From Promethearchaeota archaeon (GTDB lineage Archaea > Asgardarchaeota > Odinarchaeia > Odinarchaeales > JBHLKK01), in assembly GCA_048939465.1 (NCBI GenBank), contig JBHLPL010000006.1:1256-33255 (forward strand): a stretch of DNA of 32,000 nucleotides. Reading direction: 5' to 3'. The notes under the pieces were generated by a model that saw only the letters and a list, made by a program, of their open reading frames with translations, ran no database searches and had not been told where the DNA came from. This document shows, in pieces, positions 1 through 32,000 of the stretch (positions are counted from its first letter, which is position 1; each line of letters opens with the position of its first letter). A program made the position numbers and the translations under genes.

Positions 1-16
1 TCATGGGCGGGCAACC

Positions 17-2671
17 TTGTCATACACTCCAAGACTCGACCAATTCGCTGCCGATAATGAAGATTCTGACAGAACAGAGAAACGATCTTCGCCGTCTGAA
101 CCTGTCAAGACAAAGTCGGGAAGTGAAAGAACAGAACCTGATACTCAAAGAGTTACGCCAATGAATACAGATCCTTGTCTTCTTCTGAGCGTTTCTTACG
201 ACGGTAAGAAAGAGCGTGCCTTTGCACGGCTTTATGACCTTGAGAGTAGGAATCTCTACTTCTGGTACGATAATACGAACCATAAGCCTTACTGCATATC
301 CGATTTGGGCGAAGAGGAACTTCGCAACATGCCCAAAATTGTCAACCATAGAGGCTTCTCCGGTTTTGAGACAGTAGAGAAGTCTGATCTTCTGCATGAC
401 AGAGATATTAAGGTAACCAAAATCATCGCAAATGATCCCCTTTCTATAGGAGGCAGTTCAGGATCAATACGAGACATACTAACAGGGGAGAAACTGAAAG
501 TCTGGGAGGCATATATACGTTATCACCACTCCTACATTATGGATCGGGGACTCGTTCCTGGGCTTCTTTATCAGATTAGGCAAGGGAAGCTTGTCCAGTC
601 AGACGTTAAACTCCCGGAAAATGCTCAAAAAGAGATTCTAAGCATTTTCTCTGATGAGCAAGAAGAATTCAAGAAACTCGCGTTGGAATACTCTCCGATA
701 TTTCTCCAGCCTGCTCCAGATATTCGCCGGGTTGCTATTGATATCGAGGTTTATACGCCAGTTGCAGACAGGATCCCTAATCCTGCTGAGGCCGAATATC
801 CTGTGCTGGCAACTTCGATAGTATCAGACGGCGGTATCAGAAAAGTACTGGTGTTGGAGTCGCAAGATATGGAAAAGGGAGATCCCCCTGAAGATCTTCC
901 GAAAGATGTTACGGTGGAGTTTTTTGATGATGAGAGAAAACTCATCTCAGAAGTGTTTAGAGTCTTGGGTGAATACCCGCTTGTTCTGACATTTAATGGG
1001 GACAACTTCGATTTCAATTACCTTTGGCATAGGGCACATAGGCTAGGTTTTTCTAGGGAGGATATTCCAATTATATTGGGAAGAGATTCTGCGTCATTGA
1101 GATACGGTGTTCACGTAGATCTTTATCGGTTCTTTCATAATCGGTCAATTCAGATCTACGCCTTTTCCAGAAGATATCAAGATAGTAGGCTGAACACCAT
1201 AACAAGGGCTTTGTTGAATGTTGGCAAAATAGAATTGCAGAAGGACATATCGCGATTAACTCTTTATGAATTAGCTCATTATTGCTGGAACGACGCACAA
1301 ATTACTTTTGATTTGACGACATTTAGCAATAGTCTTTCGCTGAGACTAATCTTACTACTTATGCGGATTTCACACCTGCCAATTGAGGATGTTACAAGAC
1401 AAGCAGTATCGGGATGGATCAAAAACTTATTCTATTTTGAGCACAGGAAGAGGGGATATCTAATACCGCGACCTGAAGACATAATCCAGGAAAAAGGGGA
1501 GACTTCAACCAAAGCCATAATCAAAGGCAAGAAATACAAGGGAGCTGTAGTAATCCCCCCCGTCAAGGGTGTTCACTTCGAGGTTACAGTTCTGGATTTC
1601 GCCAGCTTGTACCCGAGCATAATAAAGCGATTCAACCTATCTTATGAGACCATACGCTGCCCTCATCCGGAGGACCGAAAAAACCCAATTCCTGAAACAG
1701 ATCACTGGGTCTGCACCAAGAAATTGGGTATAACGTCCCTAATAATTGGCCTCCTGAGGGATGTGAGGATTAGCTGGCTAAAACCCAAATCAAAAGACAA
1801 ATCCATATCAGAGGAAGTCAGAAACTGGTACTCTGTTGTGCAGCAAGCCTTAAAGGTATTTCTAAATGCAAGCTACGGCGTGTTTGGTGCAGAAATCTTT
1901 CCTTTGTACTGTCCGCCGGTGGCGGAAAGCACTGCCGCTATAGGTCGCTTTTCAATCATGAAGACGATTAAGGAGGCTCAAGATCTGAAGGTCCCCGTCA
2001 TTTACGGCGATACCGATAGTGTATTTTTACTGAGTCCCGACAGAGAGCAAATAGCTGAGTTGACTAAGTGGAGTTCGGAAGAACTAGGTATAGAATTGGA
2101 TGTAGATAAAGTATACCGATATATTGCTCTTTCCGAACGGAAGAAAAACTATCTCGGTGTTTTCGAGGATGGATCGGTAGACATAAAGGGACTTACAGGA
2201 AAGAAGAGAAATACTCCAGCCTTTCTACAGGAAGCATTCTTGGAAATGATAGACGCCCTAAGCGAAGTGAAGTCCCCTAAGGAGTTCTCCGAAGTTCGTG
2301 AGAAAATCCACGATATTGCACGGGAGAGCTACCGTAAGCTGGAAAGTCGAGAGTACAGTTTAGAAGAGCTGGCTTTTAGAGTTCAGCTGAGCAAGTCTGT
2401 CGGAAGTTACACTAAAACCACTCCTCAGCACGTAAAGGCAGCAAAGCAGCTTGTCGAACGGAAGAAAGAGGTTAAAGCTGGGGATATAATTACTTTTGTT
2501 AAGACAAAGAAAGAACCCGGCGTTCGCCCAATTGAAATCGCGTCCCTTAAGGACGTAGATATAGAAAAATACAAGGGTTATATACGGACCACCTTTGAAC
2601 AGGTTTTGGATGCCGTAGGAATTGAGTTTCAAGAAATAGTCGGGACGAGAAAGCTCTCTGAATTCTTCTAG
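17..2671 (+). CDS. polB1: Family B DNA polymerase, PolB1 (Sulfolobus Dpo1-like) type
   Basis: ExoI DIEV, ExoII FNGDNFD, ExoIII YCWNDA; polymerase motifs LDFASLYPSII, KVFLNASYG, YGDTDS; B1-type N-terminal segment LYDLESRNLYFWYDNTNHKPY; C-terminal PIP-like RKLSEFF. TTG start uncertain. Confidence 0.93.
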   Translation: MSYTPRLDQFAADNEDSDRTEKRSSPSEPVKTKSGSERTEPDTQRVTPMNTDPCLLLSVSYDGKKERAFARLYDLESRNLYFWYDNTNHKPYCISDLGEEELRNMPKIVNHRGFSGFETVEKSDLLHDRDIKVTKIIANDPLSIGGSSGSIRDILTGEKLKVWEAYIRYHHSYIMDRGLVPGLLYQIRQGKLVQSDVKLPENAQKEILSIFSDEQEEFKKLALEYSPIFLQPAPDIRRVAIDIEVYTPVADRIPNPAEAEYPVLATSIVSDGGIRKVLVLESQDMEKGDPPEDLPKDVTVEFFDDERKLISEVFRVLGEYPLVLTFNGDNFDFNYLWHRAHRLGFSREDIPIILGRDSASLRYGVHVDLYRFFHNRSIQIYAFSRRYQDSRLNTITRALLNVGKIELQKDISRLTLYELAHYCWNDAQITFDLTTFSNSLSLRLILLLMRISHLPIEDVTRQAVSGWIKNLFYFEHRKRGYLIPRPEDIIQEKGETSTKAIIKGKKYKGAVVIPPVKGVHFEVTVLDFASLYPSIIKRFNLSYETIRCPHPEDRKNPIPETDHWVCTKKLGITSLIIGLLRDVRISWLKPKSKDKSISEEVRNWYSVVQQALKVFLNASYGVFGAEIFPLYCPPVAESTAAIGRFSIMKTIKEAQDLKVPVIYGDTDSVFLLSPDREQIAELTKWSSEELGIELDVDKVYRYIALSERKKNYLGVFEDGSVDIKGLTGKKRNTPAFLQEAFLEMIDALSEVKSPKEFSEVREKIHDIARESYRKLESREYSLEELAFRVQLSKSVGSYTKTTPQHVKAAKQLVERKKEVKAGDIITFVKTKKEPGVRPIEIASLKDVDIEKYKGYIRTTFEQVLDAVGIEFQEIVGTRKLSEFF

Positions 2672-2813
2672 TGTGAATGGAATGACACCACGAATAGAAA
2701 ACCTGATAGAGTTTTACGCACGATGCTTGCCAATTCAGTCGTAACGGTTCTCTCCGATAAAGTTAAAACCAAAAAGACCCAAAAGATATTCAGCAAAGAA
2801 ATGGTGGGTACTT

Positions 2814-3821
2814 ATGGAAAGAAGAGAAATTCTTATGCAGGGTATAAGATTGGTCGCAGATCCGATTTCCTTGAAGATGACTCCTTCGGCTTTTCTGGCA
2901 GATTATGGAGGTTACGCGGAAGAAGTCGCGGTTGTGGCAAAGCATGAATCTGGTTATGCGTTTTATCCGAGTCAAGAAGTCCCAGTTCACAACCAGTTTG
3001 GCACGTTCTTCTCGAAGTTCACTGAGGTATCAGAAGACATATTAAAGGTAAATGCCGTCATTAATACATTCACAGACAGCTACATGGGGAAAGATCCGAA
3101 GTTTGCTTCTGTTAGAAGCGGAGGAACTCCAAACGAGGATTTTATGTGCCCTACGCAAGAAAAGGGCTGGGAGTACTTAGCCGCTGCAGCAAAGGAAGTA
3201 GCAGAATACCCGATAGAGGAAATCATTTTAGTAGGAAACACCTTCGTTCAAAAGGACTTTTGTTTCTGTGAAAATTGCAAGAGCGAATTCGGGCAAATAG
3301 GAGGCATCCAAAGTGACTTCAATTATGACAGAATTTCATTGGATCCTGAAATGCTCTCGAAATGGTCAGAATGGCGCAGTGAAAAGCTCACTACTGGTTT
3401 AATCCGTATTGTGGATGCCATACATAGCGTCAAAGGTGATCTGGATGTCTCAATAGAAGTATACCTGGATCCGGAAACCAGCTTCTCGAAAGGAACTGAG
3501 GAGACTTACGCACAGAACATTGAAGGACTGGCCAAGGAGACTAAGAATCTCACCCTTAACGTATTTCCGTGGACGCCCCTCCTTCCGACCCCTGGTTCCG
3601 AAGAGTTCCGAGCAGTAGTTCAGCGACTCGATTTCACAAAGGAGTTGGTTGGCCGGCAAGGAGTTAAACTGTCCATACTTCACTGGAGGATTGATGACGA
3701 GACTGATCTAAATAGCTTGAAATCCATGGCAAAAGAAATCAACGCCCAAAAAATACTTGCTTATGCCGATTACCCAGCCAGCTATCGCTTCTGGCGAGAG
3801 GCACACCTGGGGATAACATAG
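2814..3821 (+). CDS. Hypothetical protein; putative glycoside-hydrolase-like (GHL10/YddW-like) TIM barrel with CxCxxC motif
   Basis: 335-aa ORF with SD-like GGTGGG upstream. The segments VVAKHESGYAFYPS, FMCPTQE..EYL...AKEV..Y and DFCFCENCKSEF follow the GHL10-like pattern; the usual catalytic-strand Asp appears absent (IILVGNTF). Confidence 0.45.
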   Translation: MERREILMQGIRLVADPISLKMTPSAFLADYGGYAEEVAVVAKHESGYAFYPSQEVPVHNQFGTFFSKFTEVSEDILKVNAVINTFTDSYMGKDPKFASVRSGGTPNEDFMCPTQEKGWEYLAAAAKEVAEYPIEEIILVGNTFVQKDFCFCENCKSEFGQIGGIQSDFNYDRISLDPEMLSKWSEWRSEKLTTGLIRIVDAIHSVKGDLDVSIEVYLDPETSFSKGTEETYAQNIEGLAKETKNLTLNVFPWTPLLPTPGSEEFRAVVQRLDFTKELVGRQGVKLSILHWRIDDETDLNSLKSMAKEINAQKILAYADYPASYRFWREAHLGIT

Positions 3822-3912
3822 CTTCTTTCTGTTTCTTTCAGCTTCAATTAGAATCATAGGAGACAAGTTGGCTAATTCCCGATCTGCTTGGACCAATGAC
3901 AGGTGAGAGCAA

Positions 3913-4770
3913 TTGAATCTTGAGAAAGCCATTGAGAAGCTTGAGAATACCTATAGGGCTATGTTGAATGGAGATTTCACTCCTGAAGAAGAAGCCAGGG
4001 CAAGAGTTCAAATGCTGAGCTTCCTCTCAACAATTCGTGCTGCAGCTCTTGCTTCGACTGGAAGAGCAGCAGAGTCTCTTGCTGATAAAACAGAACATAT
4101 CAAGAACCTGCTCATCGCCTTTGATCCTTACGGTCCTTGGTTTAGGGAAGTAAATGAGCTTGTCGATGGAATATACGATCTAATAACAACCGCAAAAACA
4201 ATTAGACTTGAGGAGACGATTCAAAGACCTCCGGCAAACTTGGATGCGAGACTCAACGAGCTTAATCAGAGTCTTGAGAAGTTATCTTCAACAGTCTCTT
4301 CTGAAGTATCAACACTCAGAAAAGAAATAGATTCATTACGTCTTCTTGTATCTCGAATTGCCGAGGCTGTTCCTCAAGTCCGACTGCCGCTTGAAGACGA
4401 ATCTTTGGACCGACCTACAGAGAGCCTTCTGGTCGAGCCAGAACCAGAGTTAGTCAAGAGGTCAACGGCAGAGGAAGAGGTTTCCGAAGAAGAGTCTGAT
4501 ATCATCGAAGAATCACCGCTGACAGGGAAACAGCATGAAGCAGTTACTGAAGAGAGAGACGATGAGGAAGACAACTTCCGCGAACTTATTGGACTTGAGA
4601 GAAAAAGATACTTGTTGGAGAAGAACTTGGAGAATCTGGAGGATTCAGTAAAAAAGGGTCTGATTCCTGAAGACGATCACGAGAATATCTCGGATGAACT
4701 CAAAGATCAACTGAATGATGTCCTCGAGGAGATTGAAAAGATACAGAGAAGACTGAAGAACGTCAAATAG
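3913..4770 (+). CDS. Hypothetical helical/coiled-coil protein with acidic linker and C-terminal SHOCT-like hairpin
   Basis: 285-aa ORF; heptad segment LDARLNELNQSLEKLSSTVSSEVSTLRKEIDSLR; E-rich linker; C-terminus LENLEDSVKKGLIPEDDHENISDELK. Confidence 0.6.
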   Translation: MNLEKAIEKLENTYRAMLNGDFTPEEEARARVQMLSFLSTIRAAALASTGRAAESLADKTEHIKNLLIAFDPYGPWFREVNELVDGIYDLITTAKTIRLEETIQRPPANLDARLNELNQSLEKLSSTVSSEVSTLRKEIDSLRLLVSRIAEAVPQVRLPLEDESLDRPTESLLVEPEPELVKRSTAEEEVSEEESDIIEESPLTGKQHEAVTEERDDEEDNFRELIGLERKRYLLEKNLENLEDSVKKGLIPEDDHENISDELKDQLNDVLEEIEKIQRRLKNVK

Positions 4771-4824
4771 AGTTTCTTGACATACCCGGAGTCCTCGTAT
4801 TCAGGAGCTAATTCTTCACTACGA

Positions 4825-5514
4825 CTAGAAAGCCTTTGTGTTCTCTATCCTAAACTCCCTCTGTTTTCCTAAACGTTCACCACACTCTGGACAGAACTGA
4901 GCTTCTTCTCCGACCTTAGCCCCGCAGATTGCGCAATAATCATCATTTGAGCTTCTCCGATTATCAACCCTATTGGAATCGCCTTTAACACTGAGGTTCT
5001 CAAGAATTTCGAAATTGAATTCTGGCTCTTCCACATTTGATTCTGAAGGTTCTGTAAAGAGCGAGGATAAATCTACAGTCTCCTCATTTTCAGTCTCTCC
5101 TTCAACATCAATTATCTCCTCATTGTCCACCCGAACAGAGGATATCCAGCCGAGGTCGGCCTCTTTCGAGCTCATTCTCTCCTTTGCAGCGTTTATGATA
5201 CGCTTGTGAAACTCACTTTTCAGACGTTTGTAGTCTTCTTTGGTTAATCCGAGCAGCTTCAAAGCCAAATCCCGTTCAACACAAGGTTTCTCCAGACCAC
5301 AACAGTAGGATAGACTACCATAGCAGGTTATTGCAGAGGCTTCATTTTCAATGGACGTTTTTATAGGCTCTATCCTCCTGTTTCCTATGAGCAAGAATTC
5401 TCCTGACTGTTTTATGTTTAATAGGGCTTCTGCCTGAACTGCATCCAGTACATCTTCTGCCGAATAGATGTTGCCGTTAATCACAATAATACCCTTGGAA
5501 TTATCGTACATCAC
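4825..5514 (-). CDS. Protein with a methanogenesis-marker-9-like Cys-rich domain, acidic linker and C-terminal double-CxxC zinc ribbon
   Basis: TCYGSLSYCCGLEKPCVERDLALKLLGLTKEDYKRLK matches the recalled marker-9 repeat (TCFGSLxWCC...KPCxxRD.....S.EEY..LK); C-terminus CAICG...FCPECG; SD GGTGAGG upstream. Confidence 0.65.
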   Translation of the reverse strand: MMYDNSKGIIVINGNIYSAEDVLDAVQAEALLNIKQSGEFLLIGNRRIEPIKTSIENEASAITCYGSLSYCCGLEKPCVERDLALKLLGLTKEDYKRLKSEFHKRIINAAKERMSSKEADLGWISSVRVDNEEIIDVEGETENEETVDLSSLFTEPSESNVEEPEFNFEILENLSVKGDSNRVDNRRSSNDDYCAICGAKVGEEAQFCPECGERLGKQREFRIENTKAF

Positions 5515-5781
5515 GCCTCACCAAAATCCAACATGAACAAGCAAGGTTTCTTCTCTCTGAAAAATAAATGTTGACTCGATTTAGGTAGTTCTAACGGATT
5601 AATCCTCTTCCTTCCCTGTTTTTGGCGCCCCTGACACTACGTGGATAATACCAGAAGATACCAGTAAGAGCAAAAAGCAACAAAAGGAAATTACTTCTTG
5701 TCTTCTGACCTCTGATCGGACTCTCTTGGGAAAGCAAAGATTTAAATATAACACCGTTATAATATCTCTCGGGAGTTGTAC

Positions 5782-6966
5782 ATGAAGAGAACGGTATATA
5801 TGGACAATGAGAGATCAACTCAAGTGGCAAAAGAAGTCTTAGACTCTATGGTTCCCTACTTCACAGAGTATTATGGTCATCCGGCTTCAATTCATGGACT
5901 GGGAGAGCGAGCGCATGATGCAATTGATGAAAGTGCAGAGACAATAGCTCGATCAATAAATGCAGGATCCAATGAGATCGTTTTTACCTCAGGAGGGACA
6001 GAGGCAAGTGATTTGGCAATAAGAGGCATCATCTACGCCAACAAAGACAAGGGTAGACACATGATTACGTCTAGAATTGAGCATCCATCAGTGATGAGAA
6101 TAACAGAAGAGCTTTCAAAACAAGGGTTTGAGGTCGACTATGTCAACGTAGATGAGAAGGGTTTCGTAGACCTAGAGGAATTGCAGCAGCTGATTAGAGA
6201 TGAGACTGTTTTGGTAAGCATAGCGCATGCAAACCACGAGATTGGATCGATTGAGCCAATAAAGGAAGTAGGAGAGATATTAAGAAACCAGAATCATAAG
6301 ATATATTTTCATGTTGATGGCCAGTCATCCTATACAAGACTCCCCATAGATGTTGCAGAATTCGATCTGGATGCATTAACGCTAAGCGCACATAAAATAC
6401 ATGGTCCCAAAGGTGTGGGTGCGCTCTATCTGAAAGAGAAGACAAAGATTGATCCGATACTCTTTGGATATGTCTCGCTATCAACATTAAGACCCGGAAC
6501 AGAGAATGTCCCAGGAATAGTCGGCTTTGCAAAGGCTGCTGAGATAGCTTTAAAGAATATCGATGAATATGTGGCTCATATGAGGAGTCTAAGAGATGAA
6601 TTGCTTGAAAGGATCGGAGAAACTATCCCTGAGACTTTGCTTCACGGTCCGAAAGGAGACAGGCGAAGTCCGAGCAATGTTAATTTCTCTTTTAAGTACA
6701 TAGAGGGAGAATCAATAATGATGTATTTGAATATGAATGGGGTGTATGTATCAACAGGCTCTGCTTGTGCGTCACGAAAACTGGAGCCGAGTCATGTCCT
6801 GACAGCAATAGGAGTGCCAATAGAGATTGCACATGGATCAATACTGTTTGCTCTAAGCAGGTATAACACGAAGGGTGATGTTGAATATGTACTCGAAGTT
6901 CTCCCGAAAGTTGTTGGCCATCTGAGAAGTATGAGTCCCTTATGGGACAAAAAGCACGAGAGGTAG
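5782..6966 (+). CDS. iscS: Cysteine desulfurase, IscS/NifS (group I)
   Basis: FTSGGTEA, PLP-lysine motif SAHKIHGPKG, RPGTENVPG, catalytic STGSACAS. ATG 5782 preferred (GGGAG SD); TTG 5776 is an alternative. Confidence 0.93.
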   Translation: MKRTVYMDNERSTQVAKEVLDSMVPYFTEYYGHPASIHGLGERAHDAIDESAETIARSINAGSNEIVFTSGGTEASDLAIRGIIYANKDKGRHMITSRIEHPSVMRITEELSKQGFEVDYVNVDEKGFVDLEELQQLIRDETVLVSIAHANHEIGSIEPIKEVGEILRNQNHKIYFHVDGQSSYTRLPIDVAEFDLDALTLSAHKIHGPKGVGALYLKEKTKIDPILFGYVSLSTLRPGTENVPGIVGFAKAAEIALKNIDEYVAHMRSLRDELLERIGETIPETLLHGPKGDRRSPSNVNFSFKYIEGESIMMYLNMNGVYVSTGSACASRKLEPSHVLTAIGVPIEIAHGSILFALSRYNTKGDVEYVLEVLPKVVGHLRSMSPLWDKKHER

Positions 6967-6971
6967 GAAAA

Positions 6972-7367
6972 ATGGGAATTAAGTACAATAAGAAAGTGAT
7001 GGAGCACTTCATGCACCCAAGGAACGTTGGAACACTCAAAGATGCAGATACCGTCATAGAAGAAGGTAATCCGGTCTGTGGCGATATGCTTAGGATGTAT
7101 CTGAAGATTAAGGATGGCAAGATTGAGGACATAAAATTCCTTTCTTTTGGTTGTGCGGCGAACATTGCAACAGCATCCGTTATCACGGAACTAGCGAAAG
7201 GAAAGACTTTGGAGGAAGCGAAGAAGATAGGTATGAAAGATGTAGCAGAGAATCTTGATAATCTTCCGCGTATAAAGATGCACTGCGCAGCCCTGGCTGC
7301 CAAGGCCCTGCAAAAGGCAATAGAGGAATTCAAAGAACACGAAAAGGACAGAAAGGTCGAGGAATAG
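6972..7367 (+). CDS. iscU: Fe-S cluster scaffold IscU/NifU-N
   Basis: YNKKVMEHFMHPRNVG, NPVCGD, FGCAANIA, KMHCA (three Cys). ATG 6972 lies 5 nt after the iscS stop. Confidence 0.93.
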   Translation: MGIKYNKKVMEHFMHPRNVGTLKDADTVIEEGNPVCGDMLRMYLKIKDGKIEDIKFLSFGCAANIATASVITELAKGKTLEEAKKIGMKDVAENLDNLPRIKMHCAALAAKALQKAIEEFKEHEKDRKVEE

Positions 7368-7661
7368 TCAGTCAGAACCACCATGAATAAATGGAAGAAT
7401 AACAACAATATCGTTATCTGATATTTTTGTATCGAGTCCTTCCAATGCTGAAATCTCACGGTCATTGACTAGGATCAGAAGACCACTTCTTATATGGTCT
7501 CCGTCATCAAAGAGTTCAGACCTTAATTCTTTCTTAACATTCTTTGCTAGGATTCTTAGAAAGCCTTCAAGTCGAATTTGACCTGGTACTCTGATACTTA
7601 TTTCTGGCGTTTCACTCAGTCTCCTCAAGTGAGCATAGAAACGAACCCTGACTCGTGACAA
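7368..7661 (-). CDS. Ubiquitin-like sulfur carrier/modifier (Urm1/SAMP/MoaD family) with GG-SD C-terminus
   Basis: Beta-grasp pattern VRVRFYAHLRRL ... ILVNDREISALEGLDTKISDNDIVVILPFIHGG followed by SD-stop. TTG 7661 chosen because of GAGGATGG upstream; the ORF track extends to 7682. Confidence 0.85.
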   Translation of the reverse strand: MSRVRVRFYAHLRRLSETPEISIRVPGQIRLEGFLRILAKNVKKELRSELFDDGDHIRSGLLILVNDREISALEGLDTKISDNDIVVILPFIHGGSD

Positions 7662-7750
7662 TATCCATCCTCTCAGTGTCAAAGCAGATTTAGAGAATAG
7701 ATAAAGTTTTTGTGTATGCTCGTCTATAAAAAGTATTCCGAGGCTATTCG

Positions 7751-8887
7751 GTGGACGAGATGGAAATCACTTCATTCAAGATAAGGTATCCAAAGTTGGA
7801 GGATGACTGTACTCTTGTCAAAGGTGTCGTCAGGAGTCTAGAAGAGATGAGAGAAGATGAAATAACTTTTGTCGAACCATGTGCTGCAGAGGTAGGAAGG
7901 CTCATGGCCAAAATAACCCTTTCTGATGAGAAAGCTCAGAAACAGGGACTCTTTTTCGACAAGAGTATGTTGTGCGAGCTCTTTGAAGCATTTAAGGAGA
8001 GATTCTCCGAATTTGAATGCAGTAAGCTATTAGGCATAGTCAGGATAAAATGGAGAGGAAAGAACATATCACTCTTTGCTAGTGGCAGAATAAAAATCTC
8101 AACAGCCTTGAGTGAGGAGGACATCATGCGAATGCTTCACGATATCACTCGCTTGTCGTGGGGGGCAATGATCTGCAGCGTTTGCGGCAGTCCGGCGATA
8201 TATTGTGCTTCCGGAGCCTGCAATAAGTGTATTATTCACCAAGGAGATGAAACAAAAGAGGCCTTTGTCAGCGGCAAGCTACCAGGTCTGATTCTGACAA
8301 ATGCCCTAAACCAAATGGACCAAGCTATAAAAGAGCTGGAAGTCAATTATGAGAGACTCTTAAATAGGTTGATTAAGCAAGAGAAGAGTGACATATCACT
8401 TAGAGCTGCCTTGAAAAAGACATTGAAGACAGCCCAACTGAGCTTAGAATATATTCTTAGAGTAAGCAGCCCCGAAGATGCCCTAGCAGGATTCATGGTG
8501 TTGGGTTCTTCATGGAACCTCAGAACGGTGCTTGAAGCCGTGAAATGTATCTATGAGGAGATGGAAGCAGTCTGTGTCTTCTTTCAGGAAGTTGATAGAA
8601 CTCTTAGAGATTCTCTGTATAGTCTGTTAACGGGAGTGAATACAGTTCTTTCAATACTCTCTACCGGCTTCATGATCTTTGATAGAGAAGCCAGAGATTC
8701 TCTCGAAAGAAGAATCGGACTTCTCAAGAAAAGATTTCAAGACTTCAATAGAGGCAGTTTAGAGACACCAAAAAGACAAAAGGTTTTAGATACCTTGATC
8801 CATCTTATTGACTCGTTCTTAGCATTTGCACATCACCTATCCAAGATTCTCGGGGTGGAGTCTTTTGACAAAGGTGGAAGAGATTAG
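7751..8887 (+). CDS. Hypothetical protein, possible Fe-S/metal-binding (TBP-like N-domain, CxxC-x5-C-x3-CxxC cluster, helical C-terminus)
   Basis: 378-aa ORF; EPC...ISLFASGRIKI..ALSEED pattern recalls archaeal (Fe-S)-binding proteins; ICSVCGSPAIYCASGACNKC; overlaps the sufS start by 23 nt. Confidence 0.5.
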   Translation: MDEMEITSFKIRYPKLEDDCTLVKGVVRSLEEMREDEITFVEPCAAEVGRLMAKITLSDEKAQKQGLFFDKSMLCELFEAFKERFSEFECSKLLGIVRIKWRGKNISLFASGRIKISTALSEEDIMRMLHDITRLSWGAMICSVCGSPAIYCASGACNKCIIHQGDETKEAFVSGKLPGLILTNALNQMDQAIKELEVNYERLLNRLIKQEKSDISLRAALKKTLKTAQLSLEYILRVSSPEDALAGFMVLGSSWNLRTVLEAVKCIYEEMEAVCVFFQEVDRTLRDSLYSLLTGVNTVLSILSTGFMIFDREARDSLERRIGLLKKRFQDFNRGSLETPKRQKVLDTLIHLIDSFLAFAHHLSKILGVESFDKGGRD

Positions 8888-10088
8888 AGCAGACTTTCCC
8901 ATTTTGAGAAAGCGAAGGAAAAGAGATGATAAACCGTGCATATATCTTGATAATACTGCGACAAGCCTGAAGCCCAGGCAGGTGATAGAAGCAATTGTGG
9001 ATTACTACGAAAATCACTGTGCGAATATCCATCGTGGGGTCTACAGACTCTCTCAAGAAGCCTCCAGACTTTACGAAGAAGCTCATGATACGGTTGCCAA
9101 ATTCATAGGTGCAAGGAATAGGACTGAGATGAGTTTTGTTAAGAATACAACAGAGGCAATAAACTACGTAGCGTATGGAATTGATTGGAAGCCTGACGAC
9201 ACGGTCATAGCCTCGGTCATGGAACATCACAGCAACATTGTTCCCTGGCATCTAATAAGAGAGAAATTCGGGATAAAGATAAAATACGTGCCTTTGAGAG
9301 ACAACTGGTACCTTGATATTGACCAGTTGGAGGCATTAATTGATGACAAAACCAGACTTGTCACAGTAACTCAAGTATCCAACGTCGTTGGCACCATCAA
9401 TCCAATTGAAAGGATATGCAAAATTGCTCACGATCATGACGCTCTATGTCTTATTGATGCTGCCCAAGCAGTCCCTCATATGCCGGTAGATGTCAAAAGG
9501 ATCGGGTGCGATTTCTTGGCGTTCTCAGCCCATAAGATGCTTGGCCCCACCGGAATTGGGGGATTATACATTAAGGAAGGAATAGCGGAGCAGTTGTGTC
9601 CAACCTTAGGCGGAGGAGACATGATACGGAACGTCACACTGGAAAGCTGTGAATGGAACGTAATGCCTTGGAAATTCGAGGCAGGAACACCAAACATAGC
9701 AGGAGGAATTGGGCTCAAAGCTGCAGTAGATTACTTAAACAGCCTGGGTATGGAGTGGGTAAGGAATCACGAAAAGGAACTGACAGGATATATGCTGGAG
9801 CAGCTCGAAGGAATCCCGAAAGTCGAAATCTATGGGCCGCGAAATGTAGAAGAGAGGGGGGGTGTATGTGCATTCAATGTTGAAGGGTTGGATGCTCATG
9901 ATGTCGCCACTTTCTTAGATGAAATAGAGAACATAGCTGTCAGATCAGGAGTTCATTGCGCACAACCTCTACATAATACGCTTGGCATTCCAAGAACTGT
10001 GAGAGCATCCGTATACGTATATAATACGAAAGAAGAGACCGAGAAACTGTGCGATACCTTGAAAACAATATCTGAAGAACTAGCATAG
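8865..10088 (+). CDS. sufS: Cysteine desulfurase, SufS (group II)
   Basis: IRADFPIL, LDNTATSLKP, NIHRG, DAAQAVPH, FSAHKMLGPTGIG, KFEAGTPNIAG, catalytic RSGVHCAQP. TTG 8865 with SD GGGGTGGAG. Confidence 0.93.
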   Translation: MTKVEEIRADFPILRKRRKRDDKPCIYLDNTATSLKPRQVIEAIVDYYENHCANIHRGVYRLSQEASRLYEEAHDTVAKFIGARNRTEMSFVKNTTEAINYVAYGIDWKPDDTVIASVMEHHSNIVPWHLIREKFGIKIKYVPLRDNWYLDIDQLEALIDDKTRLVTVTQVSNVVGTINPIERICKIAHDHDALCLIDAAQAVPHMPVDVKRIGCDFLAFSAHKMLGPTGIGGLYIKEGIAEQLCPTLGGGDMIRNVTLESCEWNVMPWKFEAGTPNIAGGIGLKAAVDYLNSLGMEWVRNHEKELTGYMLEQLEGIPKVEIYGPRNVEERGGVCAFNVEGLDAHDVATFLDEIENIAVRSGVHCAQPLHNTLGIPRTVRASVYVYNTKEETEKLCDTLKTISEELA

Positions 10089-10341
10089 TTTAGAGCATTG
10101 CATTTCCTTTTGAAATACTGGTTTCTAAAAAGAAGCGCTACTATGTGCCTGCGGATCCTAAATAAGCTCGAACATTCAGTTAGATAATTTTCGGGGGGCA
10201 GTTCTAGAAAAACTGAGTAATTATCAATCAGAAATGCTCCTTCTTCAGTTTTACAGACTAGCTGTGAGTTAATCTTTATAATGAATCTTGTGCTCTAGTC
10301 TCAGTTGAATCAGAAACCAACTGAAATAAGGCCGGATCTGC

Positions 10342-11073
10342 ATGTTATCAAAGGATGAATTAGCGAGATATGATAGACAAATTAGATTGCACAAGTTTGG
10401 TGTGGAGGGACAGACGAAACTTAAGAGGACAAAGGCTTTTGTTGCCGGCATCGGCGGTCTTGGATCTCCTGTGCTGTCATACCTGACATTAGCCGGGATT
10501 GGTAGCATATACTTGGCGGATGGCGATGTCGTGGAATTGAGTAACTTGAATAGGCAAATCCTACACTGGACAAGGGACATAGGTAATAAGAAAGCTAGGT
10601 CGGCAAGAGACAAGCTTCTAGAAATGAATCCGAATGTCGAAACTAGAAGTCTCGCAGAAGTTATAACGGAGGATAACGTATCAGCGCTGGTCGGAGACAG
10701 TGATTTGATAGTTGATTGCATGGATAATTTCGAGACGAGATATTTGCTGAATCGAGTCGCATTGGAGAGGGAAATACCTCTTTTTCATGGAGCCGTCTAC
10801 GGCTTCGAGGGACAAGCTACAACAATTATTCCCGGAAAAACACCATGCCTGAGATGTATCTTTCCTGAAGCCCCGCCTAAAGAGGTTTTTCCAGTAGTCG
10901 GGGTCACGCCTGGTGTTATCGGTTGTATCCAGGCAATGGAAACAATAAAATATGTTGTAGGAATTGGAAACTTGATAATGAATAGGCTCTTAGTATTCGA
11001 TGGAATAGATATGGAATTTATGAATATTGAGGTTAAGAGAAATCCGAATTGCTCAGAGTGCGGAGATAGATAA
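10342..11073 (+). CDS. ThiF/MoeB/UbaA family E1-like adenylyltransferase
   Basis: RYDRQI, GIGGLG, DGDVVELSNLNRQ, DCMDNFETR, Zn pairs CLRC and CSEC. Confidence 0.92.
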   Translation: MLSKDELARYDRQIRLHKFGVEGQTKLKRTKAFVAGIGGLGSPVLSYLTLAGIGSIYLADGDVVELSNLNRQILHWTRDIGNKKARSARDKLLEMNPNVETRSLAEVITEDNVSALVGDSDLIVDCMDNFETRYLLNRVALEREIPLFHGAVYGFEGQATTIIPGKTPCLRCIFPEAPPKEVFPVVGVTPGVIGCIQAMETIKYVVGIGNLIMNRLLVFDGIDMEFMNIEVKRNPNCSECGDR

Positions 11074-11100
11074 TTCGTCGAGCGTCGAGATTCAGTGGAA

Positions 11101-12585
11101 TCATATTAGAACCAATGTTTTCGAGAATAACTTCTTGAGTTCAGATGATGGTTCGCTGCTTCTTCTAAGTATATTCAGAGTGATTTTAAGAATTGCAAAG
11201 GCAGCCAAGTCCGTGATTCTGTCTCCGCTTTCCGCGGCGTCCTTGGCTGTGCTTCTTATGATTTCAAAGAACTGCGTGTTCAGATCTCTTTTCTTCTCTT
11301 CAATCTCCGTGTTGAGTGTCCCCAAAATTGCACCTATGTTCAAGCTCATTGAGTTCAGATTCTGCGGCAAATCCGTCGATACGATTTCACATCCCTCAAG
11401 ACTTAGCACACGAATACCTGTTCGCCTTATTAGTATTCTTTTGATTGAAGGGTTATCCCTGATCTTAGTCAGTGTTCTTATGAGATGTTCAATCCCCTTG
11501 ACTAGCGTTTCTTGTCTTGTCTTTAAAAGATTCCTTGCAGATCTTATGAAAGGGAGAAATATCTCTGTATGCATGTATCGCTGATTCTTCGGGTCGCCTA
11601 TCCAGACTTCTTCCTCATCAATTGCATTTTTGGCAGCACTGTATGTACTGTCTTCCACATCCTGAATACCGGAGAAAATACTGCCTAACACATCCTTATA
11701 ACTCTCACTCGTAAGAGTGTTTCTGAAAGCTTTGCTTCCCTCTAGTCCTCTTGCCAGAGCAGTATCGAACTCACATATTCTTTTGAGATTCTCAAATAGC
11801 TTCGCCATAGATGAGAGCCCTTCAGAGACTCCTTGTATGATGATGTTTGAAGGAAGGCGCAGCGTTGGATCTACTTCTTCTTTTCCGTATCTTAGGAAAT
11901 CGTTATAAAGATGCATCACTTTCTCGTTTTCCTTTCTAGTACTTTGCATGACAGCCAGTGTCTTATCCATTTCCGCCTGTAATCCTTTTATGGCTTCCTT
12001 GTTCCTCTCAATGTTCTCCTTGAGGTCGAGTTTGTCTTGAGTCAATATTCTGATCTTGTGATTCAGTGCGTTGATTTGATTCGTCTGATCGACTGTTTTG
12101 TATGATAACTCAGCGTTTTCTTCCTTCAGCGCTTTTGTGTCTTCTTCAAGGAGGGTAATACGATTCTGTTTCTCGCTCAACTGATTCCGCATAGCGGAAA
12201 TTTCATCTTGCGTCTTGACCAGCTGAGTCACCGTTTCGTCAAGGGGGTGAAAAATCACATTAACACGATTCTTTAATTCATCGATTTTACCTTGGATCGT
12301 AACCTGTTTTTCTTGGATGCTCTCTCCTTTAATATCCTTCTCAATAGTCCGTATTACGGAAGAGACAGTATCACCTTCTCCCTTTGGCAATTGACCGGTT
12401 AGCAAAAGCTGATTTAGCTGTCTCTTTAGCATATCAATACTATCATTAACCTTGGCAATGCTTTCTTTTTGCCCCAGCATATCCAAATCGATTCTTTTTG
12501 TCTCTTTGACGATTTCGGATAGTTGAACAATTAGTTTCTTCAGATTGTCGTACGCATTTCTAAGTGATTGGGGCATTTCTTGCAT
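11101..12585 (-). CDS. Long coiled-coil protein, third gene of the tubulin operon
   Basis: 494 aa; continuous heptad region of ~100 aa (QDEISAMRNQLSEKQNRITLLEEDTKALKEENAEL...GLQAEMDKTL); SD GGTGA; starts 29 nt after the tubulin stop. Confidence 0.8.
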   Translation of the reverse strand: MQEMPQSLRNAYDNLKKLIVQLSEIVKETKRIDLDMLGQKESIAKVNDSIDMLKRQLNQLLLTGQLPKGEGDTVSSVIRTIEKDIKGESIQEKQVTIQGKIDELKNRVNVIFHPLDETVTQLVKTQDEISAMRNQLSEKQNRITLLEEDTKALKEENAELSYKTVDQTNQINALNHKIRILTQDKLDLKENIERNKEAIKGLQAEMDKTLAVMQSTRKENEKVMHLYNDFLRYGKEEVDPTLRLPSNIIIQGVSEGLSSMAKLFENLKRICEFDTALARGLEGSKAFRNTLTSESYKDVLGSIFSGIQDVEDSTYSAAKNAIDEEEVWIGDPKNQRYMHTEIFLPFIRSARNLLKTRQETLVKGIEHLIRTLTKIRDNPSIKRILIRRTGIRVLSLEGCEIVSTDLPQNLNSMSLNIGAILGTLNTEIEEKKRDLNTQFFEIIRSTAKDAAESGDRITDLAAFAILKITLNILRRSSEPSSELKKLFSKTLVLI

Positions 12586-12614
12586 GGTATCACCATCAAA
12601 GAGCGAGGCATAAC

Positions 12615-13889
12615 TTACCCACTTTTTAGATTGTCGTAGGTCTCAATTATGTGTTGAAAAGTATCCCTTGCCTCTCTCAACTGATCTCTTGACACTCCTT
12701 CTTCCTCGTAGTGGCTTATATACCAGTTTCTCTCAAAAAGCGAATCGAAGTTCTCCAGAACATGTTTGAATGCATCGGTTATTGCTACGTTGTTTGCAAG
12801 TAGCGTAATCTCTTTTTCGAAACCGGTGGGACTGCTCTCGCAGATGCCATATTTTAGGCCTAAGTCTGGATGAACTCCAGGAACATAGTCCACAGTAGCT
12901 CTTATCTCATTCATAATATTGTAGATATTGTCTATTGATATTTCGCCCCGAAACATTATAACGGAAGATATTGCTGAGCCTTTATCATTACAGCTAACCA
13001 TGAAATGGCTTGGGTCAAAACAACGTTCTATAAGATCTAATTCTGTAGCATCTTTCCCTTCTTCCTTGGTCAGGGGAGCCACCGCAGGAATGATGAACTT
13101 TGTCTCGGGAAGCGCAACCAAATTATGAGCCATCTCCATAAGATCCATATTCAGCTGTCCTGGGAATCTGAGAGACGCAGTTATGGATGCCATGACTCTG
13201 CCTATCAGAAAGTTAAGGTCAGAGAATTGCTTTATGAAGGGTTGATTAAATATATCCTTCACTATTCGCATCAAAGCACTGTTATCGAACATGACGCATA
13301 TGTCTGCATGTTTCATTAGATGGGTTATACTCAAAACCGTGTTGTAAGGAGCTATTGTGATGTCGTTCATACGAGCGGGCAAGACACTGAACGTCATAAC
13401 ACCTTTTTCCGGAAACTCCTTCTTCAGCGTTTCAGCAATTAAGGAACCAAACCCACTTCCAGTACCTCCGCCAAGCGTATGGATTATTATAAAACCCTGT
13501 AATGTGTCTGGGACTGTGGTTTTGATTTTCTCTAGGAGGTTTGGGATTAATCGCTTCCCAAGCTTATATCCCGTGGCCCAGACGTTATGAGCCCCCGAAT
13601 AACTGAGTAACATAAGCTCTTCTGAAAAGAATTTATCAAGACCTTTTTCGCGTACCAGAAACTCAACGGCCAGTGGCTCGAGGTCAATGAACAAAGATCT
13701 TGGATGGAACCCATCCGGTGATTCGACGAGGAAGACAGATTTGTAGTCAACAATATCGGAATCCTCTTCCTTCTTCTGCAGAGTCTTCATGTCAATTCCA
13801 TGTTCCGAGCATATAGTATTCCAGAAATTATAACCTATTTGATTTCCGCCCTGCCCAACATGTAGGACAAGTATCTCTCTACCAGGCAT
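12615..13889 (-). CDS. Eukaryote-like tubulin, OdinTubulin-type
   Basis: MPGREILVLHVGQGGNQIG, FIDLEP, GAHNVWATGY, signature HTLGGGTGSG (GGGTGSG at 13452-13472), APYNTVLS, FDNSAL, SITASLRFPGQLNMDLMEM, WYISHYEEEG. The alternative ATG at 13895 adds ML. Confidence 0.95.
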   Translation of the reverse strand: MPGREILVLHVGQGGNQIGYNFWNTICSEHGIDMKTLQKKEEDSDIVDYKSVFLVESPDGFHPRSLFIDLEPLAVEFLVREKGLDKFFSEELMLLSYSGAHNVWATGYKLGKRLIPNLLEKIKTTVPDTLQGFIIIHTLGGGTGSGFGSLIAETLKKEFPEKGVMTFSVLPARMNDITIAPYNTVLSITHLMKHADICVMFDNSALMRIVKDIFNQPFIKQFSDLNFLIGRVMASITASLRFPGQLNMDLMEMAHNLVALPETKFIIPAVAPLTKEEGKDATELDLIERCFDPSHFMVSCNDKGSAISSVIMFRGEISIDNIYNIMNEIRATVDYVPGVHPDLGLKYGICESSPTGFEKEITLLANNVAITDAFKHVLENFDSLFERNWYISHYEEEGVSRDQLREARDTFQHIIETYDNLKSG

Positions 13890-13906
13890 CAGCATCGCCT
13901 CTCATT

Positions 13907-15547
13907 CTATTCCAAACTAGATTTCTTTCTTGTTGAGTAAATTCTGTGTAGTTTTTTTGTAATGGTCTTACATGACGCATCATTTGATACGTATTTTGCA
14001 AAATACTCGTAAATATCATCGTAAGTGACATTGCCCATAAGCTTTTCTTTCAGCATCTCCACGCTCACAACAACGGAAAGTTCATCTGTATCAATGACGG
14101 TAACCGACGGATTGTAGGCGACGTAGATTCTCAGAACAGGATCTGAAACCGCGTTGACTTCTCCTCTTTTTATCCATCCACGCTCACCAAAACCTTTCAG
14201 CGCATTATTCACAAGGTCAATATCCTCTTCGTAAAGTGTTATTGGAAGAACGCCATGCGTTATGAAGTCCTCGCCGGTATATTTCTGTGGAATGCAGTCC
14301 ACAAACATCGATATGCCTCTTATAGTTTCCTTGTTTATCCTTGAAGATCTCATTCGTATGCAGCTCTTGAGGGGTTCGTATGCCTCGATTAGGAAGCTTC
14401 CGAGCAACATGAGTTTTCGTTTAAGCTCATCCCAATCATAAGCGTTTCCATCTCCCTGAATCCATCTGTCCAGTATTATGTCAAAGTAGCTCATCAGCAA
14501 TGGAGAAGGGTTCTTTAGGTTTGAGAGCAGATCTTTGATATTCTTTATGCTCGTAGAGATCGGATCTGCGATCTCTTCTAACTTCTTAGCAAAATCTTTC
14601 TCTCTTTCAGCATATTCAGAATGATCTGTCTTAAAGCTGGATATGAGCAGGTTCATTAGCTTGACTGCTCCGTCGATATCATGATTCTTAAGAATCACCC
14701 TGGGACTGATTCCTGCAGAAACGAGCATTTGCACACCTCTAACCAGTGCGATTTCTGCGTCTTTCATGTTTTCAAGGATTGGGACAGCTTTCTGCAAATA
14801 CTCGTCATCAACTTCTTCCATTTGAACCTCAATCATGAACTTCTCAAGGAAGCTTTTCAGATTTCTGTTGAAGAATTTCTGCTCACTGTCAGTTATTCCT
14901 CGGACTTTCTCCGACATTTTCCTTAATTTGCTCATAACCTCAGAGCGAATCCTGATTCTTCTTTCCAAATCCCTTCTGAATTCCTTATGTTCAGAGAATT
15001 TCTTCTCAGCATTCCCTATGATTTCCAGAATCAGATCGTATTTCTCATCAACTGACTCTATGTTGCTCTTGCCTTCGGCGACCGCTGTCTTGAGCGGTCC
15101 AAGAGATGCGTTTATGCGAGATATCGCTTTTATGGCTTCGTCCATTCCTCCCCACGATAGGTCCATGCTCTTCATCATAGCTTCCAGACTATCAAATGCG
15201 ATCAAAATCTCCTCACAGCCTTTTTCCAGATCCTTCGCTCTGCTTAATACTGAATCTAGCAGCAAACCATCTCCTCGGTTTAATGTATTTTCCAGCGTTT
15301 TCAAATATGCCTCCAATTTCTTCAGCTTCTTTTTTGCGCCACCAAAAATGCCTCTTATTCCTTTCCGGACTTCTTTTACCTGCTTGGCTTCTGTTTTTAG
15401 CCCTTCTGCCCGTGACCGGAGTTCATTCAAATCTTGGGTTATTTGTCCGGGCACAAGACCTAAGGAGTCGGCCACCTTTTCCCTAAGCCATAGCCTTCGC
15501 ATAAACTGGTCAATTCTTTCATTCAAAGCTTTCTGAGCTTTTTGCAA
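13907..15547 (-). CDS. Helical/coiled-coil protein, first gene of the tubulin operon
   Basis: 546 aa; K/E/L-rich helical repeats over the first ~300 aa, small alpha/beta C-terminal domain; stop 11 nt before the first tubulin ATG; TTG start with GGGGTAGAAGG upstream. Confidence 0.78.
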   Translation of the reverse strand: MQKAQKALNERIDQFMRRLWLREKVADSLGLVPGQITQDLNELRSRAEGLKTEAKQVKEVRKGIRGIFGGAKKKLKKLEAYLKTLENTLNRGDGLLLDSVLSRAKDLEKGCEEILIAFDSLEAMMKSMDLSWGGMDEAIKAISRINASLGPLKTAVAEGKSNIESVDEKYDLILEIIGNAEKKFSEHKEFRRDLERRIRIRSEVMSKLRKMSEKVRGITDSEQKFFNRNLKSFLEKFMIEVQMEEVDDEYLQKAVPILENMKDAEIALVRGVQMLVSAGISPRVILKNHDIDGAVKLMNLLISSFKTDHSEYAEREKDFAKKLEEIADPISTSIKNIKDLLSNLKNPSPLLMSYFDIILDRWIQGDGNAYDWDELKRKLMLLGSFLIEAYEPLKSCIRMRSSRINKETIRGISMFVDCIPQKYTGEDFITHGVLPITLYEEDIDLVNNALKGFGERGWIKRGEVNAVSDPVLRIYVAYNPSVTVIDTDELSVVVSVEMLKEKLMGNVTYDDIYEYFAKYVSNDASCKTITKKLHRIYSTRKKSSLE

Positions 15548-15647
15548 ATGCCTTCTACCCCTTATTAAGAATGCGAGCTATCAAGCAAATCTTTGTAAGT
15601 ATTAAGACAAAAACCTTTCGTAATTATTACTAACCAAAGAGTTTCCC

Positions 15648-16481
15648 TCACAAGTCAGAATTCTCGAGAAGTTTCAGACCCTTCACGTGTATTTTAATAA
15701 CTGCAAAAGGAGATTTTATTGCGGATATGATATTAAATCCACAAGAGTGACTTAGCAATCTTTCTGCCGTTTTCAGTCCCTTTTTTGAGTAGGCCCTAAT
15801 AATCTTCTGAAATGGAGGACTTCGTCTATTAACGTAGTAGTAGGTGTTTAGTAAGCTCCATTTGGCAGCTTCCCGTATGAATCTTCCCGCTTTTCTATCA
15901 AGGAGAAATGCCAGAAAACCGGAGAGGCTAAGAAGAACGCACATTAACAGACTTTTAAGCCACTGCTTGATATCAATATCGTGCCTTCTAATACTACTTG
16001 AAATGTCATCTCCGAATACCGTTACAACATGACTCAAAACAGAGTTAAACACCAGTTTTGACGGGGCAAGAATCTTCCCGAAAGTCCGACTTATTGAAAA
16101 AACTCTTTTGAAATCTCCTCTTAAAATGTCACCCTTTCTACAAATAAAATGTGAGGCGAACATGCCTGTGGCTCTCTCAATAGCTCTAAACAGGCGTTCT
16201 ATTCTTGTCTTTGCAGGTCTGGAGAATCCCAGAGTTGTCTCAAGACCTTCAGCTATTCTATCAACTTTGTCAATTCTCCTCTGGCTAACAGGATCATCCA
16301 AGACTATTATCAAATCAAGGTCACTCTTTTCCGGGTCTGCGTATCCTTTCGCGTAAGACCCGAACAGCAGAATTGAGATTATTCTGTCAGCTGCTGCCTT
16401 TTTGACCATCCTGATCAGAGTATCCAAATAAGTTCTGGCCTTTTCAGGCAGTAAGATTGATCCCGGTTGTGCTTTTTTCAT
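15648..16481 (-). CDS. Pol-beta-superfamily nucleotidyltransferase domain protein with helical C-terminal domain
   Basis: SILLFGSYAKG...SDLDLIIV (hG[GS]-x-DhDh motif) in the N-terminal half. Confidence 0.8.
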   Translation of the reverse strand: MKKAQPGSILLPEKARTYLDTLIRMVKKAAADRIISILLFGSYAKGYADPEKSDLDLIIVLDDPVSQRRIDKVDRIAEGLETTLGFSRPAKTRIERLFRAIERATGMFASHFICRKGDILRGDFKRVFSISRTFGKILAPSKLVFNSVLSHVVTVFGDDISSSIRRHDIDIKQWLKSLLMCVLLSLSGFLAFLLDRKAGRFIREAAKWSLLNTYYYVNRRSPPFQKIIRAYSKKGLKTAERLLSHSCGFNIISAIKSPFAVIKIHVKGLKLLENSDL

Positions 16482-16953
16482 CTAAATCACTTGTGATTGC
16501 TGAGAGTCTCTGGGTTGAAGGTTCAGCCAATTTTACCCCGTAGGAGGGGGTGATGCTACGCGTGTGAGTTACTCAAGACTCCCTAAAGAGCATCCTTCTC
16601 CCTGCTTCATGCGTTTGAGGACACTTCGGCTTCAAAGAGATGAGGTTTCTGTACTGCTAATCCAGGGCTACACAGAAGGGCAAAACTTCTGTCTGATTCT
16701 CCGTACACTGTGTATCAGGCACTTACGTAGCTCTGTCAGGGGGAAATACCGTCAAGACCTGTGTTCTCAGATTGTGTCTTGCGCTCATGCCGCTGATCAA
16801 AGCTCCTCTTGCGAGTACCTTACCCAAAACCTAATTACCGAAAAATCATTTAAAGGTACCGCAACTCACTCTTTGCCTCTCGAGTTAAGAACGTTTGCGG
16901 AGAATGTAGTAAGGACTTCGCAATTCAGTTAGAGGATCACTGTATGCCTTCAT

Positions 16954-17565
16954 CTACACTGTTGCTCTTCTTGCCCGAGGAATCCTTTCAAGCTTTCTCT
17001 TCAGTCTTTCGAAATTAGTCCTCAGCTTTTCCAGAAGGGCATCAGCATTATCAAACTCCTCATCTATTATTGCTCTAAGGAACTTATTGACTTCAGAATT
17101 ATGCTTTCTTGAGTTATAACCAATTAATTCGAGAATAGCTTCAGTTCTATCCAGTGAGGATCTACAGCCTTCAGTCACTTTGTTAATCACTGAAAGATTC
17201 TTTTCCATTTCTGATGTAAGTTCTCTGTCTTGTTCCATAGCGCTTAGTGTGTATTCAAATCTCGGCAATACGAAGAGTCTTAATTTTGACTTCAGATCTT
17301 CCTTGCTTTCTAAGGTCTTGTATAAGACTTCCAATACTGATTTTGCATAGCAACAGACTTCTTTCCTCGCTTGTATCCACTTCTCAAGCGCTTTCAAGGC
17401 GACTAATGCTTCGGAGAAGGTTTTTATGAATTGATCAAGTCTGATTTCCATAATCGGACTTTCCGACTTTATAGGATCGGGGAAATTCAGAAAAATAAAG
17501 GATGTGCCATCCTTGATCATTCTGCGGAATTCCGATAATCTTTCCATGATGGACTCTTTGCTCAA
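16954..17565 (-). CDS. Hypothetical alpha-helical protein
   Basis: 203-aa ORF; amphipathic-helix composition; G-rich SD-like run upstream of TTG; no family recognised. Confidence 0.6.
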   Translation of the reverse strand: MSKESIMERLSEFRRMIKDGTSFIFLNFPDPIKSESPIMEIRLDQFIKTFSEALVALKALEKWIQARKEVCCYAKSVLEVLYKTLESKEDLKSKLRLFVLPRFEYTLSAMEQDRELTSEMEKNLSVINKVTEGCRSSLDRTEAILELIGYNSRKHNSEVNKFLRAIIDEEFDNADALLEKLRTNFERLKRKLERIPRARRATV

Positions 17566-17751
17566 CCTTTGTTCCCCCCAAAAAACGCTGACATTTCTTG
17601 GACTAGACCCTATTATCTTAAGCTAGACTCTAATATATTTATCGATATTAGTGATCATCTCCTTCTTTTAGAATCATTATTTGTCAAAAGTCGATCTTTG
17701 ACCAAAAACAAGGTCTCTTAAGCCAAGTCATGATTCCGGACGAGGATCCGA

Positions 17752-19041
17752 TTACTCATCCATTAGCCTAGACCATAAAGCCACTAACTCTCTTGAGATA
17801 TTCCGATGATCTTCACTGTAGATCTTAAGAGCTTCTTCACCCTTTTTGCTCAAGAGCAAAAACCTCTGATGGTTCCCGTCCCCCTCAGGATCCGTAAAGG
17901 AGATAATGTACTTCAGTCTTTCGAGTTTCTCAAGAACCTTCAAAGTCGTATTAATGTCCGTCGTGGGGGCAACACGCTCAAGAGTTGAGCCAGGATAATC
18001 AAGCAATGATTGTAGGACTTCAACAGCAAGAGGTAGTTCGTCATCTGCGAAGTCCTCATCCAGTAGGATTCTTCTTATTCGCATTGTGCTGTCCGAATAT
18101 GGTTTCATGGGATCGATTCTATGGGTTGGTGCGTAATCACTAATCTCTCTTTCGGTTGTTTCCCGGAGGGCTAGGTCCGTTGAAAGATGAGAAGGGGACC
18201 GTCGCTTCTTGGAAGACACATTTGATGTTAATGATGAAGCTATCGGACCCTCTGTAATCAAATTCGCAACCTCGGATTCTCTCAGAGCGAGATCAAGACC
18301 AGTCTCAGAGTCTATTCCACCGCTCATAATTCCCGATCGCAGGACTTTGATTAGGTTGTCTCGATCAATTCTGCGAACTTCGCACTCTGGAAATGATGTA
18401 TGAATGGAAGTCTTCACTATAAACATATTTTTCCGGACTTCTTCGGCCAGTATTGCGCACTTCTCTTCGAGGTTTAAAAAGCCCTTCATATTCTTGTGGA
18501 CCGCAATTAGCACCTTCACATTCCAATAATTTTCATGCAGCTTGAGATAGTTGAGTCTGTCATGGTTGACTCGATCCTCTGATGGATTTTGAACCAAGAT
18601 ATACGTTAGTGATATGTTCTCGTCATGAAGAGTCTTCAGAACACCATCAAGATCTCCTCTGAAGCCCTTTGGGACCATTTTGAGAGCAAGGAATCCTAAG
18701 GCAGTTATTGTAGATTCCTTCTTTGTTATAACTACGTCATCATAGTTTCCGTAAAGATAAAACTGAATGCCTTTTAGGACATCTATTTCTTTCAGTCTAC
18801 CCTGAGTTTCTCTTCTTACATTTCTAAGTCTTCCCACATCATAGAGCTTCTTCTTTGCTCCTTTGGCAAGTCTTTTGAGTTGACTGTAATTCAGCGCAAC
18901 CATTGTAACTGCCATTGGTATAATGAAAAGGAATAGTGTGACAGCTGTGTTACTTGCAAGGAGTAGAATAGCGTTTAGTGCAATGAATCCAACCACCAGG
19001 AGAACGATGAATTTAATGATCCCTCCAGATAGAACCTTCAC
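17752..19041 (-). CDS. Membrane-anchored hypothetical protein (two N-terminal TM helices, C-terminal winged helix)
   Basis: Hydrophobic N-terminus IIKFIVLLVVGFIALNAILLL / TAVTLFLFIIPMAVTMVAL; C-terminal wHTH pattern TLKVLEKLERLKYII...LLLSKKGEEAL; GTGA stop/start overlap with the upstream gene. Confidence 0.65.
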   Translation of the reverse strand: MKVLSGGIIKFIVLLVVGFIALNAILLLASNTAVTLFLFIIPMAVTMVALNYSQLKRLAKGAKKKLYDVGRLRNVRRETQGRLKEIDVLKGIQFYLYGNYDDVVITKKESTITALGFLALKMVPKGFRGDLDGVLKTLHDENISLTYILVQNPSEDRVNHDRLNYLKLHENYWNVKVLIAVHKNMKGFLNLEEKCAILAEEVRKNMFIVKTSIHTSFPECEVRRIDRDNLIKVLRSGIMSGGIDSETGLDLALRESEVANLITEGPIASSLTSNVSSKKRRSPSHLSTDLALRETTEREISDYAPTHRIDPMKPYSDSTMRIRRILLDEDFADDELPLAVEVLQSLLDYPGSTLERVAPTTDINTTLKVLEKLERLKYIISFTDPEGDGNHQRFLLLSKKGEEALKIYSEDHRNISRELVALWSRLMDE

Positions 19042-19409
19042 GATTCAAACTCTCCCAACAGCTTTGTTCCAATATAGATTGTGAACATCCCTGGGACCCC
19101 AAAGCCAATAAACCATAGCACTGTTTCAAACATGCCAGATTGAGTAAATAATCCACCAATGACTCCTGCCATGGCTACCGTGAGAAATCCCACCCCGACG
19201 GACGTGATGAGGCTCCCTACAAGCCTATGAACAGGGCTAGTACCTCGCCTCTCCTCCTTAATCCTAGCTCTTTCCAGCCTATCAAGTAAGTCCAGACAGC
19301 TAAGCTTGGAAATAGCATAATCGCTGGAAGACATCTCTCCTTCCTCATACTTCGAATCAATGAATTTCAAAAGCCTAGCTACCTCTTCTTCCATCACCGA
19401 AATCCTCAT
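19038..19409 (-). CDS. Small membrane protein with N-terminal SHOCT-like motif and two TM helices
   Basis: IDSKYEEGEMSSSDY motif; hydrophobic LVGSLITSVGVGFLTVAMAGVIGGLF and TVLWFIGFGVPGMFTIYIG; translationally coupled to 17752..19041. Confidence 0.6.
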   Translation of the reverse strand: MRISVMEEEVARLLKFIDSKYEEGEMSSSDYAISKLSCLDLLDRLERARIKEERRGTSPVHRLVGSLITSVGVGFLTVAMAGVIGGLFTQSGMFETVLWFIGFGVPGMFTIYIGTKLLGEFES

Positions 19410-19651
19410 TCGTTTTAGGTCCCTCTGAGAATAGGGTTTCTTTTTAAAGCTTGCCAGAATACGTACGAAAAACTGTCAGGAATTTTCAATTCGGGAAAAA
19501 CGAATCAGAATATTCCTATTTGACAAGAAAGAGACCTATTTGACCGCAAACGTTAGAATAAGCCAAGCTGGAGGAAATTCGATAAGAACGATTCTGAATC
19601 CACCTAAGAAAATTCTCATGCCGCTAAGCAAAAACGCGACAAATTGCCTAA

Positions 19652-19935
19652 TCACAAATGCCTTGATTCTTGAAAGCTACTGCCTTTGCTCCTTAGTGGG
19701 AGTTTTGCCAGCTCTTCCACCCATCAGGCTTCAAGTCCTACGCTGTTCTTCAGTTCTTTGCACGGAAAACCTTTACAAAGAGTACAGAATCGCAGATTTT
19801 TGTCCACTCTTCAACAGCTAAGTATTCTGCAGTTTAACATGTCAGCGCTACTGCATTCCCGCACCCCCAGTTCATGTAAAACCTGCGGAGGCCGCAGTAG
19901 GGCCCGTAAGGCGCTGCCATGGGATCATAACTCAA
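19652..19935 (-). pseudogene. Decayed DUF3795-family Cys-rich gene
   Basis: Manual translation: LSYDPMAAPYGPYCGLRRFYMNWGCG, then a 1-nt frameshift near 19857, then CSSADMLNCRILSC*RVDKNLRFCTLCKGFPCKELK...EA*WVEELAK. It keeps the DUF3795 C..C..FPC pattern, has SD GGTGA before TTG 19935, and has in-frame stops at 19811-19813 and 19724-19726. Confidence 0.7.
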
Positions 19936-20026
19936 GGGAGTCACCAATCAATACCTTTGTAGGGGGTACAAGTAAGCTTTTTTACTATGAAAACCATGCT
20001 AACAAACTGTATTGAGGAGATTTGTG

Positions 20027-20647
20027 ATGAATTGGCTCGGCATAGATCCAGTGGTAATGTTTGAACTGTCCTTGGTGCTTGTAGTTATGGTTAATCCCTT
20101 TAGCAAAATGCTACTTGTGAGAATGATTTCTGAAAGATCTGCAATGTCTGATAGAGAACTGATTCTTCGCAGTAATCTCGTTGGGTTAGTTATCCTCATC
20201 ATATTCTGTATTTCGGGAACAGCCTTGTTGCAGTATGTCTTTAATATAGGAATCGACGCGCTGAGGATCGCAGGAGGAATTGTTGTTTTTCTCATAGGTT
20301 TTGAATTCCTGTGGAAGGGGGAACTAAAATCCTTTGCAGGGGCAGAATCAACCTCCGGTTTTGAAGTAGTGCCACTAGGAACACCTCTGATCACGGGGCC
20401 ATCTGTAATAACTACAACAATTGTGTCAGCAAGTCAGTACGGATACCTAACTGTGATACTTGCTGGTATTCTAGCAATAGGCTATAATACAGGTGCAATG
20501 TTGATTGGCTCATCAATATCAAGCAGAATAAATCCAAAAATCCTAGGTGCGCTTATCAGAATCCTAGGACTGTTTACTGCGGCAATTGGTGTCCAAATGA
20601 TGTTAACCGGTATCAAAAATTACATAGTGACCGAGCTGGTACCCTGA
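20027..20647 (+). CDS. MarC family (UPF0056) integral membrane protein
   Basis: LVVMVNPFSK, IGIDALRIAGGIVVF, VVPLGTPLITGPSVITT, LIRILGLFTAAIGVQMMLTG; SD GAGGAG. Confidence 0.9.
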   Translation: MNWLGIDPVVMFELSLVLVVMVNPFSKMLLVRMISERSAMSDRELILRSNLVGLVILIIFCISGTALLQYVFNIGIDALRIAGGIVVFLIGFEFLWKGELKSFAGAESTSGFEVVPLGTPLITGPSVITTTIVSASQYGYLTVILAGILAIGYNTGAMLIGSSISSRINPKILGALIRILGLFTAAIGVQMMLTGIKNYIVTELVP

Positions 20648-20890
20648 CGCTCAGAAGCGAGTATATGACCCGAGTACCTCTCAATTTTTGACAATTATAA
20701 TAGCATAAGACCAATGATATCAAGCGCATTAAGATTCCTGCTCAGAAGCATCAAAACGAATATTACAACGAATCCCAGCGATATAACTAACCATATTATG
20801 CTATCATCAAAAAGGAAATTTGAGAACATCATGGATTCCTATAGGGTAGTGCAAAGTATATTAATATTCAGTCTTCTAAAAGGTGATGTT

Positions 20891-21115
20891 GTGGCCAGCT
20901 TGAGGTACGTTGTTGAAGTCAGATTCCGCAGGAACTACATCAGAGTGGAGGGAAGTAGTATTTACGTCGGACTTCTGTCAAGACCTGAAAAAGGCAAGGC
21001 CAACCTGGAGTTGATCAAGAAGCTTGCCAGATACTTCAAAATACATTCTTCTCAAATTAAGATAGTCTCTGGGCTAAAATCAAAAAGCAAGATAATAGAA
21101 ATAACCGACGCATAG
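20891..21115 (+). CDS. DUF167/UPF0235 (YggU-like) protein
   Basis: PEKGKANLELIKKLARYF...SQIKIVSGLKSKSK; GTG 20891 after SD AGGTGA. The longer ORF call from 20714 is probably an over-extension. Confidence 0.85.
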   Translation: MASLRYVVEVRFRRNYIRVEGSSIYVGLLSRPEKGKANLELIKKLARYFKIHSSQIKIVSGLKSKSKIIEITDA

Positions 21116-21178
21116 AAACCTTGACCAATTCGCAAAAGGAAAGGCTTATATATAACGCCGTTATAGTCTTGTTGAGGT

Positions 21179-21470
21179 CTACGTATGTGTTGTAGAGCTG
21201 CTTTGAGATATCAAAAACCTCCCAAGAATGTCGAAAAGGCCAGATACATGGAAGAGAGGATACCGTTCTGCTACAAAAGAAGTAAGAAGTAGGATAGCAC
21301 CAATTAGAGGTACTGAATCAGACTGTTGGAAACCTTGGAGGAGTGATGAGCTATGAGTGGTTGTTGCCAAGGTAGTAAATCAGGCAAGAAAAAGGAAGAT
21401 AAGAAGGAAAAGCGGGAATAAGTGGCTCGCGAAGGTAAAGGCCCGTTCGGGGATGTTTTTTCTTTTTCAT
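21179..21470 (-). pseudogene. Possible decayed small membrane-protein gene
   Basis: ATG 21470 MKKK, a +1 frameshift in an A6 run, then IPERAFTFASHLFPLFLLIFLFLA*FTTL (TGA at 21380-21382), continuing in frame into the 21179..21370 ORF with a second hydrophobic stretch. Confidence 0.3.
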
Positions 21471-21542
21471 TTCAAGTAACTTAGAGAACCGCTAATGGCC
21501 TCGCCAATGGCTTTAAGATCAGCCAAATAAGGAGGGAATTGC

Positions 21543-22007
21543 ATGGGTGATTTGAGTCTTGTTGGGAGATGTGGGTTGTACTGTGGTGCATGCGGAATAC
21601 TCAGGGCATACAAGGACAGAGGAGAGTATCTTCAAAAGGTCGCTAAATTCCATAAACTACCACCAGAAAAAATAAGATGTGAGGGTTGCCAAGCTCTCAC
21701 CGCTGACTGTTGGGGATCTAATTGTGAGATCCTCAAGTGCCTAGATGCAAAAGGATTCGATTACTGCTATCAGTGCCCAGACTATGATTCAAGGTCATGC
21801 GAAAAGTTTGAAAAGTTCGCAGAAGCCTATCTAAAGGAAGACAATGTAGATCTCAGAGCAAACCTTGAGAGAATAAAGGCGGGAGACTACGAGAACTGGC
21901 TTAAGGAAAGCGAAGAGAGATTCAGATGTCCTAAATGCGGAAAACCTTTGTCAACATATAGCAGGATTACCGAGTGTTATCACTGTAATGAGAAACTGTC
22001 AGGTTAG
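21543..22007 (+). CDS. DUF3795 domain Cys-rich protein with C-terminal zinc ribbon
   Basis: CGLYCGACG, CEGC, CEILKC, CYQCPDY...C, CPKCG...CYHC; SD GGAGGG. Confidence 0.85.
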   Translation: MGDLSLVGRCGLYCGACGILRAYKDRGEYLQKVAKFHKLPPEKIRCEGCQALTADCWGSNCEILKCLDAKGFDYCYQCPDYDSRSCEKFEKFAEAYLKEDNVDLRANLERIKAGDYENWLKESEERFRCPKCGKPLSTYSRITECYHCNEKLSG

Positions 22008-22055
22008 CGAACCATTCAATCTACTTCTGAAGTTCCATTGTGGGGAATGACACTA

Positions 22056-23300
22056 ATGCTAAGGCTATTTAATACCCTTACACATAAGAAGGAACCCTTT
22101 ATCTCGAGAGAAGGTAAGAAAGTAAAAATGTACACTTGCGGCCCTTCAGTCTATAGACGGCCCCATATTGGGAATTATCGCACTTTTCTCTATGAGGATG
22201 TTCTTCAACGATATCTGGAGTATCTCGGCTATAATGTTATCCGGCTTGTCACTTTAACAGATGTTGAAGACAAGGCAATCTACGAAGCAGAAAACAAGAA
22301 GACTGCTCTGGAGAATCTCACACAGAGAATTGCTGAGGTATTCTTCTCTGAGGAGAAGCTTCTGGGAATCAAACCTGCAGACTTCTTTCCTCGTTCTTCA
22401 ACTTCGGTCGATCAAGCAGTAGAACTGATTAAGATCTTGATAGATAAGGGATACGCCTATTGGCACAAGCATGAGAATAGACTAAATGTTTACCTAGATC
22501 CATTGAAGATCAAAGAATTTGGAAAACTGTCAAAAATAGATATGAATAACTGGCCGAAGAGTAAACGCCGGTTCCATAAAGACAATTATCCTGGTACCCC
22601 TTGGAACAAGGGAGATTTCATACTGTGGCACGGCCATAAGAAGGCGGACAAAGTATACTGGGATACCGACATTGGTAAAGGCAGACCAGCCTGGAACGTC
22701 CAAGACGGAGCCATGGTAACCAAACATCTGGGATTCAGCGTAGATATTGCGTGCGGGGGAATAGATAATCTCGTGAGACATCATGACTACAATATCGCAG
22801 TAATAGAAGGAGTCTCAAACAAGGAGTTTTCGCATTACTGGCTCCATGGTGAGCATCTGCTTGTGGATGGAAAGAAGATGTCGAAAAGCAGGGGAAATGT
22901 CTATTACCCTGGGGATCTCATACAGATGGGATATAGTGAAAAACATATACGTTTCTTTCTCATCTACGAACACTACAGAAAGCGATTGAACTTCACAGTT
23001 AAGAAATTCAAGAGAATAAGCCAGAGACTGGACAACTTCAGAGACACTATCGGAGATCTGATAAGCGGAGAATCCGGTGAGTCAAGTCAGACAGCAAGAA
23101 GTCTTGTCGCCGAGATTATTACTAGTTTTGAAGAGAATATGAACAATGACTTGAATGTGAAGAATGGCTTTGATGATCTTCAAAGGATCATCTTAGGACT
23201 CAACACATTAAGGAAGAATGGCAGACTTGCAACTGAAGACGCTGCTGCTGCCGTAGCAAGCCTGCAGAAGATTGATCAAGTTCTACGCGTAATCTTCTGA
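22056..23300 (+). CDS. Cysteinyl-tRNA synthetase paralog (class I) with altered Zn ligands and no C-terminal anticodon domain
   Basis: MLRLFNTLT..KE.F, YTCGPSVY..PHIGNYRTF, TDVEDK, GRPAWNVQDGAM, HHDYNIA, KMSKS; ends after the DALR-like helical domain. Confidence 0.85.
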   Translation: MLRLFNTLTHKKEPFISREGKKVKMYTCGPSVYRRPHIGNYRTFLYEDVLQRYLEYLGYNVIRLVTLTDVEDKAIYEAENKKTALENLTQRIAEVFFSEEKLLGIKPADFFPRSSTSVDQAVELIKILIDKGYAYWHKHENRLNVYLDPLKIKEFGKLSKIDMNNWPKSKRRFHKDNYPGTPWNKGDFILWHGHKKADKVYWDTDIGKGRPAWNVQDGAMVTKHLGFSVDIACGGIDNLVRHHDYNIAVIEGVSNKEFSHYWLHGEHLLVDGKKMSKSRGNVYYPGDLIQMGYSEKHIRFFLIYEHYRKRLNFTVKKFKRISQRLDNFRDTIGDLISGESGESSQTARSLVAEIITSFEENMNNDLNVKNGFDDLQRIILGLNTLRKNGRLATEDAAAAVASLQKIDQVLRVIF

Positions 23301-23770
23301 TATTTCGGGGTTAAGCAGAAATGAGAGGTGCTGTGTTTAAACTGAATACCTTTCAGATGATTTCCCACCACTGAAATGCAAGCCTTTCGAAGCAGGAATA
23401 CCCAAGCCTAATGAGAGAGGATCAAGAGTCATCACAAGTAGGACAGGAATACGAAAGCGGAGAGAAAACACCGTAGAGAAGGTCTACAGATTAGAATACC
23501 TCAAAATAAGCAAATAGATTCTTCAAAAAGGCAGCAGAGGCAGCCTAAGACGAAGAAGATCGTCAGGATTTATACATTTCATGGAATATGACAGGATTAA
23601 TTCCGATTAATCACGTCTATAGGAACCTCCTGAGAATTATTTCATTTTGGCAGGAAAAATAAACAATGTCCAAACCTAAATCTCGAAATCTTTTTAATAT
23701 TATTCATTATACGAATTAAACGTCATAAAAAAAGATGAATGAGAAGTACTCAATTCGGGGGTGGAGTAAT

Positions 23771-26179
23771 ATGGTGGAAGAACTACCGGTTGAGAACCTA
23801 AGAAAAGTGTTTAGGCCCGAGGGGTTCGAGTGTGAAACTACCAAAGACCTGCCGCCTCTTGAGGGAATTGTTGGTCAAGAGAGGGCAGTGAGGGCACTGA
23901 GATTTGGGCTGGATATCAAGGAACCAGGGTTCAACGTATACATGGCAGGAGAATCAGGGACTGGCAGGATGACAGTTTTAAAGGATTTCCTGGGTGAGAT
24001 AGCAAAAAAGAAGAAGATTCCAGACGACTGGTGTTACGTTAATAACTTCAAGAGTCCCTACGAGCCAGAGGCTGTAAAACTGCCTGCGGGTAAAGGCAAG
24101 GAATTCAAGAAGGACATGGCGAACCTAATTAATGATATTAGAAGATTGCTCCCTGAAGCCTTCAGAAGTGATGATTATACCGCGAAAAGAGAGGCAACCG
24201 TCAGAGCCATAGAGGAAGAGAGAGAGGAACTAATTACTCGGGTCAACAAGAGAGTTCAAGAAGAGGGATTCTCCCTCAGAAGCAGCCCGATAGGTTTGGT
24301 TATGATTCCCATGGTTGAGGGGAAACCCTTGAGCGAGGAGGAGTTTGTGGCTCTAAGTCCAGAGAGAAAGGAAGAAATCGAGAAGCGAAGAACAAAACTA
24401 GATACGGAACTGAGAGTTGTCTTAAGGCAAATAAGGGATTTAGGAAAGAAGATTGGACAGGAGCTTGAAAAAGTCAATCATGAAGTGGCCCTCTTTGTAA
24501 TAGGGCCATTAATAGCGGATCTAAAAGAGAAATATGAAGGGCTTTCTGGATGTTTGAATTACATAGATAATGTTAAGGATGACATCTTAGAGAATGCTCC
24601 ACAGTTTATAAAGGAACGCGGGCCCAAGGCTCCCGGCATTTCTGCTCAACTTCCTTGGACCATGGAGGTTCCTTTCAGAAAATACGAAGTGAACCTAACA
24701 GTAGATAATTCAGATCTGCAAGGTGCTCCAGTGGTTTTGGAGACCAATCCAACACATCAGAATCTATTTGGAAAGATCGAGAAGGAGGCACGATTCGGGG
24801 TTTTAACAACTGATTTCACCATGATACGGCCAGGTTCGTTACACAGAGCAAATGGTGGATATCTGGTACTTCCGGTTGAAGAGCTGCTGCGAAACATTTT
24901 CACTTGGGACGGACTCAAGATGGCCATCAAGAATAAGGAGGTTTCAGTCGAAGAACTGGGAGAACGCCTAGGGTTTATCACAACGAAGAGTCTTAGGCCC
25001 GCTCCCATACCGTTAGATGCCAAGGTGATACTTGTAGGGAAGACCGAGTACTATCATATTCTGTATATTCTTGACAGAGACTTCAAAGAGTTGTTCAAGG
25101 TCAAAGCAGAGTTCGACACAACCATGGATCGGACAAAAGAAAACATAGACAAGTTTGCATCGTTCATTTGTACCTTCTGCAGAAAGGAGAATCTGAAACA
25201 TCACGAAGCAACAGCAGTGGCCAAGCTGATCGAGTACAGTTCCAGACTAGCTGACCATCAGGAGAAGTTGTCTACCAAATTCTCGGAAATTGCAGACATC
25301 ATCAGAGAAGCTAACTTCTACGCTACCCAGGAGAGCGCTGAGTATATCACAGGAAATCATGTCAGGAAAGCCATCGAAGAAAAAATACACAGATCAAGGC
25401 TTCTGCAAGAGAAGATACAGGAGATGATCAAGCAGGGGTTTCTGCTTATCGATATAGAAGGCGAGAAGGTGGGGCAGGTAAATGGGCTTTCTGTGATGAG
25501 TTTAGGCGATTTCTCCTTTGGGCGACCCTCACGTGTTACGTCAAGTGTTGGTATGGGGAGAGAAGGCATTATAGATATTGAGCGTGAGGCGATGCTCGGA
25601 GGAAGTATTCATACCAAAGGTGTCATGATACTTGGCGGCTACTTAACAGAGAAATATGCCAAGGATAAACCACTCAGCTTGTCTACACGATTAGTCTTTG
25701 AACAGAGTTACAGCGGAGTAGAAGGGGATAGTGCTTCAAGTACCGAACTCTATGCAATTCTCTCAGAACTCTCAGGACTTCCTATTAAGCAATATATTGC
25801 TGTTACTGGTTCTGTGAATCAGAAGGGAGAGGTTCAGGCTATTGGCGGAGTGAATCAAAAGATCGAGGGGTTCTTTGAAGTATGTAAGATCAAAGGTCTT
25901 ACAGGAAAACAAGGAGTGATGATACCTCAAAGCAACGTGCAAAATCTGATGTTAAAAGAAGAAGTATTAGAGGCAGTCAAGGAAGGGAAATTCCACGTAT
26001 ACGCTGTGAGTAGTATTGATGAGGGGGTTGAGGTCTTAACAGGGGTTCGGGCGGGTAAAAGAAAACCTGATGATGAGTTTGAAGAAGGAACTGTGAATTT
26101 TGCTGTGGACAAACGTCTAAGAGAAATGGCTGAAAAGATTAAGGAATATCCTGAATTTATCTTGAGAAAAAGAAGTTGA
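23771..26179 (+). CDS. Lon-like S16 protease, LonC type
   Basis: IVGQERAVRAL.FGL, degenerate Walker A GESGTGRMT, coiled-coil insertion, GSLHRANGGYL, catalytic Ser in VEGDSAS and Lys in IGGVNQKIEGF; ATG 23771 with SD GGGGTGGAG. Confidence 0.88.
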   Translation: MVEELPVENLRKVFRPEGFECETTKDLPPLEGIVGQERAVRALRFGLDIKEPGFNVYMAGESGTGRMTVLKDFLGEIAKKKKIPDDWCYVNNFKSPYEPEAVKLPAGKGKEFKKDMANLINDIRRLLPEAFRSDDYTAKREATVRAIEEEREELITRVNKRVQEEGFSLRSSPIGLVMIPMVEGKPLSEEEFVALSPERKEEIEKRRTKLDTELRVVLRQIRDLGKKIGQELEKVNHEVALFVIGPLIADLKEKYEGLSGCLNYIDNVKDDILENAPQFIKERGPKAPGISAQLPWTMEVPFRKYEVNLTVDNSDLQGAPVVLETNPTHQNLFGKIEKEARFGVLTTDFTMIRPGSLHRANGGYLVLPVEELLRNIFTWDGLKMAIKNKEVSVEELGERLGFITTKSLRPAPIPLDAKVILVGKTEYYHILYILDRDFKELFKVKAEFDTTMDRTKENIDKFASFICTFCRKENLKHHEATAVAKLIEYSSRLADHQEKLSTKFSEIADIIREANFYATQESAEYITGNHVRKAIEEKIHRSRLLQEKIQEMIKQGFLLIDIEGEKVGQVNGLSVMSLGDFSFGRPSRVTSSVGMGREGIIDIEREAMLGGSIHTKGVMILGGYLTEKYAKDKPLSLSTRLVFEQSYSGVEGDSASSTELYAILSELSGLPIKQYIAVTGSVNQKGEVQAIGGVNQKIEGFFEVCKIKGLTGKQGVMIPQSNVQNLMLKEEVLEAVKEGKFHVYAVSSIDEGVEVLTGVRAGKRKPDDEFEEGTVNFAVDKRLREMAEKIKEYPEFILRKRS

Positions 26180-26273
26180 TGGTTTGATCAGTTCTTTTTG
26201 AAAACTCCTTATTTTTTATTGGAGAGGGGAGTAATCGACATATTGTTATGCTCAAACAGTGGGGAACTGAATC

Positions 26274-26744
26274 ATGAACGAAAAGAAATCATTATTTAAA
26301 ATTCTAATCCAGAAGACAGTAGGTATCTTGAATGATGAAAGGGGCGAAAACAGAAAACTCAAGGAAATATGCAGATTGCTCAAGGATAATGTAACCTATT
26401 ATGATTGGGTGGGATTCTATTCTGTTGACAGGAAAGGAGAAAAGGAGCTTGTACTTGGACCGTTTGAGGGGGAACCGACAGAACATGTAAGAATACCTTT
26501 TGGAAAGGGGATATGTGGGCAAGCTGCGGACACGGAAAAGACGTATATCGTTCAAAATGTGAAAAAGGAATCAAACTACTTGTCCTGTAGCCCTAAAGTC
26601 AAGTCTGAGATTGTTGTCCCAATATCCAGAGGAGGAAGGGTCGTGGGTGAGATTGACGTAGATTCTCACACTCTTTCACCGTTCACAGAGGAAGATAGGG
26701 AATTCCTTGAGAAAATAAGTAGCTTGGTATCCAGTCTTCTTTAA
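26274..26744 (+). CDS. GAF domain protein, free methionine-R-sulfoxide reductase (fRMsr/MsrC)-like
   Basis: YDWVGFY, LVLGPFEGE, RIPFGKGICGQAA, YLSC...KSEIVVPI, GEIDVDS; the first (resolving) Cys of the E. coli-type enzyme is replaced by His (TEHVRI). Confidence 0.8.
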   Translation: MNEKKSLFKILIQKTVGILNDERGENRKLKEICRLLKDNVTYYDWVGFYSVDRKGEKELVLGPFEGEPTEHVRIPFGKGICGQAADTEKTYIVQNVKKESNYLSCSPKVKSEIVVPISRGGRVVGEIDVDSHTLSPFTEEDREFLEKISSLVSSLL

Positions 26745-26995
26745 GCCAGAGTCATGACTTGAGAAGGAGAATCAGAAGTTGTTCCTTGACCCCTATCATC
26801 ATATCGGGGGTGAAGAGCAAGGAAATATCAGGAATCTTATGTCGTGATTCAATGGATTAGTGTTCAAGAAATGCGCCATTGCCACATTATTTCGTCGTTT
26901 TGAAAAGGCATAAGAGAGAGGTTTCCCACAAATAGCAAGGTCGTTTGCAGTCTTGGAATATCCCTCTGAGAAGTATCCGATGCGAAAGACCTCAG

Positions 26996-27550
26996 CTAGG
27001 TCTTTCCTTTTACATATCCGTGCATTGTCACTTCAGCAAACATCTCTCTTTTTGCTTTACAAATCGGACAGAGATAAGGAGGTTCTTCTCTATAACATAC
27101 ATAACCGCATTGTTTACAGTACCACATTATTAGACCGATTCTGGGGGTTCTCTTAACGGTCGCTGCTCTTGTATCAGAGGATTTTTCAGGAGGGGTTTCG
27201 GCAGCCCCTGCAAAGGCTCTGGCTTCTTTGTCCGCGGGTCTCCGTTCGGGGATCTTTCTCACAGGGAGCCTGCCCTCAAACACGTCCTTGTTAACATAAA
27301 GCGAACAATAGCAGACTCCGAACTCCTCGACGTCCGGGTCCCGATAGTCACAGGGGCAGACGATATCCCTATCAAGCTCGAAATTTCCTGACGCAAGTCT
27401 GCAGGGACAGGAAGGATAGCCGTATCGCTCTTCATTTCGGTTCAGTCCTTCAAGAAGACCTTTAAGAAAATCCGGATCAGGATTCAAATAGTAACCGCGA
27501 GTCTTTGCGTCGCTTTCTGCCCTTCGTCGAACCCTTTCCAGATTCTTCAT
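26996..27550 (-). CDS. Ferredoxin:thioredoxin/disulfide reductase catalytic subunit with C-terminal rubredoxin-like domain (FDR-type)
   Basis: CPC (YPSCPCR), CPC (IVCPCDY), CYC; C-terminal WYCKQCGY...PYLCPICKA; 4-nt overlap with the glutaredoxin gene. Confidence 0.88.
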   Translation of the reverse strand: MKNLERVRRRAESDAKTRGYYLNPDPDFLKGLLEGLNRNEERYGYPSCPCRLASGNFELDRDIVCPCDYRDPDVEEFGVCYCSLYVNKDVFEGRLPVRKIPERRPADKEARAFAGAAETPPEKSSDTRAATVKRTPRIGLIMWYCKQCGYVCYREEPPYLCPICKAKREMFAEVTMHGYVKGKT

Positions 27551-27831
27551 TTTTCGAGTGCTCTCCTTATTCGATCTTCATCATAGCCAGTGATCAGATA
27601 CTCCTCGTCAATAATAATGGCAGGAAAAGAAAAGCGGCCGCCCAGGCGATGAATTTGCTTCCTGATTTCTTCCTTATCTTCCTTGCTGTTTAAGTCTACA
27701 TCTACATATTCATACTCAATACCGTTATTCTTCAAAAAGCCCTTGGTCTTCATGCACCACATGCAAGTACTCAAGGCATATAGTAAGACTTTGTGTCTTT
27801 TGTTTGGGCCTGGAACTTTTATAATCTTCAT
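27547..27831 (-). CDS. Glutaredoxin/NrdH-like redoxin (CMWC)
   Basis: LYALSTCMWCMKTK, YEYVDVD, SFPAIII, TGYDED. The true start is likely ATG 27831, since the longer ORF overlaps the tRNA. Confidence 0.85.
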   Translation of the reverse strand: MKIIKVPGPNKRHKVLLYALSTCMWCMKTKGFLKNNGIEYEYVDVDLNSKEDKEEIRKQIHRLGGRFSFPAIIIDEEYLITGYDEDRIRRALEK

Positions 27832-27899
27832 TTTTCTGTTACATCCTGGGCCGTGTAATGTACTTCTCTGGACGCGTTTCTCTCTTTGCCAATCTTGAA

Positions 27900-28014
27900 T
27901 GGTAGCCCGGGAGAGATTCGAACTCTCGTCCAGGGGTGTTTCCAAACCTTGGTCTAACCCGGTTTTCCAGAGCCCCCGATGATTGATCTTTTTTGACCGC
28001 TACACCACCGGGCT
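27900..28014 (-). tRNA. tRNA-Gln(CUG) precursor with a 29-nt intron at 37/38 and a probable 10-nt intron at 21/22; CCA encoded
   Basis: Acceptor AGCCCGG/CCGGGCT + A + CCA; T-arm GAGAG-TTCGAAT-CTCTC; anticodon stem GGGGG/CCCCT with CTG at 27968-27970. Removing 27938-27966 and 27983-27992 gives a standard 76-nt tRNA. Confidence 0.9.
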
Positions 28015-28262
28015 AACTAATCGATCTTCTTCGTCGCATGAAGTAGCCTGAGCAATTATTTAGTCCGCAGATGTGACCATCAGCTCAGTAGATTGTGGAC
28101 TTATCGAAAGTCTGCAAGCATTAAACAGGCTCATTTCATGTTTGCTGAAAAGTATGTAGAAAGAGAGAGCTATAAATAACCTTCGCTTTCTGTCAACTTA
28201 TCCCATCACTGGTATTGTTGAACTCATAAATAGAAGGGGGTGACACAAAGGAGGCATGGCTT

Positions 28263-28493
28263 TCAGAATGGCAGTACTATGGAACTCAGAGTTCTGACCA
28301 CACCTTCGACCTTGTGAATGCGTTCCACGGTGTCCCTAACATGTTCCATATCGTCTGCAGCGACTTTTGCGATTATATCGTATGGGCCCGTTATCGCATA
28401 TATTTCGTCTATACCCTCTGCGCCCTTAAGCTTCTCAAGGACTTCATGAATCTTGCCTGTCTCAACTTCAATTAGCATAAATACTACGGTCAT
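28263..28493 (-). CDS. Stand-alone Lrp/AsnC ligand-binding (RAM) domain protein
   Basis: VFMLIEVETG, EIYAITGPYDIIAKV, VEGVVRTLSSIV; SD GAGGGAG. Confidence 0.88.
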   Translation of the reverse strand: MTVVFMLIEVETGKIHEVLEKLKGAEGIDEIYAITGPYDIIAKVAADDMEHVRDTVERIHKVEGVVRTLSSIVLPF

Positions 28494-28556
28494 AACAACT
28501 CTCCCTCATTCTCATTCTTTGGGGTTTTACATATATAAATAGTTTCTACGTTTTGG

Positions 28557-29813
28557 TTATGCCTTTCTCAGGCGAGCGATTTCTCTCTTTCCAAGATCCT
28601 CTAATATTTTCAGAACACCCGACGGAGTAATCTTGAAGCCCATACTTCTCAGTCCTTGAGTGATTTCCAGTACGCTATAACCTCGATCCATATTCTTCAG
28701 TATTACCAAGACTTTTCTGTCGTTGACTACGAGGCTTTGCATAGCCTTTTCAAAATCGAATTCAGGAGTAAATTCATAAATCTGATGATTGGCTGCGTTC
28801 TTACCCCATTCTTCTGAAATTGGCTCTGATCCCACCGATTTGACCCTGGCAACGCCCATAGTTCGATAATATTCCAAGGTTTCCAAGATCTCTTGCGGTT
28901 TCTTGTCGAAGCCCACCTTTTTGAGCCCATCGGACAATTCCAGCACAGTATAACCATGATCGAGATTAGCCATAAGTGTGCAAGTAGCCGGACTCCTACC
29001 GGCGCAGGCGGTCTCGACAACGCTATCAGGAGTATAAGGTGATACCAGCTCATAAACCCGCTGGTATTCGATTTCGTCTTCAAACAAATGTGAGACTAGT
29101 GTTGCTGCTCTTGCCTCAACCAGCCTGGAAATCTTGCTCGAGGCTCTTTTGAGAGGTATGCCTGCTGTCTTAGCAACTTCTCTGAGGGTTTTCTTGCCAT
29201 CAATTAATCGCATTAGAGAAAGCATATCCGAATCCAGTTCAAGTTTGTTTACCGCAGGTTCAGAAACTAGCAGTATTGCATCGGGAGACACGGCCCCAGC
29301 TGATTCTCCTGTGTCAGCAGCCGGCGCCTCTTCCTTTGACGGCGGTGATATCATAGCTTCTTCTGCTTCACGTGTCGGTTCTGGGGCAGGAGCAGGAGTT
29401 ACTGGGGAAGCAGAAATCGCTTCACGATGTTCAGCGGATGTAGGGGCAGGCATGGCGGCACCTGGTAATAGATCATCAATTTCTTCGAAGTCTTTCTTGA
29501 ACCTTCTCAATACCGTTCCTAATGACATTATGACTAGCCCTTCTCGTTCATAAGAGTCGATAGCTAATGCAACCTTATCAGAGACCCTTGAGATCAGGAG
29601 ACACCCTCTTTCGAGATGTTTCACTTGGTAATCACCGGTATCCCAAGTTGGAAAGCTCCTGGAAATAATACTCTTCGTTACGGTTTCAGCTTCTTCGCCC
29701 AAGGTTCCGTACAGACAATTCCCTTGGGCATCGAATAATCCTATTCGCACGTGAGCAAGGGTAACCAGTCCTTCTTTCATCCTTGTTATCAGATCTTCCA
29801 CCTGGTCCGACAT
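28557..29813 (-). CDS. Multidomain protein: roadblock/profilin-like N-domain, Pro/Ala linker, three winged-helix domains
   Basis: N-terminal IGLFDAQGNCLYG...LLISRVSDKVALAIDS; low-complexity linker PAPAPEP; wHTH IDGKKTLREVA; internal duplication NLDHGYTVLELSDGLKKVGF / NMDRGYSVLEITQGLRSMGF. The ORF extends to GTG 29831. Confidence 0.65.
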   Translation of the reverse strand: MSDQVEDLITRMKEGLVTLAHVRIGLFDAQGNCLYGTLGEEAETVTKSIISRSFPTWDTGDYQVKHLERGCLLISRVSDKVALAIDSYEREGLVIMSLGTVLRRFKKDFEEIDDLLPGAAMPAPTSAEHREAISASPVTPAPAPEPTREAEEAMISPPSKEEAPAADTGESAGAVSPDAILLVSEPAVNKLELDSDMLSLMRLIDGKKTLREVAKTAGIPLKRASSKISRLVEARAATLVSHLFEDEIEYQRVYELVSPYTPDSVVETACAGRSPATCTLMANLDHGYTVLELSDGLKKVGFDKKPQEILETLEYYRTMGVARVKSVGSEPISEEWGKNAANHQIYEFTPEFDFEKAMQSLVVNDRKVLVILKNMDRGYSVLEITQGLRSMGFKITPSGVLKILEDLGKREIARLRKA

Positions 29814-29991
29814 TTTGGTTCCTCTCATCACACATTCTTCGGATATATCTATTTATAAATTCGTTTTATCAGTTATAAGAGTTCTCATAATTCATTTTCT
29901 TCGAAAGAATATTAACTCATATCTAGGTAATTGTTTTAAGCATTCAAGGGAATAGGTGCTTGAGTGTGATAATTCGGATGTGGTACCGAAT

Positions 29992-30657
29992 ATGGAAATA
30001 ATGAGGGGGTTGCATTTCGTATCCGGCGTCCTATATAATTCTAATGTCTACGTTTTGGGAGAAGATGACTTGACTTTGATTGACTTAGGAACGGCGGCCA
30101 ACTTGACCCACCTATTTGGAGCGATCAAATCATTTGGTCTTGATTCAAGAAGAATCAGACAGATAGTAGTAACGCATGCCCATATCGATCACATCGGTGG
30201 ACTACCCAAAATCTCGGAATTACTAAATCCGAAGATTTGCGCACCAAAGGGAGAGGCAGACTATATTGAGAAAGCAGACGATCACATGATTCTATCATGG
30301 ATGTTTGGATCCAAATTCGAACCTGTAGATGTCGATGTTAGACTTAGCTCAGGTGACATGTTGCAAGTTGATGACTTTCATTTAAGGGTCTTGCACACTC
30401 CGGGGCACACAAGGGGAAGCATATGCTTGTACGATGAGGAGAAGAAAACACTGTTATCAGGAGACACTGTTTTTAGCGGAGGAGCTTTCGGTCGAGTTGA
30501 CTTACCGACGGGAAATGCTGAAGAACTCAGGAAGTCACTATTGATGTTATCAAAGCTTGAGGTGGAATACCTTCTCCCCGGACACATGAACACAGTCACC
30601 AAAGGAGCTAATGAGGACATTAGGCAATCATATCTGAATACGAAATTCCTTCTATAA
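29992..30657 (+). CDS. Metallo-beta-lactamase fold hydrolase (glyoxalase II-like)
   Basis: THAHIDHIGG (HxHxDH), HTPGHTRG, SGDTVF, LLPGH; start could be 29956 or 29992. Confidence 0.9.
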   Translation: MEIMRGLHFVSGVLYNSNVYVLGEDDLTLIDLGTAANLTHLFGAIKSFGLDSRRIRQIVVTHAHIDHIGGLPKISELLNPKICAPKGEADYIEKADDHMILSWMFGSKFEPVDVDVRLSSGDMLQVDDFHLRVLHTPGHTRGSICLYDEEKKTLLSGDTVFSGGAFGRVDLPTGNAEELRKSLLMLSKLEVEYLLPGHMNTVTKGANEDIRQSYLNTKFLL

Positions 30658-31221
30658 TCAGCCGGATCTCTGTTGACCGAATCTGTTGTCTAAATCCTGT
30701 AGCCGACTCTGATATTTCTGCTTGAGCAATTGATAGGTTCTAGGAGAGATCTTGCCTTCTGCTGATTGTTTTTCAAGACCTTCGAGCAGTGATTCTACGG
30801 CATCTCTTTCGGATTCTGCGTCAGATATGACTCCAATGCTTACAGAATTGCTCCTTGCAAGAGAGGACTCTCCGCCAGTATTAGAAGTCTGAAATGGTTC
30901 TTGAATCGCCACTGATTTGGCTGGACTCTCGTTGCTCTTCTCTTTCTTGAGAGGCAATTCTATTATCATGGGTCTTGATAAATCCGTCTCGGAGTCCTCA
31001 AAAAGCGAAATCGATGTAACGGTTTCTTCCTCATCCTTGGCAAAAGCAGATTGGGCGATCACAGCTATAAAGGGAATTAATATCACTGGGAATACCCATA
31101 GATTTTCAGTTACTGAAAGCGGTACCGGAAACAAGGGTATGAAGTAAACAATAACGGTTGTCAGTAAGAAAATGAGCCATGCTGCAATTACTATTTGAGC
31201 AGCGGTTTTTTTACGTGACAT
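30658..31221 (-). CDS. Membrane protein (two N-terminal TM helices) with C-terminal SHOCT-like motif
   Basis: IVIAAWLIFLLTTVIVYFIP / LWVFPVILIPFIAVIA; C-terminus LLEGLEKQSAEGKISPRTYQLLKQKY. Confidence 0.7.
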   Translation of the reverse strand: MSRKKTAAQIVIAAWLIFLLTTVIVYFIPLFPVPLSVTENLWVFPVILIPFIAVIAQSAFAKDEEETVTSISLFEDSETDLSRPMIIELPLKKEKSNESPAKSVAIQEPFQTSNTGGESSLARSNSVSIGVISDAESERDAVESLLEGLEKQSAEGKISPRTYQLLKQKYQSRLQDLDNRFGQQRSG

Positions 31222-31245
31222 GACTAATAATTGTGCTTACCTATA

Positions 31246-31277
31246 TAATAAGATTCCAATGTAATAAGATTCCAATG
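31246..31277. repeat. Perfect 16-bp tandem duplication TAATAAGATTCCAATG x2
   Basis: Copies at 31246-31261 and 31262-31277, abutting a TATA-like element of the minus-strand gene starting at 31221. Confidence 0.9.
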
Positions 31278-31324
31278 AGATTCGGTATGAGTAATAAGGT
31301 TTGATAGAAAGATTGGGCAAGAAT

Positions 31325-32000
31325 TCATTTTGCCGACTGTGATAGCTTCTTCAATTCGGATTTGATACTCTTCTCTTCCTCAAGATACTTCTTTTTCAAC
31401 TTCTCATATACACGATCTGAGATCTCCTTTTGTTCTTTCCTTTCTTCAAGCTCATCCAAGAGTTCTGCGGTTGCTTCAAGCTCCCCTTCAAGTTCAGTGA
31501 TTCGTTTCAGGAGTTCAGGGTCTCTATGGATCGGCTCCGTTTCGGCAGCCGGAGGGGTTTCAATAGTTGGCGTGACTTTGCTTGCCAGAGAAGGCATAGG
31601 CGTCGTTTCGGATTCTTCCGCCATATCTCCAAGGCGAGCTATCTCCTTCTCAAGCGCGTCTAGCCGCTTTGTTAAATCTCTTAGTAATTCCTCATCACGT
31701 GAGATTCGAGCTCTGGTGTAAGTAGCAGGAGGGTGGGGAGCGGTTGGTATTCGCTGCGCATGAGGAGCTGTTGGCTCATCACGTCCTCTACTATAGAAGT
31801 CCTGTTCCTCTCTCTCTTCTCTCACAAAAACATGTATCAGATATGCTATTATTGCAACTATAAAAAAAACGAATATGAAGCCCAGAACGAAAATTGGAGC
31901 CTGCATCATAAATATCGAGATCCCCACAGAGTTGAATTCCAGCTGATTTGCCCGAAATCTAATAGTAGCTAGTGATTTTCTTCTTATATATTTGTTGCTC
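31325..32000 (-). CDS. 5'-truncated single-pass membrane protein with cytoplasmic coiled coil and C-terminal SHOCT-like motif
   Basis: The frame has no stop from 31927 to the window edge (manual translation ...SNKYIRRKSLATIRFRANQLEFNSVGISIF). TM PIFVLGFIFVFFIVAIIAYLIHVFV; tail LDELEERKEQKEISDRVYEKLKKKY. Confidence 0.7.
   Translation of the reverse strand, partial: SNKYIRRKSLATIRFRANQLEFNSVGISIFMMQAPIFVLGFIFVFFIVAIIAYLIHVFVREEREEQDFYSRGRDEPTAPHAQRIPTAPHPPATYTRARISRDEELLRDLTKRLDALEKEIARLGDMAEESETTPMPSLASKVTPTIETPPAAETEPIHRDPELLKRITELEGELEATAELLDELEERKEQKEISDRVYEKLKKKYLEEEKSIKSELKKLSQSAK

Follow-up and report, generated by a model that had tools for sequence, protein, structure and literature searches.

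Few prokaryotic true tubulins are known, and OdinTubulin, as one of them, plays a central part in arguments on the origin of microtubules. To our knowledge, no member of the Odinarchaeia has been cultured, and work on OdinTubulin has until now dealt with this protein alone. In type III partition systems of the TubZ-TubR-tubC(-TubY) kind, a small adaptor, a tubulin-like GTPase and a coiled-coil modulator are encoded in this order. Purified OdinTubulin self-assembles in vitro (PMC8956254); partner proteins are thus not required for polymerisation as such. Both genes flanking the tubulin gene in the Odinarchaeota LCB_4 genome were described by Santana-Molina 2023 (PMC9871819). The upstream gene was labelled "Prc1-Snf8-like", both flanking genes were thought to be genome-specific and the tubulin was proposed to work with the upstream protein; the NCBI annotation of the orthologue of the downstream protein was SMC/Rad50 (PMC9871819). 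It has also been reported that the Odin tubulin is possibly orthologous to AtubC and that Atub loci have no conserved context across taxonomic groups (PMC13394414).

Here we analyze a 32,000-nucleotide stretch of DNA of a Promethearchaeota archaeon (hereafter the window), in which a tubulin gene lies between genes encoding two proteins, P3 upstream and P1 downstream. The preliminary description of this locus stated that no characterized coiled-coil accessory pair of this kind was known. Neither protein has indeed been characterized, but both flanking genes of LCB_4 had already been described (PMC9871819).

Organization of the putative operon

Three minus-strand genes with spacers of 11 and 29 nt had been proposed for this locus, and their exact coordinates were recovered in the open reading frames, as was the Shine-Dalgarno site reported before the last gene (Table 1). 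At other loci the spacer between P3 and tubulin ranges from 6 to 84 nt (10 loci) and that between tubulin and P1 from -1 to 29 nt (14 loci), with a start/stop overlap within the trio in one lineage. The TTG start of P3 is backed by orthologues that open with M-G-K-A-Q-K in the same alignment column, while one database gene call places it 15 codons further downstream. A promoter and terminator scan using bacterial-type models, which do not cover archaeal promoters, yielded sites not above those in shuffled sequence. Upstream of the operon, a candidate structured RNA at 16560-16860 had no Rfam match, and its folding did not surpass that of shuffled sequences (z -0.2 for both strands). Repeat arrays, iterons and tandem repeats were absent from positions 9000-19500, covering the operon and its surroundings. 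The operon is found among housekeeping genes in a chromosomal context, and not in a mobile element, plasmid or phage.

Table 1. Features of the putative tubulin operon and its upstream neighbor (positions refer to the window).
Feature	Positions	Strand	Basis or signal
P3 (546 aa)	13907-15547	minus	ORF, TTG start
Tubulin (426 aa)	12615-13895	minus	ORF
P1 (494 aa)	11101-12585	minus	ORF
P3/tubulin spacer, 11 nt	13896-13906	minus	GAGAGG ahead of tubulin ATG
Tubulin/P1 spacer, 29 nt	12586-12614	minus	Shine-Dalgarno-like GGTGAT, 4 nt 5' of P1 ATG
P3 residues 55-73, glycine-rich strongly basic segment	15329-15385	minus	Alignments
P3 residues 340-546, most conserved part of P3	13910-14530	minus	Conservation profile, alignment
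P1 C-domain, residues 238-494	11104-11874	minus	AlphaFold2, conservation
P1 last 14 residues	11104-11145	minus	Family conservation
Minimal nucleotidyltransferase (Pol-beta/MNT type), 277 aa	15648-16481	minus	Pfam NTP_transf_2

The tubulin

The claim that the middle gene encodes a eukaryote-like tubulin was borne out by the homology searches. Both Pfam Tubulin (PF00091; 1.4e-47, 162.9 bits, cut-off 33) and Tubulin_C (PF03953; 2.9e-16, 60.2 bits, cut-off 26.6) were matched, and the PDB match corresponded to the OdinTubulin crystal entries 7EVB/7EVG/7EVH (~704 bits, E about 1e-211; 8e-211 for 7EVB), followed by BtubB as the next-best relative with 261 bits. Identity to the tubulins of Odinarchaeum genomes was 69-72%. 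Judged by sequence, the middle gene is an orthologue of OdinTubulin, belonging to the true-tubulin clade and not to TubZ. It carries the GGGTGSG loop and, in the T7 region, the catalytic Glu254 within N-M-D-L-M-E-M, and its C-terminus has no acidic tail. The gene is single-copy in its own 1.96-Mb MAG, in which two distant FtsZ/CetZ-like genes are found besides. The lineage of the source MAG was detected in mangrove and sediment metagenomes; no RNA data set came up as a source of the operon or of the tubulin gene.

The putative partner proteins

P1 and P3 both folded confidently from shallow alignments with AlphaFold2. The 546-aa protein had been described as helical, and the P3 model (mean pLDDT 87.6, pTM 0.69) is almost wholly so. 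Residues 1 to ~330 form stacked antiparallel helical bundles, while the C-terminal region is better conserved and contains a small alpha/beta element with strands at 458-460, 482-486 and 491-495. A G-x-R-G-W-x-K motif (454-460) is invariant there in 10 sequences from four lineages and a Y-x-Y-F-x-K-Y motif is located at 513-519; Cys396 and Cys418 are invariant in 10 sequences and Cys526 in an 8-sequence alignment. Within the basic segment 55-73, G63, K72 and K73 are invariant (10 sequences) and the helical hydrophobic moment reaches 0.72, the top of the protein (P3 mean 0.35); net charge over residues 61-83 is +7. This segment, modeled with low pLDDT (53), is a candidate element for binding a membrane or an acidic surface. 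By-eye reading of the translation indicated a polar N-terminus of P3, with no EzrA-like N-terminal membrane anchor apparent.

The P1 model consists of an N-terminal helical hairpin, a ~148-residue helix (89-236) and a helical C-domain. The uninterrupted coiled coil claimed for this protein was recovered as a single unbroken helix, probably a coiled coil, although it exceeds the ~100 aa originally proposed. In the C-domain pLDDT is 74-93 from residue 311 on and lower over 238-310, and the conserved motifs are L-x-R-R-T-G-x-R (385-392), R-Y (336-337) and F-F (439-440). The best-conserved segment of the family is the 14-residue tail (conservation 0.77, against 0.23-0.72 elsewhere), with the pattern S-[DE]-[LI]-x-[KR]-[LI]-F-x-[KR]-x-[LI]-x-L-[IV], which extends to the carboxy terminus. 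This tail is a candidate docking peptide or membrane tail. An amphipathic membrane helix similar to those of MinD/FtsA found no specific support, its moment of 0.43 being near the P1 mean of 0.36.

Neither P1 nor P3 had a significant match in Pfam, the PDB, AlphaFold DB or the ESM Atlas. No Pfam family scored above cut-off for the P1 C-domain or P3, with none at E<=10 for the C-domain, and the family profiles of both proteins gave nothing significant against PDB sequences. Fold searches with the full-length models (Foldseek PDB, VIA-align wide, VIA second look, AlphaFold DB clusters and ESM Atlas by shape and features) returned generic helical matches only. In addition, a number of specific assignments were examined. 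A paralogous relation between P1 and P3 was rejected (BLASTP E 0.23, hhalign probability 11%). As regards PRC1/MAP65/Ase1, MAP65_ASE1 (PF03999) had no match genome-wide at E<=10 and was absent from the Pfam matches of P3 at E<=1; on the question of a spectrin-fold microtubule-binding domain, the full-length P3 model gave generic three-helix-bundle matches only. The assignment of P3 to ESCRT-II Snf8/Vps22 was not reproduced: EAP30 (PF04157) missed P3 but matched two different genes, both located on contig C138, and the comparison of the P3 family with the genome's own EAP30 protein gave an hhalign probability of 0.1%. Pfam EzrA reached 14.4 bits in P3 against a cut-off of 39.6, and the SMC/Rad50 model TIGR02169 reached 31 bits in P1 against a cut-off of 729, within the coiled-coil region only. 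TPR families, expected for a BtubC-type protein, were absent among the Pfam matches of both. Overall, no relation of P1 or P3 to eukaryotic MAPs, or to families known to bind tubulin or FtsZ, was detected.

Conservation of the trio

P1 lies directly downstream of tubulin in all 14 further loci (G298, G300-G303, L055/L061, L056/L062, L057, L058, L059, L060 and L051), representing at least six lineages, and P3 lies upstream of it in all 10 other loci reaching far enough; all lineages come from one archaeal order-level group, so that the shared gene order does not count as wholly independent evidence. A P1 C-domain profile run against 1.84 billion representative proteins gave seven real matches, namely the window's own P1 and six on other contigs, all six directly 3' of a tubulin gene. 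Full-length matches to the P1 and P3 HMMs among 400 Asgard genomes were confined to the tubulin-bearing order, and in a 5.8-billion-protein set the partners were present in every OdinTubulin-clade cluster with readable context. The phyletic patterns of the three families are identical. Apart from one unrelated tubulin, a scan of metagenome contigs with the tubulin as query retrieved a single additional Odin-type locus (L051). As the P3-tubulin-P1 arrangement recurs in every related locus examined, these comparisons indicate that it is far beyond chance.

Between lineages, identity is 69-84% for tubulin and 23-43% for P1. The alignments thereby show a divergence of the partners approximately three times faster, in terms of identity, than that of the highly constrained tubulin, and such a rate asymmetry is typical for a polymer and its accessory proteins. 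Given that both flanking genes adjoin every orthologous tubulin found in the synteny survey, and that no unrelated family was matched (SMC/Rad50 and chemotaxis proteins appeared as coiled-coil noise far below cut-off), the view of P1 and P3 as putative dedicated tubulin partners is well supported on comparative-genomic grounds.

The borders of the trio are rearranged on both sides in several lineages, its interior never. The nucleotidyltransferase gene is directly 5' of P3 in the window, G298 and L055, while in L056 and in three Odinarchaeum genomes (G300, G301 and G303) a KaiC-like ATPase gene is inserted between the two. Downstream, P1 is followed by HMA-thioredoxin and Cu-ATPase genes, or by aconitase. 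Other neighbors from the window lie hundreds of kb off in G303, or are absent. ThiF is a semi-conserved neighbor of the trio, as is the nucleotidyltransferase, and their presence nearby points to some residual ancestral synteny.

The nucleotidyltransferase scored 3.8e-9 and 37.3 bits with NTP_transf_2 (cut-off 21). Its catalytic G-S ... D-x-D ... D motif is intact, with G41, S42, D54, D56 and D63 invariant in eight orthologues, and its C-domain is helical and conserved. No HEPN partner was seen beside it. Based on its position and conservation, this protein is a possible fourth member of the system.

Proposed mechanism and alternatives

We consider it moderately probable that the three genes form a conserved operon encoding the single true tubulin of Odinarchaeia-related archaea together with two lineage-specific structural proteins acting on or with its polymer. 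EzrA, spectrin, vinculin and the microtubule-binding domain of PRC1 are in general built from stacked antiparallel helical bundles. As an elongated stack of this type, P3 would be placed along or across OdinTubulin protofilaments via its conserved C-terminal region, and its basic glycine-rich segment (55-73) may provide an extra contact to a membrane or to an acidic tubulin surface. P1 would dimerize via its ~150-residue helix, and the dimer would present two C-domains and the C-terminal peptide, by which filaments could be cross-linked, bundled or anchored. Synthesis of the three proteins may be coupled by the short spacers, and the neighboring nucleotidyltransferase might act as a regulator. 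P1 and P3 would accordingly bind tubulin directly in this scheme, as regulators, bundlers, anchors or 'proto-MAPs'. Complex prediction with P3 340-546, the P1 C-domain and tubulin gave a median score of 0.48. Controls with tubulin replaced scored 0.00, but with the P1 C-domain replaced the control reached 0.63, and for this reason the mark was missed; the prediction counts neither for nor against binding.

That P3 and P1 instead form a scaffold of their own (e.g., a coiled-coil lattice located at the membrane or division site), co-regulated with tubulin owing to a shared role in one cellular event but without direct contact, seems rather unlikely. Both proteins are big enough for self-assembly, OdinTubulin polymerises alone in vitro (PMC8956254) and the synteny evidence equally fits direct and indirect coupling. 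However, the exclusive one-to-one adjacency and the start/stop overlap in one lineage are more typical of complex subunits, and the P1 and P3 families are found nowhere without tubulin. The same adjacency could also be nothing but inherited synteny among functionally unrelated genes of compact, slowly rearranging genomes, which we regard as very unlikely. It is true that every example comes from within one order-level clade, and that ThiF and the nucleotidyltransferase persist nearby with no known functional reason; nevertheless, several lineages show rearrangements and insertions on either side of the trio but never inside it, the other neighbors have been dispersed by hundreds of kb, and the three families share identical phyletic patterns.

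A role in DNA segregation, with the P3 C-terminal region as a winged-helix-like domain linking bound DNA to the filament and P1 as a TubY-like modulator, is suggested by the order of adaptor, tubulin and coiled-coil protein, which recalls tubR-tubZ-tubY. The secondary-structure pattern of that region is compatible with a winged helix: a helix precedes the G-x-R-G-W-x-K-R strand, an arrangement common in such domains, and P3 has a local, non-significant likeness to the genome's ESCRT-II winged-helix protein. We find this role improbable, since HTH or winged-helix Pfam matches are absent even at E<=10, the helix that would serve in recognition lacks basic character, the pI of P3 residues 341-546 is 5.8, iterons and tandem repeats are missing in and around the operon, the tubulin falls in the clade of true tubulins and not in TubZ, and the locus is a chromosomal housekeeping one. 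We favor two structural partners that act on or with the tubulin polymer. An extended form of this proposal, to which we give little credence, is a complete and self-contained four-part tubulin machine: P3 and P1 would be the first dedicated proteins associated with an Asgard true tubulin, independent of eukaryotic MAPs and shaping or anchoring curved protofilaments, and the nucleotidyltransferase would covalently nucleotidylate tubulin or a partner. If true, nucleotidylation would be a prokaryotic counterpart of the post-translational regulation of tubulin.

If the flanking proteins are obligate companions clade-wide, the tubulin cannot be understood alone, and existing OdinTubulin biochemistry and cryo-EM gain two concrete candidates. 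The mangrove and sediment lineage offers a second, possibly mesophilic protein set, perhaps more tractable than that from hot springs. Should the proposal hold, archaeal tubulin accessory proteins would derive from lineage-specific inventions and not from ancestors of eukaryotic MAPs. Two published statements are also corrected, namely the genome-specificity of the flanking genes and the Prc1-Snf8 labeling.

Comparison with known systems

The closest system is that of Candidatus Odinarchaeum yellowstonii LCB_4, with an orthologous tubulin (71% identity) and the same flanking families in the same order (PMC9871819, PMC8956254). It originates from hot springs, whereas the present copy belongs to a sister genus from mangrove and sediment metagenomes. 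The flanking genes, considered specific to one genome in the LCB_4 study, proved to be conserved in at least six lineages; the Prc1-like and Snf8-like labels of the upstream protein were not reproduced, and the weak ATG16 match of the downstream protein was found here only below cut-off. New in our analysis are the conservation of the trio across lineages, the exclusivity of the partners, the intact trio despite border rearrangements, the rate asymmetry, the lack of significant database matches for both partners and the nucleotidyltransferase neighbor.

With respect to more distant systems, EzrA, PRC1/MAP65 and spectrin-type proteins scored within the noise for helical proteins when compared with P3. 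TubZRC employs another tubulin family, and the present partners are five times larger; unlike TubZRC, the operon has a chromosomal housekeeping context, with no centromere repeats found and no detectable HTH. The Lokiarchaeial and Heimdallarchaeial AtubA/B(/C) are Asgard true tubulins as well, but they are arranged in tandem and have no P1 or P3 homologues, while AtubC in genome G138 stands alone, flanked by oppositely oriented genes. In BtubA/BtubB-BtubC of Prosthecobacter a prokaryotic true tubulin is likewise co-encoded with a non-tubulin protein acting on the filament (PMC9871819). BtubC, however, is a TPR protein resembling kinesin light chain, whereas no TPR match was obtained for either P1 or P3, and the present operon combines one tubulin with two partners.

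Layout of the probable operon and its genomic surroundings

The best-supported view of the locus is that a tubulin is encoded in one operon with two structural proteins dedicated to it, P3 (upstream of the tubulin) and P1 (downstream). The preliminary description had proposed three closely spaced minus-strand genes with a GGTGA site before the last one, and the ORFs were found exactly at the claimed coordinates, with spacers of 11 nt between P3 and tubulin and 29 nt between tubulin and P1. GGTGAT is present 4 nt ahead of the P1 start and GAGAGG ahead of the tubulin start. The TTG start of P3 is backed by orthologues starting at the same alignment column.

Features of the tubulin operon and its surroundings in the window
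Feature	Position	Strand	Description
P3	13907-15547	minus	ORF, 546 aa, TTG start
Tubulin	12615-13895	minus	ORF, 426 aa
P1	11101-12585	minus	ORF, 494 aa
Nucleotidyltransferase	15648-16481	minus	277 aa, minimal Pol-beta-type, no HEPN partner
ThiF/E1-like gene	10342-11073	plus	convergent to P1
Class-V aminotransferase	5776-6966	plus	cysteine-desulfurase-like
Class-V aminotransferase	8826-10088	plus	cysteine-desulfurase-like; paralogue of the preceding, 27% identical, 2 kb apart
203-aa protein	16954-17565	minus	no family assignment, weak coiled-coil-like matches; genus-conserved
429-aa protein	17752-19041	minus	zero family matches; genus-conserved
Intergenic region	16482-16953		472 nt, versus 119 nt in congener G298 (L030)
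Structured RNA (rejected)	16566-16855		no Rfam match; folding energy as in shuffles (z -0.2, both strands)

The window lies on contig C134 of a MAG of 1.96 Mb (91% complete), and mangrove and sediment metagenomes from several studies contain near-identical DNA. Close relatives carry the NCBI labels 'Hodarchaeota' or 'Promethearchaeota archaeon'; the genome taxonomy used places the genome in the order of Odinarchaeum, and it is suggested to be a non-hot-spring sister lineage of that genus. The genes around the trio have housekeeping roles (family-B DNA polymerase, CysRS, Lon, cysteine desulfurases), and no signs of a mobile element were seen among them. Both aminotransferase paralogues are kept in the congener. 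Searching two Odinarchaeum genomes with the 429-aa protein as query gave no match.

Identity and distribution of the tubulin

The middle gene strongly matches Pfam Tubulin and Tubulin_C, and matches the OdinTubulin crystal entries 7EVB, 7EVG and 7EVH (E about 1e-211) far above every other tubulin. It is the sole true tubulin of the genome, which elsewhere carries two distant FtsZ/CetZ-like genes; tubulin has been reported as single-copy in all Odinarchaeial genomes (PMC13394414). Across the 400 Asgard genomes searched, its close relatives were confined to the same order, namely one congener at 94% identity and four sister-family genomes at 69-72%, and AtubA/B-type genes were found at 32-37% identity in two Loki/Heimdall-type genomes. 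The gene therefore adds a member to a family that is already known and has solved structures. On a 2-kb metagenome contig (L051) a frameshift splits the tubulin gene (1-1013) into two overlapping ORFs followed by an intact P1 homologue; the split reflects an assembly error or else a pseudogene.

P3 and P1 as constant companions of the tubulin

Both partner families occur in every tubulin-bearing genome of the order, in constant order and orientation. Among the other loci, with L051 from the metagenome contigs included, P1 follows the tubulin in 14/14 (spacers -1 to 29 nt) and P3 precedes it in all ten that extend far enough (6-84 nt). Going by tubulin identity, which is 69-84% between groups, the loci represent at least six lineages. 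G299 (82% complete) is the only genome of the order in which no tubulin was detected; its P3 gene start sits at a contig end, and thus the remainder of the operon was probably lost to an assembly break.

The association is also exclusive. HMM searches of the 400 Asgard genomes gave full-length matches to both families in this order only, and outside it just weak coiled-coil matches to the N-terminal half of P1. The P1 C-domain profile, run against 1.84 billion representative proteins, returned seven real matches, one being the window's own P1, and all six on other contigs (L031 among them) lie immediately downstream of tubulin. In the converse test, on a 5.8-billion-protein collection, the partners were present beside all OdinTubulin-clade clusters with readable contigs. 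The earlier proposal of a tubulin flanked by dedicated partners, for which a synteny survey had been suggested, is therefore well supported by constant adjacency and by exclusivity tested both ways.

Predicted architecture and family searches

The AlphaFold2 model of P3, built from eight sequences, is confident (mean pLDDT 87.6, pTM 0.69). Residues 1 to about 330 form stacked bundles of long antiparallel helices. Conservation is highest in residues 340-546, where a small alpha/beta element is found together with two invariant motifs, G-x-R-G-W-x-K and Y-x-Y-F-x-K-Y. A conserved, glycine-rich, strongly basic segment (55-73) has the top hydrophobic moment of the whole protein. P1 was modelled as a helical hairpin, an unbroken helix (89-236) and a conserved C-domain, also helical, with pLDDT 74-93 from residue 311 on; its last 14 residues are the family's most conserved stretch and lie flush with the C-terminus in 12/12 sequences.

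No Pfam or NCBIfam match above cut-off was obtained for either protein, and a search of PDB sequences with both families gave none. Matches below cut-off were coiled-coil noise (ATG16, FPP, myosin tail, SMC); membership of unrelated families such as SMC/Rad50, named earlier as an objection, was not found, SMC scoring 31 bits where the cut-off is 729. When the full-length models were compared by fold, only generic helical bundles were matched, EzrA recurring weakly and within noise. P1 and P3 as paralogues were ruled out by sequence and profile comparison.

Rearrangements, alternative explanations and proposed roles

All examples of the trio belong to one order-level clade, so its order could reflect inherited synteny only, and the persistence of ThiF and the nucleotidyltransferase shows that some ancestral order does survive. 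However, three Odinarchaeum genomes (G300, G301, G303) and L056 carry an inserted KaiC-like ATPase gene that separates the nucleotidyltransferase from P3 and is absent from that gap in the window, G298 and L055. The gene downstream of P1 also varies: it is a convergent ThiF in the window, aconitase in L055, and HMA-thioredoxin followed by Cu-ATPase in Odinarchaeum-like loci. For other window neighbours, the closed genome G303 has its best homologues 66-780 kb from the tubulin, or has none. Changes thus reach both borders of the trio yet never enter it, which speaks most strongly against inherited synteny as the whole explanation. Comparison across genomes shows that tubulin, P3 and P1 are functionally linked. 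The inserted KaiC/RecA-like ATPase has 252-260 aa (L028 11963-12745; L056 4202-4963). Longer ThiF homologues (about 350 aa) occur 0.6-5 kb beyond P1 in L028, L029, L056, L058 and L059, but not in L055; ThiF near P1 looks like residual ancestral synteny.

Judging from the predicted architectures, P3 may be an elongated scaffold or regulator contacting the polymer via its conserved C-terminal region, and P1 a coiled-coil dimer that would cross-link or anchor filaments via its C-domain and terminal peptide. A TubZRC-like role of the trio in DNA segregation is a minor alternative: the gene order is reminiscent of TubZRC and a winged helix would fit the C-terminal region of P3, but that region is acidic, there is no HTH match, and iterons looked for around the operon were not found. 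Besides the tubulin and its two structural partners, the nucleotidyltransferase is possibly a fourth member, regulating or modifying the system, or just a persistent neighbour. Its catalytic G-S/D-x-D/D residues are intact in eight orthologues, and it is conserved near the trio in every lineage for which sufficient flanking sequence is available. In two lineages, represented by three loci (the window and G298; L055), it is the gene immediately upstream of P3, and in Odinarchaeum-like loci it is one gene further away.

Comparison with known systems

The OdinTubulin structure and filament and Odin FtsZ papers are silent on neighbour genes (PMC8956254, PMC12583498), and tubulin contexts have been described as differing between taxonomic groups, with no conservation (PMC13394414). 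The context in Candidatus Odinarchaeum yellowstonii LCB_4 was described by Santana-Molina et al. (2023; PMC9871819), who likened the upstream hypothetical protein to Prc1 (N-terminus) and Snf8 (C-terminus), reported a weak ATG16 relation and an Smc annotation for the downstream coiled-coil protein, held both flanking genes to be unique to LCB_4, and suggested the 'Prc1-Snf8' protein as a working partner of OdinTubulin. Our analysis confirms the adjacency and overturns the genome-specific status. Neither label was reproduced for P3: MAP65_ASE1 matches nothing in the genome even at E<=10, and EAP30 matches genuine ESCRT-II genes on another contig and leaves P3 unmatched. At profile level, too, the P3 family shows no significant similarity to the genome's EAP30 protein. 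The AtubC-type gene, a possible orthologue of Odin tubulin (PMC13394414), differs in its Lokiarchaeial setting (G138, L053 8146-9555), where it is solitary between oppositely oriented genes, without P1 or P3 homologues. Systems in which a prokaryotic tubulin is encoded alongside accessory proteins are known, and the trio had already been glimpsed in print for one genome; P1 and P3 are uncharacterised, order-restricted families, now shown to be universal companions of Odin-type tubulin. The long-standing question of what OdinTubulin does, and with what, is therefore directly testable.

Follow-up and report, generated by a model that had tools for sequence, protein, structure and literature searches.

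An OdinTubulin ortholog and its conserved flanking genes A and B in Odinarchaeia

Gene organization of the tubulin locus

Three tightly spaced genes lie on the minus strand of the window (the whole stretch of 32,000 nucleotides that was analyzed): gene A (15547-13907), a tubulin gene and gene B (12585-11101). The gap between A and the tubulin ATG is 17 nt and the gap between the tubulin gene and B is 29 nt. The features on which the analysis is based are the following (window coordinates).

11101..12585, minus strand: gene B, 494 aa, described from its AlphaFold model and alignment
12615..13889, minus strand: OdinTubulin ortholog, 424 aa; the open frame reaches an upstream ATG at 13895
13134..13136, minus strand: GAG codon of the catalytic E252, which corresponds to E254 of alpha-tubulin; N247 and D249 belong to the same T7/H8 motif
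13907..15547, minus strand: gene A, 546 aa (LCB_4 ortholog WEU40311.1), described from its AlphaFold model and alignment
15648..16481, minus strand: Pol-beta-type nucleotidyltransferase, 277 aa, assigned by Pfam NTP_transf_2 (3.8e-9) and synteny

In the preliminary description a tubulin had been placed at 12615-13895 with no strand given. The reading frame is real and belongs to the minus strand, where 13895-12615 is open over 426 aa; the plus strand of the same interval is closed. Translation probably begins a little further in, at the ATG at 13889, since MPGRE is the N-terminus of the database protein and of all orthologs; this leaves a protein of 424 aa. Further mangrove/sediment metagenome assemblies contain near-identical DNA of the tubulin locus, for which no indels are listed, and there is no RNA dataset among the datasets listed with such DNA. 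An Rfam search of the locus gave no match, and a scan for sigma-70 promoters and terminators, a model ill-suited to archaea, remained at chance level.

The tubulin is an ortholog of OdinTubulin

Every motif quoted in the preliminary description is present in the protein, which ends in YDNLKSG. Pfam assigned both Tubulin (1.4e-47) and Tubulin_C (2.9e-16) above their cut-offs. A near end-to-end match with OdinTubulin had been stated there, and direct alignment with the protein of Ca. Odinarchaeum yellowstonii LCB_4 (WEU40310.1; PDB 7EVB) confirmed it: 299 of the 424 residues are identical without a gap (70.5% identity, colinear). When the tubulin was compared with solved structures by phmmer, OdinTubulin (PDB 7EVH) was found at E 3.8e-211 and the next match at 2e-76; BtubB, AtubB and beta-tubulins followed the OdinTubulin entries at about 1e-76 or weaker. 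Identity to eukaryotic beta-tubulins is about 35%.

In quick ML trees the tubulin falls inside an Odin clade of 11 sequences, with SH-aLRT support of 100 when FtsZ was left out and 82 when it was included, and this clade is set apart from AtubA/B, from beta-tubulins and from FtsZ. Membership of the FtsZ/CetZ clade, which had been named among the findings that would overturn the assignment, is contradicted by the TIGR00065 FtsZ model (28.7 bits against a cut-off of 295) and by the separation from FtsZ in the tree, in which CetZ was absent. The trees contained no alpha-tubulin, gamma-tubulin, CetZ or artubulin sequences and therefore say nothing on the deep origins of tubulin. Nor does one further ortholog settle those origins, about which the sequence had been expected to be informative. 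Orthology, conserved residues and clade placement agree, in turn, on a catalytically intact tubulin of the OdinTubulin type, as first proposed: it is a vertically inherited OdinTubulin ortholog and a further member of an already characterized family. A divergent tubulin from an Asgard genome with four tubulins (L102, G160:C1:866406-867518) also joined the Odin clade, at SH-aLRT 83 and with a long-branch warning, a placement that agrees with the published affinity between AtubC and Odin tubulins.

Host lineage and copy number

By GTDB kinship, the host belongs to the same order as Ca. Odinarchaeum and to a different family. The suggestion that the tubulin came from a lineage other than LCB_4 was therefore right, but it brings nothing new in kind. 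The host genome measures 1.96 Mb (91% complete, 3.8% contamination) and gives three PF00091 matches, namely this tubulin and two FtsZ proteins above cut-off on other contigs. It follows that the protein, described as the only tubulin of the window, is also the only one in the 91%-complete genome. A tubulin paralog bearing Lys was found neither in the window nor in that genome, and in place of the paired Glu/Lys paralogs that mark AtubA/B, BtubA/B and alpha/beta-tubulin, locus and genome hold a single gene. A single tubulin copy in every known genome of Odinarchaeia has already been published (PMC13394414). Among 400 Asgard genomes, tubulins were found in 6 of the 7 members of the host order and in 2 other genomes; the tubulin-bearing members of the order have one tubulin each, and the two genomes outside it carry multi-copy Atub sets. 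The seventh member (G002) lacks the gene because its contig ends inside gene A.

Median identity over 232 reciprocal best hits between the host and a 400-kb sample of LCB_4 is 48%. Only 2.6% of these pairs reach 70%, which places the tubulin (71%) in the top 3% and points to strong selection on it. The closest relatives (G001, L050-L055) carry tubulins 93-94% identical to this one and are labeled 'Ca. Hodarchaeota' or 'Promethearchaeota' at NCBI, names that are no guide to their taxonomy. The first of these labels is misleading, because G001 (JBHLKK010000006.1, labeled 'Hodarchaeota') belongs to the genus of the host and to the order of LCB_4; its presence on a 94%-identical relative gives no evidence for an Odin-type tubulin in the lineage nearest to eukaryotes. 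Despite the mangrove/sediment labels of the sequencing runs, the idea of a 'mesophilic OdinTubulin' received no support from composition: the IVYWREL fraction on shared orthologs is 0.433 in the host and 0.434 in LCB_4, and reverse gyrase was found in neither genome.

GTP site and C-terminus

The Glu that had been reported at the position of alpha-tubulin E254 is indeed there. The minus-strand codon 13136-13134 reads GAG and encodes E252, which aligns with 'Glu251' of OdinTubulin and is invariant in 11 of 11 Odin tubulins aligned. A100, H101, F222, N226, N247, D249 and E252 are identical between this tubulin and the LCB_4 protein, for which the residues of GTP binding and hydrolysis have been described together with the mechanism by Akil et al. 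(10.1101/2021.10.22.465531); N247, D249 and E252 are numbered one lower in the paper on the LCB_4 structure. The acidic C-terminal tail is absent, as had been noted: the protein stops at residue 424, directly after the last helix, and is about 30 residues shorter than beta-tubulins. Since in all 11 Odin tubulins collected (424-431 aa) the chain stops at most a few residues past the last helix, a tail-less C-terminus is the normal state of the Odin tubulins sampled and not peculiar to this one.

The closest known system is OdinTubulin of LCB_4 itself (WEU40310.1/OLS18786.1; PDB 7EVB-7F1B; PMC8956254), which has the same GTP-binding and catalytic residues, occurs as a single copy beside two FtsZ proteins, lacks the acidic tail and is flanked by the same genes. 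The two differ in that LCB_4 comes from a hot spring, whereas the present host represents another family known from mangrove/sediment metagenomes; in 125 substitutions, two of which (Q245 for P, R173 for E) are nearer to beta-tubulin; and in a KaiC-like gene upstream of the LCB_4 locus, which is missing here. According to Akil et al., the LCB_4 tubulin polymerizes in vitro without partners and forms GTP-dependent curved protofilaments and coiled tubules about 100 nm wide. Because the present protein is orthologous to it and no Lys-bearing paralog accompanies it, we infer that it very probably behaves likewise, as a homopolymer with GTP hydrolysis at every interface and a protofilament that bends. 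Identical subunits would be arranged head to tail, GTP lying at each junction, and N247, D249 and E252 of the next subunit would position the second cation and the attacking water. Hydrolysis, which would then occur at every interface, would bend the protofilament, so that rings or coiled tubules would result and not microtubules of the alpha/beta type.

Other tubulin systems are more distant. Eukaryotic alpha/beta-tubulin shares the fold, the signature motifs and catalysis of the E254 type, but the present protein would form no heterodimer, carries no acidic tail, and its M-loop/H9 region falls 3 residues short of that in beta-tubulin. AtubAB of Ca. Lokiarchaeum ossiferum and Heimdallarchaeia/Kariarchaeaceae (PDB 9F6T, 9TQK, 24RT; PMC13394414, PMC13371889) are likewise eukaryote-like tubulins of Asgard archaea, and their alpha-like subunit has the same catalytic Glu. 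They are, however, tandem Glu/Lys pairs that form mini-microtubules of 4-5 protofilaments, while one gene with no Lys partner is found here. In the btubA-btubB-btubC operon of Prosthecobacter a eukaryote-like tubulin of a prokaryote is also encoded with an accessory gene; that tubulin is heterodimeric, BtubC is kinesin-light-chain-like, and A and B matched BtubC in no search.

The A-tubulin-B cassette is conserved in three lineages

The order A-tubulin-B, with gaps from -4 to 84 nt, was found in the host genome and its closest relatives (G000, G001, L050-L055), in L046, in L086-L088 and in four Odinarchaeum genomes including LCB_4. The cassette is thus unbroken in three deep lineages of Odinarchaeia, with no gene inserted between the three, and the tubulin-B adjacency is also kept on two short contigs (L047, L049). 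When 1.84 billion proteins were scanned with an HMM of A, just 6 homologs came up, and the one distant homolog led to the third lineage (L086-L088, Ca. Odinarchaeia), whose cassette gaps are 6 and -4 nt. In L086 (9082-14364) the order is nucleotidyltransferase-A-tubulin-B, the tubulin overlaps gene B by 4 nt, and the tubulin protein, 431 aa long, is extended at its C-terminus by a short stretch whose last residues are NREES. Aconitase and B12 radical SAM genes near this locus are shared with the Odinarchaeum locus in another order.

Among the three lineages, identity is 24-35% for A and B and 69-77% for the tubulin. Relative to their LCB_4 orthologs, A (27% identical) and B (32%) are in about the lowest 7% of orthologs, and conservation in both is concentrated in the C-terminal domains. 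Outside the A-tubulin-B block the genes are rearranged or family-specific. No full-length homolog of A or B was found outside the host order in the 400 Asgard genomes searched, where other matches were weak and confined to coiled coil. Profiles of the A and B C-terminal domains gave no match in two genomes bearing Atub, in searches without a positive control, and with these queries no homologs were found beside AtubAB or in AtubAB-bearing genomes. Orthologs of A and B had previously been noted in LCB_4 only, where they were judged genome-specific with no homologs found, and the upstream neighbor was proposed to work with OdinTubulin (PMC9871819); gene maps of Odin tubulin loci are available as a supplementary figure of PMC13394414. 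The present comparison corrects the single-genome view, A and B being conserved neighbors of tubulin across three lineages.

How much weight can be given to this adjacency depends on the background. Between the host family and the Odinarchaeum family, 57 of 80 tight co-directional ortholog pairs (71%) and 47 of 112 triplets are conserved. Because background synteny is this high, the adjacency shows an operon-like unit and not a physical partnership. Since all carriers belong to one clade, moreover, the co-occurrence of A, B and tubulin counts as a single evolutionary event.

The nucleotidyltransferase is kept upstream of the cassette in all three lineages (31-37% identity). It lies directly upstream of A in the host family and in L086, and a KaiC-like gene stands between the two in Odinarchaeum and L046. 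It possibly belongs to the cassette unit; it might modify one of the proteins encoded there, or it might be a bystander; a weak MntA-like match is far below cut-off. The KaiC-like gene itself is found directly upstream of A only in the sub-clade on the Odinarchaeum side (L029:6700-7458, L046:5501-6262, L090:2421-3182), and only distant paralogs of it (~25%) occur in the host genome.

Predicted structures of A and B

The AlphaFold model of A (pLDDT 87) consists of stacked three-helix bundles over approximately aa 1-340, followed by a conserved alpha/beta C-terminal domain with a G-x-R-G-W-x-K motif and a predicted topology that is winged-helix-like (element order helix-strand-helix-helix-strand-strand). 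The alignment also shows a conserved basic loop, G-I-x-G-x-F-G-x-K-K-K, at aa 63-73. The model of B (pLDDT 75) has an N-terminal helical bundle, a continuous helix at aa 90-234 and a conserved C-terminal domain, in which L-P-S, R-Y-x-H-T-E and I-R-R-T-G-I-R motifs can be aligned. The long helix spans 145 residues with a heptad a/d hydrophobicity of 0.65 versus 0.21, as in a coiled coil, whose length would be about 20 nm if the model is correct. The C-terminus of B is basic and hydrophobic and ends at the same position in 13 of 13 orthologs. Neither protein has a predicted transmembrane helix. Membrane-targeting amphipathic motifs were considered at aa 63-73 of A and at the C-terminus of B; both segments show conservation and a basic character, but neither stands out by its hydrophobic moment.

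The LCB_4 ortholog of A has been called PRC1-like at its N-terminus and Snf8-like at its C-terminus ('Prc1-Snf8', PMC9871819). For the first part, MAP65_ASE1 was absent from the families listed at E<=10, and the PDB profile and fold lists for A contained no PRC1 chain and only generic three-helix-bundle matches. For the second part, a search of A with PF04157 (EAP30/Snf8) gave no match, and hhalign of the A C-terminus against an Asgard ESCRT-II alignment covered 31 columns at E 0.009 with a probability of 4% (reversed control, E 0.16); the predicted secondary structure is compatible with an ESCRT-II winged helix. The LCB_4 ortholog of B has been called ATG16-like/Smc (PMC9871819). B is not an SMC protein: it has 494 aa, where SMC proteins have about 1,170 aa with ABC ATPase heads and a hinge, and it scores 31 bits against a cut-off of 729, through its coiled coil only; the ATG16 label reflects a generic coiled-coil match far below cut-off. 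A roadblock-like tail in B received no support, as there is no Pfam match and no beta-sheet in the model.

Fold searches (Foldseek PDB, VIA, ESM Atlas) returned EzrA, desmoplakin and HURP-type bundles for A and FliS-like four-helix bundles for B. These are generic helical matches, from searches that scarcely probed the C-terminal domains, and no new fold is claimed for either protein. Pfam and PDB profile searches with the two C-terminal domains found nothing credible, their matches to haemagglutinin HA2 and spike being helical coincidences. No family, sequence or fold search put a name on A or B. When tubulin was modeled in complex with C-terminal portions of the two proteins, the median score was 0.49, compared with 0.56 for the control in which A was replaced and 0.00 for the controls in which tubulin was replaced. 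The prediction gives no answer and counts neither for nor against binding.

A proposed cytoskeletal module and alternative explanations

Odin archaea have yet to be isolated, which leaves the role of OdinTubulin in the cell obscure (Akil et al.), and the existence of archaeal microtubule-associated proteins has been stated as an open question (10.64898/2026.02.15.705738). Taken alone, the tubulin contributes no more than one divergent ortholog to comparative biochemistry. More informative are the conserved flanking genes, which were missed in the first reading: the cassette names two soluble candidate partners that can be tested against the already purified LCB_4 tubulin, and it makes the question of archaeal tubulin-associated proteins directly testable.

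From the genomic data we consider it reasonably probable that the tubulin is co-expressed with A and B, as dedicated soluble rod proteins, in one cytoskeletal module specific to Odinarchaeia. B would dimerize through its coiled coil and bind or cross-link filaments through its conserved C-terminal head, and A would act as a spectrin-like spacer that connects filaments with the membrane or some other structure. That at least one of the two binds tubulin directly is a putative step to which we give slightly less than an even chance. A little less probable again is the more complete proposal that A and B are dedicated tubulin-associated proteins, one to cross-link or nucleate filaments and the other as a tether to the membrane, co-inherited with OdinTubulin since the ancestor of Odinarchaeia. 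The idea of a module has a precedent in btubC, which stabilizes BtubAB filaments (PMC9871819), and the fuller proposal, if true, would describe a three-component archaeal tubulin cytoskeleton whose accessory proteins are unrelated to eukaryotic MAPs or are very distant PRC1/ESCRT-II relatives. As for the cellular job, the leading though speculative possibility is that it might lie in shaping or constricting the membrane alongside, and not instead of, the two FtsZ proteins; this agrees with the speculation of Akil et al. themselves on OdinTubulin. Several observations weigh against the module: the fast evolution of A and B contrasts with that of their presumed binding partner, the tubulin; neither protein has a transmembrane helix, and the hydrophobic moments of their candidate membrane-binding motifs are not outstanding; and the LCB_4 tubulin polymerizes alone in vitro (Akil et al.).

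The same in vitro result is in line with the main alternative, in which OdinTubulin stands alone and A and B are co-transcribed neighbors kept by operon inertia, without any action on the filament. The 71% conservation of tight pairs between the two families is what such inertia would lead one to expect, and the nucleotidyltransferase also stays nearby although it looks functionally unrelated. On the other hand, the searches found full-length A and B in tubulin-bearing Odinarchaeia and nowhere else, and both have a predicted rod architecture like that of scaffold proteins; in the third lineage, too, their genes lie right next to that of the tubulin or overlap it; and the three genes are never interrupted, whereas a KaiC-like gene has been inserted upstream in one sub-clade. 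We therefore regard inertia alone as rather unlikely.

TubZ systems combine a tubulin with an adaptor that binds DNA and a regulator that has a coiled coil. By analogy, the C-terminus of A could bind DNA, B could be a coiled-coil regulator like TubY, and the tubulin could move chromosomes in a segregation system of the TubZRC type. The winged-helix-like topology predicted for the C-terminus of A and its conserved basic residues fit this proposal. But A matches no HTH family by sequence, and the sole hint of a winged helix, the weak 31-column match, is to Asgard ESCRT-II domains, for which no DNA binding is known; in addition, the locus is chromosomal and lies amid housekeeping genes, and the LCB_4 tubulin forms wide coiled tubules, not treadmilling spindles (Akil et al.). 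DNA segregation thus seems improbable.

Finally, that the tubulin is a eukaryotic contaminant, an FtsZ/CetZ protein or the alpha half of an AtubAB heterodimer, as its identity to beta-tubulins and the 'Hodarchaeota' and 'Promethearchaeota' labels of the nearest MAGs might suggest, can practically be dismissed, since the gene has no introns, its contig carries an archaeal PolB1 and is syntenic in several independent assemblies, the protein groups with Odin tubulins at full SH-aLRT support and scores far below the FtsZ cut-off, a second tubulin is absent from the 91%-complete genome, and the 'Hodarchaeota'-labeled contig (50,429 nt) is that of the congeneric G001.

Other genes in the window

Two predicted membrane proteins, of 429 and 123 aa, are encoded by overlapping genes (17752-19409, minus strand) that are co-oriented with the cassette and syntenic in the genus. 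The larger (19041-17752) was considered as a membrane anchor of the cassette, but it was not found in three Odinarchaeum genomes and is therefore not a core part. Between these genes and the nucleotidyltransferase, a helical protein of 203 aa that belongs to no known family is encoded at 16954-17565 (minus strand); with 8 matches in G001 and 3 in G002 it represents a lineage-expanded paralog family.

Beside the cassette, at 5776-11073, lies a sulfur-handling cluster that encodes an IscS-like desulfurase, IscU, a SufS-like desulfurase, a ThiF/E1 enzyme and a Urm1/ThiS-like protein, the last of which ends in GG-SD and not in a free GG. Between the SufS and ThiF genes (10089-10341; L031:4547-7096) congeneric genomes hold a gene for an 849-aa secreted-looking protein that is absent here. 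At 28557-29831 (minus strand) a 424-aa protein is encoded, with an N-terminus that by eye looks like a roadblock/longin domain, a Pro/Ala linker and a weak winged-helix match.

Follow-up and report, generated by a model that had tools for sequence, protein, structure and literature searches.

What does a CysRS-derived protein activate, and onto which acceptor, when two of the four zinc ligands known from Escherichia coli CysRS are replaced and the anticodon-binding domain is absent? The question is raised by a gene in a 32,000 nt stretch of a Promethearchaeota archaeon contig (JBHLPL010000006.1), referred to below as the window, for which a first-pass annotation had proposed a CysRS paralogue with a rewired active site. 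Truncated synthetase paralogues with new chemistry include MshC (mycothiol), Glu-Q-RS (tRNA modification) and CysRS* (UGA recoding).

The gene and its assignment to a family

The open reading frame at 22056–23300 on the forward strand is intact from its ATG start to its TGA stop and encodes a protein of 414 aa (Table 1). Translation probably begins at the ATG at 22056, as the N-termini of homologues agree with it (MLKLFNTL..., MLxxFNTLT). A TTG upstream, at 22038, was rejected as the start; it would add six residues that are present in no homologue.

The protein matches the Pfam CysRS catalytic domain (PF01406) with 246.5 bits, and its score against the cysS equivalog model TIGR00435 is 309.2 bits, under the curated cut-off of 340 bits. 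An AlphaFold2 model built from a 120-sequence alignment has a pLDDT of 94.2 and a pTM of 0.93. In a Foldseek search with this model the CysRS structures came first (8qhp with a TM of 0.89, then 1li5, 3tqo and 1u0b; TM range 0.83–0.89), followed by MshC, with MetRS far behind. The domain match, the leading CysRS fold matches and the separate canonical cysS of the same genome all bear out the description as a CysRS paralogue. It is very likely, and we hold this with high confidence, that the gene is a real, intact and conserved member of an unstudied CysRS-derived family.

Table 1. Coordinates of the CysRS-derived paralogue gene, its motifs and its upstream neighbour in the window.
Feature	Position	Strand	Remarks and basis
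DUF3795 gene, upstream neighbour	21543–22007	+	Neighbour only, no conserved partner
CysRS-derived paralogue gene	22056–23300	+	414 aa, TGA at 23298–23300; HMM, alignment and model evidence
C28 (TGC, 22137), CGPS loop and HIGN (H37 to N40)	22137–22175	+	First metal ligand equivalent, alpha-amino contacts G29/S31 and ATP motif; HMMER alignment, 120-sequence alignment
Rebuilt CP1 segment, W166 to H192 (WPKSKRRFHKDNYPGTPWNKGDFILWH)	22551–22631	+	Alignments, charge comparison
WNVQD (W213 to D217), WHIEC in canonical CysRS	22692–22706	+	Alignment, codon check
DIACGG (D230 to G235), C233 at the position of E. coli G225	22743–22760	+	Family alignment
RHHDYN (R241 to N246), PHHENE in canonical CysRS	22776–22793	+	Alignment, codon check
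KMSKS loop (K274 to S278)	22875–22889	+	Alignment

Routes to Cys-tRNA in the host and in other carriers

The first-pass annotation had suggested looking for a canonical cysS or for SepRS/SepCysS elsewhere in the genome, and all three are present in the host assembly (1.96 Mb, 91% complete). The canonical CysRS has 477 aa, WHIECS and HHENE motifs and a C-terminal domain, and scores 506.7 bits against TIGR00435, while SepRS scores 509 bits (cut-off 381) and SepCysS 395 bits (cut-off 365). Two tRNA-Cys(GCA) genes were also found. The tRNA census of this genome is incomplete, with 7 to 15 genes detected by ARAGORN and 24 by Rfam, most of them with introns.

Because cysS, SepRS and SepCysS coexist with it, the 414-aa paralogue is not the sole Cys-charging route and is very likely not the housekeeping CysRS of the cell. 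The same holds more widely, as canonical CysRS and/or SepRS occur in 17 of 17 informative family-bearing genomes. One apparent case of the family as sole CysRS, a genome (G301) in which the family gene was found but no canonical CysRS or SepRS, is void: the genome is incomplete, and as searched it also gave no matches to IleRS, LeuRS, ValRS or PheRS.

Substitutions in the pocket and their conservation

Substitutions are numbered after E. coli CysRS (1LI5), following a HMMER alignment to the 414-aa protein. This alignment agrees with the residue changes given in the first-pass annotation. WHIEC has become WNVQD (H206N, E208Q and C209D, with W205 retained) and HHENE has become HHDYN (N237Y and E238N, with H234 retained); C28 is kept, the HIGH motif is present as HIGN, and KMSKS is unchanged. 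The claimed codons were confirmed, GAC at 22704 encoding D217 and AAT at 22791 encoding N246. The zinc set of canonical CysRS, C28/C209/H234/E238, is incomplete in this protein, with C28 and H234 present and the other two replaced (C209D, E238N). Three further changes had been overlooked: the rebuilt, basic CP1 loop, P233R and G225C; the last is C233 of the DIACGG motif, which together with C28 makes up the only two cysteines of the protein.

A search of 5.8 billion proteins returned more than 100 at 58–86% identity, nearly all of them 394–429 aa long. Where annotation is given they are called "class I tRNA ligase family protein", and they come from MAGs of Hodarchaeota, Lokiarchaeia and Bathyarchaeia. 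When 1.84 billion representatives were searched exhaustively with a profile, the core family formed one 50%-identity cluster (P0121, 626 bits), and divergent members, with 39–54% identity to the 414-aa protein, share the same signature. More than 130 relatives, at about 40–86% identity, carry GRP[AS]WN[IV]QD and RHHDY[NT] without exception.

In the 120-sequence family alignment, C28, G29, S31, T68, W213, N214, Q216, D217, R241, H242, H243, D244, Y245, K274 and K277 are present in every member, and so are HIGN, the KMSKS lysines, the ribose-binding GG.D and the alpha-amino triad G29/S31/T68. C233 is Cys in 116 members and Ala in 4. Mean column identity is 72% across phyla. Because none of the 120 homologues deviates at the changed residues, the pattern is more than chance, and the altered site is by this measure under purifying selection rather than in decay.

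A phylogeny of the D/N-substituted paralogues, another step that had been proposed, placed all signature-bearing proteins in one clade with a support of 98 (FastTree, 137 sequences). The sister of this clade is a 405 aa protein with WNVQC and HHENT (P0160), and short proteins with canonical ligands (P0129, P0138 and P0146) lie at the base of the remaining CysRSs. As far as a quick FastTree reconstruction with a midpoint root can indicate, it is likely that the anticodon domain was lost first and the pocket altered later.

Fate of the metal site and the amino acid substrate

In MshC the substrate's alpha-amino group is contacted by the main chain of G44 and by the hydroxyls of T46 and T83 (PMC9736012), whose counterparts here are G29, S31 and T68. 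As this triad is invariant in the family, the first substrate is probably still an L-alpha-amino acid. Cysteine is selected in CysRS through the zinc site. The first-pass annotation had stated that MshC keeps its zinc ligands, and this is correct for three of them (C43, C231 and H256; PMC9736012) and incorrect for the fourth, since MshC reads HHEYS and lacks E238. Because MshC holds zinc with only these three protein ligands, the loss of E238 in the paralogue need not remove the metal. The main departure of the predicted pocket lies instead in C209D, combined with H206N and E208Q. Canonical CysRS conserves H206 and E208, which may be second-shell residues of the metal site, so that their replacement would also fit loss of the metal.

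Asp at position 209 was found among 139 superfamily representatives in two contexts, each with a Cys elsewhere (P0124 and P0128, which have Asp or a gap at 209 in a disrupted motif region, were set aside). In the first context the Cys is at 237, in three full-length CysRSs reading WHIED/HHECE, one of which lies above the cysS equivalog cut-off (486 vs 340 bits). In the second it is at 225, in the WN[IV]QD/RHHDY[NT] paralogues. Because Asp209 comes with a relocated Cys, and the ligand positions are permuted with no change in the Cys2-His-carboxylate composition, the comparison suggests that the metal site has been re-ligated and not abolished. As four family members carry Ala at 233, the minimal ligand set would be Cys-His-Asp, which in protein farnesyltransferase makes a working zinc site for thiolate substrates. 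Against re-ligation stand the same four Ala residues and the occurrence of Cys at 225 in about 15% of canonical CysRS representatives, so that its covariation with Asp209 is not exclusive. Alternatively, the presence of just two cysteines may reflect a C28–C233 disulfide switch.

W205 is said to pack on the cysteine side chain in CysRS (the 1LI7 structure). With this residue kept and the metal site apparently re-ligated, a thiol amino acid is favoured as the substrate. The strongest competing view is that the zinc site has been lost and that a small non-thiol side chain is accommodated in a polar pocket made up of D217, N214, Q216 and Y245; serine, threonine, 2,3-diaminopropionate or phosphoserine could then be the substrate, with an acceptor of either kind. 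Half of the zinc ligands of E. coli CysRS (two of four) are indeed replaced, along with the neighbouring H206 and E208; every replacement is polar and invariant, R241 and Y245 are new invariant residues beside the pocket, and C233 is dispensed with in 4 of the 120 members. A pocket without metal would, on the other hand, leave the invariant C28 and H242 with no obvious role, and it does not account for the invariant W205 or for the constant pairing of Asp209 with a relocated Cys, from which only P0124 and P0128 deviate. Cys-His-Asp can also serve as a zinc site for thiolates. We regard a change to a non-thiol substrate as rather unlikely.

The acceptor side

The alignment to E. coli CysRS stops near residue 390 of 461, in agreement with the reported absence of the anticodon-binding domain at the C-terminus, and the canonical CysRS of the same genome extends about 60 residues past the end of the paralogue. 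In the family the stem-contact fold and the helical bundle persist, as does the HYR..LNFT motif. The CP1 segment has been rebuilt: from W166 to H192 it is basic and aromatic, in place of the xAGARV acceptor-stem loop of canonical CysRS. The loop reads WPKSKRRFHKD in the 414-aa protein and WPKKKRRFHKD in the family, with K170, R171 and R172 nearly invariant in the 120-sequence alignment. According to the work on CysRS* (PMC5389517), the CP1 loop reads the first acceptor base pair, and the KKKRR stretch occupies the site where CysRS and CysRS* do so.

The charge of the protein has also shifted. Over the same 414 columns the family has a net charge of +11.6 and a pI of 9.1, compared with −8.2 and 6.3 for the canonical CysRS core, and the CP domain alone carries +5.9 in the family versus −1.6 in canonical CysRSs. 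In these alignments each of the three features linking CysRS to tRNA-Cys (anticodon domain, CP1 loop and charge) is changed or gone. Some 20 positive charges were gained after a specific RNA-binding domain had been lost, and the gene travels on its own; a polyanionic and ubiquitous acceptor such as tRNA would fit this better than a bespoke metabolite, although the evidence is indirect. MshC, with the same architecture, acts on a small molecule, which speaks against an RNA acceptor.

Distribution and gene neighbourhoods

A family-only profile separates true members (above about 490 bits) from canonical CysRSs (230–375 bits). By this criterion the family is present in 4 of 301 sampled genomes of the Asgard phylum to which the host belongs, three of them in the host's genus, in 8 of 151 from the class that holds a Bathyarchaeota carrier, and in 5 of 41 Methanosarcinaceae genomes that are at least 90% complete. 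Of the five Methanosarcinaceae carriers, four encode SepRS and lack canonical CysRS. For this group, in-place displacement of cysS was considered and rejected, as no clear synteny is seen between the flanks of the family loci and those of the canonical cysS loci. The named relatives are archaeal and none has an actinobacterial name; one divergent member lies among typical bacterial genes (PBP, ExbBD, GrpE, RecO and infA). This is the pattern of an accessory gene moving horizontally among anaerobes.

The gene order of the window (MarC, DUF167, DUF3795, CysRS paralogue, Lon-like protease, GAF protein) recurs only in one relative, at 76% identity. Loci in Lokiarchaeia, Bathyarchaeia, Methanosarcinaceae and bacteria are all different from it, and the window neighbours had no tblastn match in 7 family loci. 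The DUF3795 gene, proposed earlier as a possible partner, adjoins the family gene only in the 76%-identical syntenic relative and in 0 of 17 other loci; the proposed partnership was rejected and reflects local synteny only. The comparison of neighbourhoods among relatives, which had been recommended, gave no partner common across lineages. Seven Bathyarchaeia loci that are syntenic with one another have a Bcp peroxiredoxin gene directly upstream on the same strand, and four others have a Y-family polymerase gene (DinB) directly downstream. Judged by eye, stress and repair genes are over-represented around the family (Bcp, DinB, UDG, DJ-1/PfpI, nitroreductase, Lon-like, GAF and an FTR-rubredoxin fusion).

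ARAGORN detected neither a tRNA-Cys nor a selC-like gene in 19 related loci or in the window, and a linked partner tRNA was rejected on these grounds; the tRNA genes near family genes are for Arg and Gln only. Neighbourhoods of the family loci also hold no dedicated acceptor-biosynthesis genes, a point in favour of an RNA acceptor. For an RNA acceptor, it counts against the idea that some neighbours are stress genes and not translation genes, and that no tRNA gene is linked.

These neighbourhoods bear on the possibility of an MshC-like small-molecule ligase, in which cysteine or another amino acid would be adenylated and moved to the amine or hydroxyl of a metabolite, perhaps to make a low-molecular-weight thiol or some related compound that protects anaerobes. 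The peroxiredoxin gene upstream in the seven Bathyarchaeia loci would suit such a role, as would the DinB, DJ-1/PfpI, nitroreductase, Lon-like, GAF and FTR-like genes at other loci and the patchy, accessory distribution, which is typical of metabolic add-ons. The protein itself has the length and domain set of MshC, and its HHDY[NT] motif is similar to HHEYS. The peroxiredoxin link, however, comes from one syntenic set of loci and may count as a single event, and no glycosyltransferase, deacetylase or acetyltransferase gene recurs in the neighbourhoods. Against the MshC model TIGR03447 (cut-off 485.1) the 414-aa protein scores 171.6 bits and the family 172–189, below the 203–225 bits of canonical CysRSs, and a small neutral acceptor would not need the strong positive charge and the basic CP1 loop. 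On balance a metabolite ligase of this kind is unlikely.

Proposed function

Our best guess, held tentatively and a little short of an even chance, is that the paralogue activates cysteine, or another thiol, on a re-ligated metal site and transfers it to an RNA. The family is monophyletic, horizontally mobile and accessory, and probably descends from CysRSs that had lost the anticodon-binding domain. Its metal would be held by C28, H242 and D217, usually aided by C233, which would keep the Cys2-His-carboxylate composition. Cysteine or a very close thiol amino acid would be activated as the aminoacyl-adenylate, as the metal site appears to be re-ligated, and would be passed to an RNA acceptor recognised by shape and charge, since anticodon reading has been lost and about 20 positive charge units gained. 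Candidate acceptors are tRNA-Cys read without its anticodon, or another RNA, and the paralogue would be dispensable for ordinary translation. The first-pass proposal of an adenylating ligase with a non-canonical acceptor is reasonable in this respect, because the adenylation motifs and the alpha-amino triad are invariant.

A bolder form of the preferred reading, thiol activation with an RNA acceptor, would make the family a third kind of cysteine-handling synthetase in anaerobes, with a permuted metal site, a charge-driven grip on RNA and a role in stress-linked RNA aminoacylation. The site would then be Cys-His-Asp, usually with the relocated Cys, possibly binding Fe(II) and not Zn or acting through a C28–C233 disulfide switch, and the RNA aminoacylated by the enzyme would be different from canonical tRNA-Cys, or else a tRNA charged without reading of its anticodon. 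We consider this extended version doubtful. That the protein is a non-catalytic relic or a regulatory pseudo-enzyme is very improbable: its score lies under the cysS equivalog cut-off and it is dispensable, most relatives having no family gene, but the HIGN motif, KMSKS lysines, GG.D and alpha-amino triad persist in 120 of 120 members, column identity stays high across phyla, the frame is intact and the fold is confidently predicted.

The family is large, with one 50%-identity cluster and several divergent ones that together hold hundreds of distinct sequences, and it is tightly constrained although spread over Asgard archaea, Bathyarchaeia, methanogens and some bacteria. It offers a set of naturally occurring zinc-ligand permutations in a site regarded as fixed in textbooks, through which cysteine selection by CysRS becomes testable in a new way. 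If the carrier Methanosarcinaceae include cultured strains, the enzyme is open to study there or in E. coli. Should the reading as a third kind of synthetase be true, it would represent a new RNA-aminoacylation activity outside the genetic code.

Comparison with known systems

A literature search found no description of a WN[IV]QD/RHHDY[NT] family; it turned up only MshC, CysRS* and the Zur-regulated CysRS paralogues. With canonical CysRS the paralogue shares the Rossmann, CP, stem-contact and helical-bundle fold, the HIGH-type and KMSKS motifs, and C28, W205, H234, G29, S/T31, T68 and HYR..LN(F/Y)T. It differs in having no anticodon domain, in C209D, E238N/T, H206N, E208Q, N237Y, P233R and G225C, in a basic CP1 in place of xAGARV, and in a pI of about 9 instead of about 6. 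It is also an accessory gene alongside real Cys-tRNA routes, and it scores 309 against a cut-off of 340.

MshC, the cysteine:GlcN-Ins ligase (TIGR03447; PDB 3C8Z, 8HFM), is likewise a CysRS-derived protein of about 410 aa that has no anticodon domain, and it too carries Tyr at 237 and lacks Glu at 238 (HHEYS in MshC, HHDYN/T in the family). MshC has WHVEC, in which C231 is a ligand, and DIQGGG, whereas the equivalent of C231 here is Asp217. A closer kinship to MshC than to CysRS was rejected, as the model scores do not show it. MshC occurs in Actinomycetota with mshA, mshB and mshD, whereas the family is found in anaerobic archaea and some bacteria, and no recurrent partner genes were found in its neighbourhoods.

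Glu-Q-RS (YadB), which attaches glutamate to queuosine in tRNA-Asp, is a truncated paralogue of GluRS. It provides an analogy only, being another class I paralogue that lost the anticodon domain, kept adenylation and acts non-canonically on RNA, and it derives from a different parent synthetase, GluRS; nothing observed for the CysRS-derived family points to a modified base as acceptor.

CysRS* of Desulfobacterales (Mukai et al. 2017, PMC5389517) is a second CysRS copy without an anticodon-binding domain, in which, as in the present family, the CP1 residues responsible for reading the first acceptor base pair are altered; it shows that an anticodon-blind CysRS can still charge tRNA. CysRS* is genetically coupled to selC* tRNA-Cys(UCA) and selB* (PMC5389517), whereas the family has no such coupling in the 19 loci or the window, and the text consulted describes no change of the metal ligands in CysRS*. 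The Zur-regulated paralogues of proteobacteria (Haas et al. 2009, PMC2770081) are also second CysRS copies, thought to be related to metal supply, but they keep the zinc-binding residues, whereas the family does not have the canonical set. The 414-aa protein belongs to none of these named families, and what it resembles most is a cysteine-type adenylating class I enzyme.

Gene content of the window

The gene for the CysRS paralogue is followed by genes for a Lon-like protease, a single-GAF protein and a ferredoxin-thioredoxin reductase fusion, which together make a redox and protein-quality cluster. In its size and motifs, the GAF protein is reminiscent of free methionine-R-sulfoxide reductase. 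The two aminotransferase genes are spaced 2 kb apart, and the second is matched weakly by the SepCysS model. The two ORFs with predicted membrane segments overlap, and the pair is also found in L085, a syntenic relative.

Features of the window other than the CysRS paralogue
Feature	Position	Strand	Domains and matches
Class-V aminotransferase (cysteine desulfurase-like)	5776-6966	+	
Class-V aminotransferase (cysteine desulfurase-like)	8826-10088	+	PF00266, 472 bits
Large ORF beside tubulin	11101-12585	-	No Pfam match
Tubulin, 425 aa	12615-13895	-	Pfam Tubulin and Tubulin_C
Large ORF on the other side of tubulin	13907-15547	-	No Pfam match
ORF, 429 aa	17752-19041	-	Predicted membrane segments; no Pfam match
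ORF, 123 aa	19038-19409	-	Predicted membrane segments; no Pfam match
Lon-like protease	23735-26179	+	LonB AAA, LonC helical and Lon_C domains
Single-GAF protein, 156 aa	26274-26744	+	GAF domain
Ferredoxin-thioredoxin reductase catalytic subunit fused to a rubredoxin-like domain	26996-27550	-	Fusion
tRNA-like gene, 112 nt (G000:C134:29158-29269 in the whole genome)	27903-28014	-	Rfam tRNA model, 34.9 bits

The tubulin is matched over its full length by the 'Tubulin-like protein' of PDB entries 7evb, 7evg and 7evh (~704 bits), which are the Odinarchaeota tubulin; eukaryotic beta-tubulins and Asgard AtubB score ~240-260 bits against it. The better match would suggest a position of the window genome close to Odinarchaeia, although its close relatives carry the label Hodarchaeota.

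tRNA genes

The tRNA-like gene was not called by ARAGORN. It has an A1:U72 pair, A73 and an encoded CCA, must contain at least one intron, and could specify an initiator-type tRNA. Most tRNA matches in the genome are 90-140 nt long, indicating that its tRNAs are intron-rich. CysRS, SepRS and the paralogue are all present in this genome alongside two markedly dissimilar tRNA-Cys(GCA) genes (contig C84, 8460-8560, minus strand; contig C11, 6414-6484, plus strand), one of which is intronless with an encoded CCA. The second, interrupted by a 30-nt intron, directly precedes the canonical cysS.

Related CysRS proteins

Loci L005-L009, L098 and L103, all from Bathyarchaeia, maintain the gene order UDG, methyltransferase, alpha/beta hydrolase, Bcp peroxiredoxin, CysRS paralogue, cytochrome b5-like protein and MetRS. 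The Bcp gene ends only a few bases ahead of the start of the paralogue, so the two are probably carried on one transcript.

Three representatives of the CysRS superfamily (P0157, P0203 and P0234) are full-length CysRSs of 455-467 aa with the motifs WHIED and HH(E/D)CE; one scores above the equivalog cut-off of the cysS model. Their zinc cysteine appears to have shifted from position 209 to position 237 (E. coli numbering), so that ligands commonly regarded as invariant would here be naturally permuted.
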